Part shown: one piece after another, positions 1-64,000 of the stretch
How positions within the stretch are numbered: position 1 is the first letter of the stretch
Layout: the number at the start of each line of letters is the position of its first letter
NCBI GenBank assembly: GCA_022711395.1
Contig: JAKLFA010000002.1
Span: 387,864 to 451,863 of the forward strand
Direction of reading: 5' to 3'
Source of the DNA: Candidatus Omnitrophota bacterium
Lineage (GTDB): Bacteria; Omnitrophota; Gorgyraeia; Zapsychrales; JANLHA01
DNA length: 64,000 nt
The notes under the pieces: generated by a model
Told to the model about the DNA's origin: nothing
What the model saw: only the letters and a program-made list of their open reading frames with translations
Database searches by the model: none
Position numbers and translations under genes: made by a program

Positions 1-276
1 CCCGTGAGAAAATGGACGGTCGCTGTGCCCGTGATCGGGACGACGGCGCCCTTTTTCAAAAGGCTTTGAATAATACGGCTTCTCACGCTCCCGGCCCTGC
101 CCGCAGAGCGCGGTCAGATGGTCCAGCTTGCGTTCCAACTGTGTCATGTGATCCTCAAGCCGCCTGATCATTTCGACCAGATCAGAGCTCTCCGGCCGTT
201 CTGCCGGGCTTTCCAATGTCACGGTATCTTCGTCACGTTCTTCAAAATCTTCATGCGCCTTACGTCCCATACCCAC
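1..276 (-). CDS. hypothetical small protein, 3' end beyond window edge (partial)
   Basis: Open minus-strand frame from an ATG at 274-276 to the window edge. Not in the ORF track because it has no in-window stop. A GGA-rich ribosome-binding site lies upstream. Confidence 0.3.
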   Translation of the reverse strand, partial: MGMGRKAHEDFEERDEDTVTLESPAERPESSDLVEMIRRLEDHMTQLERKLDHLTALCGQGREREKPYYSKPFEKGRRRPDHGHSDRPFSHG

Positions 277-408
277 GTCCTTTTTTTTGTTTGCTTCGCT
301 TTGGTCGCAATTTAAAACACGCGCTGCCTGTCCTGCGCTTACCGGCCCGGAAAAACAAAGCCCGGCTCACACAGCCGGGCCTTGCCTTACACATCAAAGG
401 CGCTTACG

Positions 409-612
409 TTAAACTTTTCGCACGCTTGTTGCCTGCGGGCCTTTAGGGCCTTCGCCGATCTCAAACTCGACATCCTGTCCTTCGCTCAAAGATTTAAACC
501 CGTCGCCTTGAATTTCACTGTGATGGACGAAGCAATCCTTGCTTCCGTCTTCCGGAGCGATGAATCCAAAACCTTTTTGGTCATTGAACCACTTAACTTT
601 TCCTCTTGCCAT
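409..612 (-). CDS. cspA: cold-shock protein (CspA family)
   Basis: 67 aa. [18 protein letters not shown]...RNP motifs typical of the cold-shock domain. Confidence 0.9.
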
Positions 613-750
613 TTCCCTACCCTCCTGATTGATAGAATATGAGTAAACAATGACGGGTGAAAATTTTCATCATAAACGCAACTTCCTGTTATGACTTCAA
701 TCCCTCATTTTGTTTTACTCATGGTTATTGTATAGCCCATCCGTCTGAAG

Positions 751-1875
751 TCAATCAATAAAAAAATCTTGAAGCATCCCTGACACGACTGAAGAGATCT
801 TCTCGGGATCACGCGTCCTTAAGCTCGCAAGGACTGTTTCGATATCCTCCGGCCGGTAGCGGCCCTGGTGGCGGTCCTCCTGATAGCGCTTGAGCACGTT
901 CTCAAAGATCTCCAGCGCGCCGTTCTCCCCGCCCTCAAGATACAGCCTCAGGTTCTTTAAGAAATTCCCGTTGCCGGGATGGTCCGATTCGCCGATGCTG
1001 GTGGCGGCATCCATCAAATACTGCTCCTTGCCCATGGCCGCCGAGGCAAAAAAGACCTGGTCCGCGAACGGCTCGCCCACCTTGACCCCTCCCACGCGCA
1101 AAATATTTTTAAACTGCATGCCCCGGGGAGTCAGAAAATTCAGCCCGTGGTCGTATTTGAACTCAAAGAACAGCTGCATCAGATCGCGCAGAATGGAGCT
1201 GTATTTTGGATCGGTCCGCGCATGCGTGATGCGCAGCCGGCCCAGCACCACCGCGTCGTTTTTAAGCACGTGATCATACGCCCTCGAAACAGCCCCCGCG
1301 TCCTTGATCTCCATGTCATCATCGCAGAACAAGATCATGCGCTCCCGCAAGCACTGTTCAATGAAGGCGACCTTTTGAGGCCTTTCCCAGCCGATGCTTT
1401 TCGCATCACAAAACGCCCGCAAACGGGCCACCATCGACGCCATGGACGCCTGATAAGCCCCGGCCAATCCTCCGCAGAGGACTTGACGGACACACCTCAG
1501 GGCGGCCGTTCCCTGGCCTTTGGAACGCCCTTCCATGATCGAACGGACCAGCGCTTCATTGCGCTCATTGACCGTCCGGACGCGTTCAGGCGCCTCGCGC
1601 GGCTCATTGATGAAGACCAAAATCTCAACAGGGGCCGAACACTCCTGCAGGCAGAGAGACCGAAGCGTTTGACGCAGTTGCTGCTCTGCCGAGGCGCAGG
1701 ACGGGATCACGATCGAAATGGATGCCGGCTCACCCAGCGAAACAATTTCAGGAATGATATCGCCCTTAAAACTCTTAAGGTAATCATCGGTATTGCCAAT
1801 CGCGCAGCGTGACGTAAAACCCGCCTCCGCGGCCGGCACCTTGGCTCCGGCGCAATTGATGATAAATCCCTTCAT
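751..1875 (-). CDS. glycosyltransferase family 2-like protein
   Basis: 374 aa. ISIVIPSCASAE resembles the GT2 N-terminal motif. The start overlaps the stop of the upstream receiver gene by 4 nt (ATGA), suggesting an operon. Confidence 0.5.
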   Translation of the reverse strand: MKGFIINCAGAKVPAAEAGFTSRCAIGNTDDYLKSFKGDIIPEIVSLGEPASISIVIPSCASAEQQLRQTLRSLCLQECSAPVEILVFINEPREAPERVRTVNERNEALVRSIMEGRSKGQGTAALRCVRQVLCGGLAGAYQASMASMVARLRAFCDAKSIGWERPQKVAFIEQCLRERMILFCDDDMEIKDAGAVSRAYDHVLKNDAVVLGRLRITHARTDPKYSSILRDLMQLFFEFKYDHGLNFLTPRGMQFKNILRVGGVKVGEPFADQVFFASAAMGKEQYLMDAATSIGESDHPGNGNFLKNLRLYLEGGENGALEIFENVLKRYQEDRHQGRYRPEDIETVLASLRTRDPEKISSVVSGMLQDFFID

Positions 1876-2231
1876 AAATTCTCCATCAGGTCCTTCACAA
1901 TGTCCGAGAAACTCAGTTTGTCAATATATCCGTCGCAAGGGACATGATCAAGCTTATCCTTCAGGACATGCCTGGAATACGCGGTCAGCAAAAACACTTT
2001 GGTCTGAGGCCGCTCTTCCTTGATCTTTTTGCAGGCCTCAATGCCGGCGTATTCCTCTTCCATCTTGATATCCATGAACACAACATCCGGGTTGAGCTCA
2101 CGGACGCGGGCCAGCGCTTCTTCTCCGCTGTAGGCGACGCCCACCACCTCGTGCTTGAGCCGGTTGGCAACGACGTGACGGAAAAGCTCCGCCGTCACAT
2201 ACTCATCTTCAACAATAAGGACCCTTTTCAT
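1872..2231 (-). CDS. single-domain response regulator (CheY-like receiver)
   Basis: 119 aa. RVLIVEDE...VVFMDIKM...FLLTAY receiver motifs. Confidence 0.85.
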   Translation of the reverse strand: MKRVLIVEDEYVTAELFRHVVANRLKHEVVGVAYSGEEALARVRELNPDVVFMDIKMEEEYAGIEACKKIKEERPQTKVFLLTAYSRHVLKDKLDHVPCDGYIDKLSFSDIVKDLMENL

Positions 2232-2267
2232 CCATCCCCCGCATTGTTCATTGCCTCACCCTCCGTC

Positions 2268-4433
2268 TTAAGGGCCGGGCTCGCCCTCGTCCTTAAACCT
2301 GAGGCTGAAGACCGCTCCATTATCATACCGGTATTCGAACACCCCCTTGATCTGCCTCGCCAGATTCTCGACCAGTTTCAGCCCCAGGGTCGCCCCTCCG
2401 GAGAAGACGCCGTCTTTGACCCCGATGCCGTCGTCACGGACCACCAATTCATTGATCCGGCCGGCCCTCTTGAATGAAATGAAAATGTTCCCCCGGGCCC
2501 TTCCCGCGAAGGCGTGCTTAAAGGCGTTGACGACCAGCTCGCTTAAGATCAGGCCGCATGGAACGGCCCGGTCGATGTTCAAAAGGATGTCCTGAAGGTC
2601 AAAGGAGATATCGATCTCGTTCTCGCCCCCCTTATAGATCTTAAAGATCTCGGAAACGATATTGCGAATATACTCCGAGAAATTGATCGAAGAGAGATCT
2701 TCCGATTGATACAGCAGCTGATGCGCCAGACCCACCGACTGAATGCGCTGGCGCACCGTTTCCAGGATCTCATTGGCGTCGTGGCTTTCATTGAGCGAAC
2801 CCTGCTGCAAGGTGATCAACCCCTGCAAAAACAGAACGTTATTTTTGACCCGGTGGTGGATCTCGCGAAGCAGCGTTTCCTTCTGCCGCAGGGCGTTGAC
2901 CAGGGCCATTTCCTGTTTTTTGCGTTCCGTGATATCTTCGAAGATCGTGGCGAACTGCCCACTCTTGGGAGACACCGCCGAGATCATGAAATGCCGCTCG
3001 ATCGGAGGGAAATACGTCTCAAAAGCATACGGCTCCATGGTGAGCGCCACACCGCTGAAGATCTTCAAATACGGCGGCTCCGGAGTGCCGTAAGCCTCGA
3101 CCGACGTTTTACCGATGACCTGCTCAGCCAGCAGGCCGGTGTGCTTTTCGTAAGCGGGGTTCACATTGATAACGCGGTAATCCACGGGCTGGCCCTTGCT
3201 GTCATAGACCAGTTCATGCAGGGCAACGCCTTCCACCATGCTCTCAAACAGCGTGCGGAACTTGTCCTCGCTCTCACGAAGTTTCAGCTCCACCAGTTTA
3301 CGCTGTGTGATGTCCGTGTGCACGCCCACCAGCCCCAGGATCCGGCCCTCCTCGTCCTTGACCGCATAGGCGCGAAGAAAGATATCCAGTATTCTCCCGC
3401 CGGTTCCCCGCATCTGGATTTCACCCGCCCACTGCCCACCATCCATGATCGTTTTGAAAACTTCACGCCCCTCATCTTCGTTGGCATACAGCGTCACGGG
3501 CGGGTCCTGTCCGATGTCGCCGAACAGACGGTCAAAGGCCTGATTCTGATAATAATGCCAGCCTTCGGCCGTGGACATGCCGATGGCGTCCATTGAGGCC
3601 TCCACCGCGCCCTGAAAAAGTTCAAGCTCCTTCATGCTCCGGGTCAACGCGGAAATATTGTCTTTGATGGCGATCCGCATATGATTGAAACTGCGCGCCA
3701 GGACAGCCTCTTCATACGACCCCGCCTCCGTCAGGTCCCCGTCCAGCTCGCCCTTTGCCGTCCTTGAAATTTCCTGGATCAGCCTCTGAAAAGGGTCGGA
3801 CAGAAACCCCGCCATCAGATAACTGAACACAAACCCGGCCAGGATAAAACCCGAACTTAAAAGCACAAGCTCGCGGAAATTTTTCTCAAGAAGCCGGTCC
3901 ACCTCAGCGAGGGTCATGCTCGCGCCGAACATATACGCCCTCCCGTGGCTGTCCTGAAACGGCACCAGCGCCGTCATGATCTGGCCCCATTTATCGCGGT
4001 TCACCTGGTATTGCGGCTCCATGGAGGAAAAGACCTTTTCATAAAGCTCAGGGCTGCTGTGCTCTTCAAAAAATTTGGCGTGCTTCTGGCCGGCGACATC
4101 CTTATCCGGCGATGTGGCTGAAGTAAAGACGATCTTCCCGTCGATCTTCATCAGGCTCCAGAGATACTCCAGTCCCAACGCATCGCAAAGCCTGTTGAAA
4201 CGCTCCACGGTCCGGTCGAACTCCTCTTTGGGGACAGACCCCGCGTCCGTGATCCGGTCATGGTAATCCGCCGGCAGCGCGGCCCGGGCCATCACCGCGG
4301 CGGTGTAAAGTTTTTCATCGATCCCTTTGATGAGCGTCTGGTGCTGTTTGACGTAACTTTGGTAGGAAAAGACACCGGAAGAAAAAACCACAAAACCCAG
4401 CATAACGAAAAGGATCCGATATTTGATCTTCAC
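2268..4433 (-). CDS. sensor histidine kinase (periplasmic sensor, HAMP, PAS, HisKA_2/HWE-type kinase core)
   Basis: 721 aa. N-terminal transmembrane segment plus sensor. PAS segments. EIHHRVKNNVLFLQGLI is typical of HisKA_2. C-terminal HATPase with a G-rich box (DDGIGV). Confidence 0.8.
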   Translation of the reverse strand: MKIKYRILFVMLGFVVFSSGVFSYQSYVKQHQTLIKGIDEKLYTAAVMARAALPADYHDRITDAGSVPKEEFDRTVERFNRLCDALGLEYLWSLMKIDGKIVFTSATSPDKDVAGQKHAKFFEEHSSPELYEKVFSSMEPQYQVNRDKWGQIMTALVPFQDSHGRAYMFGASMTLAEVDRLLEKNFRELVLLSSGFILAGFVFSYLMAGFLSDPFQRLIQEISRTAKGELDGDLTEAGSYEEAVLARSFNHMRIAIKDNISALTRSMKELELFQGAVEASMDAIGMSTAEGWHYYQNQAFDRLFGDIGQDPPVTLYANEDEGREVFKTIMDGGQWAGEIQMRGTGGRILDIFLRAYAVKDEEGRILGLVGVHTDITQRKLVELKLRESEDKFRTLFESMVEGVALHELVYDSKGQPVDYRVINVNPAYEKHTGLLAEQVIGKTSVEAYGTPEPPYLKIFSGVALTMEPYAFETYFPPIERHFMISAVSPKSGQFATIFEDITERKKQEMALVNALRQKETLLREIHHRVKNNVLFLQGLITLQQGSLNESHDANEILETVRQRIQSVGLAHQLLYQSEDLSSINFSEYIRNIVSEIFKIYKGGENEIDISFDLQDILLNIDRAVPCGLILSELVVNAFKHAFAGRARGNIFISFKRAGRINELVVRDDGIGVKDGVFSGGATLGLKLVENLARQIKGVFEYRYDNGAVFSLRFKDEGEPGP

Positions 4434-4540
4434 TCGAGGCCTCTGCTTGGTTCAGGTGAAAATTCACATTTTATTATACCCGACAAAATGAAAATCAAAA
4501 AACCCCTTTTCGCTCAATCGTCCCGGCCCGAAGGGCCGTC

Positions 4541-5407
4541 TCACCGGCCGGGATGCGGGCCCTGCGCCCGTGTTTGACAGAACCAGCGGATCAATTCGCT
4601 GGAAATGGACCGCCGGGTCGGGACTTTGGGAAGGGCGTCCGCCTTGAACCATCCGGCCTCAACGATCTCCTCTCCGTCCACCTGAAGGTCCCCGCTTTGA
4701 TATTCCGCCGTAAAACCTATCATCAAACAATCCGGAAACGGCCAGGACTGGCTTTTAAAATATTGGATATTGCCCACCTCAATGCCGGCCTCTTCCAGGA
4801 TCTCGCGCCGCGCGCATTCTTCCAGGGACTCACCCGGCTCCAGAAACCCCGCCAAAACACTATACATCTGCGGGTCCGAATATTTCGAACTCCGCGCCAA
4901 AAGGATCTGATCGCCTTTCAGGACGGCCACGATCACTGCCGGTGAGATCCTCGGATAGCTGATCAAACCGCACGGTTCGCAAACTCTGGCATGCTCAGTG
5001 TTGAGCGCGGCCGTTTCACCGCCGCATCGTCCGCAAAAACGGAAATTCCGGTTCCAGTCCAGGATCTGCCTGGCATATCCGGCAAGCTCTGAAAGCGGGC
5101 GCTCCGCGTTCAAATAAACATCCCGCAAACCGGCCCATTCATATCCGTCGGAAACAGCCCGGCCGGCCGCGGCCGCGCAAAAACACGGCTTTTCATCGAG
5201 CGAACCGATCAAGCGCGTATCCGTCAAAGCAAGCCCCTTCGTCTCCCGCTCGGTCAAAAATGGGAACACGATGCCCCCGGTGTTTTTTTCCACCAGGAGC
5301 TCTTCGCCGCGAAAACAAAGGTAATACGCCCCTTCTGAGCAATGGGCCGGCTGAAGCGCGGATCGTTTGAATGTCATGAACGCGTTTTCCATGGGGACAT
5401 TATACAT
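4541..5407 (-). CDS. nudC: NADH pyrophosphatase NudC (NUDIX hydrolase with zinc ribbon)
   Basis: 288 aa. CGRCGG...CEPCG zinc ribbon followed by the Nudix box GFLEPGESLEECARREILEEAGIEV. Confidence 0.75.
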   Translation of the reverse strand: MYNVPMENAFMTFKRSALQPAHCSEGAYYLCFRGEELLVEKNTGGIVFPFLTERETKGLALTDTRLIGSLDEKPCFCAAAAGRAVSDGYEWAGLRDVYLNAERPLSELAGYARQILDWNRNFRFCGRCGGETAALNTEHARVCEPCGLISYPRISPAVIVAVLKGDQILLARSSKYSDPQMYSVLAGFLEPGESLEECARREILEEAGIEVGNIQYFKSQSWPFPDCLMIGFTAEYQSGDLQVDGEEIVEAGWFKADALPKVPTRRSISSELIRWFCQTRAQGPHPGR

Positions 5408-5486
5408 AAATCAGGCATCTTTGGAACAGACTTTCTATGGCTGATGCGCTCGACACTTTACGCTGAATTCGGGCGCTATTACCTGT

Positions 5487-6638
5487 TTACAAAAGACCCA
5501 AACGGATCAAATATTGACGCAAACCTAAAGCAATAGCCCGGTTTTCCATCGGGCTAAAATGCTGATAATTCCTTACCGAAAACCGCTCTGTTCCCTGCTG
5601 AACAATACGGCACGTCCCAGGCAAAGATTCGCCATTGTGTTGGAGCTTATAAAATTCAGTATAGGGCAGCAGGGAAATCGTCGGAATTTGCCGCTCCCCT
5701 TCCCAGTAATTTAAGAAGGCCTTGATCTCAGGTAACAACTTCTTTTGCTCAACCTTATTATCCCGGATCGCATCAATATTCACGATCACCGGAACGGCCC
5801 CCATGTCCCTAATCGTGTCGATGATCTCATGTAAAATGGCTTTGGTGATCTTTTGTTTCTCAATGCGATAGCCCCCCAAGCGTTTTAAGACCTTGTTCTT
5901 CAAAATAATGAACAGGTCAACAACTTTTAAGCGCCAAAATTCTTTTTTAAACGTTTCCTCCGGGGATGGAACAGGGACGCCTTTCAGGACCAGCTCTTCA
6001 TTCTTAAGGATAAAATACGGCTTGGCATAATCCCGGAAACTTAACAGATTGCGGCTGTCATCCATGCTCAGATAACCGATCATGACAATGTCCGGATCGT
6101 ATTTGGCCCCTTCTTCCTTTAAATATAAAAGCATTTGATCGTGTCCATAGCCAGGCTCCCCCATGTTAACGACCTCCGTATCGGGAAGGAGCTGTTGCAA
6201 AAAATACGGATACGTTTCTCTGTCGCCGACATCAACTCCAAACGTGAAAGAATCCCCGATGATCAAAATGCGCTTTTTTCCGGGAGTGCGGGCGTAAGGA
6301 ATGTCTGTTGGGCCCCGGACCCCTTTGGAATTGATCCGGACGCCACGGCCGTTAAATTCATCGGGGTTGTTGAAATCAGGGATCGACTTCCATCCCAGCG
6401 TCGGATGATACTCGCTATAACTGGAATGATGCAGGATTTCTTTCCTCTGGGAGCTCACTTTTCCATCGACCCATGCCTGGCGCCATAAGGGGGAAACACG
6501 GCAAGAGTCCCAGTCCTCTGAGATCTTTCTGGAGAAACCGGGGATCTTAAAGGCAGCACGCGCGAGAATTTCCGTTGTTAAAAAAAGAAGACCGATCAGC
6601 ACCGCATGAAATATGTATTTCTTTTTAATTGTCATCAT
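5487..6638 (-). CDS. membrane-anchored SGNH/GDSL-type hydrolase family protein
   Basis: 383 aa. N-terminal transmembrane segment. RILIIGDSFTFG block resembles SGNH block I. Confidence 0.5.
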   Translation of the reverse strand: MMTIKKKYIFHAVLIGLLFLTTEILARAAFKIPGFSRKISEDWDSCRVSPLWRQAWVDGKVSSQRKEILHHSSYSEYHPTLGWKSIPDFNNPDEFNGRGVRINSKGVRGPTDIPYARTPGKKRILIIGDSFTFGVDVGDRETYPYFLQQLLPDTEVVNMGEPGYGHDQMLLYLKEEGAKYDPDIVMIGYLSMDDSRNLLSFRDYAKPYFILKNEELVLKGVPVPSPEETFKKEFWRLKVVDLFIILKNKVLKRLGGYRIEKQKITKAILHEIIDTIRDMGAVPVIVNIDAIRDNKVEQKKLLPEIKAFLNYWEGERQIPTISLLPYTEFYKLQHNGESLPGTCRIVQQGTERFSVRNYQHFSPMENRAIALGLRQYLIRLGLL

Positions 6639-6689
6639 CTTGAGGGGACAGTCTATCTTTTCAGGTTTTCCCGTTTTTTTGTTTTCACG

Positions 6690-7784
6690 TTAATAGTCAA
6701 CCCTCTCCGCCATGCCCTGATCCAGCAGATACTGGTTCAAATACACCGGGGACTCCAGGATCGCGTTGATGTCTGAGGTTTCTAACGCCTGGGGCCCGAA
6801 GAACACATCCGCGACAAAACGTCCGTAGGTGTCGGTCTTGCTTTTGTGCGATTTGATGATAAGCGGAGTTCCAGCCGGCAGAAGCCGGGACACTTGGCTT
6901 TTGGCCCGGTCGCCTGCGGGAGTTCCAACTTCCGGGGCATTAATGCCCCGGAGCCGCAATTTCTCCCGCACAATGATCCCGAAACCGAGATGGATCAGGG
7001 CCGCCAGCGTGTCCGCGTCAACGACCCGCTCCAGCGTTGCCGCGTAGGTGTAAGAAGGCGTATCGGTGACATTAAGTGTTTTAAGGACGTCTTTATTGAC
7101 CGGCCAGTGCACAAAAAACCCGCAGTCCAGAAGGACCTCGCCATCGTTTAGGCTGACGTCCAGGGTTGAGCGGCTGTAAGTCTGAAGCACCAGATCCGAC
7201 GGGATTTTGAGCGGTGTTAAGGGCTTTTGAATGACTTGTGTCGTGTGTCCTGTGTCGTGTGTCGAAAAGAAGGTGTCCGGCACCTTCTTTTGAGCGTCCT
7301 CGATCTCACCCCGCTCTAAGCACAGTCGCCTGACCTCCTGGCGGATCTCACGGCTTTTTAAACCCTCTTTGACAATGCGGGCCTCAAGCTGTTTACGAAT
7401 CTTCCCGTCCCTAACCGGCATCAGTTCCACGTAATCGGTCCAAGCCAATTCAGTCGGCGCCGACTGTTTTTGATTGCTCAAAAAAAATTTCCGCATCCGG
7501 CGCAAATTCGTCTCTGAAAAACCTGCGCCATGCTCTTTAACCAGGACTTTAGAAAGCTCCGGGATCAAACCGGTTCCATACTCAGCCCTCAGCTCTCCGT
7601 CCTGCTCTTCCTGAACAATACGCCGGCCCGTCTCCCAGGCAAACTTGACCTGCGCCTCGCGCGCGTTCAGGTAAAGCCGCGAAATATCATCAACGAGTTT
7701 CTGAAACCGCTTTGTCGCCGGGGGTTTGGGCATGGGTTGATCGTGGTTTAAATTGTTATTTCTATCAAAAATTACACAAGGCAA
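6690..7784 (-). CDS. fusion nuclease: DUF1016 (YhcG-like) N-terminal domain plus C-terminal staphylococcal-nuclease-like (SNase) domain
   Basis: 364 aa. N-terminal KRFQKLVDDISRLYLNAREAQVKFAWETGRRIV is YhcG/DUF1016-like. C-terminal LRLRGINAPE...TDTYGRFVADVF matches the thermonuclease motif. The true start may be the internal MPKPP at about 7733. Confidence 0.6.
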   Translation of the reverse strand: MPCVIFDRNNNLNHDQPMPKPPATKRFQKLVDDISRLYLNAREAQVKFAWETGRRIVQEEQDGELRAEYGTGLIPELSKVLVKEHGAGFSETNLRRMRKFFLSNQKQSAPTELAWTDYVELMPVRDGKIRKQLEARIVKEGLKSREIRQEVRRLCLERGEIEDAQKKVPDTFFSTHDTGHTTQVIQKPLTPLKIPSDLVLQTYSRSTLDVSLNDGEVLLDCGFFVHWPVNKDVLKTLNVTDTPSYTYAATLERVVDADTLAALIHLGFGIIVREKLRLRGINAPEVGTPAGDRAKSQVSRLLPAGTPLIIKSHKSKTDTYGRFVADVFFGPQALETSDINAILESPVYLNQYLLDQGMAERVDY

Positions 7785-7912
7785 ATTCCAAACAAATTAC
7801 AAATTCAAATTACAAAAAACAACAGTTTGTGATTTGGTCATTGTTGATTGTCTATTGTTTGGTATTTGAGATTTGTTTATTGTGTATTTTTTCAATTATG
7901 TTTCAAACATGT

Positions 7913-7946
7913 TTGATAGTTTACCTGAAATCCATGCAACTATCAA
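7913..7946 (-). promoter_or_regulatory. putative sigma70-type promoter TTGATA-N17-TAAACT (minus strand) upstream of the DUF1016-SNase gene
   Basis: The reverse complement reads TTGATAGTTGCATGGATTTCAGGTAAACT. A near-identical motif recurs at 12683-12713 upstream of the OmpR-family regulator. Confidence 0.35.
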
Positions 7947-8107
7947 TCGCATTGTGCCACTTTAAATGAAAAGAGCCCTCCGATAAGCGAAGCTTACAGG
8001 AGGGCCCTCACACGAACAATCATTTCTTTTTCTTTTTAGCTTTTTTCTTGTTAGCGACCTTATCCCCCATAGTTTTCACCCCCTTCCGCGTTATGTCCCT
8101 GATCCCA

Positions 8108-8524
8108 TCACGAGAGATCCTTGCCGTTGGCTTCAGGTTGATAAATGATCGTCTCAACCTTCAATTTCGCAACTCCAGCCGGGACCTTCCATTCGATGAT
8201 GTCTCCAACGCCGTATCCCAACAGCGCTGTGCCGATCGGAGCCAAAATCGAGACTAGTCCCTGACTCGCATCTGCCCGGTCAGGGAAAACCAATCGATAC
8301 ACAATCTCTTCCTGCGTGTTCAAATCCCGCAAATGGACTTCTGAATTCATCGTGATAACGTCAGGAGGGATATCCTGAGATTTAACGATCTGTCCCTTGT
8401 TCAGTTCAGTTTCCAATTCCTTTAGATACTTCTCCTCTTCTTTTTTGAACTCTCTGGCGGCCTTGATCATTTCCCGCAATCGTTTCATATCCCTATCAGT
8501 GATATAAATATTTTTTGTTTCCAT
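8108..8524 (-). CDS. GreA/GreB-family transcription factor (Rnk-like)
   Basis: 138 aa. N-terminal coiled-coil and a C-terminal FKBP-like GreA domain (GDIIEWKVPAG...). Confidence 0.7.
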   Translation of the reverse strand: METKNIYITDRDMKRLREMIKAAREFKKEEEKYLKELETELNKGQIVKSQDIPPDVITMNSEVHLRDLNTQEEIVYRLVFPDRADASQGLVSILAPIGTALLGYGVGDIIEWKVPAGVAKLKVETIIYQPEANGKDLS

Positions 8525-8539
8525 ACCGACCTCCTGGTT

Positions 8540-8902
8540 TTATCCAATGACTTCACAAATATCCATCACAAAAATGATGCCCTTACCCGGTTCTTTCAAC
8601 CTGCCGTGTTCCTCCAACAATTTGACGAGCTTCTTTCGATTGGCCTCCAGGGTCACTAGCAGTAAAATTTCTCTCAAGGGTCCGATCCGCAATCCCAGAA
8701 CACGTGCCCCCTCCTTTGCGCACAACCCTTTCCCGGATAATACCGTTGCCCCGAAAATGCCGGCTTCTTTAATGACCGGCAAGATCGTCTTTACTTTTCC
8801 CTTAGGAAAGATCGCCACAATCAGTTTGAACATCCCAAAATTTTTTTTCGTCATGACCTTGCCCCCATCTTGAATGATCACGGTACAACGCTTTAAGGAC
8901 AC
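8540..8902 (-). CDS. P-II-like (GlnB-fold) family protein
   Basis: About 104-120 aa. The layout mimics P-II (FKLIVAIFPKGK...GKGIIFVMDICEVIG). The likely start is the internal MTKKNF at about 8854. Confidence 0.6.
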   Translation of the reverse strand: MSLKRCTVIIQDGGKVMTKKNFGMFKLIVAIFPKGKVKTILPVIKEAGIFGATVLSGKGLCAKEGARVLGLRIGPLREILLLVTLEANRKKLVKLLEEHGRLKEPGKGIIFVMDICEVIG

Positions 8903-9261
8903 AATAATTCAGCAACCCTTTGCCGGACATATTCCATATCAAATGGACGGCTTATCCAGTCTTTCAGGCCTAAATCCATCAGCGCCTGTTTGCCCCGGAT
9001 ATCTGGGAATGCTGAAACCGCGATGATCGGTACACTTATGTTCCTTTTTCTGAGCTGCCTCATTAAACTTTCGCAAAACTCAACCGTCGTTGTGATGCCG
9101 ACGATGATCATATCCACCGGCGCCTGAAGGAGAGCATCCAGGATCTCCGAATGGTTGGACAAAGACATCGTGTGATAGCCGGATTTTTCCAGATTGTCCG
9201 TAAAACTATTTCCGGGATCATAGTATTTTTTAATGACCAAAATGGTCTGCCGACGTTCCAA
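8893..9261 (-). CDS. degenerate receiver-domain protein (pseudo-receiver)
   Basis: 122 aa with a CheY-like fold (ILVIKK...VDMIIVGITTT...IIAVSAF). The canonical acidic pocket and phospho-Asp context are atypical: DMIIVGI replaces the usual D at the expected spacing. Confidence 0.55.
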   Translation of the reverse strand: MERRQTILVIKKYYDPGNSFTDNLEKSGYHTMSLSNHSEILDALLQAPVDMIIVGITTTVEFCESLMRQLRKRNISVPIIAVSAFPDIRGKQALMDLGLKDWISRPFDMEYVRQRVAELLCP

Positions 9262-9280
9262 TTTTATCGTCCGCCTCCTT

Positions 9281-9826
9281 CTAGATCACCGGGTTAAGAC
9301 GCGCGACCGCCCTGATATCCTCGATGGTATAAAAAGCGTCGCGATCAAATTCTTTGATCATGCCCAAAACATTGTCCAGCAGCTTGCGCCGCGCGATAAC
9401 CAGAACGATCTTCACCGGCCCCGCCGCCCCTTGCCCATCGATCGTCGTAGCTCCATATCCTTTAAGCTGAAAAAATTTCAACAAACTCCTGGGATCTTTA
9501 TTTGTTATGAACTGAACGGCCACATTGCCGATGGCGATCTTTTTTTCGATCGTAATGCCCACAAAAGTCCCCATGCTAAAGCCGCCCGCGAAGGCGATAT
9601 AGTTGACCGGGTTATCCAGATTCTGCATAATTTGCGATATTCCGATCAGCCACACGAGCATCTCAAAAAACCCTATGATCGAGGCCAGGGCCCTGATCCC
9701 CCGGCTGACAAAAATGATCCGGACAGCCGACATGCTGACATCCGCAGCCCTCGCGAGAAAGATCAAGACCGGGATCAAGACCGGAACAAAATAATTTTGA
9801 GAAATGACCAAAGACATGTGCCACAC
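9281..9826 (-). CDS. DUF2179/YitT-like (UPF0316) membrane protein
   Basis: 181 aa. Three to four N-terminal transmembrane helices and a C-terminal DUF2179-like domain (KDPRSLLKFFQLKGYGATTIDGQGAAG...FYTIEDIRAV). Confidence 0.6.
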   Translation of the reverse strand: MWHMSLVISQNYFVPVLIPVLIFLARAADVSMSAVRIIFVSRGIRALASIIGFFEMLVWLIGISQIMQNLDNPVNYIAFAGGFSMGTFVGITIEKKIAIGNVAVQFITNKDPRSLLKFFQLKGYGATTIDGQGAAGPVKIVLVIARRKLLDNVLGMIKEFDRDAFYTIEDIRAVARLNPVI

Positions 9827-10050
9827 TCCCGTTAATCCCTATGAAACGCTGTTCTCCAGCTATTGGCCGCTTATCGGTTCTCGGGCTTCCTTGAACCACT
9901 CTGTTTTTAATTGATAAAACACGCATGTTGTGAAGGCGCCAAGACAATATTCTTTCTGCCGGCCTCGCTGGGGAGAAAAACTTTTCCCCGACGAACCGGC
10001 GCAAAGAACATCATGCTCCTGGAAAATCAAATAAGGGCACATCATGCATT

Positions 10051-10800
10051 CTACTTTCCGCTATTAAGAAGCCGCTCGACTTTCTCAATAAGGATATCCA
10101 CACCTTCCGCTTTATCAAAATACTCGTCCGCTCCCGGGATCAGAGACCGCTGGTCCTCTGCGGGAAAGACGCTGGACACGATGACCTTGACCGGAGTATT
10201 CCTTCCCTTGATACCTTCATAGACCTTCATGCCGATCCTTCCTGGGAGCGCGATATCAAGGATCACAAGTCCGATATCAGGTTCTTTGGCGAACAATTCG
10301 AGGCCCAATTCTCCGTCCTCGGCTTCCAACGTGCGATACCCGAGGTCTTCCAGTTGTCCGCTGAACAGCCTCCGGATCTTGAACTCATCCTCAACGATCA
10401 AGATCGTGCTTAACGGCAATATGCCTCGCGCCGCTTTTTTGACCTTTTCCAGCAGGACATCGACCCCTTGCGCCTTATCGTAATAATCAAAGGCGTCCTT
10501 CATGATCCGCCTCTGTTCTTCAACAGGATAAACGCTTGTGACAATGACCTTGATGCTCTTGCTAAAGGCCCGTATCAGATCGAACAAAATGCTCCCATAA
10601 ACCCGCGGAAGGTTGATGTCCAGCAAAATGATATCGAAATGTTTTCTGAGCAGAATTTCACTGGCCTCTACAGCGTCGGGAACGCTTACCACTTGATACC
10701 CTTCGCTCTCAAGCAATTCCGCATGCAGTTTCCGGATCTTGTCCTCATCTTCAACTATCAGGATCCTCAGCATTCGAAATCTCCCGTGTGTACTGCCCAA
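10051..10800 (-). CDS. dual-receiver response regulator (two tandem CheY-like domains, no output domain)
   Basis: 249 aa. Two LIVEDE...ILDI..LP receiver units. Confidence 0.8.
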   Translation of the reverse strand: MGSTHGRFRMLRILIVEDEDKIRKLHAELLESEGYQVVSVPDAVEASEILLRKHFDIILLDINLPRVYGSILFDLIRAFSKSIKVIVTSVYPVEEQRRIMKDAFDYYDKAQGVDVLLEKVKKAARGILPLSTILIVEDEFKIRRLFSGQLEDLGYRTLEAEDGELGLELFAKEPDIGLVILDIALPGRIGMKVYEGIKGRNTPVKVIVSSVFPAEDQRSLIPGADEYFDKAEGVDILIEKVERLLNSGK

Positions 10801-10913
10801 AAAGTACCGGTTACGGATTTTAAATAATTCCGGGATGACCTTAATCCCTGTAGAGGAAATGTAACAAAGAGGGGGTTAACGAAAAGTTAAATAATAATTA
10901 AATTTTTTAATGA

Positions 10914-11972
10914 TCAATCACGGGGAATTGAAAGGCCATCACCGGACATTCGCGGCAGGTCAACAGTAAAAACAGCGCCCTTTCCGATCTCACTGGACAC
11001 CACGATTTCGCCTTGATGGAGCTTTGCGATGGATTGGGCGATGCTCAATCCCAATCCGCTGCTGGGGGCGGCGTCTTTGAGCTTATTCTCGATCCGGAAG
11101 AACTTATCAAAAAGCCGCGGAAGGTTTTTCTGATCGATGCCGATCCCTGTATCACGAATCGAGATCCTGACGCGATCGTCTTCAAAACGGACAATAATAT
11201 CCACCCGTCCGTCTTGAGGCGTGTATTTTATGGCGTTATCGATGAGATTTAAAAAAAGACGCCGCAGGGTCTGCTCATCCGCGTTCACCAGGACCGCGGC
11301 CTCAGGGACTTGAATATGGACCGAGATATTTTTCTTCGCGGCCAGGATCTTGGCTTTTTCAAACAGCACGGCGACAAATTGGGTCAGATCCAACGGCTGA
11401 AGGCGCAGATCGTCCGAACGGTAATTGACGCGCGTCAGCAATAACAGGTCCTCGATGATCTTGAACATCCGGCCCGTTTCTTCCAGACTGCCGGCGATCA
11501 CTTTCTTATATTCTTCTTTGTCCCGCTCCTTTTTCAAGGCCACTTCCGCCTCCCCCCGCATGATCGCAAGCGGGGTCTTCAGTTCATGGGCGATATAGGA
11601 ACTCGATTCCGTGATATACGCGAAGGCGGCTTCAAGCCGTGAGATCATGTCATTGAACGCTTTGACCAAATACTGGACCTCTTCACCGGCATTCTCCGCC
11701 ATGACCCTCCTGCTCAAATCCTCATGAGTAATGCCCTCCGCTGCTTCCGCGACTTCTTTGATCGGCTTGATAATTCTTCCAATCGAGAGCTGGCTCATGC
11801 AATACCCGAGCAAAAAAGCCGGAGGCAGGGGCACTAAAAAATAATACGCCATCCCCATCTTCAGGAGCACGGGACGAAACAAAAAAAGCGCCGCATAATA
11901 AACTCCCAAAATCAAAACCAGCACTGTGGCGCGCGCAATAGTGCGTTGAACATCACCCCGATCAAAACGCAT
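10914..11972 (-). CDS. sensor histidine kinase (two transmembrane segments, HAMP, HisKA, HATPase)
   Basis: 352 aa. HELKTPLAIMRGEAE H-box. RDTGIGI...GLGLSIA G-boxes. The stop overlaps the start of the regulator gene. Confidence 0.85.
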   Translation of the reverse strand: MRFDRGDVQRTIARATVLVLILGVYYAALFLFRPVLLKMGMAYYFLVPLPPAFLLGYCMSQLSIGRIIKPIKEVAEAAEGITHEDLSRRVMAENAGEEVQYLVKAFNDMISRLEAAFAYITESSSYIAHELKTPLAIMRGEAEVALKKERDKEEYKKVIAGSLEETGRMFKIIEDLLLLTRVNYRSDDLRLQPLDLTQFVAVLFEKAKILAAKKNISVHIQVPEAAVLVNADEQTLRRLFLNLIDNAIKYTPQDGRVDIIVRFEDDRVRISIRDTGIGIDQKNLPRLFDKFFRIENKLKDAAPSSGLGLSIAQSIAKLHQGEIVVSSEIGKGAVFTVDLPRMSGDGLSIPRD

Positions 11973-12643
11973 TATGCCTCTCCGATCCTGTAGCCTTTGC
12001 CGTGTATGGTATGGATAAGCGGCTTCTTGAAATCCTTATCCACCTTATTGCGCAAAAAACTGATAAACACGTCGATGACATTAGTGAAACTGTCAAAATC
12101 CTCATGCCAGACATGTTCCGAGATCATGGTCCGGGTGACAACATGATCCGCATTGAGCATCAGGTATTCCAAAAGCGCGAATTCTTTGCTGCTGAGCTGG
12201 ATCTGTTTTTCGGCCCGCTTGACTTTATGGCGCAGCTGGTCGAGCTCCAGATCGGCAACTTTAAGAATGCCTGTTTTGTTGTCTCTGTTTCTGCGCAACA
12301 GAGCGCCGATCCGGGCTGAAAGCTCCTCAAAATCGAACGGTTTGGCGAGATAATCATCCGCGCCGGAATTCAATCCTAGAACTTTATCCCGAACGCGGTC
12401 CTTCGCGGTAAGCATTAAAATAGGGACGCTGATCTCTTTTTTCCTCAACTCACGGCAGATCGTAATGCCATCGACACCCGGAAGCATGATGTCGAGTATG
12501 ATCAGATCATAGGGGTTTATTTCAGCCAAAAACATCGCCTTCTCTCCATCAGAGGCCACATCGACGACATAGTTCTCTTCTTTAAGCCCGCGTTCAATAA
12601 AATTCGCTATTTTTATCTCATCTTCCACCAGTAATATTCGCAT
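11972..12643 (-). CDS. OmpR-family DNA-binding response regulator
   Basis: MRILLVEDE...LDIMLPGVDG receiver plus a winged-helix C-terminus. The start was refined to the internal ATG at 12641-12643, which has a GGAG ribosome-binding site. The track ORF extends to 12706. Confidence 0.85.
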   Translation of the reverse strand: MRILLVEDEIKIANFIERGLKEENYVVDVASDGEKAMFLAEINPYDLIILDIMLPGVDGITICRELRKKEISVPILMLTAKDRVRDKVLGLNSGADDYLAKPFDFEELSARIGALLRRNRDNKTGILKVADLELDQLRHKVKRAEKQIQLSSKEFALLEYLMLNADHVVTRTMISEHVWHEDFDSFTNVIDVFISFLRNKVDKDFKKPLIHTIHGKGYRIGEA

Positions 12644-12682
12644 TTTGGCTCCGAGGGAAATTATGTATTTTGTATGCGGAAA

Positions 12683-12713
12683 ATAGTTTACCTTAAATCC
12701 ATGCAACTATCAA
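12683..12713 (-). promoter_or_regulatory. putative promoter TTGATA-N17-TAAACT for the regulator/kinase operon
   Basis: Same 27-nt motif as at 7913-7946. Lies about 40 nt upstream of the regulator start. Confidence 0.35.
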
Positions 12714-13516
12714 AATGTCTTTTCCCGTTTTCCCGTTTTCCCGTTTAGAAACTCCGCCAACACCGTGTTGAATTCTTCCGGCTTTTCAACCGGCACGGCG
12801 TGATGCGCATCCGGGATGACCACAATCTGCGCCCCGGGCATTAACGCTGTGTATTCTTCTTTCCAGGCAAGAGGCGTGTAATCCTGATCCGCCGCAATGA
12901 CCAGCGCCGGGCATTGGATCGAACCCAGCCTGTCCTTTACACTCCAGCCGGTCAAGGCCCGCATCGCGTCCTGAAAAGCCCGCGGGTCATTCTCCGCCCA
13001 CCGTTCAACAAAAAGTGCTCGTAAAGACTTGTGTTCATCGCCCAGAAAAAGACGTTTGCTCAAGACCTCTCCCATCTTGCGCATGCCCAAAAAGCGCACG
13101 ATCGCGGAGCGTTTGAAGATTTCCATTTTTTCTTTGAAGGTGCGCGCCGCGAATTCAGGGGCGCTGTTGATGATCACCAGTGTTTTGACGAGTGCGGGAA
13201 AATCAACGGCCAGTTGGAAGGCAACGCCGCCTCCCAGGGACAACCCAACGATATGGGCGGATTTGATCTCTAATGCCTTGAGCAAGGCGGCGGTGTCAGC
13301 CGCAAATAGAGAAAGGCTGTAGGGCCCCGCCGGTTTATCGGAGAGCCCATGACCGCGCAGGTCAAATGTGATCACACGGTAGACCCGGGAAAATTCTTTC
13401 ACCTGCAATTCCCAGTCGCGGCCGCTCGAACCCAGGCCGTGGATAAAGACCAGCGCCTGGCCATGGCCGGTACTTTCATAATAGAGATGGATTCCGTTGA
13501 CTTGTATTTTGGGCAT
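12710..13516 (-). CDS. alpha/beta-fold hydrolase
   Basis: VFIHGLGSSGRDW...GLSLGG (GxSxG nucleophile elbow). The likely start is MPKIQ at 13516. Confidence 0.8.
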   Translation of the reverse strand: MPKIQVNGIHLYYESTGHGQALVFIHGLGSSGRDWELQVKEFSRVYRVITFDLRGHGLSDKPAGPYSLSLFAADTAALLKALEIKSAHIVGLSLGGGVAFQLAVDFPALVKTLVIINSAPEFAARTFKEKMEIFKRSAIVRFLGMRKMGEVLSKRLFLGDEHKSLRALFVERWAENDPRAFQDAMRALTGWSVKDRLGSIQCPALVIAADQDYTPLAWKEEYTALMPGAQIVVIPDAHHAVPVEKPEEFNTVLAEFLNGKTGKREKTF

Positions 13517-13532
13517 GGGGCTTCTAAAAATA

Positions 13533-13555
13533 AAAAGGTGCCGGGCACTTTTTAT
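13533..13555. terminator. bidirectional intrinsic terminator hairpin (aaaaaGGTGCCGGGCACttttt)
   Basis: GC palindrome flanked by A and T runs. The same hairpin motif recurs at 14619-14640 and 15936-15978. Confidence 0.4.
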
Positions 13556-13571
13556 TGAATAAAACTGCACG

Positions 13572-13937
13572 TCACCTTATTAAAATTAGTAAAATTAAAA
13601 CCAACAAACACAGTCCAAAGAAAATCCCTAATAAGGACTTTATGGCGTTATTATCGGGATAGAATTTGGTGGCTTCTTCAGCAAAGAATTTTTCAAAATC
13701 TTTCATGGCTTGCGGCGCGTCCTCCCCTTCAACGATCAAAAGCAATGAAGTTTGATATTGGGCCCGGAGCATCCGTAAAGCCATGATCGATCTGCCATTA
13801 ACCCGGTCCTCACCTTTAACGACTGTGACGACAGATTTGAACTTCTTCGCCACGTCCACGAAAGCAGCCGAAGCCCGGACACAGAGGCCTTTTTTATTCA
13901 ACACCATGACTTGTTTTTCAATACGGGGCATTTCCAA
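13572..13937 (-). CDS. HPr-like protein lacking His15 and Ser46, with a C-terminal hydrophobic tail
   Basis: 121 aa. Aligns with HPr (GLCVRASAAFV vs GLHTRPAAQFV; NGRSIMALRML vs NGKSASAKSLF), but His15 is Cys and the Ser46 position is Arg. The last 25 aa (LLGIFFGLCLLVLILLILIR) form a predicted transmembrane helix. Confidence 0.6.
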   Translation of the reverse strand: MEMPRIEKQVMVLNKKGLCVRASAAFVDVAKKFKSVVTVVKGEDRVNGRSIMALRMLRAQYQTSLLLIVEGEDAPQAMKDFEKFFAEEATKFYPDNNAIKSLLGIFFGLCLLVLILLILIR

Positions 13938-14170
13938 CCCCCCTTAAACAAAAAAATGCCAGGCTCTTTTTTGCGCCTGGCACCGTTTCGTTGGGCAGAG
14001 AGTTCTGCCCGGCTAATATCATTCCATCAAATTGTTCAATAAGATCGATCAAAATTGTCAGCTTTCCACAGACGATGAATCAGGAATGCTTCAAATATAA
14101 CAAAATTCCTTTCTTTTATCAAGAAAAATGATGAAATATTGCTGTTTTCCTCCTTAAAACCAGATCCGTC

Positions 14171-14195
14171 TTAAGGTCACAAATTGTGACCTTAA
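14171..14195. promoter_or_regulatory. perfect 12+1+12 palindrome TTAAGGTCACAAaTTGTGACCTTAA (candidate operator)
   Basis: Exact dyad symmetry in a 340-bp intergenic region upstream of the HPr-like gene. Confidence 0.3.
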
Positions 14196-14277
14196 CAGAT
14201 TGCTTCCGCCCTGCGGTCGCTCGCAATGATACAAATAAAAATGACGTACACCTATTTAAATGTGTCCGTCACCTTTA

Positions 14278-14562
14278 TTAAATCCCATACTCGCAAAGGT
14301 AGGCGCTATCCTGCTCGACCTTTATTTTAAATGCGGATTTCGCGGGAACACTGAACGATGAACCCCGTTCAAACTCTTCCCACTCATTATATTGAGGATA
14401 ATAGAGAGAAATTTTACCGAACACAACGGTCATGACCTCGCTTGAATCCGTTGTGAATTCATAATCCCCCGGCTTTATCACACCGACCGTCTGCCTGCCT
14501 TCGGCGGATTCAATACCAAAAGATTTCACCCGGCCGTCAAAATACTCATTCACTTTGATCAC
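14278..14562 (-). CDS. ppnP: pyrimidine/purine nucleoside phosphorylase PpnP (YaiE/UPF0345, cupin)
   Basis: 94 aa. MIKVNEYFDGRVKSFGF...GVIKPGDYEFTTDSSEVMTVV closely matches the DUF1255/PpnP family. Confidence 0.75.
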   Translation of the reverse strand: MIKVNEYFDGRVKSFGIESAEGRQTVGVIKPGDYEFTTDSSEVMTVVFGKISLYYPQYNEWEEFERGSSFSVPAKSAFKIKVEQDSAYLCEYGI

Positions 14563-14644
14563 TTCCCAACCCTTTCATTAATGTTAGAACTTTGGTTTTT
14601 GCTGGACAAAATTTCCTTAAAAAAGTGCCCGGCGCTTTTTGTTC

Positions 14645-15811
14645 TCAAAATATCATATTCGCCAGGATCCCCAAAACAACGACCTGCGGCACCGTAATGA
14701 GCGGAAGCCAGATGGCGGTCCTGCGGCCCACATTATGCCACAAGAGCCCGATCTCGGTGTAATCCGTGGCGACCCCGGCCATCAAAAAGACAAAACTGTT
14801 TCCCAATGCCCCGGTCTGCCGGAAGATCTCAAAGGCCATGGGCGATGACCCTTCCGAACAGACCTCGATCACCGTCGCGGCAAGAAGGGTCACGCAAAGG
14901 CCCGCCAAGGTCGGCCCCATATACGCGTCAAAAAAATGCGGCGGAACATACGCGCCCGCGGCGCTGGCGAGCCCGACCCCGATCAGGATCCACCACAGGA
15001 CCATGTTCGAGAGGGCGGCCATTCCCTGGCAGACGCCCTTGATATCCAGCCAGAGATTTTGCCGGGAAAATTGATAACCCTTCAACCGCCGCTGAATATC
15101 TTTCCTGACGGAAAAACCGGCCTGTATTTCGAGCGAGTTTGTGTTGTGCTCAATAAGGCCCCGCTCATCGAGGACCAGAAAGATCAGTCCAGTCGTGATC
15201 GCGATCACAACCGCCCCTCCGATGATATAAAACGCCTTCAGGCCGAAAAACGAGACCAGCATGAACGTTAAAGAAATATTCGCCCAGGGGCTGGCTAGCA
15301 AAAAGGCCACGACCGCCGGAGTGGACGCGCCTTTTTTGTGCAGCTGGATGGCCAGCGCCAAGATCCCGTGCGAGCAGGCGCTCATAAAAAAGCCCAGCAT
15401 CACCGCCGAAAAGATCGTTGTTTTTTTAGGCTGGGACAAAAAGAACGAGATGTATTCCCGCGGAATATAATGATCGATCAATCCCCCGATCAGGATCCCC
15501 AGCAGGACCGCCCACCACAATTTTTGGACATACATCATCAGCACCATCCGGAAAGGTTCCAGCACCGGAACAGCCAAGGACAGCAGCGACACGGCCAGCA
15601 AAACAGCGGCGGCCATAAAAACTTTATTCCTGTAAAATGGTGCCCGCGAAGGCCTGGCGCACGACGCGATCTCGCTTGCACAGACCCCCCGCTCTTTGGC
15701 GAACTTCTCCAGGCAATGCGCAGAGCAGAAAAAAAAGGTTTGCCCGCCGTGGGCCAGCCTCAGCCCCTTTTTTTCATCAACAGCCATTCCGCAGATCGGA
15801 TCTCGCGCCAT
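14645..15811 (-). CDS. permease (DUF318/ArsP_1-like) with N-terminal YHS/TRASH metal-binding domain
   Basis: 388 aa. N-terminal ICGMAVDEKKGLRLAHGGQTFFFCSAHCLEKF (TRASH Cys motifs) then 8-10 transmembrane helices. A C-terminal CxxxC-like cluster is also present. Confidence 0.65.
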   Translation of the reverse strand: MARDPICGMAVDEKKGLRLAHGGQTFFFCSAHCLEKFAKERGVCASEIASCARPSRAPFYRNKVFMAAAVLLAVSLLSLAVPVLEPFRMVLMMYVQKLWWAVLLGILIGGLIDHYIPREYISFFLSQPKKTTIFSAVMLGFFMSACSHGILALAIQLHKKGASTPAVVAFLLASPWANISLTFMLVSFFGLKAFYIIGGAVVIAITTGLIFLVLDERGLIEHNTNSLEIQAGFSVRKDIQRRLKGYQFSRQNLWLDIKGVCQGMAALSNMVLWWILIGVGLASAAGAYVPPHFFDAYMGPTLAGLCVTLLAATVIEVCSEGSSPMAFEIFRQTGALGNSFVFLMAGVATDYTEIGLLWHNVGRRTAIWLPLITVPQVVVLGILANMIF

Positions 15812-16007
15812 GATAATCTCCTGATATGAAAATTTTGATCGCCCCTGTGCCCGATATTATGTCCGGTTATATGAACGGATCTTACAAAAACGATTCCTTT
15901 ATAATTTATGCTCCCGTAGAAACTTCGTCAAGAAAAGAAAAAAGGTGCCGGGCACTTTTTGTGCCTGGCACCTTTATTAGTGTTTGTCACACGACTTTTA
16001 ACTGCAC

Positions 16008-16955
16008 TTACGCGATCAATTTACGACGGAAGGCCATTCCTAACAGCCCGCTGCCCAAGAGCAGCATTGATGCCGGCTCGGGCACTGCGTTCGTTTCGGA
16101 ATTTCCAACCAGCAACTGACCACCGCGATAAAAGGAAACTCCCGCATCCGGAGTCAAGTCAGCGTGGAAAGAATTGTAAGAATCAACAAATTGTCTTTCA
16201 GAATCGGAACCATAAGCATAAGCGGAGACACTTAACTCCTCTCCCAGATCAATGCCGTTGGTGTAGCCTGAAAAACTAAAATCATACGAAAAGTTGAAAA
16301 CCCCGTCATCGTTATCATCTTCCCAGATCAAATTGAAAAACGACGGGTTGTCTGCCATGTCTCTTGTGAGCATTTCGCCGGTGACGAGGTTCTCTGATGA
16401 AAACCATCCATAGGGTTCCAGGTCCATTTCCCCCTGCTGCACGGCAAAGTGGAAATTATAAGCGATGGAAGGTGTGCGCAGATAATAAGACACGCCGTAA
16501 TTGGCGCTGCCGAGAGTAAAGCTTCCATCCTGTTTCAGCCGCGTTTCAAAGCTGCCCCCCAGGGGCACGGCCGTCCCGCATGTCGTCGCGTCACACTGAA
16601 ATCCATCGTCCCGATAATAGGATGCGGAATAGACTTTATAAATGCTGTCATTGACACTGACGCCGATCTTGGCCCCAAGGCTGCCATCGCTGCCGAATCC
16701 CACCCAGGATTTAGCGTAATTGTTATCGTTATAAACAACAGAACTGTTCCCCTGCCACAAGCTCTCCGCGGACCAGAAGTGGTCATCTTTCGTTGTCACA
16801 CTATCCCGGTCGGTGTAATAACTCCAACTCCGGTACGTGTCGTAGACAGCGGCGAAAGCCGTCCTCCCGGAACCCATCACCATGACTGCCGCGGCCATCA
16901 GTGACAGGCTGACCCGCTGAAATAACAATTTGGAAAAATCGTGACTGTTGTTCAT
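16008..16955 (-). CDS. secreted PEP-CTERM-anchored protein, aromatic-rich
   Basis: 315 aa. N-terminal signal peptide. C-terminal VPEPASMLLLGSGLLGMAFRRKLIA is a classic PEP-CTERM sorting tag. Confidence 0.75.
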   Translation of the reverse strand: MNNSHDFSKLLFQRVSLSLMAAAVMVMGSGRTAFAAVYDTYRSWSYYTDRDSVTTKDDHFWSAESLWQGNSSVVYNDNNYAKSWVGFGSDGSLGAKIGVSVNDSIYKVYSASYYRDDGFQCDATTCGTAVPLGGSFETRLKQDGSFTLGSANYGVSYYLRTPSIAYNFHFAVQQGEMDLEPYGWFSSENLVTGEMLTRDMADNPSFFNLIWEDDNDDGVFNFSYDFSFSGYTNGIDLGEELSVSAYAYGSDSERQFVDSYNSFHADLTPDAGVSFYRGGQLLVGNSETNAVPEPASMLLLGSGLLGMAFRRKLIA

Positions 16956-17146
16956 TGTGTTCTCCTCCTTGAGTTGTCTAGGACCTGTTGTCGATATGCC
17001 CCGCAGCTGACAATTGGGAGCGCTCCATGCCTATCATTGTGCCGAAAATATTGCTACGTTTATACTACACTGTTTAATACCCGTCAATAGGACAGACCTG
17101 GACACACTCCCCAAGGCGCCCCTTTTATTAAAACTCCCCCTCGGGC

Positions 17147-17166
17147 CTGCCTGCCGGCAGGCAGGG
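17147..17166. repeat. 20-bp perfect palindrome CCTGCCTGCCGGCAGGCAGG (copy 1)
   Basis: An identical copy at 17684-17703 lies on the other side of tRNA-Asn and the GIY-YIG gene. Confidence 0.8.
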
Positions 17167-17290
17167 ACTCCGGCGCCTCCCTCTGGTTCGGCACCATTTC
17201 CTTGTCTTTGCGCCCTTCGGGCTTCAGGCTGCGGCCAGAACCTCATGCTTCGCATAAGGTTCTTTCACACCGAAAACCTATTCAAATGAA

Positions 17291-17326
17291 AAAGGGCCAG
17301 CATTCGCTGACCCTTTTCATTTGAAT
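17291..17326 (-). terminator. long hairpin terminator downstream of tRNA-Asn
   Basis: attcaaatgaaaaagggccagc-att-cgctgacccttttcatttgaat. About 20-bp stem. Confidence 0.5.
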
Positions 17327-17327
17327 A

Positions 17328-17400
17328 CTCCCCCGCGAGGACTCGAACCTCGGACATAGTGGTTAACAGCCACTCGCTCTACCGACTGAGCTACAGGGGA
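17328..17400 (-). tRNA. tRNA-Asn (anticodon GTT)
   Basis: Minus-strand read TCCCCTGTAGCTCAGTCGGTAGAGCGAGTGGCTGTTAACCACT...GGTTCGAGTCCTCGCGGGGGAG. Standard D and T arms. Anticodon loop CTGTTAA. U1-A72 as in E. coli tRNA-Asn. Confidence 0.85.
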
Positions 17401-17654
17401 TCAGATTTTAAAGAACGGTTACAAAAGAAAATTTTTATTTTTTCACGACCACAGCCCGACTTATAAAACTTTTCCAACTTGCGCGCCTGGATCCGGCCCT
17501 CACATCGCTGTTGAAAGATCAACCGATACGGCCGGTGCCCTTTCGTTGACTTTTGATGACCAGCATTATGGTCCTTCAAACGCCGCGTCGGATCAAGGCT
17601 TATTCCAACATAAATCGTCCCGTCTTTTTCGCTTTTCAGAACATACACATACAC
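17391..17654 (-). CDS. small GIY-YIG nuclease family protein overlapping the tRNA-Asn 5' end
   Basis: 87 aa. YVYVLKSEKDGTIYVGISLDPTRRLKDHN matches the GIY-YIG motif. The stop codon lies inside the first 10 nt of the tRNA. Confidence 0.75.
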   Translation of the reverse strand: MYVYVLKSEKDGTIYVGISLDPTRRLKDHNAGHQKSTKGHRPYRLIFQQRCEGRIQARKLEKFYKSGCGREKIKIFFCNRSLKSDPL

Positions 17655-17670
17655 GCCAATAGAACCTTTT

Positions 17671-17746
17671 CAGCCACTCGCTCCCTGCCTGCCGGCAGGC
17701 AGGTACCGACTGAGCTACAGGGGATCAGATTTTAAAGAACGGTTAC
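17671..17746. repeat. partial duplication of the tRNA-Asn 5' half plus 22 nt of upstream flank, interrupted by palindrome copy 2
   Basis: cagccactcgct + [ccctgcctgccggcaggcagg] + taccgactgagctacaggggatcagattttaaagaacggttac. Matches 17367-17422 exactly apart from the insertion. Confidence 0.75.
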
Positions 17747-17894
17747 TGAGAAATATGAAACAATTATAAGGAAAAGCAAGCCCTTGTCAACTGCAAAAAC
17801 AGTAAACCCGCCCTTTTCAAATGCCATTTATTTCTTGCTTTTTAACAACGTGTGGTATCATAGATGTCAAAATTTTAACCAAAATCAAACACAA

Positions 17895-18644
17895 ATGTCC
17901 GCTCTGACCATAAAACTGGACCGGGTTTCGCTCAAACGCGGCGAAACCGAGGTCTTTAAGAACCTCTCCTGGGAAGTCCGGAAAGGAGAGCACTGGTTCG
18001 TCATGGGCAACAACGGCTCAGGCAAGACCAGTCTGATCGACCTGATCATGGGACATCTCTGGCCGCAAAAAGGCAAGGTCGTGGTCCTGGGCGAAACCCT
18101 CGGAGAAGTCTTCCTGCCGCAGCTTCGAAAGCGCATCGGTTACGTCTCTCCCTGGATCTTCAACCGCATGGGAAGCTCTGTGCCGGTCTACAACGTGGTG
18201 GCCTCGGGAACAGACGGCTCGGTCGGTTTTTGGGGAAACGTCCCGGATCCGATCTACCAACAGGCCCTGGCGAAACTGGAATTTTTCCACTGCGCGGATC
18301 TTGCAGAACGCGCCTTCGGTTCCCTGTCCTCCGGGCAGCAATTCAAAGTGATCCTCGCCCGCGCCCTGATCAATGACCCTGAGCTTTTTCTGCTGGATGA
18401 GCCGTTCGCGCAGCTGGATATCGGCGCTCGCATGCAGGCCTATGACCTCATTGAAAAATGGGCCGGACTGGGCCACTCCCCCAGCATCATCCTGGTCACG
18501 CATCACCTGGAAGACCTCACCGCTTCCTACACGAAGGGGCTTCTGATCAAGGACTCCCGCGCGGTCTTCAAAGGCAGCCGGAACGATCTTTTAACCAACG
18601 CCTTTTTTAAAAAAACCTTCGGGATCACGAAAAAAATCTTCTAA
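17895..18644 (+). CDS. ABC transporter ATP-binding protein
   Basis: Walker A GNNGSGKTSL, signature LSSGQQ, Walker B LFLLDEP. The start was refined to MSALTIKL. Confidence 0.8.
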   Translation: MSALTIKLDRVSLKRGETEVFKNLSWEVRKGEHWFVMGNNGSGKTSLIDLIMGHLWPQKGKVVVLGETLGEVFLPQLRKRIGYVSPWIFNRMGSSVPVYNVVASGTDGSVGFWGNVPDPIYQQALAKLEFFHCADLAERAFGSLSSGQQFKVILARALINDPELFLLDEPFAQLDIGARMQAYDLIEKWAGLGHSPSIILVTHHLEDLTASYTKGLLIKDSRAVFKGSRNDLLTNAFFKKTFGITKKIF

Positions 18645-18738
18645 GCAGGCCGGTTCAGGATTACAAACAAGGCGCCGGATTATACTTCCCTTTATCACGG
18701 CCAATGCTATACTTAACTCACGATCAAAGGAGGCCGCC

Positions 18739-19176
18739 ATGTATAGACACACCCAACCCGGATGGACAACGATCCTGTCGCTCGGCACCGCTCTTTGCGT
18801 TGTCCTCATCCTCAATTCCGTTTCTTATTCTCCCGTCGCGGCGGTAGTGGCGGTCGTGCTGGCCTTGACGATCCCTCTGTTCTTCAACCTGACCGTCACG
18901 ATCGATCAGGAGAGCTTGAGCGCGGTTTTCGGTATCGGGGTCTTCCGCGTCCGCCTGAAAGTCAGCGAGATCGTTTCCACGCGGCCCGTTCGAAATAAAT
19001 GGTGGTACGGCTACGGCATCCATGGCTGGTTCGGGAAAGGATGGCTTATCAACATTTCGGGCCTGGACGCTGTCGAGCTTAAAATGAAAAACGGCATGAC
19101 CTACTGGATCGGCACCGATGAGCCTCAAGAGCTGAACGCGGCGCTCCAGCGGGCGATGAACGAGGCCGGCTCTTAA
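18739..19176 (+). CDS. hypothetical membrane protein
   Basis: 145 aa. Two N-terminal transmembrane helices. No recognisable family. Confidence 0.4.
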   Translation: MYRHTQPGWTTILSLGTALCVVLILNSVSYSPVAAVVAVVLALTIPLFFNLTVTIDQESLSAVFGIGVFRVRLKVSEIVSTRPVRNKWWYGYGIHGWFGKGWLINISGLDAVELKMKNGMTYWIGTDEPQELNAALQRAMNEAGS

Positions 19177-19290
19177 AAAAACGCCCTCCCGAAACAGCCT
19201 GACCATCCGGCAAAAGATCCTTAAAAAGCATAGGAGCCCCCTCCTTTCTCTGCTAGAATAAAATCAATCTTAAACCCGTATGGAACGGTT

Positions 19291-20157
19291 ATGCCCGTCA
19301 AACTTTCCAGAAAAAAGAAGCGCAAACAGTGGGTCGATGACATCCTCTTCACCACCCTTATCCTGATCCCGACCTTCGGTGTGGCGGCGCTGCTTCTGAC
19401 AAATTTCGAGAACAGCATCTTTGACTTCATGTCCCGCGTCCTGGCCATCGACACCAGGCTCTTGTTCACATTTCTGTTTTTCATCTTCATCGTCTGCGGG
19501 ACCCTTTTGTTCATCATCCTCCAATGGGCCGACCGCGACAACGTGCGTTTCAAGATGAAGCGCGACCAATACCGCAGCCAGCTGGTCTGCCGGGACTATT
19601 ACGGCAGCGCGCACCGTTTCCGGGTGGATAAATTCATCGCCGGGCATTTGGCGGAAGCCCCTAAAGAACAAAAGATCGATATCGACCACAGCTTGCGGAC
19701 ATCGGACTTTGTGGCCACGGACCAGACCTACAAAGCGCTCGCGGCGCGCAAGACCGATATCCATTTTGAAAAGGGCAAACTGCACGGAACGTTCAAGACC
19801 CATTTCGCTTCCGGAAGCGTGCTCGCCGAGATCAATTATGAGCACGGCCGCCTTCACGGCCCGCTTCTGGTCTACTACCCCAACGGGGCTCTTCATAATG
19901 AAAAGCATTTCCGCGACGGAAAGCTCAACGGGATCTTCCGCGCGTGGGATGAGGACGGGGCGTTATTTTTTGAGATCGAGTTCAAGGACGACCTTCAGCA
20001 TGGCTTTGACAAGACCTATCAGAAGGGCGGCGTCCTGGAATATGAGGACACTTTCGTCAACGGCAAACGGATCCTCAGAAAGACCTTCGATTCCAGCGGA
20101 AAGCTCAAATTCGAGCAAAGCTATTTAACGGAAGAATTCAAGATCAAAGATGCCTGA
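19291..20157 (+). CDS. MORN-repeat-variant protein (YwqK-like)
   Basis: 288 aa. N-terminal transmembrane segment. Repeated HGxxxxYYxNGxL units (GTFKTHFASGSV, GPLLVYYPNGAL, GIFRAWDEDGAL). Confidence 0.6.
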   Translation: MPVKLSRKKKRKQWVDDILFTTLILIPTFGVAALLLTNFENSIFDFMSRVLAIDTRLLFTFLFFIFIVCGTLLFIILQWADRDNVRFKMKRDQYRSQLVCRDYYGSAHRFRVDKFIAGHLAEAPKEQKIDIDHSLRTSDFVATDQTYKALAARKTDIHFEKGKLHGTFKTHFASGSVLAEINYEHGRLHGPLLVYYPNGALHNEKHFRDGKLNGIFRAWDEDGALFFEIEFKDDLQHGFDKTYQKGGVLEYEDTFVNGKRILRKTFDSSGKLKFEQSYLTEEFKIKDA

Positions 20158-20161
20158 TGTT

Positions 20162-20767
20162 TTACGGAATGACCATTTCCCGGCGGGAATTCAAGGACAT
20201 GGTCAGCGTCGAATGGTCCACATATTCGACCGAGCTCCCCATGGGGATGCCGACCCCGATGCGTGAAACCCTGATCCCGGCCGATCTCAGCCGGTCCGCG
20301 ATAAAAAGCGCGGTCATCTCGCCTTCGGTGTCAGCGTCGGTGGCGATCAGAACCTCCCTGGCCTTTAAACGCTCAATGCGGCCCAAAAGATGCTCGACCT
20401 TCAGGTCGTCCGGCCCCCTTCCATCCGACGGTGAGATCGCGCCCAAAAGCACGTGATACAACCCGCGGAAGACCCCTGTGCGCTCGATGGCCAGCAGGTC
20501 TTTGGGGTTCTCCACGACACAGATCACGGAGCGGTCCCGGCTCTCATCCTGGCAGATGCGGCAGGTCGGCTGGTCGGTCAGGCTGTTGCATTCCTGACAA
20601 AAACGCAACTCCTCTTTAAGGCGGCGGATCCCATCAGACAACGCGGCGGACTCCTCTGGCGCGCTGTTCAAGAGCCAAAAGACCATGCGCTCCGCGCTTC
20701 GTCTTCCGATGCCGGGAAGCCGTGAGAACTGTTCGATCAATTGTTCGACGAGTTTAGGATACGACAT
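20162..20767 (-). CDS. recR: recombination protein RecR
   Basis: HhH N-terminus (LPGIGRRSAERM), C4 zinc finger (CQECNSLTDQPTCRIC) and Toprim domain. Confidence 0.85.
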   Translation of the reverse strand: MSYPKLVEQLIEQFSRLPGIGRRSAERMVFWLLNSAPEESAALSDGIRRLKEELRFCQECNSLTDQPTCRICQDESRDRSVICVVENPKDLLAIERTGVFRGLYHVLLGAISPSDGRGPDDLKVEHLLGRIERLKAREVLIATDADTEGEMTALFIADRLRSAGIRVSRIGVGIPMGSSVEYVDHSTLTMSLNSRREMVIP

Positions 20768-20794
20768 ATAACCTTTCAACAAGACACTGTGACA

Positions 20795-20992
20795 CTAAGG
20801 CACTAGGACACTAAAGCCATATCAAATAAAATACATAGAAATAAATATGACAATATACAAACAGCAAATTCCAAGTATTTCTTTAATGTCCCCGCCCTGT
20901 TTTAGTTTTTATATCTTGTCTTTTGTGTATTGCTTGGTATTTGGTGCTTGTTTATTTTGTTCGCTTCTAAAGCTCTCTCAGTGTCCTAGTGC
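20795..20992. repeat. AT-rich intergenic element bounded by 14-bp inverted repeats (GGCACTAGGACACT / AGTGTCCTAGTGCC)
   Basis: The interior shares motifs (gcaaattccaa, ttgtcttttgtgtattgcttggtatttg..gtttatt) with the element at 7745-7920. Confidence 0.45.
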
Positions 20993-21005
20993 CTGAGCGC
21001 CTTTT

Positions 21006-22712
21006 CTATTCATTATGCCAGCGGGAGACGACCTCCCCGCCGAACGTCTTTAACGCGTCCTGGATGACCGGGGAATCCACTTCGACCGCCGGAGGATGGA
21101 TGTCCTTGATGATCCTGTATTCGATCGTCACCGGGCGGCTGAGGGCTTCAGAGAAGATCCTCTCCACCAGTTTAATGTTGTCCCCGTGCTCCATGGAATC
21201 CTTGTAAAATTCACAGTCCTGGCTAAAGCCGATGACCAAATGCCCTCCCGGAAGATCGAACGAGACGGGAGCGGCTTCCTGAAGATAGGTCGCAAGCGAC
21301 ATCCTCTCCCTTGAAACCGCGTGCGTCAAGGCCGGCCATTCGCTCATGCAGTAGGCCAGGTCAACTGTCGCAGGGACCATCTCCCCCGCTTTGGAAAGCT
21401 GGAGCGGCTGCTCCACGAATGGATCGATCTCATCGTTTGCTTCGGGCCCGTCAGAAGCCGGCGGATTCAACGGATTGAGCTGGCCGCGCCTGTTCTTGAT
21501 CAGGCTCCCGGAGACAAAACCCTGGGCGGCGGGCTGTTCGACCTTCGGTTCCGCCGGGACGGCTGCGGCCGGAGCCGTCTTTTCGGCCGCGCCCGCGGAA
21601 GGGCCGATCGCCAGCGTTAATTTCGCGAAGGCGATCTCAAGCGGGGCGCGCTCGCTTTCCGTGATCCGTGCGACATCCTGCGACTCGATGAAAATATCGA
21701 TCGCCCGCAGGATATCCGCCATTTTGAATTGCTGGGCCTGCTGAAAATATTCGGTCTTGACCTCTCCGGGATAATCCACGAGCTTGCCCATCTCAACGGC
21801 CATCTCCTTGGAAGCGCCGGCGACCTTCATGACCATCAAATTTCTAAAATGCTCGACCAGGTCTTTTGACAGCTGCTTGATGTCCTTGCCCCGCTCGATG
21901 ATCTCGTCAAAAATGATCAGCGCCTGCGCGCAGTCCCCGGCCGCCAGGGCCCGTGCCAGGCCGAACATCAGTTCCAACTCGACCATCCCGAGCATCGAAT
22001 ACACGTCCTGGCCGCGGATCTCCTGCTGTTTGGAAGCCCCCACCTGGTCCATGATGCTTAAGGCGTCCCGGAAGCTCCCCTGAGAAGCCTTGGCGATCGC
22101 GTAGACCGCCTGGTCATCGATCGAGATCTTTTCCTTTTTGGCGATGGCCTTTAACGCGTCGCAGGCCACCTTAAAGGGGATCCGCTTAAAATCATAGCGC
22201 TGGCAGCGCGATATGATCGTCGCCGGGACCTTGTTGGGGTCCGTGGTGGCAAAAATGAACTTGACGTGTTCCGGCGGCTCTTCCAGCGTTTTTAAAAGCG
22301 CATTGAACGCCTCCGAGGTCAGCATGTGGACCTCATCGACGATATAGATCTTATATCGCCCGTAACTGGGCGCGAACTTGACATTTTCCCGGATCGTGCG
22401 GATCTCATCGATGCCGCGGTTGGATGCCCCGTCGATCTCCAGGACATCAAAACTATTGCCGGAAGTGATGGACTGGCAGGAGGAGCACGTCCCGCACGGC
22501 TCAACGGTAAGACCCTTCTCACAGTTCAGGGATTTCGCCAGGATCCGCGCGCAGGAGGTCTTCCCGATCCCCCGCGGCCCGCAGAACAGATACGCCTGGC
22601 CCAGACGGCCGCTTTGCACCCCGTTCTTCAAGACCTCGGTGATATGCTCCTGCCCGATGACCGTGTCGAACGTTTCCGGACGGTATTTTCGCGCTAAGAC
22701 AAGATATGACAT
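21006..22712 (-). CDS. dnaX: DNA polymerase III subunit gamma/tau
   Basis: 568 aa. GPRGIGKTSCARILAKSLNCE Walker A. Zinc module CGTCSSC. Proline- and alanine-rich linker. Confidence 0.9.
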   Translation of the reverse strand: MSYLVLARKYRPETFDTVIGQEHITEVLKNGVQSGRLGQAYLFCGPRGIGKTSCARILAKSLNCEKGLTVEPCGTCSSCQSITSGNSFDVLEIDGASNRGIDEIRTIRENVKFAPSYGRYKIYIVDEVHMLTSEAFNALLKTLEEPPEHVKFIFATTDPNKVPATIISRCQRYDFKRIPFKVACDALKAIAKKEKISIDDQAVYAIAKASQGSFRDALSIMDQVGASKQQEIRGQDVYSMLGMVELELMFGLARALAAGDCAQALIIFDEIIERGKDIKQLSKDLVEHFRNLMVMKVAGASKEMAVEMGKLVDYPGEVKTEYFQQAQQFKMADILRAIDIFIESQDVARITESERAPLEIAFAKLTLAIGPSAGAAEKTAPAAAVPAEPKVEQPAAQGFVSGSLIKNRRGQLNPLNPPASDGPEANDEIDPFVEQPLQLSKAGEMVPATVDLAYCMSEWPALTHAVSRERMSLATYLQEAAPVSFDLPGGHLVIGFSQDCEFYKDSMEHGDNIKLVERIFSEALSRPVTIEYRIIKDIHPPAVEVDSPVIQDALKTFGGEVVSRWHNE

Positions 22713-22793
22713 GAAACACCTTTGAACATCAGATTGGTAAATTCTTAACTTGCCTGTATTTTAACACAAAACCTTTTTTTTCAAATTCAAAAT

Positions 22794-23711
22794 CTATTTT
22801 GTTTTTGGGCCCAGGGCCGCGCTGAGGGCCGAACTTAAGTCCGGATATGAAAAACGGTATCCGCTGCGCAAAAGCCTGGCGGGAAGAGCGGACACTCCCT
22901 GCAAAATGACCTCCTGGGCCATCGGCCCCAGGACAGCCTTAAGCGCAAACGCCGGCACCGGCAAAAAAGCCGGGCGCCTGAGCGCCAGCCCAAGTTGGGC
23001 GCTCAATTCCGCGCTGGAGACCGGATAAGGAGATGAGCAGTTGACCGGCCCGTCCAGCTCGTCATGCTCCAGAATGTGCTCAATAACGCGCGGGACCTCC
23101 AAAAGAGATATCCAGCTTAGAGGTTGTTTCCCGCTTCCCAGACAGCCGCCCAGCCCGGTCCGAAATACCGGCAGCAGCTTGGCCAGCATTCCGCCATTTC
23201 TGCTGAGCACCGCCCCAAAACGCAGCGCAACCGTGCGGATGCCGAGGCGCCTGGCCGCGAAAGCTTCTTCTTCCCAGGCCCTGCAGACATCCGCCAAAAA
23301 GCCTGTCCCGGCGGGAGATGATTCATCACAGAATTCCTCGATCCGGTGCCCGCCGTAAAACCCCAGCGCTGACGCTGACAGAAAAACCTTGGGCGGGGCA
23401 GGCATTTTTCGAAATGTTTCGACCAGAAGCCTGGTGGATCGAACGCGGCTTTCCAGGATCTCGCGTTTGTAAGCATCATCCCAGCGCCGCGCCGCCAGAT
23501 TGGCGCCTGCCAGATGGATGACCGCCCCGGCCCCGTCCAGAGCGCCGGCATCAAGGCGTCCTTCAGCAGGCGACCAGATCACATCGCCTGGACGCGCGCC
23601 TGCGCAAGCGCCTCCCCTCCTGATACGCAGCAACGGAATGTCTTTATTTTGAAAATACGAGCACAGATAAGATCCGATGAGCCCGGCCGAACCGGTGATG
23701 GCGATCTTCAT
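22794..23711 (-). CDS. TIGR01777/YfcH-family NAD-dependent epimerase-like protein (SDR39U1-type)
   Basis: 305 aa. MKIAITGSAGLIGSYL Rossmann motif. DUF1731-like C-terminus. Confidence 0.75.
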   Translation of the reverse strand: MKIAITGSAGLIGSYLCSYFQNKDIPLLRIRRGGACAGARPGDVIWSPAEGRLDAGALDGAGAVIHLAGANLAARRWDDAYKREILESRVRSTRLLVETFRKMPAPPKVFLSASALGFYGGHRIEEFCDESSPAGTGFLADVCRAWEEEAFAARRLGIRTVALRFGAVLSRNGGMLAKLLPVFRTGLGGCLGSGKQPLSWISLLEVPRVIEHILEHDELDGPVNCSSPYPVSSAELSAQLGLALRRPAFLPVPAFALKAVLGPMAQEVILQGVSALPARLLRSGYRFSYPDLSSALSAALGPKTK

Positions 23712-23746
23712 TTTCTTAAAGCCCCTCAGATAAAAAGGACCGTGAT

Positions 23747-25906
23747 CTATCGCTTTGTCCCAAAATGCTGCTGAAGGTCCCTTTTCATGGACAAGGCGAT
23801 GCGTTTGCGGTCGAGTTCGACCTCAAGAACAGTGACCTCCACCTTTTGATGGACTTGGACCACATCATTGGGATCTTTGACAAATTTATCCGATAGTTGG
23901 CTGATGTGCACAAGCCCTTCTAAATGAACGCCGATATCCACGAACGCGCCGAACTTGGTGACGTTGGTCACGATCCCCGGGAGCTTCATTCCGGGTTTCA
24001 AGTCCTCCGGCTTGGTCACCCCTTTTTTGAATGAAAACGCCTCAAACTGAACGCGCGGGTCCCTGCCCGGCTTGGCGAGCTCCTGCAGGATGTCCTCGAG
24101 GGTCGGCCTGCCGACAAGGTCCGTCACATAACGGTCAAGGATGATGCGGCTACGCAGCTGGTCATTGCGCAAAAGCTCCCCGACGCGGACATTGAGGTCC
24201 TTGGCCATGCGTTCAACAATGGAATAGCTTTCCGGATGGATGGCGCTGGCGTCCAGCGGATTGGCCCCGTCCCGGATCCGCAAAAAACCCGCCGCCTGTT
24301 CGACCGCCTTCGGCCCCAGGCCGTTCACATTATAAAGGTCGTCCCTTGAATTGAAACGGCCATGCTCCTGACGGTAGGCCACGATCGCCTGAGCGCGCGT
24401 CGGCCCCAGCCCGGAAACATAGGTCAGCAGCTGTTTGCTGGCGGTATTGAGCTCAACTCCCACCTGGTTGACGCAGCTGATGACCGTGTCATCCAGGCTC
24501 TCTTTCAAAAGGTTCTGGTCCACGTCATGCTGATACTGCCCGACCCCGATGGATTTAGGATCGATCTTGACCAGTTCCGCCAGCGGGTCCATGAGGCGCC
24601 GCCCGATGGAGATCGCCCCGCGCACCGTCACGTCAAAATCCGGAAATTCCTCCCGCGCCACATCCGAGGCAGAATAGATCGAAGCCCCGCTTTCATTGAC
24701 CACCAGGACATGGATATCGTCCGGCAGGCCAAGCCCGCGGACGAACTCCTCGGTCTCACGAGACGCCGTTCCATTTCCGATGGCGATAAAACGGACCTTG
24801 TAGCGCTCGACCAATTGCGGGATCATTTTGGCGCAAAGCTCCATTTGCGCTTCAGATCCGACGGGAAAGACTGTTTCATTCATCAAAAAAGCGCCGTTCT
24901 CATCCAGGCAGACCACTTTGCATCCGGTGCGGAAACCGGGATCGATCGCCATCACCCGATGATGCCCCAGCGGTGATTCCATCAAAAGCCCGTGCAGATT
25001 CTTTTTAAAGACTTCGATCGCTTCCCTATCAGCCTCAAGCTTCGTCGCGATCCGCACTTCGGTCTCCATGGAAAGGGACAGCAGCCGTTTGTAGGAATCC
25101 TCGACGGCCAGTCTCACCTGCTCGGCGGCATCATTTTTCGCCTTAAGAAAATATGAATTCAGGATCCTGACCGCTTCTTCCTCCGGGGCGGCGACCCGAA
25201 GCATCAGCACCCCTTCCTTCTCACCCCGCCGGACGGCCAGCAGCCGGTGCGAGGGGATCGACTTGACCGGTTCCTGCCAGTCAAAATAATCACGGTATTT
25301 GATCCCTTCGGTATCTTTTCCGCGCACGACCTTGGAACGGTAAACGCCCTGTTCAAAGAACAGGGTCCGGAGCTTCGCCCGGACGTCCGCGTTCTCGTTG
25401 ACCCATTCCGCGATAATGTCCCTGGCCCCGGATAACGCCTCTTCGTAATTGGCCACCTTCTTTTCTTCGTCGATATATTTCGCCGCCTCTTCGACGATAT
25501 CAAAGACCCCCTGCTCAAAGAGCTTCTGCGCCAAAGGCTCCAGGCCCTTTTCTTTGGCAACAGTGGCGCGCGTGCGGCGCTTGGGCTTATACGGAAGGTA
25601 AATATCCTCCAGGACGCTCATGGTCTCGGCGGCCATGACCTTTTCTTTGAGTTCATCGGTCAGTTTGTTCTGCTCGGTGAGGGATTTGATGATCGCCGCG
25701 CGCCGTTTATCAAGTTCGCGCAGCTGATTGATGCGGTCGCGAATATTGGTGACCGCCACCTCATCGAGGCTGCCGGTCGCCTCTTTGCGGTAACGGGAGA
25801 TGAACGGAACGCTGGCGCCGCCGTCCAAAAGCTCCACGGCCGCGGCAACACCCCGGCTGGGCAGCGACAATTCAGCCGCAATGTCCTTGATATACTTCTC
25901 ACTCAT
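23747..25906 (-). CDS. tex: Tex-like transcription accessory protein (YqgF, HhH and S1 domains)
   Basis: 719 aa. N-terminal SRYRKE motif. C-terminal S1 domain (GMKLPGIVTNVTKFGAFVDIG). Confidence 0.85.
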   Translation of the reverse strand: MSEKYIKDIAAELSLPSRGVAAAVELLDGGASVPFISRYRKEATGSLDEVAVTNIRDRINQLRELDKRRAAIIKSLTEQNKLTDELKEKVMAAETMSVLEDIYLPYKPKRRTRATVAKEKGLEPLAQKLFEQGVFDIVEEAAKYIDEEKKVANYEEALSGARDIIAEWVNENADVRAKLRTLFFEQGVYRSKVVRGKDTEGIKYRDYFDWQEPVKSIPSHRLLAVRRGEKEGVLMLRVAAPEEEAVRILNSYFLKAKNDAAEQVRLAVEDSYKRLLSLSMETEVRIATKLEADREAIEVFKKNLHGLLMESPLGHHRVMAIDPGFRTGCKVVCLDENGAFLMNETVFPVGSEAQMELCAKMIPQLVERYKVRFIAIGNGTASRETEEFVRGLGLPDDIHVLVVNESGASIYSASDVAREEFPDFDVTVRGAISIGRRLMDPLAELVKIDPKSIGVGQYQHDVDQNLLKESLDDTVISCVNQVGVELNTASKQLLTYVSGLGPTRAQAIVAYRQEHGRFNSRDDLYNVNGLGPKAVEQAAGFLRIRDGANPLDASAIHPESYSIVERMAKDLNVRVGELLRNDQLRSRIILDRYVTDLVGRPTLEDILQELAKPGRDPRVQFEAFSFKKGVTKPEDLKPGMKLPGIVTNVTKFGAFVDIGVHLEGLVHISQLSDKFVKDPNDVVQVHQKVEVTVLEVELDRKRIALSMKRDLQQHFGTKR

Positions 25907-25958
25907 ACGTCGATCCTCTTGTCCGGAAAGTCCTGAACTTCAGGTTTTATGATAAGAA

Positions 25959-27095
25959 CTAGAATTGAATGCCTGTTTTAAGGCCAAATTCCCAGGTCCG
26001 GTTGTTCGGCTCAAGCCCGCACATGTCAACCGTGCAGCCGGCGTTGGAATCCTTAATATGCCAATACCGGGTGAACGGTTCCACAACAAAATTCACGACC
26101 GGCGTTTCCTTAATGACCTTGATCGAACCCCGGTAGCCGTAACCTTCATTTTGGTCATTCTCCAGGGTCTCGCTATAGCCCGGGACATCCCCCAGATGGC
26201 TCCGCTGCTGCCCATCAACAAAAATGTCATACTCAAGATTAAAGACCGTCTTCCATCCCGCCTCAAAGGTGCGTTCAATATCGATCCCAAGCGGAATATA
26301 GACATACTGGGATTCCCGGTCATAGCTCCAATGGCCGGTCGTTGTCCGCTGTCCGCCGTTATCATCTTTCAAATAACGATACCCCAGCCCGGCGTAGGGC
26401 GTGAGCGTGATGTTCTTTCCCGACAAGGGATAATCCGCCCCGACGACCAGGCGCGTTTCATGCGCGAAATGCGTTTCATCCTCTTTCTCGCCGCTTCCTT
26501 CCGAACGGTATTTGATATCGCTCCCGCGGCTGTAGCGGCTGTCCAGGCGCAAAACGTTCAACCTTTCCACCCCGGAGAAGATCTCACCCAGCGAATTGAC
26601 CGGTTCATTCTCATGGAAACGGTGCGTGTAAACCCCGTAGACACCGATCATCGAACCATCCAGTTTCATGAAGCCCTCTTCCCGATATGTGTAATCAAAG
26701 ATCTCGGCCCCGACCTCGGCGCTATTAAGGGGGTTCTCCTTAAAATTCAAATACTGATAAGAAAAATTCTCCTTCGGGAGTCCCGCCGGCGCCGCAAAAG
26801 ACGCCGGTTCTTCATTGGAGGGCGCAGCCATCTCAGCCGGATCAGGCTCGACAGCCTGATCATCAGAACGGACAACGATCGGGTCGACTTTTACCTTGAC
26901 CGATGGCCTCCTCGCTTCCGGCGCGGCCGTGTCAAGCGCGCAAATATCCCGCTGATTGATCGCTCCCTCATCATAAAGCCTCTGAAAACAATCCAGGTTT
27001 TGCGCGATAACACCCTGGCGGTCTGAAGCCCCGGACGCTGAGGCGCCTATCAAGCACATGCCTAAAACGGCAAGAAGAGAAAAAATTTTTTTCAT
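25959..27095 (-). CDS. putative outer-membrane beta-barrel protein (paralog A)
   Basis: 378 aa. Signal peptide and C-terminal Phe. Alternating amphipathic strands. Shares a conserved approximately 250-aa C-terminal region with the next gene (TPYAGLGYRYLKDDNGGQRTTTGHWSYDRESQY...). Confidence 0.5.
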   Translation of the reverse strand: MKKIFSLLAVLGMCLIGASASGASDRQGVIAQNLDCFQRLYDEGAINQRDICALDTAAPEARRPSVKVKVDPIVVRSDDQAVEPDPAEMAAPSNEEPASFAAPAGLPKENFSYQYLNFKENPLNSAEVGAEIFDYTYREEGFMKLDGSMIGVYGVYTHRFHENEPVNSLGEIFSGVERLNVLRLDSRYSRGSDIKYRSEGSGEKEDETHFAHETRLVVGADYPLSGKNITLTPYAGLGYRYLKDDNGGQRTTTGHWSYDRESQYVYIPLGIDIERTFEAGWKTVFNLEYDIFVDGQQRSHLGDVPGYSETLENDQNEGYGYRGSIKVIKETPVVNFVVEPFTRYWHIKDSNAGCTVDMCGLEPNNRTWEFGLKTGIQF

Positions 27096-27107
27096 GAAAT
27101 TCCCCTT

Positions 27108-28280
27108 TTAAAAATTAACGCCCATTCGCAGACCGTATTCTTCGGTCCGGTTATTCGGCTCGATCCCGCAGGTCTCATCAGAGCATCCGACATGGGACGG
27201 TTCAATGTGCCAGTAGCGCACGAACGGTTCCAGGAACAAATCCATCATTTCCGCCTGCCTGGAAAGCTTCAAAGACGTTCGGGCCCCGTAACCGCTGGGC
27301 TGGTGATTGGACAGCGTTTGCGTGTAGACACCATCAGGATCGTCCTCAAAATGGCTCTTCTGCTGGCCGGTCATGAACCAGTCGTATTCCGCGTTCCATT
27401 TGAGCCTCCATCGCTCAGAAAGCGGCCGCGCCAGATCAAAACCGATCGGCACATAATAATATTGCGATTCACGGTCATACGCCCAATGCCCCGTGGTGCT
27501 GCGCTTGCCACCGTTATCATCCAGAAGGTAACGATAGCCGACACCGATATACGGGGTCACGGTAAATCCATTCTTTAAATAATAATCGTAGCCGGCCATG
27601 GTCCGGACTTCATAGCTGTAATGTTTCTCATCAAAAGCGTCCCCCGTGCCTTCGGAGCGGTAATGCCCGTCCCACATGCCGCTCACGCGCGCGTCCACCT
27701 TGAACATCGTCGGATGAATCACGGTCTTGCCCATCTCTTCCATGGATGTGACCTGATAAGGCTTGCGGAAACGGTGCTCGTATTCACTGCGCAGACCATA
27801 CATCGTCCCGTCAATCTTCATGAACCCTTCCTCACGGTAGCTGTAATCAAAGGCTTCGAACCCGATATCAAGCGAATTGTTGGGGTCTTTCAGATCAAAG
27901 AACTGCTGGGCGATGGTCTTTTTCGGGTCCCGGATCGGCGCGTCTTCTCCAGGCTGTGAAAACTCCGGATCTGAAATGCGCGCCACCGTAACGGCTTGAG
28001 GCTGAGCGGAAACAACTGGATCCGGAGCTGTTTCACGGATACTGGAATGAACGTCGCTCAAGGCTTCAACAGGCTCAACAGCAACGGCCGGCAAAGACGT
28101 CTCTTTTTGTTCATAAGCATCAAGGGCCTGTCCAACGACCTCTTTGCGCGGCTGATAGGTCTCGTAGCGGCTGGTCACGTAAGACGGACGGGACGCGGCT
28201 GAAGCGTTCATCGCCTCAGGGAAAAAAACGCAGAGAAAAAGCGTTCCAGCGCAAATTTTAAGAGATATCGAAATCTTCAT
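27108..28280 (-). CDS. putative outer-membrane beta-barrel protein (paralog B)
   Basis: 390 aa. Same architecture and conserved blocks as paralog A. Ends GLRMGVNF. Confidence 0.5.
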   Translation of the reverse strand: MKISISLKICAGTLFLCVFFPEAMNASAASRPSYVTSRYETYQPRKEVVGQALDAYEQKETSLPAVAVEPVEALSDVHSSIRETAPDPVVSAQPQAVTVARISDPEFSQPGEDAPIRDPKKTIAQQFFDLKDPNNSLDIGFEAFDYSYREEGFMKIDGTMYGLRSEYEHRFRKPYQVTSMEEMGKTVIHPTMFKVDARVSGMWDGHYRSEGTGDAFDEKHYSYEVRTMAGYDYYLKNGFTVTPYIGVGYRYLLDDNGGKRSTTGHWAYDRESQYYYVPIGFDLARPLSERWRLKWNAEYDWFMTGQQKSHFEDDPDGVYTQTLSNHQPSGYGARTSLKLSRQAEMMDLFLEPFVRYWHIEPSHVGCSDETCGIEPNNRTEEYGLRMGVNF

Positions 28281-28364
28281 GTGTGTTTAAATAATATATA
28301 TTTTTATTTTAGGGGGTTACGAATAACGTGGCAATGAAAAAAACGTTTTTTGTTCCGTCTGTTT

Positions 28365-30008
28365 TTAACGGTCTTTCTTTTGCTCCCGCTGAAACCGCCG
28401 CTCCATCTCATCGACCTTTTTCTTCAGCTCCATGATCCGCTCTTCCCGCCCGATGCTCGCTTTAAAAAAGATCTCAAGTTCATGCAGGTGCTTTTTCGTT
28501 TCGTTCTCTGTTTTCGTTCGTAATTCAACCTCCTGGCGAAGCTGCTGCTCATTGGCAACCAGCTGCTGATTGATCGCTGTCAACTGCTGCTGGCTCGCCC
28601 GCAACTGCTGATTGGCCGCCTGAAGCTGCTGCTCACTGGCCTGGAGCTGCTGATTGGCCGCCATCAATTCCGACGTCCGGCTCTGGACCATCCGCTCCAG
28701 TTCCTCTTTCCATCCGCTCATCCGCTCCAGCATCGCGTTGAACTGCCGTCCTAAAAACCCGATCTCATCTTTTGAAAACTCGCTGATCCTCGCCGAAAGG
28801 TCCCCCGCCTGAGCGCGCCGGGCGACCTCCGCCATCCTTTTGATCGGGCGCACCAATGAGGAGGACAATAAATAAATCGCGATCATCCCCAGCAGCATGC
28901 CCAAAAACGTCACCCCTAAAGAATAAAAAAGATTCTCCCGGACAGGCCAAAAGACGTCATCAAAATTCTCCTTGACCACCATCCCGATCGACTCTTTATA
29001 CGAGATCGGGATGTTCCGATACGCGGCCAGAACTTTGACGCCGCGGTAATCCCTGCCCTCCAAAACCCCCTCTTCTCCGCTGGCCGCGCGCCGGGCCGGT
29101 TCTGCATTGATCGTGTATCCCAGGGGGACCGGCTTTGTCCCATCTTTGAGCGGAAACTTCAGCGGTGTTAAAATTCGCTGATCCTGGTTGACCAGAACAA
29201 CCTCTCCGCTCCGGCCCAGTCCCTTGGCCGCGTTCAGCATCGGTGACAAAAACGACCCTAAATTCACATAGGTCACCAAAAGCAGCTCGTCTTCCTTAGC
29301 CGGTTCATCACCCCGCGCGCCTTCACCCGTCACGGGGGCCGCCAGCAAAAAATCCCCGGCCCCTCCGATCAAATCGCACTGCCGGATCGTGACAAAAACG
29401 CCACCCTCCGTCAGATCGATCGAATTCAGCCGCGCATCAAGGATCTTTTTACCGTAATCCTCATCGTGCGGCGGGACAACAGCAAAGCCCGTGGAATTGT
29501 CAACGACCGTGAACCGGTGAAAGACATTGCCATACACTTGCTGGGCCTGATGCAAAAAGTTCCTCGACTCCTTATACGACGGTTCCTGGCTCAGCGCCTG
29601 CCAAAGCTCTTCTCCGCTTTTGCCTTGTTTCCGATACTCCTTCCGTAAACGGCTCAATTCCTGGAGGTTCTCTCTCAACAACTGGTTAGCGGCAATCGCC
29701 TTAACATCATATTTCCGCTCCAGAAGCCACGCCGTAATGTTGTCCTTCTGCAGATCCGCGATCACGGAAAAATTATCCAGCGTGTTTTTCTTGAGCACGT
29801 ATTGAACGCCTTCGAATCCCACAAAAGGGATCCCGTAAAGGCGCGCCCATTCCAAGGACATCGATCCTGCCAAAAAAAGAAGCCCGAACAGCGTTATCAT
29901 TTTTAAGCGCAAACCGAAGAATTTATCTCTATCCATGACTCCGTCCCCCTTTATAAAGCAATGCTTCTGTGCGGTCTCCTTCAGCGCAATAAACAGACCC
30001 GTCCTCAA
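28365..30008 (-). CDS. Cache-like periplasmic sensor / HAMP / coiled-coil protein without kinase or MCP signalling domain
   Basis: Two transmembrane helices flank an approximately 300-aa periplasmic region. HAMP (VRPIKRMAEVARRAQAGDLSARISEF...). Five tandem heptads follow: NQQLQAS/EQQLQAA/NQQLRAS/QQQLTAI/NQQLVAN. The true start is probably an internal Met near 29930-29960, because the ORF overlaps cheD. Confidence 0.6.
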   Translation of the reverse strand: MRTGLFIALKETAQKHCFIKGDGVMDRDKFFGLRLKMITLFGLLFLAGSMSLEWARLYGIPFVGFEGVQYVLKKNTLDNFSVIADLQKDNITAWLLERKYDVKAIAANQLLRENLQELSRLRKEYRKQGKSGEELWQALSQEPSYKESRNFLHQAQQVYGNVFHRFTVVDNSTGFAVVPPHDEDYGKKILDARLNSIDLTEGGVFVTIRQCDLIGGAGDFLLAAPVTGEGARGDEPAKEDELLLVTYVNLGSFLSPMLNAAKGLGRSGEVVLVNQDQRILTPLKFPLKDGTKPVPLGYTINAEPARRAASGEEGVLEGRDYRGVKVLAAYRNIPISYKESIGMVVKENFDDVFWPVRENLFYSLGVTFLGMLLGMIAIYLLSSSLVRPIKRMAEVARRAQAGDLSARISEFSKDEIGFLGRQFNAMLERMSGWKEELERMVQSRTSELMAANQQLQASEQQLQAANQQLRASQQQLTAINQQLVANEQQLRQEVELRTKTENETKKHLHELEIFFKASIGREERIMELKKKVDEMERRFQREQKKDR

Positions 30009-30459
30009 TATTCAGCCAGGCGCTGCGCCGGATCACGCCCCCCACGGCCGTCTCCATGACCCTGATCCCTTCTTGCTTGAGGATCTCCGTGACCGAATCG
30101 ATGAGAGCGCGGCACAAGGTGTCATTTTCATCCTTGAGGACATTTCCCCCTCCGATAAGGCAGGCGGTCATATCCTCCGCGACAGAACCTAAACGCTTCA
30201 TTTTAAAAAGCAGGTCATCGATGGCGTCTTGCGCGTATTTCCGGTTCGGCATGAACCCGCGGTTCGCCGACTTGCCCGGAAGCATGATGTGCCCCAATCC
30301 GCCGATCATCCGCTTAGGGTCATGGGCGGCCACAACGACGCATGATCCGATTCCGTCCGAGCGCAGGATCACTTTTTGGGACGTGACCCAGACCTCTCCC
30401 GTGGCCACGGGAATCACCGCTTTCCTCCCTGCCGAAAATTGTCCGCGGTTCCCGATCAT
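29929..30459 (-). CDS. cheD: chemoreceptor glutamine deamidase CheD
   Basis: 176 aa. GIGSCVVVAAHD...GLGHIMLP matches the CheD catalytic Cys and His region. Confidence 0.8.
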   Translation of the reverse strand: MIGNRGQFSAGRKAVIPVATGEVWVTSQKVILRSDGIGSCVVVAAHDPKRMIGGLGHIMLPGKSANRGFMPNRKYAQDAIDDLLFKMKRLGSVAEDMTACLIGGGNVLKDENDTLCRALIDSVTEILKQEGIRVMETAVGGVIRRSAWLNIEDGSVYCAEGDRTEALLYKGGRSHG

Positions 30460-30649
30460 GCCCTCACGATCCTCTTAAAAAACGATTTTCTAATGGTGAT
30501 ACTTTTACTATACGCATTTGAGTATTAGCAAACAAGAAATTTTCTTAAAAAGTCAGCAAAAGGGCCATAGAACCATGCGGAAGAAAAATAAAAAATTTCG
30601 CCCCTTTACAATCGCAAATTCAGCGTATAAACTTTAAAAAGAAAGGAAC

Positions 30650-30976
30650 TTGACCATGATCCACATTTACTTATCGAAACGCAATCTGATCATTCTATTA
30701 ATGATTGTTGTGATCGCCTGCGCCGCACCGGTGATCGCGCAGTACTGCGTGCAGGACCCCACCGCTGGCATGGGGCCTCACAGCCTGCACGGGACATGCA
30801 AGATCAATCTTTACACCGGGGCCTGTTCGCTAGGATTTTCAGCCACCCCGGCTTTCTGCGCCACCGCGACAACATGCGGATGCGAGGCGGGCTACACGCC
30901 CCTCCTCTATCGCGAGCATGACAATCCCGCGAACACCACCGTCAACGCGCAATTCTGGACCTGCATGAAGAACTAA
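30650..30976 (+). CDS. small secreted cysteine-rich protein (paralog 1)
   Basis: 106-108 aa. Signal peptide (LLMIVVIACAAPVIAQY) and 8 Cys. C-terminal CMKN. A hairpin terminator follows. Confidence 0.6.
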   Translation: MTMIHIYLSKRNLIILLMIVVIACAAPVIAQYCVQDPTAGMGPHSLHGTCKINLYTGACSLGFSATPAFCATATTCGCEAGYTPLLYREHDNPANTTVNAQFWTCMKN

Positions 30977-31131
30977 ACTGCCTGGGCCCAGTTGCTCAAT
31001 GTTTTATCAAAATGGGATCTCAAACAAAACCCGTCTTTTTTCTAAAATAAGGCCATTGAACCAATAAAAATAAAAACGCCCTTTACATTCCACAGGACAG
31101 CCGATAAACTTTTAAAAATGGAGACGTCAGC

Positions 31132-31470
31132 ATGATTCAAATCAATCTTTCACAGCGCGACATCATCGTCTTATTGGCCATTATAATGATCATTTGCGCT
31201 GCCCCTGTGATCGCCCAATACTGCATCCAGGATCTTTCGGCACTGCCAGAAGGAAGTCAATTGCCGTATTCATTGGCTGGTTACTGCAAACAAACTCTTA
31301 TCGCCGATGGGGAGACTACCGTAGGATGCTCCGGCAGTTTTCCCGCGACGTGTTCACCTTGCGGCTGCACAAGCGGCTACACACTGGTGAGAACCGGTTC
31401 ACATTTTGTCCCAAACTCGCCCACAACACAACTCAGCGCCAAATTTTTTTCCTGCATGAAAAACCCGTGA
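31132..31470 (+). CDS. small secreted cysteine-rich protein (paralog 2)
   Basis: 112 aa. Same signal peptide, Cys spacing and C-terminal CMKNP. The upstream promoter region is conserved with paralog 1 (CGCCCTTTACA...GATAAACTTTAAAAA). Confidence 0.6.
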   Translation: MIQINLSQRDIIVLLAIIMIICAAPVIAQYCIQDLSALPEGSQLPYSLAGYCKQTLIADGETTVGCSGSFPATCSPCGCTSGYTLVRTGSHFVPNSPTTQLSAKFFSCMKNP

Positions 31471-31590
31471 CCCGGTTAAGAAAAAATCATTCAGAAAATT
31501 AAAACGTTTCAAAATAAAAACCCCTTTCACTGAACCTGAAAGGGGTTTTTATTTGTAAAAAAGCCCCTGTAAAAGGGGCTTGAAATTAAA

Positions 31591-31679
31591 CGGAGAGATC
31601 GGGATTTGAACCCGAGAACCCAGTTACCCAGGTTAACTGCTTAGCAGGCAGCTCCGTTCGGCCACTCCGGCATCTCTCC
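31591..31679 (-). tRNA. tRNA-Ser (anticodon GCT)
   Basis: GGAGAGATGCCGGAGTGGCCGAACGGAGCTGCCTGCTAAGCAGT...GGTTCAAATCCCGATCTCTCCG. Long variable arm. Flanked by a symmetric terminator hairpin (aagcccctgtaaaaggggctt). Confidence 0.8.
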
Positions 31680-31789
31680 AAAATTTTATCCGCAAAACCT
31701 GCTCACTTCCAACAACAAGTGCTAATAGAATAAAGCCTGATGTTCTCTTTCGCAAGAATTTTTTTCAATTCCGGCGAGCCGGACGCGGA

Positions 31790-32257
31790 TCACTTTTTGC
31801 CCAGAGCGCGCTTGCCCTGAAAAAATCCGCTCAACAGCCCTGAGCATTCCTCAGCCAGAACCCCGTCCCGCAATTCAAAATGGTGGTTCAAATCGCTATG
31901 CCGGGCAAGGTCCAGAACAGAACCGCAGGCCCCCGCTTTGGGGTCTCTTGCCCCAAAACACACCCTCCCGATCCTGGCGAGGACCAGCGCCCCCGCGCAC
32001 ATGCAGCAGGGCTCCAGCGTCACATACAAACAGCAGTCTTGCAACCATTTGGATTGAACGGCGTTGGTCGCCTGGGTCAGAGCGATCATTTCAGCGTGGG
32101 CGGTGGGGTCCTTGAGCATCTCGACCTGATTATAGGCCCGCGCGATCACCGCGTCCTTACGGACGATCACAGCACCCACCGGGACCTCATCCGAATTCAA
32201 AGCCCGCCTGGCCTGCTTCAAAGCTTCCCGCATAAAGATCTGGTCCATATCATCCAT
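31790..32257 (-). CDS. tadA: tRNA-specific adenosine deaminase TadA
   Basis: HAEMIAL...PCCMCAGAL zinc-binding deaminase motifs. Confidence 0.85.
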   Translation of the reverse strand: MDDMDQIFMREALKQARRALNSDEVPVGAVIVRKDAVIARAYNQVEMLKDPTAHAEMIALTQATNAVQSKWLQDCCLYVTLEPCCMCAGALVLARIGRVCFGARDPKAGACGSVLDLARHSDLNHHFELRDGVLAEECSGLLSGFFQGKRALGKK

Positions 32258-32262
32258 AGCGC

Positions 32263-33828
32263 CTACGCCTTTATTGAACGCCCGCCAGCCAGCGGAAGCA
32301 CGATGCGGATCTGTGTCCCGTGCCGTTGATCACTCTTGACCTGGATCTCCCCCTGCACGCTTTTGACCAGCGCGTAAGCGATCGAAAGCCCCAGGCCCAA
32401 ATTCTTATGCGCGCCCCTGAACTTCGTCGTGAAAAAAGGTTCGAAAATGTGCGGCAGGTCCTCTTCCGCGATGCCGATCCCCTGGTCCCTCACGCAGATC
32501 TCACACATGGTTTTATCTTCAACAAGCCCGCAACTGATGCCCAGCAGCCCTCCGGCGTCCATCGCCTGGACCGCGTTGTCCAGGATATTGCCGATGACCT
32601 GGGAAAGATCGATCATGCTGATCCTCACCTTGCAGGGGGTCCTGCTAAACGATGTCTTGACACGGATCCCGCCGTGCTTAAAAACAGCCGCTTTCGATGA
32701 AAGCACCGCCTCGATGGCAGCCTTAACGTCCGTGGAGGCCTTATCCATCTGGGCTTTCTTCTGGCTCAGGCGTAAAAGACGGTCCGCGGTTTGATAGCAG
32801 TATTCGATCTGATTCTTCATGCGTTCGATATTGGAAAAGATCAAGACAAAATCATGATAACTGATGTATTCAAAATCCCGGTTCTTGTATTTCTTCAAAA
32901 GCCCCTCGGCGATCCTGGATATGCCCAGCAACGGATTCTTGAGTTCATGCGCGGCACCTTCAATAAAAAGCTTGAGCGCTTCCATCTTGTCCGATTCATG
33001 CTGCAGGCGGTCCTTCTCGATCCGCGGGCGCAGGTCCCTCACGATGCTGTGGGCCCCCACGACCTGCCGCCCCTGATAAAGCGGCGAAATGTTCATCTCC
33101 ACCGGGATCGCCAGCCCGCTTTGGGTCATAAGGTCAACAGTCTGGTTGAAAAAGCTCTTGCCGGATTTCACGCCCTGAAAGATCTTGCGCGCGCGGCCAA
33201 GATGCTTGGAGGACAAAAAATGCTCATAAAGGCGTGGCTCCTGGGCACGGCTGGAGATCTCTAAAAGACGGGCCATGGCAGGATTAACATAGGTGATCTC
33301 CCCTTTAAGATTTAGGGTGATGATCCCGTCCGCGGCCCCTTCGCTCAGCAGACGGTAGAGGTTCTTGGATTCTTTCAAGCCGTCCTGCAGGGAGATTTGG
33401 CGCGTGACATCGCGGCCTAGCGACAGGATATATCCCCGCCCTTCCAGCGTTGTATAAACCGCGGTCGCATCGATGATCTGGACCTGGCCATGGCGCCCTT
33501 TGCGTTCAAGTTGATAGCTGACGGTCTTTTTGGCGCGTTTCAGCTCCGCGAGGTGGGCCTTCTTCCACTGGGGCAAGGTCATCTTTTTATTAAAAAAACG
33601 GGTGATCGGAGTCCCGATCAAGTCCTTCAAAGCGATGCCCAGGCCGTTGACGGAAGCGTCATTGGCATAGACGATCCTGCCGTCCTCGTCAATGATAAGC
33701 AGTTCATCGCCGATATAACGCAAGATATTTTTTAAAAGGCCCGCTTCACAGTTCAGCAGATCGAGAAAAGACCTTTTTGATAGGTTCTTTGAAGGCATGC
33801 GATTTTTACGTGCGGCAGATGAGGGCAT
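32263..33828 (-). CDS. PAS-domain sensor histidine kinase (cytoplasmic, 2x PAS + HisKA + HATPase)
   Basis: 521 aa. EGAAHELKNPL H-box. RDQGIGI...GLGLSIA G-boxes. Confidence 0.85.
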   Translation of the reverse strand: MPSSAARKNRMPSKNLSKRSFLDLLNCEAGLLKNILRYIGDELLIIDEDGRIVYANDASVNGLGIALKDLIGTPITRFFNKKMTLPQWKKAHLAELKRAKKTVSYQLERKGRHGQVQIIDATAVYTTLEGRGYILSLGRDVTRQISLQDGLKESKNLYRLLSEGAADGIITLNLKGEITYVNPAMARLLEISSRAQEPRLYEHFLSSKHLGRARKIFQGVKSGKSFFNQTVDLMTQSGLAIPVEMNISPLYQGRQVVGAHSIVRDLRPRIEKDRLQHESDKMEALKLFIEGAAHELKNPLLGISRIAEGLLKKYKNRDFEYISYHDFVLIFSNIERMKNQIEYCYQTADRLLRLSQKKAQMDKASTDVKAAIEAVLSSKAAVFKHGGIRVKTSFSRTPCKVRISMIDLSQVIGNILDNAVQAMDAGGLLGISCGLVEDKTMCEICVRDQGIGIAEEDLPHIFEPFFTTKFRGAHKNLGLGLSIAYALVKSVQGEIQVKSDQRHGTQIRIVLPLAGGRSIKA

Positions 33829-33842
33829 AGGTAGTATAAAAA

Positions 33843-33916
33843 CGCGCCTGAGGGGACTCGAACCTCTAACCTTCTGTTCCGTAGACAGATGCTCTATCCA
33901 ATTGAGCTACAGGCGC
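33843..33916 (-). tRNA. tRNA-Arg (anticodon ACG)
   Basis: GCGCCTGTAGCTCAATTGGATAGAGCATCTGTCTACGGAACAGAAGGTTAGAGGTTCGAGTCCCCTCAGGCGCG. Confidence 0.85.
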
Positions 33917-34002
33917 AGATGTGTGCTGTTCTATAAAAATGTATAACGGTTTTACTACAAAACGTCGTGTTCGTCAACTGATTTTTGGCAAGGAGTCCGG
34001 CG

Positions 34003-35412
34003 TCAATGGACGAAGCGCTGGCGCCGTTCATCCAGATATTCTTTCCCAAGCAGTTCCTCACGGCTGAGGCCAAGGCCCGCGACCGCCTTGTCCGGATCAC
34101 GGCTAAAGGCCCGGCAAAACAGCGTTACTTCCCGAAGGGTCGTCAAATTGCGGTTGGCAAGCTCTTTGAGGAGCATCGCCCGCAACTGGACCTCCAGGAT
34201 AAGGTCTTTGGGAAGGAGCCCCGATTGCTGGGAGAGCTTATCACGGTAAACCGTGCTGGTAGACATCTGACGGATCTCGTTGGATTCATAATCATATTTA
34301 TAGATCTGCGAAAGGAGCACCTTCTCCTGCTCCATGCCGCTGGTCTCGCTGATCTCATCCACGATACGGGTCACCCTGCCTCCGACGTGATAACGCTTTA
34401 GGACCACAAAGACATCGATCAGCCGCACAAGCTCCTTTGGGATATTCATGGGCTGGTTCTGAAGGCGCATGATCGCCTCCCGGGACGTGAGCGCGTGGAT
34501 CGTGCCGATGCAATATTTCCCGATGTTGGCCGCCGTGATCATGTCCCCCGCCTCAGCGCCCCGGACCTCACCGATCACGATCCGTTCAGGCCGCATGCGC
34601 AAGCTGTTCTTGACCAGGTCCGCCAGTGAAAAATCCTCCCCGCTCTCCAGTCGGGAGCAGCTGGAAACAAATTCCGTGTTCAATTCCAGAGTGTCTTCGA
34701 TCACCACCAGACGGTCAGTGTCGGGAATAAAACTGAAAAGCGCGTTCAAAAGGGTCGTCTTTCCAACACCCGGCCCCCCGGCAATGATCATGTTCGCCGG
34801 GCGGATCGACATTCCTTCCAGATACAGCCAAAGCTGGGCCGCGACCTCATAGGTCATCCCGCCCCGCTTGATCAGGTCCAGGACACTCAAAGGCGACGCC
34901 TTGGCCTTGGTGATCGTGATCTGGGGGCCGAACGGCGATTTGATAATATTGACACGGCCGTCAAGATTGGGAAGCTCGATATTCATGATATTTTCGAACC
35001 GCGTGCGTCCTGAAAACAAGATCAGCTTCTTGATAAAAAGGTCCAGCTCTTCTTTGGATTTGAATTGGCGGTCAACGCAGACCAGGCCTTTTTCCGAATG
35101 ATGGATATAGATCGGGTTGAGCGCGTTAATGATCACGTCTTCCACGTTGATGTCGCTTAAAAGCTCCTGCAAAAGCCCATAAGAAAGGAAATTCTGAATG
35201 AACAGGTTGCGGGTATGCTCATTGTCCAGCTCTTCCATCTCCTTCTTGAACCGGGTCTTGTTGCCTTCAAGAAAGAATTCCTTTAAACCCTCCTGGACGA
35301 TTTCGATCTTCTCGTCATGCCGTTGCAGGAGATGGAAACGGCCATAGAGCTTCTCGACCAAAGCGGTCTGCAGATCAATGGATTGTTTTGTTTCTGAAGG
35401 TAAAGAGTTCAT
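34003..35412 (-). CDS. type II/IV secretion-system family ATPase (CpaF/TadA/FlaI-like), orphan
   Basis: 469 aa. Walker A GGPGVGKTT. Asp box and Walker B (VIEDTLEL). His box (RIVIGEVRGAE). No other secretion or pilus genes are nearby. Confidence 0.75.
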   Translation of the reverse strand: MNSLPSETKQSIDLQTALVEKLYGRFHLLQRHDEKIEIVQEGLKEFFLEGNKTRFKKEMEELDNEHTRNLFIQNFLSYGLLQELLSDINVEDVIINALNPIYIHHSEKGLVCVDRQFKSKEELDLFIKKLILFSGRTRFENIMNIELPNLDGRVNIIKSPFGPQITITKAKASPLSVLDLIKRGGMTYEVAAQLWLYLEGMSIRPANMIIAGGPGVGKTTLLNALFSFIPDTDRLVVIEDTLELNTEFVSSCSRLESGEDFSLADLVKNSLRMRPERIVIGEVRGAEAGDMITAANIGKYCIGTIHALTSREAIMRLQNQPMNIPKELVRLIDVFVVLKRYHVGGRVTRIVDEISETSGMEQEKVLLSQIYKYDYESNEIRQMSTSTVYRDKLSQQSGLLPKDLILEVQLRAMLLKELANRNLTTLREVTLFCRAFSRDPDKAVAGLGLSREELLGKEYLDERRQRFVH

Positions 35413-35471
35413 AATGTTAAATTACTGTATCACTAAAGATAGCAGCTGTAAATATTTATGACAAATCTCTT

Positions 35472-38129
35472 TCAGGGTTGCGGCTGCGACTTCGGCAATC
35501 CGATCAGCGTCAACAGCCGTTGATCCCCCAGATAGGTTTGGGCAAGGCTCTGAACATCCTCCGCGGTGACCGAATTGATCCTCTCTTCATAACGTTTATA
35601 CGAATCCCAGCCCAGGCCATAGAGCTCGTCTAACGCTGTCATAAATGAAAACCCGGAATCCGTCTCTTTCGTCCGCCGGAAACTTCCGATCAAATAGGCC
35701 TTTGTGCTTTGAAGAAGGTCCGCATCGACCGGCTGTTCTCGCAATTCCCTGATCAGCCCGTGCAAAGCGGCCTTGACTTCCTGCGCGCGGTCAGGAGAGG
35801 TCAAAACATGGAACAAAACATAACCCGTATCCCGTAACGGCTGAAATCCCCCTCCCAAACGATACGAAGCGCCCATCTGTTCCCGGATCACATTAAAGAT
35901 CCTGCCCCGAAAAGGCGATCCCAGGATCGCCGCCAGGATTTCCATCGCATAACGGTCCTCGTGATAAAAACCGACCGCCTGCGCACCGACCAGAACGACG
36001 GCCTGTTCTTTCTCAAAATATTCGCTTATCTCTCTTGCCTCGACCGGGGCAGGCGAGGATGAACGGATATCGACCTCCTGCCTGGCCATAGACCCGAAAA
36101 GAGACGTTACGTGTTTTAAAACAGCTTCACGGTCGAAATTTCCAAATACCGCCAGGACAGCGCTATTCGGTTTCACGTAAGACCGGTAATAGGCCAGCAC
36201 ATCCTCCCTGGAAAGGGCTTCCACGCTCTCATGGGTCCCCAGCTCGGTCAAGCGGGCGGGATGCCCCGCGAAAAGCTTTTCTAAAAACAGCCGCCGTGCC
36301 GCCCGCGGCAGGTCATCGTCACGCGCCGAGATCGATGTGTGGATACGCTGCCGGCTTTTACGGACCTCCTCGTCCGGGAACACTGGGCCCAAAACAACCT
36401 CTGCCAGAAGTTCCAGTCCCAGACGGATATCTTTATCCATCATGGACATGGAGAGACCAATACTGTTGCGCCCGGCAAATGCGCTTAGGGAGATCGCCTC
36501 CTTTTCCAAAAGCGCGTGAAGCCTCTCGGCCGAAAAACGCCGGGTCCCCTGCGTCCAGACATCGGCGAACAGGTTGGAGATCCCGTTGTTGCGCTCATCT
36601 TCCTGTCCGACTCCAGCGTTAAAAACAAACACCGCCTGCACGAACGGCAGCGTGGGATTCTGCCGCAACAGCACGGTCATCCCGTTGTCCAAACGCACGG
36701 CATCGACCGCGTCCTTATCAAAATTCAACGAATCGGGCCCCGGCCCGGAGGGCTCCTGCGTCTGCGGGGTCAACGCCGTTACCGTTAAACTCTCATCCAC
36801 CAGGTAGCGCCGGGCCGCCTGCTGGATCTCTTTTACGGTCAGGCGGTCAAAAGCCTTCACATACCTCAACGAAAAGGAGCTGTCACCGAACAACCCCTCG
36901 CTCACCGCCAAGTCATGCGCCAATGAGGAGGATGTTTCCTGGCGCTGCCAATAATCTTTCCAGACCGCTTTCTTGGCCTTCAAAAGCTCCTCTTTGCTGA
37001 TCCCTGAACGCTGGATCGCACGGACCTGTTTCAGGACCTCTTCCCGGACCCGATCAAGGGGCACATCCATGAACGACACTTCGATCTCAAAGACCCCGTC
37101 GCCCACCGGTGTAAAATTGGAAGCGGAAACGGACTGGACCAGTGACTGCCGCTGCACAAGTTCCCGATAAAGCCGGGAACTGGCCCCCTGTCCGAGGACC
37201 ATCGCCAACGCGTCCAACGCTGCCATATCATCATGAAAAACATTCACCCCTCGGTAGGCAAGGCTCATGCGGGTCAAAGGCGTGGGATATCCCTCGGAAT
37301 AAAAACGGGACCCCTTCTGGACCGGCTCCTGGGGAAAGTCTCTCAAAGAGACCGGCGTGCGTTCAAATTTCTCGAATGCCGCTCTGGCCAGGGGGACCAC
37401 CTCGTCTTTTTTGACCCCGCCGGCCACCACCAGCACGATATTGTTGGGAGCGTAAAATTTCTTGTAATGCTGTCTCATCTGCTGCGCGGTCAATGAACGC
37501 AGAAGCGGTTCATAGCCGATGATCGGGACCTTGTAGGGATGGACACGATAGACATTCGAAAAGGTCATCTCGCTCAAATACCGGTCAGGCGAATCTTTAT
37601 ACATCTTCAGTTCGCTCAGAACGACCTCCTTCTCCCGGTCGAACTCCCCCTCATCGATGACAGCGTTCATCAGCATGTCCGCAAGGATATCCAGCCCCTT
37701 TGAAAAACTGACGGCGGGGACCGTGATCGTGTAGATGGTGTAATCAAGCCCCGTTGAAGCGTTGATCACCCCGCCCAGCGACTGGATCTCATCGGGGATA
37801 TCCCCGGGCTTTCGCGTCAACGTCCCTTTAAAGATCATGTGCTCAAGGAAATGGGACAATCCCGTGCCTAAAAATGGTCCCTCCATGGTCGAACCAACAT
37901 CCACAAAACCATAGACCGAGACCATGTCGCTGGCCGGCATCTCGGCCACAATAAGCCTCATTCCATTTTCAAAAAGGATCTTTTCTGGTCGAACGGGTTC
38001 GATCGAAACCGCATCGCCCGTGGCAAAAAACAGAAGGCAGACGGCGACCGCCCCTGCCAAGAAAAAACGCAAACTTATGGAAAGGTTATTTTTTCTTCCG
38101 GAAATCATTGAGTAATTTCTGGATATCAT
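35472..38129 (-). CDS. secreted tandem M16 (pitrilysin/insulinase) family zinc peptidase
   Basis: 885 aa. Signal peptide. HFLEHM inverted zinc motif in the first half. Second inactive-type M16 half. Confidence 0.8.
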   Translation of the reverse strand: MISRNYSMISGRKNNLSISLRFFLAGAVAVCLLFFATGDAVSIEPVRPEKILFENGMRLIVAEMPASDMVSVYGFVDVGSTMEGPFLGTGLSHFLEHMIFKGTLTRKPGDIPDEIQSLGGVINASTGLDYTIYTITVPAVSFSKGLDILADMLMNAVIDEGEFDREKEVVLSELKMYKDSPDRYLSEMTFSNVYRVHPYKVPIIGYEPLLRSLTAQQMRQHYKKFYAPNNIVLVVAGGVKKDEVVPLARAAFEKFERTPVSLRDFPQEPVQKGSRFYSEGYPTPLTRMSLAYRGVNVFHDDMAALDALAMVLGQGASSRLYRELVQRQSLVQSVSASNFTPVGDGVFEIEVSFMDVPLDRVREEVLKQVRAIQRSGISKEELLKAKKAVWKDYWQRQETSSSLAHDLAVSEGLFGDSSFSLRYVKAFDRLTVKEIQQAARRYLVDESLTVTALTPQTQEPSGPGPDSLNFDKDAVDAVRLDNGMTVLLRQNPTLPFVQAVFVFNAGVGQEDERNNGISNLFADVWTQGTRRFSAERLHALLEKEAISLSAFAGRNSIGLSMSMMDKDIRLGLELLAEVVLGPVFPDEEVRKSRQRIHTSISARDDDLPRAARRLFLEKLFAGHPARLTELGTHESVEALSREDVLAYYRSYVKPNSAVLAVFGNFDREAVLKHVTSLFGSMARQEVDIRSSSPAPVEAREISEYFEKEQAVVLVGAQAVGFYHEDRYAMEILAAILGSPFRGRIFNVIREQMGASYRLGGGFQPLRDTGYVLFHVLTSPDRAQEVKAALHGLIRELREQPVDADLLQSTKAYLIGSFRRTKETDSGFSFMTALDELYGLGWDSYKRYEERINSVTAEDVQSLAQTYLGDQRLLTLIGLPKSQPQP

Positions 38130-38700
38130 GATCCGCGTTCTTAAGCACTTGGGAACAATTATACAAAAGAATGGAGAATTGCCAGCTCTCCTCCAGTCCG
38201 ATGATCAGGCCCGTGCGGACATTCTCCTCTTTCTGGAGCTTGTCCTTATAAAAGCTGATCGCCTTGGAAAGCCGGCCCTCAAACACATCCAGTGACTGCG
38301 TTTTATTATTGTAGCGATAGGACGGGATCGATATCCCGCGCACAAGGAAAAAATTCACGATCGAATCTTCATCCCCCTCCATCTCCTCCTCAAATTCGAA
38401 TCCCTTAAACTGAGGGACATTCGGCGGCAGGACCAGAGACGGTTTCTGGATGACGACCTCCCCCTGGCGCACGACCGTGTCACCGGGATTGATGGTGGAT
38501 TCCGCCAGAAAAATATACGGCATGATCGTGTCCGAATCCGTCAAAAGGCCGCGGATGCGCGAACGAACGATCTCAGTATTCTTCAGCGCCTTGACCCAGG
38601 CGTCATACATATTCATATCCGTCTCCCAACATTTCACAGTGCCCTTACAGGAAAACTCCTTTTTTAGTCGGAGTCCGGCGTTTTTCCTGACGAAAATCAA
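38086..38700 (-). CDS. hypothetical protein
   Basis: 204 aa, Lys-rich C-terminus, no recognisable family. Overlaps the M16 gene 3' end by 44 nt. The start may be MNMYD at about 38617. Confidence 0.35.
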   Translation of the reverse strand: MIFVRKNAGLRLKKEFSCKGTVKCWETDMNMYDAWVKALKNTEIVRSRIRGLLTDSDTIMPYIFLAESTINPGDTVVRQGEVVIQKPSLVLPPNVPQFKGFEFEEEMEGDEDSIVNFFLVRGISIPSYRYNNKTQSLDVFEGRLSKAISFYKDKLQKEENVRTGLIIGLEESWQFSILLYNCSQVLKNADHDIQKLLNDFRKKK

Positions 38701-38798
38701 CCGCCATTGCGCTTCGTTGAGCTATGCTCAACTTGCGGGTCCTCACTCTACCAAATTATTTTATTTGATCGGGCTGTCTTCAGCCCGATCAAATAAAA

Positions 38799-38883
38799 CG
38801 GAGAGGCAGGGATTCGAACCCTGGGAGGTTTGACCCTCGCGCGCTCTCCAAGCGCGTGCTTTCGGCCACTCAGCCACCTCTCC
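38799..38883 (-). tRNA. tRNA-Ser (anticodon GGA)
   Basis: GGAGAGGTGGCTGAGTGGCCGAAAGCACGCGCTTGGAGAGCGCG...GGTTCGAATCCCTGCCTCTCCG. A bidirectional terminator hairpin at 38767-38790 follows. Confidence 0.85.
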
Positions 38884-38973
38884 ATAATCAATCGAATTCA
38901 GCGAATTTTCAAAGAAAAGCAAACAATGGAGGTATGAATATACCACACTTCGTCCGTTTTGCAACCAAATCCG

Positions 38974-39270
38974 TTAAGACAATTTATAGGACAGAAGAAA
39001 CATAAAAGAAGCGATCGCAATAAACAGTCCGGACCAAAATGAATACTTTAATACGATCTTATCGATGGCAAATGATACCTTGTTTTCCAATTTCGGCCAG
39101 ATCCGTTTCCGCAGCCCGGCCTCCTTCTTGAAATCCTCGTTCAAACGCTCCACCGCCTGGCGTGACACCATCAACATGATCCCGATAAAGAACGCCAGAT
39201 ACAGCATCATCTCAACCAAGAACGTCACTGCCAGATCAAGGCTTGATCCCAGTCCGAAATTTTCCAACAT
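38974..39270 (-). CDS. small membrane protein, hypothetical
   Basis: 98 aa. Two predicted transmembrane helices. Confidence 0.3.
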   Translation of the reverse strand: MLENFGLGSSLDLAVTFLVEMMLYLAFFIGIMLMVSRQAVERLNEDFKKEAGLRKRIWPKLENKVSFAIDKIVLKYSFWSGLFIAIASFMFLLSYKLS

Positions 39271-39287
39271 TCCTTCCTCCTTAAGTA

Positions 39288-40622
39288 TTAACCTTCAATG
39301 GATTTCAACGGAACGTTATACGATGAGCGCCCCAACTGCTCTTCAAAGGCCCTCAATGAATCCTTGATCTTTTTCAAAGCTTCGGATTCCTCGACCGGAA
39401 TATCCTCGATCCCCTGATGGTTCAGGATCGAGATCACGTTCTGGACGGTCAATGACTCAATATCACGAGCAGGCTGATAAGACACTTCACCCGCGTTGTT
39501 ATTGAAGGCCACCTCCACAAGAACCCCCGCCTGGGTCAACTGGAACAAAAGTTCTCTGACCAAACGGATGGGGACCTCAAGTTGATGCGAGATCTGGCTG
39601 GCGGTATACGGCGCTTTTGCTTTGACAAAATTCGAAACACATAAATGCGTGATCCGCAACGCCATAAGGCGCTTAAAATAATGGCTGGCCTTCAGGCAAT
39701 CCTGCTCAAACTCATAGGTCTCCACGTTCTGCTCGGCGAAGGCCACCTCCGCCCCGAACAAGACAACAAGCCAGCTGATCTGAAGCCACATCAAGAACAA
39801 CGGCAACGCGGCAAAGCTCCCGTAGATCGCGCCGTATTTCGCGACCATGATCTGGGCCGAAAAATACAAAAATTGAATGACCTGATAAAGCGTTCCCGCA
39901 ATGATCCCTCCCAGGAACGCGGACTTGAACTGGACTTTCGTGTTCGGCATAAAAATATAAATAAAGGTGAACAATAACCACAGGAACAAAAACGGTAAAA
40001 ACTTCAGGGAAAAATTGACCAGCGGCGCCAGCACTCCCAAAATAGCGATCTTTTCCATGATCAGATTGACTTGGCTGGTGATCAGAACGGTCATGCTGCT
40101 GGACATGATCAGCAGAATCGGACAGATCAGCATGATCGAAAGATAATCACTGAACTTGCGCCCGAACGAACGCGGCTTTTTGATCCCCCATATCTCGTTA
40201 AACGCCTTTTCGATATTGCCCAACACCTTGATCACGGTCCAAAACAGAAGCGCCACGCCGATACCGGCGATCAAACCGCCTTTTGTGTTCTCCAGGAATG
40301 TCCGTGAAAACGTCACGATCCTCCCCACCACTTCTTCCTGGCCTGCCATTTTTTCATACAGGATCTTTTCCAGGACATTCTCAAAACCAAACCCCTTGGC
40401 GATCCCGAATGCCATGGCCACGATCGGAACGATCGACATGAGCGTGTAATACGTCAAGGCCGATGCCTGCAGCGCGCATTTGTCCTCATCAAAGCCCCGC
40501 TTGGACAGGACAAAGATCCTCAACTGCCTCAAAAGCAGGGATTTTCTCTTCGGAAGATGACGGGAATTGATCCGCCAAATACCCTCATCAAGAAAATTCA
40601 GGATTTTAGAAAGAATACCCAC
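39288..40622 (-). CDS. YihY/BrkB (virulence factor BrkB / RNase BN-like) family membrane protein with extra C-terminal domain
   Basis: 444 aa. ALTYYTLMSIVPIVAMAFGIA is typical of YihY. About 130-aa soluble C-terminal extension. Confidence 0.75.
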   Translation of the reverse strand: MGILSKILNFLDEGIWRINSRHLPKRKSLLLRQLRIFVLSKRGFDEDKCALQASALTYYTLMSIVPIVAMAFGIAKGFGFENVLEKILYEKMAGQEEVVGRIVTFSRTFLENTKGGLIAGIGVALLFWTVIKVLGNIEKAFNEIWGIKKPRSFGRKFSDYLSIMLICPILLIMSSSMTVLITSQVNLIMEKIAILGVLAPLVNFSLKFLPFLFLWLLFTFIYIFMPNTKVQFKSAFLGGIIAGTLYQVIQFLYFSAQIMVAKYGAIYGSFAALPLFLMWLQISWLVVLFGAEVAFAEQNVETYEFEQDCLKASHYFKRLMALRITHLCVSNFVKAKAPYTASQISHQLEVPIRLVRELLFQLTQAGVLVEVAFNNNAGEVSYQPARDIESLTVQNVISILNHQGIEDIPVEESEALKKIKDSLRAFEEQLGRSSYNVPLKSIEG

Positions 40623-40654
40623 AAGGCCACCTCTTTCATATAAGCCGTTCGAAA

Positions 40655-40936
40655 TTAAAGATTATTGAGCATCCGGTCAAAATCGTCCATAGAGACCGCC
40701 GGGCATGTGGAAAACGAGATCCCGGTCAACAAGGTGAGCCCCAAAGACGCCTTCATAGCGATCTTATTGTCCGGAAAATCCGCGATAAGGACGCAATCAT
40801 AACCGCCCAGCAAGGCATACATGCTGATGAGCTTTCCGCCCAATTGGTTGATCAAGGACAACGCGCGATCGGTCCGTTCAGAACTGATCTCCTTGATCGA
40901 CTCCGTATTGTATTTCCCGATAAAAACATAGGTCAT
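40655..40936 (-). CDS. GYD-domain protein
   Basis: MTYVFIGKYN...GYDCVLIADFPDN. The start was set to the internal Met. Confidence 0.65.
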   Translation of the reverse strand: MTYVFIGKYNTESIKEISSERTDRALSLINQLGGKLISMYALLGGYDCVLIADFPDNKIAMKASLGLTLLTGISFSTCPAVSMDDFDRMLNNL

Positions 40937-41034
40937 GGCGCGCTCCTTTTTTGAATTTGAACACATCCCCATCATACGACGAAACCAAATCCCACGCAAT
41001 AAGAAAGCGGAAATTTAACCCGTATTTTCACGAC

Positions 41035-42108
41035 TTAAACACTGAAACGGAAATACAGCACATCTCCATCCAGGATCTCGTATTCCTTACCCTCCAGCCG
41101 GACCAGGCCCTGTTCCTTCAAAATGGAATACTCCCCAAGGCGAACCAGGTCATCATATTTGTAGACTTCGGCCCGGATAAACCCTCGTTCCATATCCGTG
41201 TGGATCTTTCCCGCGGCCTTGACCGCCGGAGTGCCTTGCGGGATCAGCCAGGCTCGTGTTTCCTGCGGCCCTGCCGTAAAAAAACAGGCCAGCTTCAAAA
41301 GCTCACACCCCGCGCGGGCGAGCTTGCCCAGCCCCGGAGTCGCGATACCGGCGGCGTCATAATAGCTTTTCCGTTCCTCTTCAGGCAATTCCAGGATCTC
41401 GGATTCAAGCTTTGTGCAAAGTTCGATGACCGCGGCGCCCTCACGGGCCGCAAGTTCTTTTAAAGGACCGATCATATCCGGGCTGGCGCCGTTCTCATCA
41501 CAATTCGCCACATATAACACCGGTTTCGCGGTCAAGAACTGATACTCGCTTAAGATCTCTCCCGGAATATCCTGCAAGCGCGCGGATTTCCCCTGGTCAA
41601 AATTCGCGATGATCTGCTCCAGCGCCGCAACGCGTTCCCTGGCTTCCTTCTCACCACTTTTAGCGAACTTATGGGCCCGCTCAAGGGCTTTCTGCGCCTG
41701 CTGCAAGTCTGCCAGCAAAAGTTCCGTTTCAATAATTTCAGCGGCTTGAACAGGATTAAGGTCTCCGGCGACATTAACAACATCTTCATCATGAAAGCAC
41801 CGCACCACGTGGCACAGCGCATCCACTGCGCGGATATTGGCCAAAAATTTATTGCCCAGCCCTTCCCCCTGGCTGGCGCCCTTGACAAGGCCGGCGATGT
41901 CCACAAAACGGATACCGGACGGCGTGATCTTGGCGCTCTTCCATTTTTCAGCCAAGACTGAAAGCCGCTCATCCGGCAAGGGAACAATGCCGACGTTGGG
42001 TTCGATCGTTGTGAACGGGAAATTTTCCGCCGCGATCCCCGCGCCGGTCAGCGCGTTGAACAGGGTGGATTTTCCGACATTGGGTAAACCGACGATTCCA
42101 ATTTCCAT
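41035..42108 (-). CDS. ychF: redox-regulated ATPase YchF (Obg-family)
   Basis: MEIGIVGLPNVGKSTLFNALT P-loop. TGS C-terminal domain. Confidence 0.9.
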   Translation of the reverse strand: MEIGIVGLPNVGKSTLFNALTGAGIAAENFPFTTIEPNVGIVPLPDERLSVLAEKWKSAKITPSGIRFVDIAGLVKGASQGEGLGNKFLANIRAVDALCHVVRCFHDEDVVNVAGDLNPVQAAEIIETELLLADLQQAQKALERAHKFAKSGEKEARERVAALEQIIANFDQGKSARLQDIPGEILSEYQFLTAKPVLYVANCDENGASPDMIGPLKELAAREGAAVIELCTKLESEILELPEEERKSYYDAAGIATPGLGKLARAGCELLKLACFFTAGPQETRAWLIPQGTPAVKAAGKIHTDMERGFIRAEVYKYDDLVRLGEYSILKEQGLVRLEGKEYEILDGDVLYFRFSV

Positions 42109-42134
42109 TTTGATCCTTAATGTGAACTTTCAAA

Positions 42135-42226
<92 letters not shown>

Positions 42227-42312
42227 GCGAACATTCTATATTTTTTTCCTCACCGGACGGATGGGCGAACCGCATGCTGGAATGTGCCGATCTCCTCCCT
42301 GATCAATCCTGA

Positions 42313-42343
42313 AAGATCGGCCAACCACTCAGACACCTCTCCG
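42313..42343. repeat. duplicate of tRNA-Ser(CGA) 5' acceptor/D-arm plus 14-nt upstream flank
   Basis: ccactcagacacctctccgcgaacattctat is repeated from 42208-42238. A 75-bp spacer separates the copies. Confidence 0.7.
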
Positions 42344-42434
42344 CGAACATTCTATTCCGTAGAAATTAATAAATAGTATAAATACCAAAATAAGATATCA
42401 CATTATATGTGGGGGATTATAGGGCGTCAAGCGA

Positions 42435-42938
42435 TTATGAAGGGCTGTTCCAGGTCCGGATCGCTCCGCTGTCAAAAACAGGTTTCCATTTCGAGACCTC
42501 ATCATGAGTATCAGCCGCAGCGTCCACTGAATCGATGTTCGCCCTCAGGATCCCGTCTTCGGTAACCCCGAATTCAACCTTGGGCGAAAGCGGATGGATC
42601 GGTGAGGCAGAGATCACCCGGTAATCATCTCCCAGGACCTGAAAATCATAATAATACCCATCAAACACGCGGCGTTTGATGTTCTCTGAACGGAAGAAAT
42701 ACCCTTCCTCCTGGGAATACAAAACGAACTCCGGCAGCTGCGAGAGCGTCGTGACGCGGACACCCGAGATCTTTTCATAGGAATAGATGTAACGGTTCAA
42801 AGCATCGACCCCGAACCTCACGCGCTTGATCTTATCGTATCGGGAAATGGCGAATAACAACGCCAGGCAGGCGAACATCACCGCTCCATAAAAAGCGTAG
42901 CGGATATATGGCGAAATGATCATTCCGGATGATTTCAT
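42435..42938 (-). CDS. membrane-anchored hypothetical protein
   Basis: 167 aa. N-terminal transmembrane helix, no family recognised. Confidence 0.35.
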   Translation of the reverse strand: MKSSGMIISPYIRYAFYGAVMFACLALLFAISRYDKIKRVRFGVDALNRYIYSYEKISGVRVTTLSQLPEFVLYSQEEGYFFRSENIKRRVFDGYYYDFQVLGDDYRVISASPIHPLSPKVEFGVTEDGILRANIDSVDAAADTHDEVSKWKPVFDSGAIRTWNSPS

Positions 42939-42953
42939 GTTTCCTCACAACTG

Positions 42954-44390
42954 TTAAATGACCCGCTCCAAAGCATCGACAACCTGCTGATCGAGCTCTT
43001 CTTTCAAGGAACGCAAATGAGCGACCGCCTTTGTCGGGGTGTAGGAAATGCGGTAAGGACGCTCTGAGGTCATCGCGTCATAGATATCAGCGATCGTTAA
43101 GATCCTCGTCGGCAAAGAGATCGCCCCGTTCTTCAATCCATCAGGATACCCGCTCCCATCGAGTTTTTCATGATGGTGGCGGATGATGTCGCAAAGGTCC
43201 CTTAACGAGGCGATCGGCTTGATGATGCTCTCTCCGATCTCCGGATGTTTTTTCATCATCGCCATTTCGTCACGGTCCAGGGGCCCCTTCTTGGTCAGGA
43301 TCTTGTCCAGGACCCCGATCTTTCCGATATCATGAAGCTTGGCCGCGTCGCGCAGAAGCATGATCGCCTGCTTATCCAGCCCCATCTCATGGGCGATGCG
43401 CGTGCAAAGGTCCGCCACCCGGTCCAAATGGCCGCGGGAATAGGGGTCTTTGGCCTCGACCGCCAAGGCAAGGGCGGAGATCGTTTCGAAATAGGTCCGC
43501 TCAGCGTTCTCATTCAATTTTGAATTTTCAACAGCGACCGCGGTCTGCAGCGCGATATTGAAAAGCAGCCCCTCCTCATCCGCCGTAAACGGGGTCTGGC
43601 TTTTGCGGCCGCAGACAACCACAAAACCCAGGACCTCTTCATGCAGAATCAGAGGAGCGCACAGTGTTGGTTCCTCTAGAATATTTGCCAACGGATCGGT
43701 CCGGGAAATACGCTCAATAAGGACCGTCCGTTTTTCACGGGCCACAAGGCTTAAGAGCCCCTCTTCTTCCACTCCGACAGATTTGTATTGGCCTGGGCTG
43801 ACGTCCTTGCCGAAAAACGTTTTTAAAAAGAAGGTCTGCCCGTCATCATTGTGCAGGAACAAAAACCCGCTCTTGGAATCGATCGCCTCTACGACCGTTT
43901 CCAGAATCAGGTCCAGAAAACTGTCAATGTTCTCCATGGATGAGATCCCCTCACCGATGCGGGAAAGGACCGACTGCAGCGTCCGCTTGGCCAGTTCGAG
44001 GTTGCGGACGTTCTCCTCCAGATGCAACGTGATCTCATTGAAGGATTTTGCCAGAAGGGCCACCTCATTGACATCCGTCTCTCTCAGTTCTTCAGCCTTG
44101 CGCGGTCCCAGGATCTCGATCAAGGCGTCCGTATTCTTGGATGTCACCTCCACCAGGTTCAGCAGGATCGTGCGCACGGAAAAAAAACCCACCGCTATCC
44201 CAAAGACGATGAAGATCATCAGCCAGAAAAACTGCACTTCGGAGATCGTGATCGTTCCCAGATTGCGCAGCTGAAGATAAAAATAATACAAAACGCCCAC
44301 CGGCAGGACAGACATGACAAAATAAAGGATGGTGAATTTCCTGAGGATCGAGGTGTTCTCAAAGGATGTGAGTTTAAACTTTTTCGCCAT
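42954..44390 (-). CDS. membrane HD-GYP phosphodiesterase with HAMP and GAF sensor domains
   Basis: 478 aa. HDIGKIGV...HHEKLDGSGYPDGL. Confidence 0.8.
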   Translation of the reverse strand: MAKKFKLTSFENTSILRKFTILYFVMSVLPVGVLYYFYLQLRNLGTITISEVQFFWLMIFIVFGIAVGFFSVRTILLNLVEVTSKNTDALIEILGPRKAEELRETDVNEVALLAKSFNEITLHLEENVRNLELAKRTLQSVLSRIGEGISSMENIDSFLDLILETVVEAIDSKSGFLFLHNDDGQTFFLKTFFGKDVSPGQYKSVGVEEEGLLSLVAREKRTVLIERISRTDPLANILEEPTLCAPLILHEEVLGFVVVCGRKSQTPFTADEEGLLFNIALQTAVAVENSKLNENAERTYFETISALALAVEAKDPYSRGHLDRVADLCTRIAHEMGLDKQAIMLLRDAAKLHDIGKIGVLDKILTKKGPLDRDEMAMMKKHPEIGESIIKPIASLRDLCDIIRHHHEKLDGSGYPDGLKNGAISLPTRILTIADIYDAMTSERPYRISYTPTKAVAHLRSLKEELDQQVVDALERVI

Positions 44391-44477
44391 GCTGTAATTT
44401 CCAATCCATCGTTCTGGTATCAGTATATCACAGCTTGAAACGTGTCAAAACGGAGTTTGACTTTTTTAACACGGCCC

Positions 44478-44681
44478 TCACCAGCGGCTTTGAGGAGTGG
44501 AGCGGACCAAAAGGCCGAACGCCCCGAAAAACAGCATGAAAAGGAACAGGATCGTCAAGAACCCTGATATCTGCTCATTAGGGATCAACGGACGTCCGAA
44601 CATCTGGGCCGTCAGCAGAATAGCCAAAAGAACCAGGATCAGAATATAAGTCCATTTCAGCGTCGCAAGGAAGATTTTCAT
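44478..44681 (-). CDS. small membrane protein, hypothetical
   Basis: 67 aa. Two transmembrane helices. Confidence 0.3.
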   Translation of the reverse strand: MKIFLATLKWTYILILVLLAILLTAQMFGRPLIPNEQISGFLTILFLFMLFFGAFGLLVRSTPQSRW

Positions 44682-44711
44682 AATGGATCCTTTTAAAAAT
44701 GATCATAAAAA

Positions 44712-44796
44712 ACGGAGAGGCCGAGATTCGAACTCGGGAGGCCTTTCGGCCTGCTTGTTTTCAAGACAAGTGCTTTCAACCGCTCAGCCACCTCTC
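44712..44796 (-). tRNA. tRNA-Ser (anticodon TGA)
   Basis: GGAGAGGTGGCTGAGCGGTTGAAAGCACTTGTCTTGAAAACAAG...AGTTCGAATCTCGGCCTCTCCG. Confidence 0.85.
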
Positions 44797-44884
44797 CCAC
44801 ACGCCATCACCCCCGACACCGGCGGGGAAAAATCAGAGACATGATTATAACAAAATAAATTGGATTTTCAACAGTGAAAAAATT

Positions 44885-45484
44885 TCAGATAACACGAAGT
44901 TTGTGCAGCACAAATCTATAGATCGCGCCGCTTGTCTCATAAGCCTTGTTCCAAAAATCAATGAACGTGGACGACTCAAAGCACAAATGCATCAGCGCCA
45001 TGACCAGGGCCAGGACAGTGATATACATCAACCCCGCGTGAAACAGATAATGCCCTTTCAAGTGGGTCTCATCTTCCTCATACTCATCCTGCGCGGTCAG
45101 GACCACGTGCATCGAAAGAGAAAATCCGGTAAAGAACATCAGGGCGGCCTCCCACCCTTTTAAATTCATCAGGTTCACGGCCACATAAACGACCAGCAAA
45201 AGGACCGTGGTCAAAAACGGGATCACATCCGGCAGGATGGCATTGAGGATCGTGGAGAACCCAAAGATCTCGGCGATGATCCCCTGAAAAAAATGATACA
45301 GCCCCTGCGGAGTGAACACAAAGAGATGGAACAGAACATAGGCGATCACGCCGTACCAGAACAGGTCGGCAAGGCTGCCGAGTTTGGCGATCTCACCGGA
45401 AAACGCGCCCGTGACAGCGATCACAACAGGCAAAAGACAGATAAACCCTATAAGTTTCAGAACACCGAGCAGGCCGATCTTCAT
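44885..45484 (-). CDS. polytopic membrane protein, hypothetical
   Basis: 199 aa. Five to six transmembrane helices. Acidic loop DEYEEDETH. Confidence 0.4.
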   Translation of the reverse strand: MKIGLLGVLKLIGFICLLPVVIAVTGAFSGEIAKLGSLADLFWYGVIAYVLFHLFVFTPQGLYHFFQGIIAEIFGFSTILNAILPDVIPFLTTVLLLVVYVAVNLMNLKGWEAALMFFTGFSLSMHVVLTAQDEYEEDETHLKGHYLFHAGLMYITVLALVMALMHLCFESSTFIDFWNKAYETSGAIYRFVLHKLRVI

Positions 45485-45502
45485 GGTCCAACCTCACTCC
45501 TG

Positions 45503-46774
45503 TTAGTTTTTAGTGATCTTTTGCATTCCGCCCATATAAGGCCTCAACACATCCGGGACAACAATGTTCCCTTCGGCGGTCTGATAATTTTCCAGGATCG
45601 CCACCATCGTGCGGGCCAGCGCCAGGCCGGAGCCGTTGAGCGTGTGAACATAGGCGGGCTTTTTCTGGGCCGCGCCCTTAAAACGGATATTCGCCCTGCG
45701 GGCCTGAAAATCCTCAAAATTCGAACAGCTGGAGACCTCCAGCCATTTGTCCATCCCGGCGGCATGCGCTTCAAGATCATAACATTTGGCCGCGGCAAAG
45801 CTCATGTCACCGGACGCCAACAAAAGGACCCGATACGGAAGGCCAAGCTTCTGCAAGATCGATTCAGCATCCGAAAGAAGTTTTTCGTGTTCATCATATG
45901 ATGTATCAGGATGGACGAACTTAACCAGCTCGACTTTATTGAACTGATGGACCCGCACAAGCCCCCGGGTCTCTTTACCGTAAGAACCCGCCTCCCTACG
46001 GAAACACGCCGTATAGGATGTGTAAAGGACCGGCAGCTCCTTTTCAGAAAGGATCTCATCCCGATGGAGATTGGTGGTCGGGACCTCAGCGGTCGGGATC
46101 AAATACAGGTCATCGTCCGCGCAGCGGTACATATCTTCAGCCATTTTCGGCAATTGACCGGTGCCGGTCATGGAAGCCGTGTTGACCACAAACGGCGGGA
46201 ACACCTCCTTATAACCGTGCTCGCTGGTATGAACATCCAGCATAAAATTGAACAACGCCCGTTCCAGCCTAGCCCCGGCGCCTTTATAGACAATAAAATT
46301 CGAACCCGAGATCTTCGCCGCCCGTTCAAAATCGATGATATCCAGGTTTTCAGCAAGCTCAATATGGGTTTTCGGCTTGAAACCCAGCTTCACCGGCTCT
46401 CCCCAGGCCTTAACGACCTGATTGGCCTGCGGCCCTCCGACCGGAACACTTTTATGAGGCAGATTGGGGATGGCGATCAAAAGCTGATTCAGGCGCTCTT
46501 CAATGCTTTTCAATGGCTCCTGGAGCTTTTCGATCTTCGCCTTGATCTGTTTCATAGCCTCGATCTGAACGGAAGCGTCCTTTTTATCCCTCATCAAGAT
46601 CCCGATCGCGTCGCTGGCCTTATTCTGTTCCGCCCGCAGCTCATCCGCCTGTGTCAAAAGCTTGCGCCGCTCCTGATCAAGGCCCAAAATCTCTTCAAGG
46701 TCGACCTTAACGTTCTTGGCTGCCAGCCCATCCCGCACACGTTGCAAATCTTCCCGGATCAAATGAATATCGAA
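45503..46774 (-). CDS. serS: seryl-tRNA synthetase
   Basis: N-terminal coiled-coil arm plus class II core motifs (FRREAGS..., GSGLALART). The start was set to MFDIH. Confidence 0.9.
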
Positions 46775-46804
46775 CATCCACCACATCCTTTATCGATCGT
46801 TAAA

Positions 46805-47257
46805 TTAAGAACCCGATTTTTTAGCGCTGTCCATGTCCTCAAAAGCCATGCAGACCTGACGGACCAGGGTCTTGGCATCGATCGGCTTGGCCAGATAATT
46901 GTCCGCGCCCGCCTGAAAACACTCCAGGACATCTTTGGAACTGGCGCTTCCTGTTAAAAAAATGACCGGTATGCTGTTGGTCACCGGATCTTCCTTGATC
47001 TGAACGCAAAACTCCTTCCCGTTCATCCCCGGCATCATATAATCCGAAATGATCAGATCCGGCCTGCGGCTGCGGATCATCTCCAAAGCCTGAGAAGCAT
47101 TCTCCGCGCCGCTGACATTGAATTCCGCCTTGATCAGCGAGCGGGTATAAAATTCCCGTTCGACCGGGCTGTCATCAACGACCAGCACGGACCTACCCTT
47201 ATAAAGATTGCCTTTTGTGGGCGCAAAAATATTCGCTAGCCATTTCCACATGCGCAT
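46805..47257 (-). CDS. single-domain response regulator (CheY-like)
   Basis: SVLVVDDSPVEREFY...DLIISDYMMPGMNG...IFLTG. Confidence 0.75.
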   Translation of the reverse strand: MRMWKWLANIFAPTKGNLYKGRSVLVVDDSPVEREFYTRSLIKAEFNVSGAENASQALEMIRSRRPDLIISDYMMPGMNGKEFCVQIKEDPVTNSIPVIFLTGSASSKDVLECFQAGADNYLAKPIDAKTLVRQVCMAFEDMDSAKKSGS

Positions 47258-47336
47258 GCCCCCTTGGTTATGTTTCGAATCCGAAGGATTATACCAAAAA
47301 GAGGCCGAAAATGCATATGAAAATGTTAATAAATAT

Positions 47337-47966
47337 TCAGGAATTTGATTTCCGCAACCGCCCGCCTGCCAGCGAAAACGCCATGATAAACAATGACCAT
47401 GTCGCCGGCTCAGGGACCGCCATGCTTAACGGATAATCCGTCCTGCCTGGTGAGAACGCCTCCCCCAAAGACACCGTGACCTTCGCGTCATACCGCGGGC
47501 TAACACGGATAAGCGAAACATCCCTTCCGCCTTCCGCGCCGAAACGAAACTCATCGATCAGCGTCTTTTGCGGATCATAAAGCCGCGCGATATCACCGGT
47601 ATTGTTCAGGTTTAAGCCTCCGTTTGAAGCCTTATACCAGGATGGGGCCGCAAACAAAGCCGGCGAACCGCCAAAGACCACGACCGTAGACCAGGGCCCG
47701 ATAATGCTTCCCGCGCCAAAAACATGGCGTTCAGCCAGCGCGTCATGGATCGACCAGCCCACCAGGTCCACCTGGTCCTCCGACACATTATACAGCTCCA
47801 CAAATTCGTCACCAGAACTTGAAATGATGCCGTCCTGGTTAGCATCCCCTCCGATCGATGGTGGATCAGCCAGGACCTCACTGATCAAAACAAAACTTTC
47901 CGCCGGCGCCGCCATCAAAAACAATGCGGACACCGCCCACGCACAGACTCTCGCCCGTTTCAGCAT
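47337..47966 (-). CDS. secreted lamin-tail-domain (LTD) protein with PEP-CTERM anchor
   Basis: 209 aa. Signal peptide. LTD motifs (DEFVELYNVSEDQVDLVGWSI). C-terminal VPEPATWSLFIMAFSLAGGRLRKSNS. Confidence 0.7.
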   Translation of the reverse strand: MLKRARVCAWAVSALFLMAAPAESFVLISEVLADPPSIGGDANQDGIISSSGDEFVELYNVSEDQVDLVGWSIHDALAERHVFGAGSIIGPWSTVVVFGGSPALFAAPSWYKASNGGLNLNNTGDIARLYDPQKTLIDEFRFGAEGGRDVSLIRVSPRYDAKVTVSLGEAFSPGRTDYPLSMAVPEPATWSLFIMAFSLAGGRLRKSNS

Positions 47967-48065
47967 AACCGCCTCCGTAAGATTTTAGGGGATCAAAAAG
48001 GGATGAGACATCGCATGATGGCAGGGGCGCTTAAACAAGCGCCCCGCCACCATGAAAATCCATGA

Positions 48066-51000
48066 TCAGCTTTTGAACGGATCAAGCTTTTGGGCCGGGC
48101 CCATGGCACCGGCTGACTGCTGAGCTCCGCCGGCATCCGTTTCAGTGGCATCCATGCCCAGAAACGCCGGTATGCCCTGAACGGGAAGGATATTGATGAT
48201 CACCGGATAAAACCCGTCGATCTTCATATCATTAATCGGCTGCTGCGGCAAAGGCAAGGGGACGCCTTCTCCGTCACGCTTGATCTGAAGGTTCAGCGCA
48301 GCCGTGTTCAAATCGATACCACCGACCTTATCCGCCCCCGGCAGCACCGCGGCGTTGGTCTGGGTGGCGGCATTTTCAAAAACCGTCCTGACCGTTGCGG
48401 CAACCCGCTGAGGAGAAATAAGACTGCGGACAACCACCGTTCCGCCGTCGACCTGCTGCTCCGAAAAAGAAACCGTTCCCAGCAAGCCCTCCGCCAACTG
48501 GCCTTTGAGAGCCACCGGCAATGACCCCAGGACTTCCGAAGTCTCGATCCGGACTTCAACCTGCTGATGAAGCGCTTCACGGTATTGCTGTTCAGCCTGA
48601 CGTCTACGTTCCCCGAACCGGTCAGGATGGACCGTCCACTCTTCAGGATTCCGCGATCTGATCACGACCTTCTGATCAAAGTTTGAGACCATCCAGGCTG
48701 TTAAGTCCTGCGCGGAAAGGTCCAGAACCGCCGCGTTCGTTGCCGCAGGTGGAATGGATGCCGCGATCTCCGCTTCAACAAGAGAGCTAACAGCGCTGCT
48801 TTCCACTGTGTATGTATCCCCATTGACCTGGCCGACAAAGGTGACCGCCTCGACCAAACGCTGGATCAAATCCGTTTTTTGCTCAGATGACAACCCAAGA
48901 TCCTCTGCGGACATGATCTGCGCTTCAAGCTGGCTCTGGACTCCCTGTTTGAAACCCGCAAGGGCCCGTTCAACCGTTTCTTCGAACGCCGAAGCCGGCT
49001 CGCGCCACTGCGTAGGATCGGCCGAAGTCAGAACGGTCTTTTTGTCAAACGTCGCCACGACCCAGTCTCTCAATGCAGACGCGGCGGGGGTCAAAACCGC
49101 GGCATTGGTCGATGAAGACCCCGACGGAAGGATGCTGACCCATTCAGCCCCCAACTCCACTTTGGCTTTGTCTTCCAGCTGTTCCTGGGTCACGCCGGTC
49201 ATCAAAAGCACGATCCTTTTAAGCTGATCGTATTTCTCCTGCATGACCTGCTGCGAATCCGAAAATTTCCCGAACGCCTCCGCGTAGGCCTTGACCGCCG
49301 GCTCGGTTCCGGACGGGCGCAACAGGATCCAGCCGGTGTTTAAAACAAGCTTAACACCGTCTTTGGTAATGACATCGATGACCCAGTCACGGATCCCGGC
49401 GTCCTGCAAAAGCTGGTTCATTTCCTTGACGATCGAAAGCTCATCCCTGGTTTTTCCCATGGCGAGCTCCTCTTTGGTCTGGGCGATCTTTTTGTTGGTT
49501 TCAAGCTTTACAGCATCATTCTTGCCCCGCAATGTGAGCGTGCTGATCTGAAACCGCATATTAAGCGCTTCAAGGACTTTTTCCTTATATTGCTGCAATG
49601 ACATCCCGGTGCGGGTCACGATCCACAGTCCCATCAACCCGATGACCAGCCCGTCATCCCAGGACTTCATGAACGGGCCGACGCCGACGTGAGCACTCTC
49701 CTCGCCGGCGATCAAATACTGACGGCCCTGGCTGACGATCTTCTCAACAAACCATTTAAAACCGACCGCCTCTTCATCCACCGCTCCGGCGCCGAGGAAT
49801 TCAGCGATCGCATTGACCATGTTGCTGGTGGCGACGGTCTTTCCGATCTGGCCTTTAAGGCCGATGTCCTTGGCCAGAAAATAGGCGATCAATGCCATCA
49901 TGTCATTGGCACCGATGAACGCGCTGTCAAAATCAATGTTCCCGAAACGGTCCGCATCCCCGTCCTGCATCAGACCAAACGCCTTTCCTTGAAATCCGGA
50001 GACCAGCTTCCGGATCGTCTTATGGCTCCCGGGCGCTTCCGGGCGCGGCTGGCCGTCAACTTCCGTGAACCTCGCGTCCATGTTATTCGTATGGATCATC
50101 GTGAAAAACGGGCGTCCCGCGTCTTTGGCCAGTTCCTGAAACAATGCGCGAGCGTATTTCACCATCGTCCCCTGCATGGGGTCCTCATAGACATGAAAAT
50201 CCGGATTCGCTTTAATATAAGCAACGATATCCGCCCAGGCCCCGATCTTCTTCAGACCCGGGACCAGATACTCATGGACATAAATACGGACCGCTTCTTC
50301 TGCGGTCATCTCCACGATCAGCCCTCTCTTCTTGGCCGCTTCATAATCCATCACCGGGATCTCTTCGACGCTGTTGGCGGTCTTCTCAAGCTCGGTGGTC
50401 ACCGCTTTGGGGGCCGCCCCGCCGTGCGAGGGGGAATATTTGAACCCGTCATCTTCATAAGGGTTATGGCTGGCGGTCAGATTAACGACACCGCCGATCA
50501 TTTCATCGCTCTGAGCGATCACCGCCAGAACCGGCGTCGGAGTCGGCTCATTGATGATGATCGTTCTCACTCCCTGGGCCGCGTTGATCGATGCGATCAG
50601 CTTCGCCGAGGCATTGTTGCCTTCCCTGGGGTCATAACCAACCAGCATGGCCTTGCCGGGCTCTGCCTTCGCAGTGTATTTTGCGGCCGCGTAAGCGTCA
50701 CGCGGAACATTGATCTGATGAAAACCGGATGTGATCTTGCCGCGGTTGCCGCTCGTGCCGAAGACGATCGGCTGTTCTTGACCCGTGACAGGATCGGTCA
50801 AGACCGGCACTGAAATTTTTGTAATGATCGCGGAATTGACCGCGGGCGTATTCGCCGTTGCATCATCCACGTTCTCAAGAAGCTGCACAGGGACCTTATA
50901 CGTCGTTCCCTGTTCTTTAAGGCTTTCACGCAGGACCGCCGCGTTAGTCGCCGGCCGGCCGTCTGTTCCGTCCTTGATCACTTCGACCTTCACGCCCAGG

Positions 51001-52088
51001 GCCTGTTCACCCGCGAACGCCTTAAACAAACCACTGGCCGATGTCCCGCCTGAAAAATACCGCCTCGGGATCATCTCTCCGCTTGTCTCATCAATTTCTT
51101 CTTTAATATAGTCATAAGCGCCTTTTTTAAAGGCCTCCACATATTGTTCATAGATCCTTTGATTGACTGCCGGGTCTTTCAGGTCGATCCCCTTGACCTT
51201 GGCCTGGTCCACATACACCTGCGACAAAAGGGTCTGACGCAAATTCGCCTTATACCAGGCGGCCAGGATCATGGAATTGTAGACCTGGCGCAAATTCGCG
51301 AAATGTTTTCCCTCATTGACCTCCCGTTCGATCTCCGGGATCAGGACCTCTTTTAAGGCCTGGGTAAAGGCCTCGCCCTGCCCTTCCATGCCCGGGGCGG
51401 AGCCAACACTGGAAGAAGAACCTTCGCCCAGCGTCTTTTGAAGCGCCAAATAGTCCTCCTCAAGCATGACTTTCAAATGGCTTTTGACCACATAGACCGT
51501 TCCCTTATGTTCATAAACAACCGCCTCATCCGGAACGATCCAGACCTTGTGAAATGAATTGAGCGGAATCTCTGCGGCGCCGGCCTTTGCTTCGACCTTG
51601 CTGTAAATGTTCTTCCAAAAATCCTGACCCAATTCCTGCTCAGGATACATGAACGAAGCCGTCAGCTGTTTGAGGATATAATCCTGCGCCAGCAGGTCAC
51701 GGCCCATTTCCGTGGAACCAAGATCCCCCGGGATCATGCGGTCTTTTTCATGAGGGGACAAATTGACCCACAGGTCCTCTTCCGGAACGGTCAGCGAAAC
51801 TAGAAAATATTTGATCAGTTTTTGAGCCTCCGCCTTTAAGGCATCCCCTTCCATCCCCGTGTGGCCGCTGTCGATAATGAAATCAAACCCCAGCGGATTG
51901 ACCGGGTCCGGCGTCATGCCCTTGATCATGACCGGGACAAAACCGCTCGTTACCGAGAGCATCTCACCCGGCAATGACGGCATGATCTGCGCTCGGGCGA
52001 TATCCGGCGGACAGATAAAGCTGAACGTGAAGACCACAACGAGGACGGCAGATACAAAACGACGCAGGTGTTTTTGAGTCAAAACCAT
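48066..52088 (-). CDS. giant secreted multidomain protein containing a complete alpha-D-phosphohexomutase domain and tandem 'TNAAVL' domains
   Basis: 1340 aa. Signal peptide. Internal GTSGNRG (GTSGLRG-like), TASHNPYEDDGFKY (catalytic Ser loop), DGDADR (Mg loop) and GEESAH (sugar loop). Four segments begin with TNAAVL, and two of them are approximately 125-aa homologous C-terminal domains. Confidence 0.6.
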   Translation of the reverse strand: MVLTQKHLRRFVSAVLVVVFTFSFICPPDIARAQIMPSLPGEMLSVTSGFVPVMIKGMTPDPVNPLGFDFIIDSGHTGMEGDALKAEAQKLIKYFLVSLTVPEEDLWVNLSPHEKDRMIPGDLGSTEMGRDLLAQDYILKQLTASFMYPEQELGQDFWKNIYSKVEAKAGAAEIPLNSFHKVWIVPDEAVVYEHKGTVYVVKSHLKVMLEEDYLALQKTLGEGSSSSVGSAPGMEGQGEAFTQALKEVLIPEIEREVNEGKHFANLRQVYNSMILAAWYKANLRQTLLSQVYVDQAKVKGIDLKDPAVNQRIYEQYVEAFKKGAYDYIKEEIDETSGEMIPRRYFSGGTSASGLFKAFAGEQALGVKVEVIKDGTDGRPATNAAVLRESLKEQGTTYKVPVQLLENVDDATANTPAVNSAIITKISVPVLTDPVTGQEQPIVFGTSGNRGKITSGFHQINVPRDAYAAAKYTAKAEPGKAMLVGYDPREGNNASAKLIASINAAQGVRTIIINEPTPTPVLAVIAQSDEMIGGVVNLTASHNPYEDDGFKYSPSHGGAAPKAVTTELEKTANSVEEIPVMDYEAAKKRGLIVEMTAEEAVRIYVHEYLVPGLKKIGAWADIVAYIKANPDFHVYEDPMQGTMVKYARALFQELAKDAGRPFFTMIHTNNMDARFTEVDGQPRPEAPGSHKTIRKLVSGFQGKAFGLMQDGDADRFGNIDFDSAFIGANDMMALIAYFLAKDIGLKGQIGKTVATSNMVNAIAEFLGAGAVDEEAVGFKWFVEKIVSQGRQYLIAGEESAHVGVGPFMKSWDDGLVIGLMGLWIVTRTGMSLQQYKEKVLEALNMRFQISTLTLRGKNDAVKLETNKKIAQTKEELAMGKTRDELSIVKEMNQLLQDAGIRDWVIDVITKDGVKLVLNTGWILLRPSGTEPAVKAYAEAFGKFSDSQQVMQEKYDQLKRIVLLMTGVTQEQLEDKAKVELGAEWVSILPSGSSSTNAAVLTPAASALRDWVVATFDKKTVLTSADPTQWREPASAFEETVERALAGFKQGVQSQLEAQIMSAEDLGLSSEQKTDLIQRLVEAVTFVGQVNGDTYTVESSAVSSLVEAEIAASIPPAATNAAVLDLSAQDLTAWMVSNFDQKVVIRSRNPEEWTVHPDRFGERRRQAEQQYREALHQQVEVRIETSEVLGSLPVALKGQLAEGLLGTVSFSEQQVDGGTVVVRSLISPQRVAATVRTVFENAATQTNAAVLPGADKVGGIDLNTAALNLQIKRDGEGVPLPLPQQPINDMKIDGFYPVIINILPVQGIPAFLGMDATETDAGGAQQSAGAMGPAQKLDPFKS

Positions 52089-52327
52089 AGACCGGCTCCT
52101 TTTGAAACCATTTTTGGATGTTCAATCAATTATAAGGGGCGAGTTTTAACAGCTACAAATAAGACGGCACAAATACGACTTTTTAAAACGCCATGTGATA
52201 GGATTGTATAAGTATATATTATATAAGCCCGTTTTTGCAAATTTTTTAAATAAATTAGTTACCCTTGTGGTGTATGTATGCAACGCATTCAAAACCGCTT
52301 CGGGGTCCCTCTCAGCCACCTTTAACA

Positions 52328-52385
52328 GAATTCCGGAATTCCGGGAATTCCGGGAATTCCGTGTCCCCGGAATTCGGAATTCTCT
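52328..52385. repeat. array of GGAATTCC(G/C)-type units (left, inverted copy)
   Basis: gaattccggaattccgggaattccgggaattccgtgtccccggaattcggaattc. Contains cgtgtccccggaattc, the reverse complement of the unit at 53224-53311. Confidence 0.65.
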
Positions 52386-52465
52386 TGTCAACAGGGGAAC
52401 AGTTACTTTTTATGGGAATGAGATGGGATTAAAAAATTTAAACGCCTGGAGAAGGGCAACATTTT

Positions 52466-52741
52466 TTATTCAATATTGGACGAAATCAACCTTCCTCGCT
52501 TATCAAAATTAAACCGAAAAGTCTTGTCATCCTGGCGGTTGCGATAGACCCAGGATTCCCCGGAATCCGCTTCCACAATTTCATCCGGTTTTCCCCAATC
52601 AAATTTAACACGGGTTTGTGACGCTCCGGAGACCATGTATTGGCTGGTTTTCTGATAATCCGAAAACATCCGGCCTCCACCTGGAATAAGCCCGCAACTC
52701 ACTAGACAAAAACAACAAAAAATTAGTAACAGAATACGCAT
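52466..52741 (-). CDS. small lipoprotein (candidate orphan immunity protein)
   Basis: 91 aa. Lipobox LVSC. Low-GC gene. Confidence 0.5.
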   Translation of the reverse strand: MRILLLIFCCFCLVSCGLIPGGGRMFSDYQKTSQYMVSGASQTRVKFDWGKPDEIVEADSGESWVYRNRQDDKTFRFNFDKRGRLISSNIE

Positions 52742-52810
52742 ATCAAACCTCCCCGGCTAATGTATGGAACACTCTCAAACAAAACTTTCTCGATAACAAC
52801 TCCAGAAAAC

Positions 52811-53161
52811 CTAAAAAACATTTACTGCTTGAACGACTCCATCCTGAATATAGAACCAAACAGCTTTGGCAGGTTCTGAATGGAATTCTTTGTAAACGCC
52901 TTTAGAAAAATTATAATACCAGGACTCTTCATACTGTTCGCCATGAATCCAAGCATCAGGATCAATTGATCGTGGCTCTCCGAGATTAACCAATAAATGA
53001 TTTTTCGACTTCCCAACATATTCTTTCTCATAGGAATTACGGGCATCTTCAATCGCATTCAACCAATCCTGTTGATTCTGCATGTGATGCGACAAAACCC
53101 CGCACCCCGTCAAAACAAAACTGAAAAGCACCAAATAAAGCATTAAGACACATATTTTCAT
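52811..53161 (-). CDS. small lipoprotein (candidate orphan immunity protein, paralog)
   Basis: 116 aa. Lipobox LTGC. Shares a LGxP...E.WYY...GV core with its neighbours. Low GC. Confidence 0.5.
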   Translation of the reverse strand: MKICVLMLYLVLFSFVLTGCGVLSHHMQNQQDWLNAIEDARNSYEKEYVGKSKNHLLVNLGEPRSIDPDAWIHGEQYEESWYYNFSKGVYKEFHSEPAKAVWFYIQDGVVQAVNVF

Positions 53162-53223
53162 TGAGCACCCTTGTCAAAATGGATATCTATGGCTTTTTAT
53201 CCCTAAGGGGAGAGAATTCCGGG

Positions 53224-53311
53224 GACACGTACCTAATTCCTTCAATTCCGGGCGAATTCCGGGGACACGTACCTAATTCCTTCAATTCCGGGGGAATTCC
53301 GCTAATAGACA
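53224..53311. repeat. 2.2 tandem copies of a 40-bp unit gaattccggggacacgtacctaattccttcaattccggg (right copy)
   Basis: Direct tandem repeat. In inverted orientation relative to the array at 52328-52385. Confidence 0.65.
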
Positions 53312-53350
53312 AATTAAATTTTCTAATACGGCCAGAATGATCTTTATAAA

Positions 53351-53725
53351 CTATAGAAACAAAACATCTTCAATTACGCCCTGGTTAAGATAAAAAACAT
53401 ACGCCCAAGAATTTTGGTTTAGCAATGGAATCCCTCTGGAATTGTAATAATACCATTCTTCTTCATAAAGCTTCCCGCCACGATAAACATTTTTTTTGAT
53501 CTCCGTTGGCTGGCCCAAATCCCGCAATAGCGCCGCGGAATCTTTGCCTATATAGCCTCTCAACAATTCATCGACTTTCTGTCTGGCCTCTGCATCACGC
53601 GTGCCGTCATGCGAATCTCGTAAAAGCGCCGCGCGCAAAAAATTTTGTTCAGCAGCACAACCCCACACAAAAACCAGGATCATAAAAATTAATAATTCGA
53701 TTTTTCTGTTCTGAGAATCCAACAT
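53351..53725 (-). CDS. small lipoprotein immediately downstream of the RHS toxin gene (candidate cognate immunity protein)
   Basis: 124 aa. Signal and lipobox (VWGC). GQPTEI...EEEWYYYN...GVIEDV core shared with the two downstream paralogs. Confidence 0.5.
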   Translation of the reverse strand: MLDSQNRKIELLIFMILVFVWGCAAEQNFLRAALLRDSHDGTRDAEARQKVDELLRGYIGKDSAALLRDLGQPTEIKKNVYRGGKLYEEEWYYYNSRGIPLLNQNSWAYVFYLNQGVIEDVLFL

Positions 53726-53731
53726 GCTTCC

Positions 53732-56700
53732 TCAATATGGCCAATAATGATTCTGAATTCCAACCGGAAGAACCGCCGTTCCAACAGCCCCGCCCAAAAA
53801 ATGTTTTGGGTTTAAATTGGGCGCTAAAAACCCTGAAAAATCCCACATCCCAGTCTTATATAAAACATGTCGTGAATTTAGTCCACCAATAGCGCCTGAA
53901 ACAAAAGTCCTGATCTGACTTACTTGCGATGACCCAACCGTTAAACTGCTTAAAACATTCCGCTGATCTCGTAAACCAAGATTCAATGCGACATTGGAAG
54001 CGATAATCCCTCCCTGACTGAAACCCGCCAAGTGTATGCCTTTTAACCCGATCAGACGATTAGAAATTTGGCGTGATACAGAACTCGTGAATGTGAATTT
54101 TCCAAGCCCAGCCTCAATCAAATCCGCAATCGGTCCGGAGGACGGATTATATGCCAAAACTTCTGCGCCATTTCTCCATGCCTGCTCAAGCGCCCCCTCC
54201 AACCGTCCCTGTGTTTCCAAGGGCGTTGTGATTCCATTAATAAAAACATGCTCCCCACTTTGAACGAAATCACCCGTGCTGTCTTTTCGAACAAATCGAA
54301 ACCGATTCTCATACGCCCAATCTTTAATCCCTTTCAGGACATTCGCGCCGGCATACAACCCCGCCGTTCCCATGGCCGCGTAATTGAGCGCCTGCTGGCC
54401 ATCAGACCAGCCGGCCGCGCCGGCCACCTGCCCGCCCAGCGATAGCCCGCCGGAAATCCTCGTCAGCCCCCACCAGTAGCCCTGCTTTTCGATCGACGAA
54501 AACGGCGTTCCCAATGCCGCGCCGGACAGAAACCCCTGCAGCCCTCCCCAGAACGCGCCTTTCCAAGCCGATTGATCATTATTATACGCCATGACCCCGC
54601 CGGAGATCCCGCCGATCAACGCGCCGATGATCGCGGCGATGAACCAGCCGTGCCCGTCCGGGTCTACCAGCACCACTGGATTATTGCGAACATAGGCGTA
54701 ACGATTGAACGCCTGCGGATCGCCCGCGCTGGGCACCACGGTATCCGCGGAAATAAACCGCCCCAAATCGGGATCATAATATCTGGATTTATAATAATAT
54801 AACCCCGTTTCATCATCAAGCCTTTGTCCAGTAAAATACGCGCTGCCATTTTCGGCCCTGCCGAACCGCTCATGGCGGCTGAAACTCCCGAATGGCTGAT
54901 ATTCGATCAGCTCACTGACCGAACCCGCATGATCAGTGACAAGATTCGCCGAACCCAAATGGTCCGGATGGATGAACGCGACCTCCCCGTTTTTCACAGA
55001 CGCGATCCTGCGCTCACCGGCAAAAATGTGCTTTGTCAGATCAACATTCGTTTTTTCAAAAAGCTGCCCGACAAAGTGCGTGACCAGGTCCTGTTCTCCG
55101 CCGTTGCCTTCCAGAAGCTCAGGAAACGACATGGTCGAAACCCCGCCGCCGGATAACGCCCCATAGACGATCTTTTTGACCCGCCCGCCATCCCCGTCAT
55201 AAGCGAAACGCACCTCTTGCTCTCCATTACGGAAAACCTGCCTGAGCCTTCCTTCCGCATCAAATTCAAAACTGCTGACCACGCCGGAACGTTCTTTGCG
55301 GATCATATTGCCGTTGGCATCATACTGGAAAACCGTTCCATTCCCCAGCGACGTCACGGCATGCGGGCCTGCCGCTGCGCCGCCAACACGCGAGCCGCTT
55401 TCCGCATACCGATACGATACGCCGCCCTTTTCAAGAATATTGCCGACCCGGTCATAACCATATGTCTGCGTCCCATAAGTCGCGTCATGGCTGGCCAGAA
55501 CCAAACGGTTGAGATGGTCATATTCAAAATACTGCGTGGCGTGCCTCACCCCATCACGGATCACGACCATGTTTCCCACAGCGTCATACTCATAAAACAG
55601 ATCCTGAAGAACTTTACCGTCCGCATCCGCCGTAATGACCCGCGTAAGGCGAAAGTTCAAGGGATCATATTCATAGATCGTGCTCACTCCATTTCCATAA
55701 AGAATTCTTTCGATCTGGCCCAGGGCCGTGTATTGAATGTCAGAAATATACACCTTGGGCTCTTCCATCCTCATGCCGGCGACAACTTGGATTTCGATCA
55801 TCTTTGAAACTGCCTCATCAGGATCTTTCACTTCCACAGGGATCGTATAATCTCCCTGCTGCACGGCCGTCGGTGACCATGATAAACGTCCTTCAAGACG
55901 GCCTTCTGAGGAGGAGACGATCTTAAAATCACAACCCAGCGGAAGGTCCCCCGCCTCCGGACGCAAAAACTCCAACCGATCTCCATCCTCATCCGTCGCG
56001 ATGACGGAAAGATCCAGCGGCGTTCCGTTGAGAACGGTAGCCCCGGTTATGGCAACCACAGGCTTTTGGTTGGGGGAACGGGTCAAATATTGATAATCAA
56101 AATATTTCCATCCCAAAGACGTGCGCGACCAAAGCCTGACATACAGCGGCCGGCCCGTTCTGGGCACCGATGCTGTCACAGAAGTCGCCAAATCCATGTT
56201 CCGGTTCAAAATATCAGCGCCCCCCTGCTGCGCGCCCAGATAGATCCAATACTGCAAAACACCCTCCCCCTTATCCCACTGAAAACCAGCCTGATCCTGA
56301 GAAATCAATGTGCCCGGGGCCGGTGATATCATCTTCGCCGGAACGATCGTCTGATTCCCTGTGGTTGAGAACGTGTAATCCTTAAATTCCCACCGCCCTT
56401 CCGACAGATAGGACCAAAGCCGAACATGCAACGATGCACCATTGATGGGGACATTAACAGAAACCGTCCTCACTCCATTATTGGGGAAATATTTCACATA
56501 GAGATCAGCGGCCCCGGGGGAGCTACCGATGTAAAGATAATATCCGCTCACTCGGACCCCCGGGCTCCAGGATATCTGCAGCGGAGAAGACGAGACAACC
56601 GATCCCGGAACCGGAGATGAGATTTCCGCTGGGGCCGATGCCGCCCCCAAAGGAATGCTCTGATACTCATAATCCTTATACTTCCATCCTTGATAGGCGA

Positions 56701-59700
56701 TATAGCTCCACAAACGGAAATAAACCGGCCCGCCTTTAAGCTGAACATCCGAAAGGTCCAGCCGGCTCCCATAAAGATACGCCGAATAGATGTCGCTTCC
56801 TCCCCTGGTAGATCCGATATACAAATAATAATGTGAAACATTCAGACCGGGATCCCAACTGATCGACAGAGGCAGCGATGAGATCGTGGAGCCGGGCTGC
56901 GGAGAAATGATCGACGCCTCACGGTAAGTTTCCTGCGCATGTGCCTCTTTGACCCCGAACAGGCATGACGCCATCCTTCCCACCCATCGCCAAAACTCTC
57001 TGGAGGATGACAGCCAGCCGGAGGATGCGGCAGCATCATCAAACAATTCGGGGTCATTGGCCACACCATCCAGTTGGCCAGCCTCGTTAAAATGATAATA
57101 CACCGCCGTGCCATCCGGATAAATCACCCCGATAAGATTCCCCATCGAATCATAGATCCGCTGAATCTGATATGGCTGACCATCGATCGTTTTTTGAGAA
57201 CGGACTTCACGCCCGAATCGATCATACTGAAACTCTGTCCAGTCCCCGTCTCCCATGGGCCCATATTCCACAAGTCCAAGCCGCCCCTGAGAATAAGGCA
57301 GATCCTGCCGGTCGTAGGTGTAAACCACATCGATCTCATCCCCGTCCGTTTTATTCACCAGCCGGTTGAGCGCGTCATAGGCAAAATCCACCCGCCGACC
57401 CTGCGCATCAACCTGCCATTTTAGATTTCCGTTATTGTCATATCCATATTCCCAGCGGCCCATATCCGGGTCGTCCATCACGGTCTTACGGCCAAGCTTG
57501 TCATAGGCGATCACGGTCGAATTATTTTGAGCGTCCCTAACGCTTAAAAGCCGTCCCAGGCCGTCATATTCATATCGCGTTAGCGCGTAAAGCTCATAAT
57601 TTTTCTGAGGATAGCGATGGAACCTCCCATCCGCGCCCGCATAATCCTCAATTCTCACAACACGCCCCAGCGCGTCCGAATAGGAAATTTTTTTATGGCC
57701 ATTCGCGTCAATTTCAGAGACCACAGACTCCGCCTTCCTAGGCAGAAGAGCGTAACCCCAGCTTTGACGGGTTCCATCGAAATTGTACTGCTCAATGGGG
57801 CGGTCACGCTCATCATACTCATAGCGTGCGTGCGCGAACTCCTCATTGATCTGATCAAGAACGCCCAGTTCCGATGAAACATCACGAGGATGAAACTCTT
57901 TTTCAACACGTCCTAACCCATCGCGCGTTTTTTGCCCGGAAAGGATATACCGCCCTGGTTTTCCGCTTTGGGTCTTTGACAAAATAGGCGTCCCCAGTCC
58001 ATCAAAGAACCGCACCGAATCAATGGTCTGGGCCTGACCGGATTGCCGCCGGAGCGAATGAAAAACCGCCGTGTGATCAGACCGAAACTGATACGCGTAG
58101 GCTTCCGTAGGAACGGCAATAGAATCATCAGGCCCTGCCACCTTTAACAGTCGCCCTAAACTGTCATAACTATATCGGACCCGCGCCCCATTCGCGTCCG
58201 TTTCAGCAGCCAGTGACCCAGCGGGCCCCCAGGCGCCGTCATCATTTTCAAAACCATTCTCACCGACCCCGAAGTATTCCTTTTTGGAAAACTGCCCTAG
58301 CGCGTTGATCGCCTTAACGGGAAGCATATGATAACGCCCATCAAATTCCAGCCGGCTGCGGTTTCCCTCCGGATCGGTCTCCGCTACCAGATTTCCATAG
58401 GAATCATAGTCATACTTGACCGTTTGCAACTTGACTGAAATATTGTTCGGATCAAGAATGTTTTTCTGGGTCAACATGCCTCTGGACGGAAGCGCGTTGC
58501 TGTAATTCGCGCCATCATAGAGATATTCCTCCCTCGACTCATATCCAAATCCGCTTTGTCGTTTTTGCCGGGTAAGATTCACGATCCAAACATCATCGGA
58601 ATAATTTCCTGCGACCTGGGTTTCCTGCTGCAGCGAATACTTGGAATTGTCGATCTCATTGCTGTAGCCTTTTAGGTCTTGCGCCCCCATGAACCATCGA
58701 AAGCTCTGATACGCGGTTCCATATTGGGCATTAACCGTGTATGTATTCCATGTCTTTAGTTCGATCCCCTCGATCCCATCGATGCCATAGACCCGATCCC
58801 TTTCCCAAGTGAGGCACGGAAGGCGCACCGGAATTCGCTCATCCGAGAACAGCGGCTTCACTTCCCAGGTGCTCAATTTTTCCCCTACCCGCCGGCCATC
58901 AGGCTGATAAGACGTCTGGCTCGCCGCCCTTCCTCTTAAATAATAATCATCCTGAAGGAAGATCGTTTCCGTGAACCGGCCGGCCGGATCCGTTACACGC
59001 ACCTTCCGAAAACCATAAAACTCACGGTCCTGCGGCTTCCACAAACCGCCCTCATAAGAATATTTCAGCATCAATGCGTGGTCACGGCTGTTGGAGGTCT
59101 CCACGGATGAGACCAGCGGGATCACAAAAGGCAAATACGTGTTGTTATACGCTGTTGACGGAACATATGAAATACGGGTCTTGCCACCGATCGTGTTATC
59201 AACTCCGGTCAAAAGATCTCCGGGAATCCCGTTTGAATACGCGAACTCCTCATTACCGAATAAATTATACGCAACAAAATCCACGATCCCGTCCCCATTG
59301 AAATCCGCGCTTTGAAGCTGCGTGTCCGCGCCGCGCAAGTGGAACAAAAATGGCAGGTCATGAATCTCTTTAGTAAAATCCTCCGCCGTTGAATAACGGA
59401 AATGCGCCGCACCGACGTCCGGATCAAAATACCCCAGATCCGTCATCCCATCACCGTTCACGTCAGCGGCTAGCATTTGCTTCTTAGCGCCAAAATTCAG
59501 GATTTCCGCGGCTTTAATAAATTTCGGCGCGAGCTCTCCCTTATTTAAATATACTTCCCAACGCCCATTCGATGGGTCAAACGAGCCCAGATCAGTCAGC
59601 CCGTCTCCGTTGAAATCCGCCGCAAACGCCGTGGTTCCAGAAACCCCAACCTCAGAAACCACTTCGATCGGCTCAAACAGCATGTTTCTGTTCAAGGCAA

Positions 59701-64000: not shown

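What the first reader, a model, noticed from the sequence alone, without database searches (positions are those of the whole stretch)
52328..53311. Immunity-like lipoprotein cassette bounded by inverted arrays of GGAATTCC-type repeats
Two of the three paralogous small lipoprotein genes downstream of the RHS toxin lie on an approximately 900-bp AT-rich segment. Its ends are repeat arrays in inverted orientation. The left array (52328-52385) is a GGAATTCCG run containing cgtgtccccggaattc. The right array (53224-53311) is 2.2 copies of a 40-bp unit containing its reverse complement, gaattccggggacacg. Inverted repeats framing orphan immunity genes suggest a recombination- or transposition-competent cassette, such as a MITE-like element or an invertible or exchangeable module.
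Basis: seen in the sequence. Interest (0 to 1): 0.55.

Follow-up and report, generated by a model that had tools for sequence, protein, structure and literature searches.

The report
Transposase-linked repeats in toxin-gene tail
The two inverted repeat arrays are real, but they are stray copies of a widespread repeat that normally flanks a small IS200-like "TIRYT" transposase gene, lodged between immunity-type genes behind an RHS toxin gene, and there is no sign that the two lipoprotein genes between them form a mobile or invertible cassette.

Summary
A 16/17-nt core, GAATTCCGGGGACACG, occurs only three times in the 64-kb window: once on the minus strand in the left GGAATTCC array and twice in the right 40-bp x 2.2 array. 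The arrays flank lipoprotein genes lipo2 and lipo3 behind an RHS toxin gene of a Candidatus Omnitrophota MAG.

The repeat is not private to this locus. Exact-pattern scans found it in 63 genome and 38 metagenome loci from many phyla, with a shared consensus of about 26 nt (GAATTCCGGGGACAC-N-ATACTTAATT). It flanks, as an inward-facing inverted pair, a roughly 225-aa Y1 HUH transposase gene (Pfam Y1_Tnp). This is the published TIRYT / Group-1 RAYT / TnpA-Y1 subclass 2.1 family, whose inverted repeats carry GGGGWSAS.

Most copies sit beside unrelated housekeeping genes. In the window the arrays face outward, the reverse of the family's own element geometry. Eleven independent metagenome assemblies (L001-L006, L108-L112) carry the identical locus with no inversion or excision; only the 40-bp unit varies (1.2 or 2.2 copies).

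Verdict: a new member of a known repeat kind, not a mobile cassette.

One lead is worth following. These elements recur at module boundaries of RHS toxin/immunity islands in several phyla.

The parts
52328..52385 (-). Left array. Read on the minus strand it holds one full core unit, GAATTCCGGGGACACG (52375 to 52360), flanked by five or six truncated GGAATTCC(C/G) sub-repeats. It has no ATAC..TAATT extension. It lies 81 nt past the lipo3 stop, near the end of the low-GC RHS tail.
   Evidence: It folds as a long hairpin on the mRNA strand (-42.4 kcal/mol, z=-2.7).
53214..53301 (+). Right array: 2.2 copies of a 40-bp unit. Each full unit begins with the 25-nt repeat GAATTCCGGGGACACGTACCTAATT (53214-53238 and 53254-53278), followed by CCTTCAATTCCGGG(C/G). 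The third, partial copy is GAATTCCG. The array sits in the 189-nt spacer between lipo1 and lipo2.
   Evidence: The copy number is polymorphic: 2.2 copies in 6 of the 11 other assemblies and in the window, and 1.2 copies in 5. Its 22-mer is identical to the left inverted repeat of a complete element in Omnitrophica WOR_2 (L118).
52811..53161 (-). lipo2: a 116-aa lipoprotein (lipobox LTGC), an immunity-type gene.
   Evidence: Homologues P0004 and P0005 lie directly downstream of a homologous toxin domain.
52466..52741 (-). lipo3: a 91-aa lipoprotein (lipobox LVSC), only weakly related to lipo2.
   Evidence: Weak GWxTD_dom hit below the Pfam cut-off.
53351..53725 (-). lipo1: a 124-aa lipoprotein, paralogue of lipo2, starting 6 nt after the RHS stop. 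It is the likely cognate immunity gene.
   Evidence: Relative to L115/L116, lipo1 plus the right array form an extra segment of about 540 nt between the toxin and lipo2.
53732..61663 (-). RHS/Tc-type polymorphic toxin of 2643 aa. Its variable C-terminal domain (about 53735-54640) follows the DPDGHGW core end and carries a GFSQGG nucleophile-elbow-like motif.
   Evidence: Pfam RHS_repeat, SpvB, TcdB_toxin_midN and FG-GAP. The hydrolase resemblance is weak: PDB 4f21 at E=0.93 and Palm_thioest at E=0.1.
52050..54150 (.). Low-GC tract (0.38-0.44 against 0.50-0.60 in the flanks). It covers the toxin catalytic part, all three lipoprotein genes and both arrays, and represents the variable tail of the RHS island.

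Best explanation
The two arrays are clustered solo copies of the terminal inverted repeat of the TIRYT family. This family is also called Group-1 RAYT or TnpA-Y1 subclass 2.1. Its members are small elements built around an IS200-like Y1 HUH transposase. The window's copies sit in two non-coding spacers in the variable 3' tail of an RHS toxin/immunity island in an Omnitrophota chromosome.

In a complete element (a 'TIRtron') a repeat of about 22-26 nt, (GAA)TTCCGGGGACAC-N-(A)TACYTAATT, lies 20-45 nt upstream of the transposase start. Its inverted copy overlaps or follows the stop codon, so both point inward. Extra truncated GAATTCCGGGGACA or GGAATTCC sub-repeats often pile up on the outer side.

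Inferred steps:
- The transposase recognises this repeat and cuts and rejoins single-stranded DNA, as shown biochemically for the related E. coli TnpA-REP.
- Solo and clustered copies are left behind by abortive or partial events, by loss of the transposase gene and by replication slippage. The 1.2 versus 2.2 copy polymorphism shows that the right array is still unstable in natural populations.

The lipoprotein genes between the arrays are ordinary RHS-tail immunity-type genes. lipo1 is probably the cognate immunity gene and lipo2 an additional or orphan paralogue. They lie between two repeat clusters rather than inside a mobile unit.
For: 1. Family. A genome-collection scan for the core plus AATTCC found 63 loci against about 2 expected. 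The window-specific 22-mer found 38 metagenome loci with GC 0.34-0.63, none from the window's organism. Flanks outside the searched pattern share the consensus gGAATTCCGGGGACACgAtAct.a.tt across 177 instances.
2. Transposase link. 23 of the 101 loci fetched by DNA motif alone encode a 218-232-aa protein next to the motif. It hits Pfam Y1_Tnp at 35.6 bits (cut-off 23). Its best NCBIfam hit is REP_Tyr_transpos and its best PDB hit is 4ER8, TnpA-REP. NHVH and RYVExNP motifs are invariant.
3. Independent check. In four loci fetched by protein rather than by motif, the motif flanks the gene in inward orientation in all four.
4. Literature. Subclass 2.1 (median 238 aa, NHVH) corresponds to TIRYT, whose inverted repeats share GGGGWSAS; the window has GGGGACAC (PMC6006769). 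Such repeat families are moderately abundant and occur as singles, dimers or clusters (PMC3733652). For Group 1 RAYTs the most frequent flanking 16-mer occurs about 12 times per replicon (PMC5581495).
5. Dispersal. Among 248 neighbouring ORFs, Y1_Tnp was the most frequent family (13 members; no other exceeded 2), and the rest are diverse, mostly housekeeping genes.
6. Geometry. 14 of the 15 repeat pairs that enclose a TIRYT gene point inward ('> gene <'); the other reads '>>'. Outward '< >' pairs, as in the window, never enclose one and are simply the space between elements.
7. Population data. Eleven assemblies carry an identical locus apart from the 40-bp copy number.
8. Host. NCBI names the proteins as Candidatus Omnitrophota. 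An Omnitrophica WOR_2 element carries the identical 22-mer.
Against: - No TIRYT gene and no further repeat copy exist in the 64-kb window. Dispersal and a cognate transposase in this particular genome are therefore not shown.
- The NCBIfam RAYT hit is below its equivalog cut-off (66 against 80 bits).
- No biochemistry exists for any TIRYT, so the cut-and-rejoin step is inferred from E. coli TnpA-REP.
- The left array holds only the core without the ATAC..TAATT extension, so it could be a more degenerate or independently expanded derivative.
- Short-read assemblies could miss a minority inverted or excised form.
Confidence: 0.8

Rival explanations
1. One reading: lipo2-lipo3 is a discrete mobile, invertible or exchangeable cassette (MITE-like or shufflon-like) whose ends are the two inverted arrays.
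For: An exact 16/17-nt inverted core frames two small immunity-type genes. The repeat family is transposase-associated. The right array is unstable.
Against: - The arrays point outward, the opposite of every complete element of the family.
- Eleven assemblies show one orientation and no empty site.
- The segment is 828 bp of coding DNA, not a miniature non-coding element.
- The low-GC tract is not bounded by the arrays.
- No recombinase or transposase family was listed among the Pfam hits for the window's larger ORFs.
- Compared with related loci, the extra piece is lipo1 plus the right array, not lipo2-lipo3.
Confidence: 0.06
2. Active-role model, which does not exclude the best explanation. 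TIRYT elements and their solo repeats are preferentially recruited to RHS islands. There they act as portable homology or cleavage sites that truncate rhs genes and shuffle or capture C-terminal toxin/immunity modules. On this view the window's arrays are scars of such events.
For: - RHS fragments lie within the fetched flanks of 5 of the 101 motif-fetched loci (L021, L036, L037, L040, L045).
- L118 (Omnitrophica WOR_2) has an RHS gene, three small ORFs and then a complete element carrying the window's exact 22-mer.
- L138, chosen only for its contig length, has two orphan RHS fragments with immunity-like ORFs, a solo repeat at the start of the second fragment and a complete element at the island's end.
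- RHS-repeat coding sequence resumes 0-40 nt from the outer repeat end in L021, L036 and L045, and runs straight into the repeat in L037.
- Overall, 5 of 28 TIRYT-bearing loci have an adjacent RHS fragment. The binomial p is 2e-5 to 0.012 for assumed backgrounds of 1.25-5%.
Against: - Most repeat copies and 4 of 5 independently sampled TIRYT genes are nowhere near RHS genes.
- The background rate was assumed, not measured.
- Three of the loci are alphaproteobacterial and may not be independent.
- Variable RHS tails tolerate insertions of many elements, so passive accumulation explains the pattern equally well.
- No RHS remnant adjoins the window's arrays.
Confidence: 0.2
3. The arrays are host regulatory RNA or DNA structures, such as transcription terminators, mRNA-stabilising hairpins or protein-binding sites for the immunity genes, as proposed for REP sequences.
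For: The left array folds into a stem of about 20 bp on the mRNA strand downstream of lipo3 (-42.4 kcal/mol, z=-2.7, with 1 of 200 shuffles folding as well). REPs in other bacteria are known to act this way (general knowledge; abstract of PMC3733652).
Against: - The right array folds no better than shuffles (z=+1.4 and +0.8).
- There is no T-tract, and terminator-like and promoter-like hits are at or below the shuffle expectation.
- No Rfam family matches.
- The same sequence flanks transposase genes in many phyla, which a locus-specific regulatory role does not explain.
Confidence: 0.1
4. Artefact: concatenated EcoRI-linker-like GGAATTCC sequence, or an assembly chimera.
For: GGAATTCC is the classic EcoRI linker core, and the period-9 run looks synthetic.
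Against: The identical sequence appears in eleven assemblies from different projects and assemblers. The same repeat with the same extensions occurs in more than 100 unrelated loci, including a cultured isolate genome, Enterovirga sp..
Confidence: 0.01

Closest known systems
TIRtron / TIRYT repeats (Di Nocera et al. 2013, PMC3733652), also known as Group 1 RAYT (Bertels et al. 2017, PMC5581495) and TnpA-Y1 subclass 2.1 (Quentin et al. 2018, PMC6006769)
   Same: - The GGGGWSAS motif is present as GGGGACAC.
- In other genomes the same repeat flanks a roughly 225-aa Y1 HUH protein carrying NHVH and Y..NP motifs, as an inverted pair at short fixed distances.
- The repeats occur as singles, dimers and clusters at moderate copy number.
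- The phylogenetic distribution is wide and patchy.
   Different: - The window holds only solo clusters, with no transposase gene in 64 kb.
- Tandem expansion of a 40-bp unit and of GGAATTCC sub-repeats is, as far as I could read, not described in those papers.
- Conservation of a consensus of about 26 nt, including an identical 22-mer, across phyla goes beyond the published 8-nt consensus.
- The placement in RHS tails is not described in those papers.
Canonical REP / BIME / REPIN elements with Group 2/3 RAYTs (E. coli, Pseudomonas)
   Same: Short intergenic repeats tied to a Y1 HUH protein that they flank in inverted orientation. They occur clustered in alternating orientations, can form hairpins, and vary in copy number between strains.
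   Different: The unit has no GT[AG]G tag and is not itself an extended palindrome. The two arrays are 838 nt apart with genes between them, so they are not a REPIN doublet. The repeat sequence is shared across phyla instead of being lineage-specific.
Rhs-island accessory elements: orphan rhs-CT/immunity modules and the H-rpt (ISAs1-type) elements of E. coli Rhs loci (from general knowledge, not re-read here)
   Same: A mobile-element-derived sequence sits in the variable, low-GC tail downstream of the rhs core, among extra immunity-type genes.
   Different: The element family is different (Y1 HUH rather than DDE). In the window only its repeats are present, and no orphan toxin fragment accompanies lipo2 and lipo3.
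MITEs, integron attC cassettes and invertase-driven shufflons
   Same: Inverted repeats bracket small genes.
   Different: - No target-site duplication is evident in the flanking sequence.
- The repeat orientation is outward relative to the parent element.
- No integrase or invertase gene is nearby.
- No alternative orientation or empty site was seen in 11 assemblies.

Membership tests
TIRYT-associated inverted-repeat family (Group 1 RAYT / TnpA-Y1 subclass 2.1) | The repeat carries the GGGGWSAS motif. | tested here: met
   GGGGACAC is present in all three core copies. The consensus is quoted from PMC3733652 and PMC6006769.
TIRYT-associated inverted-repeat family (Group 1 RAYT / TnpA-Y1 subclass 2.1) | The same repeat flanks, as an inverted pair, a Y1 HUH gene of about 220-240 aa with NHVH and Y..NP motifs. 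| tested here: met
   Met in other genomes. 23 of the 101 motif-fetched loci encode the protein. 14 of the 15 repeat pairs enclosing it face inward, as do all four protein-fetched loci. Pfam Y1_Tnp is above its cut-off and the motifs are invariant. The identical 22-mer forms the left repeat of the Omnitrophica element in L118.
TIRYT-associated inverted-repeat family (Group 1 RAYT / TnpA-Y1 subclass 2.1) | A cognate TIRYT gene is present in the same genome. | not testable with these tools
   There is no homologue in the 64-kb window (tblastn). The rest of the 516-kb contig and of the MAG could not be read.
TIRYT-associated inverted-repeat family (Group 1 RAYT / TnpA-Y1 subclass 2.1) | Several dispersed copies occur in the same genome. 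| tested here: inconclusive
   Only this locus carries the repeat within 64 kb. At about 12 copies per replicon (PMC5581495), 64 kb would be expected to hold zero or one site.
TIRYT-associated inverted-repeat family (Group 1 RAYT / TnpA-Y1 subclass 2.1) | Copies are organised as singles, dimers or clusters. | tested here: met
   The window has two clusters. The cluster-size census in other loci gave 142 singles, 37 doublets and 14 larger clusters.
Canonical REP / REPIN (Group 2/3 RAYT) | A 5' GT[AG]G tetranucleotide at the foot of an imperfect palindrome of 20-40 nt. | tested here: not met
   The units contain no GTAG or GTGG tag. The 25-nt unit is not an extended palindrome; only GGAATTCC and CCGG are self-complementary. 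The criterion comes from PMC6006769.
Canonical REP / REPIN (Group 2/3 RAYT) | A REPIN doublet: two inverted REPs separated by a short spacer that form one long hairpin. | tested here: not met
   The arms are 838-876 nt apart with two genes between them. Short inward doublets of this family do exist elsewhere (L007, L014, L025, L039, L065, L066).
MITE | A small non-coding element bounded by the parent transposon's inverted repeats in the parent's orientation, with a target-site duplication. | tested here: not met
   The interval is 828 bp and encodes two proteins. The repeat orientation is outward relative to complete elements. No flanking direct repeat is seen in the sequence.
Invertible segment / shufflon | Both orientations are present in populations, and a site-specific recombinase is encoded nearby. 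| tested here: not met
   Eleven assemblies show one orientation. No recombinase family appears among the Pfam hits listed for the window's ORFs, although only the top 25 families were listed for 1-35 kb. Minority forms in the reads could not be tested.
RHS toxin / immunity island (context) | An RHS-repeat protein with a core-end motif and a variable C-terminal domain, followed by a small cognate immunity gene. | tested here: met
   Pfam RHS_repeat, SpvB and TcdB_midN. The DPDGHGW core end is followed by a domain of about 300 aa. lipo1 starts 6 nt after the stop. lipo2 homologues follow homologous toxin domains in L115-L117. Immunity function itself was not tested.

The most novel reading that the evidence does not exclude
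TIRYT (Group-1 RAYT) elements are not randomly scattered. They have a functional affinity for RHS polymorphic-toxin islands. They insert into or next to rhs core-coding DNA, and their repeats mark the boundaries of orphan toxin/immunity modules. Examples are the window, L118, L138, L021, L036, L045, L037, L040 and possibly L115. A domesticated single-strand DNA transposase would then help to truncate, capture or reshuffle toxin/immunity modules. This would give the large and so far function-less Group-1 RAYT family a biological role, and RHS diversification a dedicated enzyme.
Probability: 0.15. Interest if true: 0.7.

Novelty: new member of a known kind. Interest (0 to 1): 0.35.

Why it matters
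For this locus, the result removes a tempting but unsupported reading. The immunity genes are not on a private mobile or invertible cassette, so the inverted repeats should not be annotated as cassette ends.

More generally, three points stand out.

1. A repeat consensus of about 26 nt, including an identical 22-mer, is shared by TIRYT elements from Omnitrophota, Planctomycetota, Desulfobacterota, Alphaproteobacteria, Aminicenantes and others. This is far more conservation than the published 8-nt GGGGWSAS motif. It gives a simple DNA probe for the largest and least understood RAYT group.
2. The 1.2 versus 2.2 copy polymorphism among otherwise identical environmental genomes shows that such arrays are still turning over.
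3. The recurrent placement of these elements at module boundaries of RHS islands, if confirmed by a proper census, would link two fields that have not been connected in the literature I could search: Y1 HUH 'domesticated' transposases and polymorphic-toxin diversification.

Tried and rejected
- **Rfam.** A scan of 51900-53800 at E up to 10 gave only sub-threshold microRNA-hairpin noise on the palindromic left array.
- **Promoter and terminator scan.** Nothing above the shuffle expectation.
- **Literature search for the sequence itself** (CCGGGGACAC / GTGTCCCCGG). Only unrelated primer hits.
- **EcoRI-linker or assembly artefact.** Rejected because the sequence recurs in eleven assemblies and in more than 100 unrelated loci.
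- **Integron attC, CRISPR and Tn7/Tn402-like TGT-ended binding-site arrays.** These were considered from the sequence look. I dropped them once the neighbouring gene proved to be a Y1_Tnp protein.
- **Apparent alternative gene content in JGI assemblies** (110-aa and 67-aa ORFs). This briefly suggested an inverted or replaced cassette. The DNA is 100% identical and only the called start codons differ.
- **Profile search for lipo1/lipo2 relatives.** It returned only 5 clusters. That was enough for synteny but too few for a family study.
- **Plasmid collection as an independent, annotated sample of TIRYT contexts.** Only 10 distant hits, so it was not used.
- **Search for RHS remnants next to the window's arrays.** None found.
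- **The ORF start after the lipo2 homologue in L115.** It aligns to the TIRYT N-terminus only weakly (hhalign E=0.004, probability 8%), so I treat it as suggestive only.
- **The toxin domain.** It could not be assigned to a family. There are only weak alpha/beta-hydrolase hints.
Full report
**1. What is in the sequence**

All genes of the locus are on the minus strand.
- A 2643-aa RHS/Tc-type toxin lies at 53732-61663. Pfam finds RHS_repeat, SpvB, TcdB_toxin_midN and FG-GAP.
- Three small lipoprotein genes follow: lipo1 (53351-53725, 124 aa), lipo2 (52811-53161, 116 aa) and lipo3 (52466-52741, 91 aa).
- Next comes a 1340-aa protein with a phosphoglucomutase core (48066-52088).

Tandem Repeats Finder reports a 40-bp unit x2.2 at 53214-53301, between lipo1 and lipo2. 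It also reports a GAATTCCGG x3.9 run plus CGGAATT x2.1 at 52328-52382, downstream of lipo3.

The shared core GAATTCCGGGGACACG occurs only at 52360-52375 (-), 53214-53229 (+) and 53254-53269 (+) in the whole 64 kb, even allowing two mismatches. None of 100 shuffles reached three matches. The arms are 100% complementary over 16-17 nt.

- The right array's coordinates were 10 bp off.
- The low-GC tract (52050-54150) is wider than the interval between the arrays. It includes lipo1 and the catalytic part of the toxin domain.
- Only lipo1 and lipo2 are clear paralogues (E=1e-12). lipo3 is marginal (E=0.005).

**2. The same locus in other samples**

Exact-protein look-ups retrieved eleven other assemblies of this locus, L001-L006 and L108-L112 (L113 and L114 re-fetch two of the same contigs). 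They come from ENA/NCBI SPAdes and MEGAHIT assemblies and from JGI assemblies.
- All are 100% identical to the window across the tail, apart from one feature. Five of them (L002, L004, L005, L006, L111) have one 40-bp unit fewer, giving 1.2 instead of 2.2 copies.
- Both alleles occur within a single JGI project series, so this is a real length polymorphism rather than an assembler effect.
- No assembly shows the 52.4-53.2 kb interval inverted, excised or replaced.
- The JGI gene calls of 110 and 67 aa briefly looked like different genes. They are the same DNA with different start codons.
- NCBI names the proteins as Candidatus Omnitrophota bacterium.

**3. The repeat is a widespread family**

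A scan of 185,579 species-representative genomes for GAATTCCGGGGACACG, a gap of 0-30 nt, then AATTCC returned 63 loci. About 2 would be expected for uniform base composition.

The loci come from Aminicenantes, Desulfobacterota, Sphingomonadales and other Alphaproteobacteria, Planctomycetota, Omnitrophota, Nitrospirota, Chloroflexota, Riflebacteria, one archaeal MAG and a cultured Enterovirga strain.

Sequence outside the searched pattern is conserved too. The unfiltered consensus of 177 instances is gGAATTCCGGGGACACgAtAct.a.tt. Many sites carry several tandem GAATTCCGGGGACA units, with only the last one bearing the ATACTTAATT extension.

The window's own variant, TTCCGGGGACACGTACCTAATT, was found exactly in 38 metagenome contigs with GC from 0.34 to 0.63. 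None is related to the window by blastn. About 0.1 chance matches are expected per terabase.

No Rfam family matches.

**4. What the repeat belongs to**

In loci with several sites, the gene between an inward-facing pair begins MARLPRIVIPGVAHHVTQRGNRR.
- tblastn with this protein hits 23 of the 101 loci that had been fetched by DNA motif alone, always right next to the motif.
- The protein scores 35.6 bits against Pfam Y1_Tnp, 'Transposase IS200 like', whose cut-off is 23.
- Its best NCBIfam match is REP-associated tyrosine transposase, at 66 bits and below the 80-bit equivalog cut-off.
- Its only PDB match is 4ER8, E. coli TnpA-REP.
- An alignment of 16 full-length copies has an invariant HuH motif (NHVH) and Y motif (RYVExNP).
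- A profile search saturates at 8000 clusters with E <= 1e-20, all carrying PF01797.

Quentin et al. 2018 define TnpA-Y1 subclass 2.1 by a median length of 238 aa, an NHVH motif and a C-terminal HTH-like tail. They equate it with Bertels' Group 1 and with the TIRYTs of Di Nocera et al. 2013, whose terminal inverted repeats share GGGG[AT][CG]A[CG] (PMC6006769; PMC3733652). The window's GGGGACAC fits that consensus.

Di Nocera et al. also report that such repeat families are moderately abundant and organised in dimers or clusters. Bertels et al. report about 12 replicon-wide occurrences of the most frequent flanking 16-mer for Group 1 (PMC5581495).

As an independent check, I examined four TIRYT loci fetched by protein rather than by motif (L138, L139, L149, L150). 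All four have the motif 37-46 nt upstream of the start codon and its inverted copy at or just after the stop.

The Omnitrophica WOR_2 element in L118 has the window's exact 22-mer as its left repeat.

**5. Geometry and dispersal**

In the census of adjacent repeat clusters, 14 of the 15 pairs that enclose a TIRYT gene read '> gene <', with the ATAC..TAATT end facing the gene; the other reads '>>'. Twenty-five '< ... >' pairs, none enclosing a TIRYT gene, simply lie between elements. The window reads '<' (52360) lipo3 lipo2 '>>' (53214, 53254). By the family's own rule, lipo2 and lipo3 are therefore outside any element, not inside one.

I also took a Pfam census of the 248 ORFs nearest to repeat sites in the 101 loci. 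Y1_Tnp was the most frequent family (13 members; no other exceeded 2). The remaining neighbours are mostly housekeeping genes such as RecA, PEPCK, LpxB, Mur ligase, a penicillin-binding protein, FliM, HisG and UvrC.

Within this genome only 64 kb could be examined. That stretch holds no further copy and no TIRYT gene, so dispersal in the source genome remains untested.

**6. The lipoprotein genes**

The lipo1/lipo2 family is tiny, with 5 clusters found. Two relatives are 52-53% identical to lipo2. Each lies directly after an ORF that is 71% (L115, L116) or 56% (L117) identical to the last 190-350 residues of the window's RHS protein. lipo2-type proteins are thus the immediate partners of this toxin domain elsewhere. 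That supports an immunity role and an 'additional or orphan immunity' status for lipo2 here.

At the DNA level, relative to L115/L116 the window has about 540 extra nucleotides between the toxin and lipo2. These are lipo1 plus the right array, not lipo2-lipo3.

The toxin domain has a GFSQGG motif and only weak alpha/beta-hydrolase hints. A lipase-like periplasmic target would fit lipoprotein immunity partners, but this is inference.

**7. Other functions considered**

The left array forms a strong hairpin on the mRNA strand (-42.4 kcal/mol, z=-2.7). The right array does not (z=+1.4). Terminator-like and promoter-like matches are at chance level. A secondary role of the left array in transcript 3'-end stability is possible but unsupported.

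**8. A lead: RHS islands**

RHS-repeat fragments turned up unexpectedly often near this family.
- Five of the 101 motif-fetched loci contain them (L021, L036, L037, L040, L045).
- In L021, L036 and L045 a complete element directly abuts a 5'-truncated RHS fragment. The RHS reading frame resumes 0-40 nt from the outer end of the repeat.
- In L037 an RHS fragment runs straight into the repeat.
- In L040 the repeat follows an RHS gene and its small downstream ORF.
- The Omnitrophica element L118 lies behind an RHS gene and three small ORFs, the same layout as the window.
- L138 was picked only because its contig was long. It shows an integrase gene and two orphan RHS fragments with immunity-like ORFs. 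A solo repeat sits at the start of the second fragment and a complete element at the end of the island.
- Four other independently sampled TIRYT genes have no RHS neighbour.

Overall, 5 of 28 TIRYT-bearing loci have an adjacent RHS fragment. The binomial p ranges from 2e-5 to 0.012 for assumed backgrounds of 1.25-5%. The background is assumed and some loci may share ancestry, so I treat this as suggestive.

I found no paper in the searchable library that links Rhs orphan modules with tyrosine transposases.

Passive accumulation in insertion-tolerant toxin tails, as with H-rpt elements in E. coli Rhs loci (general knowledge), is the default explanation. An active role in truncating or reshuffling modules is the most novel reading that the evidence does not exclude.

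**9. Verdict**

The arrays are clustered solo copies of the TIRYT / Group-1 RAYT inverted-repeat family, in the variable tail of an RHS island of an Omnitrophota genome.

Shown:
- family membership by sequence;
- the association with the Y1 HUH gene in other genomes;
- the outward geometry;
- the copy-number polymorphism;
- the absence of inversion or excision in eleven assemblies;
- the immunity-type synteny of lipo2.

Inferred:
- that a TIRYT protein made or still acts on these copies;
- the single-strand cut-and-rejoin chemistry, by analogy with TnpA-REP;
- the immunity functions.

The cassette interpretation is not supported. The finding is a new member of a known kind, with moderate-to-low interest, raised somewhat by the cross-phylum conservation of the repeat and by the RHS association.

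Noticed in passing
L018:1-3300 (uncultured Stakelama sp., CAZFTL010000003.1): Three tandem TIRYT gene copies, 92-100% identical to one another and each with its own repeats. This is unusual for a family described as mostly single-copy.
   Followed up: partly
L054:1684-4733 (Sphingomonadales MAG GL80_UP_concoct_13): Eight tandem repeat units at 4573-4730 and three inverted units at 1684-1727 flank an 847-aa ORF in the same outward arrangement as in the window. The same MAG has further copies on two other contigs (L028, L038).
   Followed up: no
L115:949-1134: Directly after the lipo2 homologue there is an AAAAAGGTGCC x4 array, then GGGGACAG, which fits GGGGWSAS. An ORF then starts MGRIPRTFLLYGGCYAHVISRSIAKQKIF and aligns weakly to the TIRYT N-terminus (E=0.004, probability 8%). 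The contig ends there. This may be a second, different TIRYT-type element behind the same toxin/immunity pair.
   Followed up: partly
L138:2014-10372: The locus holds an integrase gene and two orphan RHS fragments with C-terminal toxin domains, each followed by small immunity-like ORFs (TM, TPR or lipoprotein-like). A degenerate solo repeat sits at 6524 and a complete TIRYT element at the distal end.
   Followed up: partly
L138:9621-9660, L149 and L150 upstream of TIRYT starts: A conserved (C)TATTGACAAGAAG follows the repeat and precedes the TIRYT start codon. It contains a perfect TTGACA and may be the element's own -35 box.
   Followed up: no
L150, about 8850-8970: A tRNA-like sequence (GGTTCAAATCC T-arm followed by CCA) lies immediately downstream of the TIRYT element.
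   Followed up: no
window 62822-63223 (-): A 134-aa protein lies about 1.2 kb upstream of the RHS gene. It matches the 23S rRNA intervening-sequence protein family (E=1.7e-27) and, below the Pfam cut-off, bAvd-like. This is the four-helix-bundle family that includes accessory proteins of diversity-generating retroelements.
   Followed up: no
window 48066-52088 (-): A 1340-aa secreted-looking protein has a complete phosphoglucomutase/phosphomannomutase core (residues about 440-940). It carries a long N-terminal extension and C-terminal modules of about 110 aa, each beginning TNAAVL. This is an unusual architecture.
   Followed up: no
window 52554-52565 (-), inside lipo3: TTCCGGGGAATC is a near-copy of the repeat core with 2 mismatches, inside the lipo3 coding sequence. 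It is compatible with chance (9 such matches in the window against 6.8 expected).
   Followed up: yes
window 47337-47966 (-): A Lamin-tail-domain protein with a PEP-CTERM sorting signal lies just downstream of the PGM-like gene.
   Followed up: no
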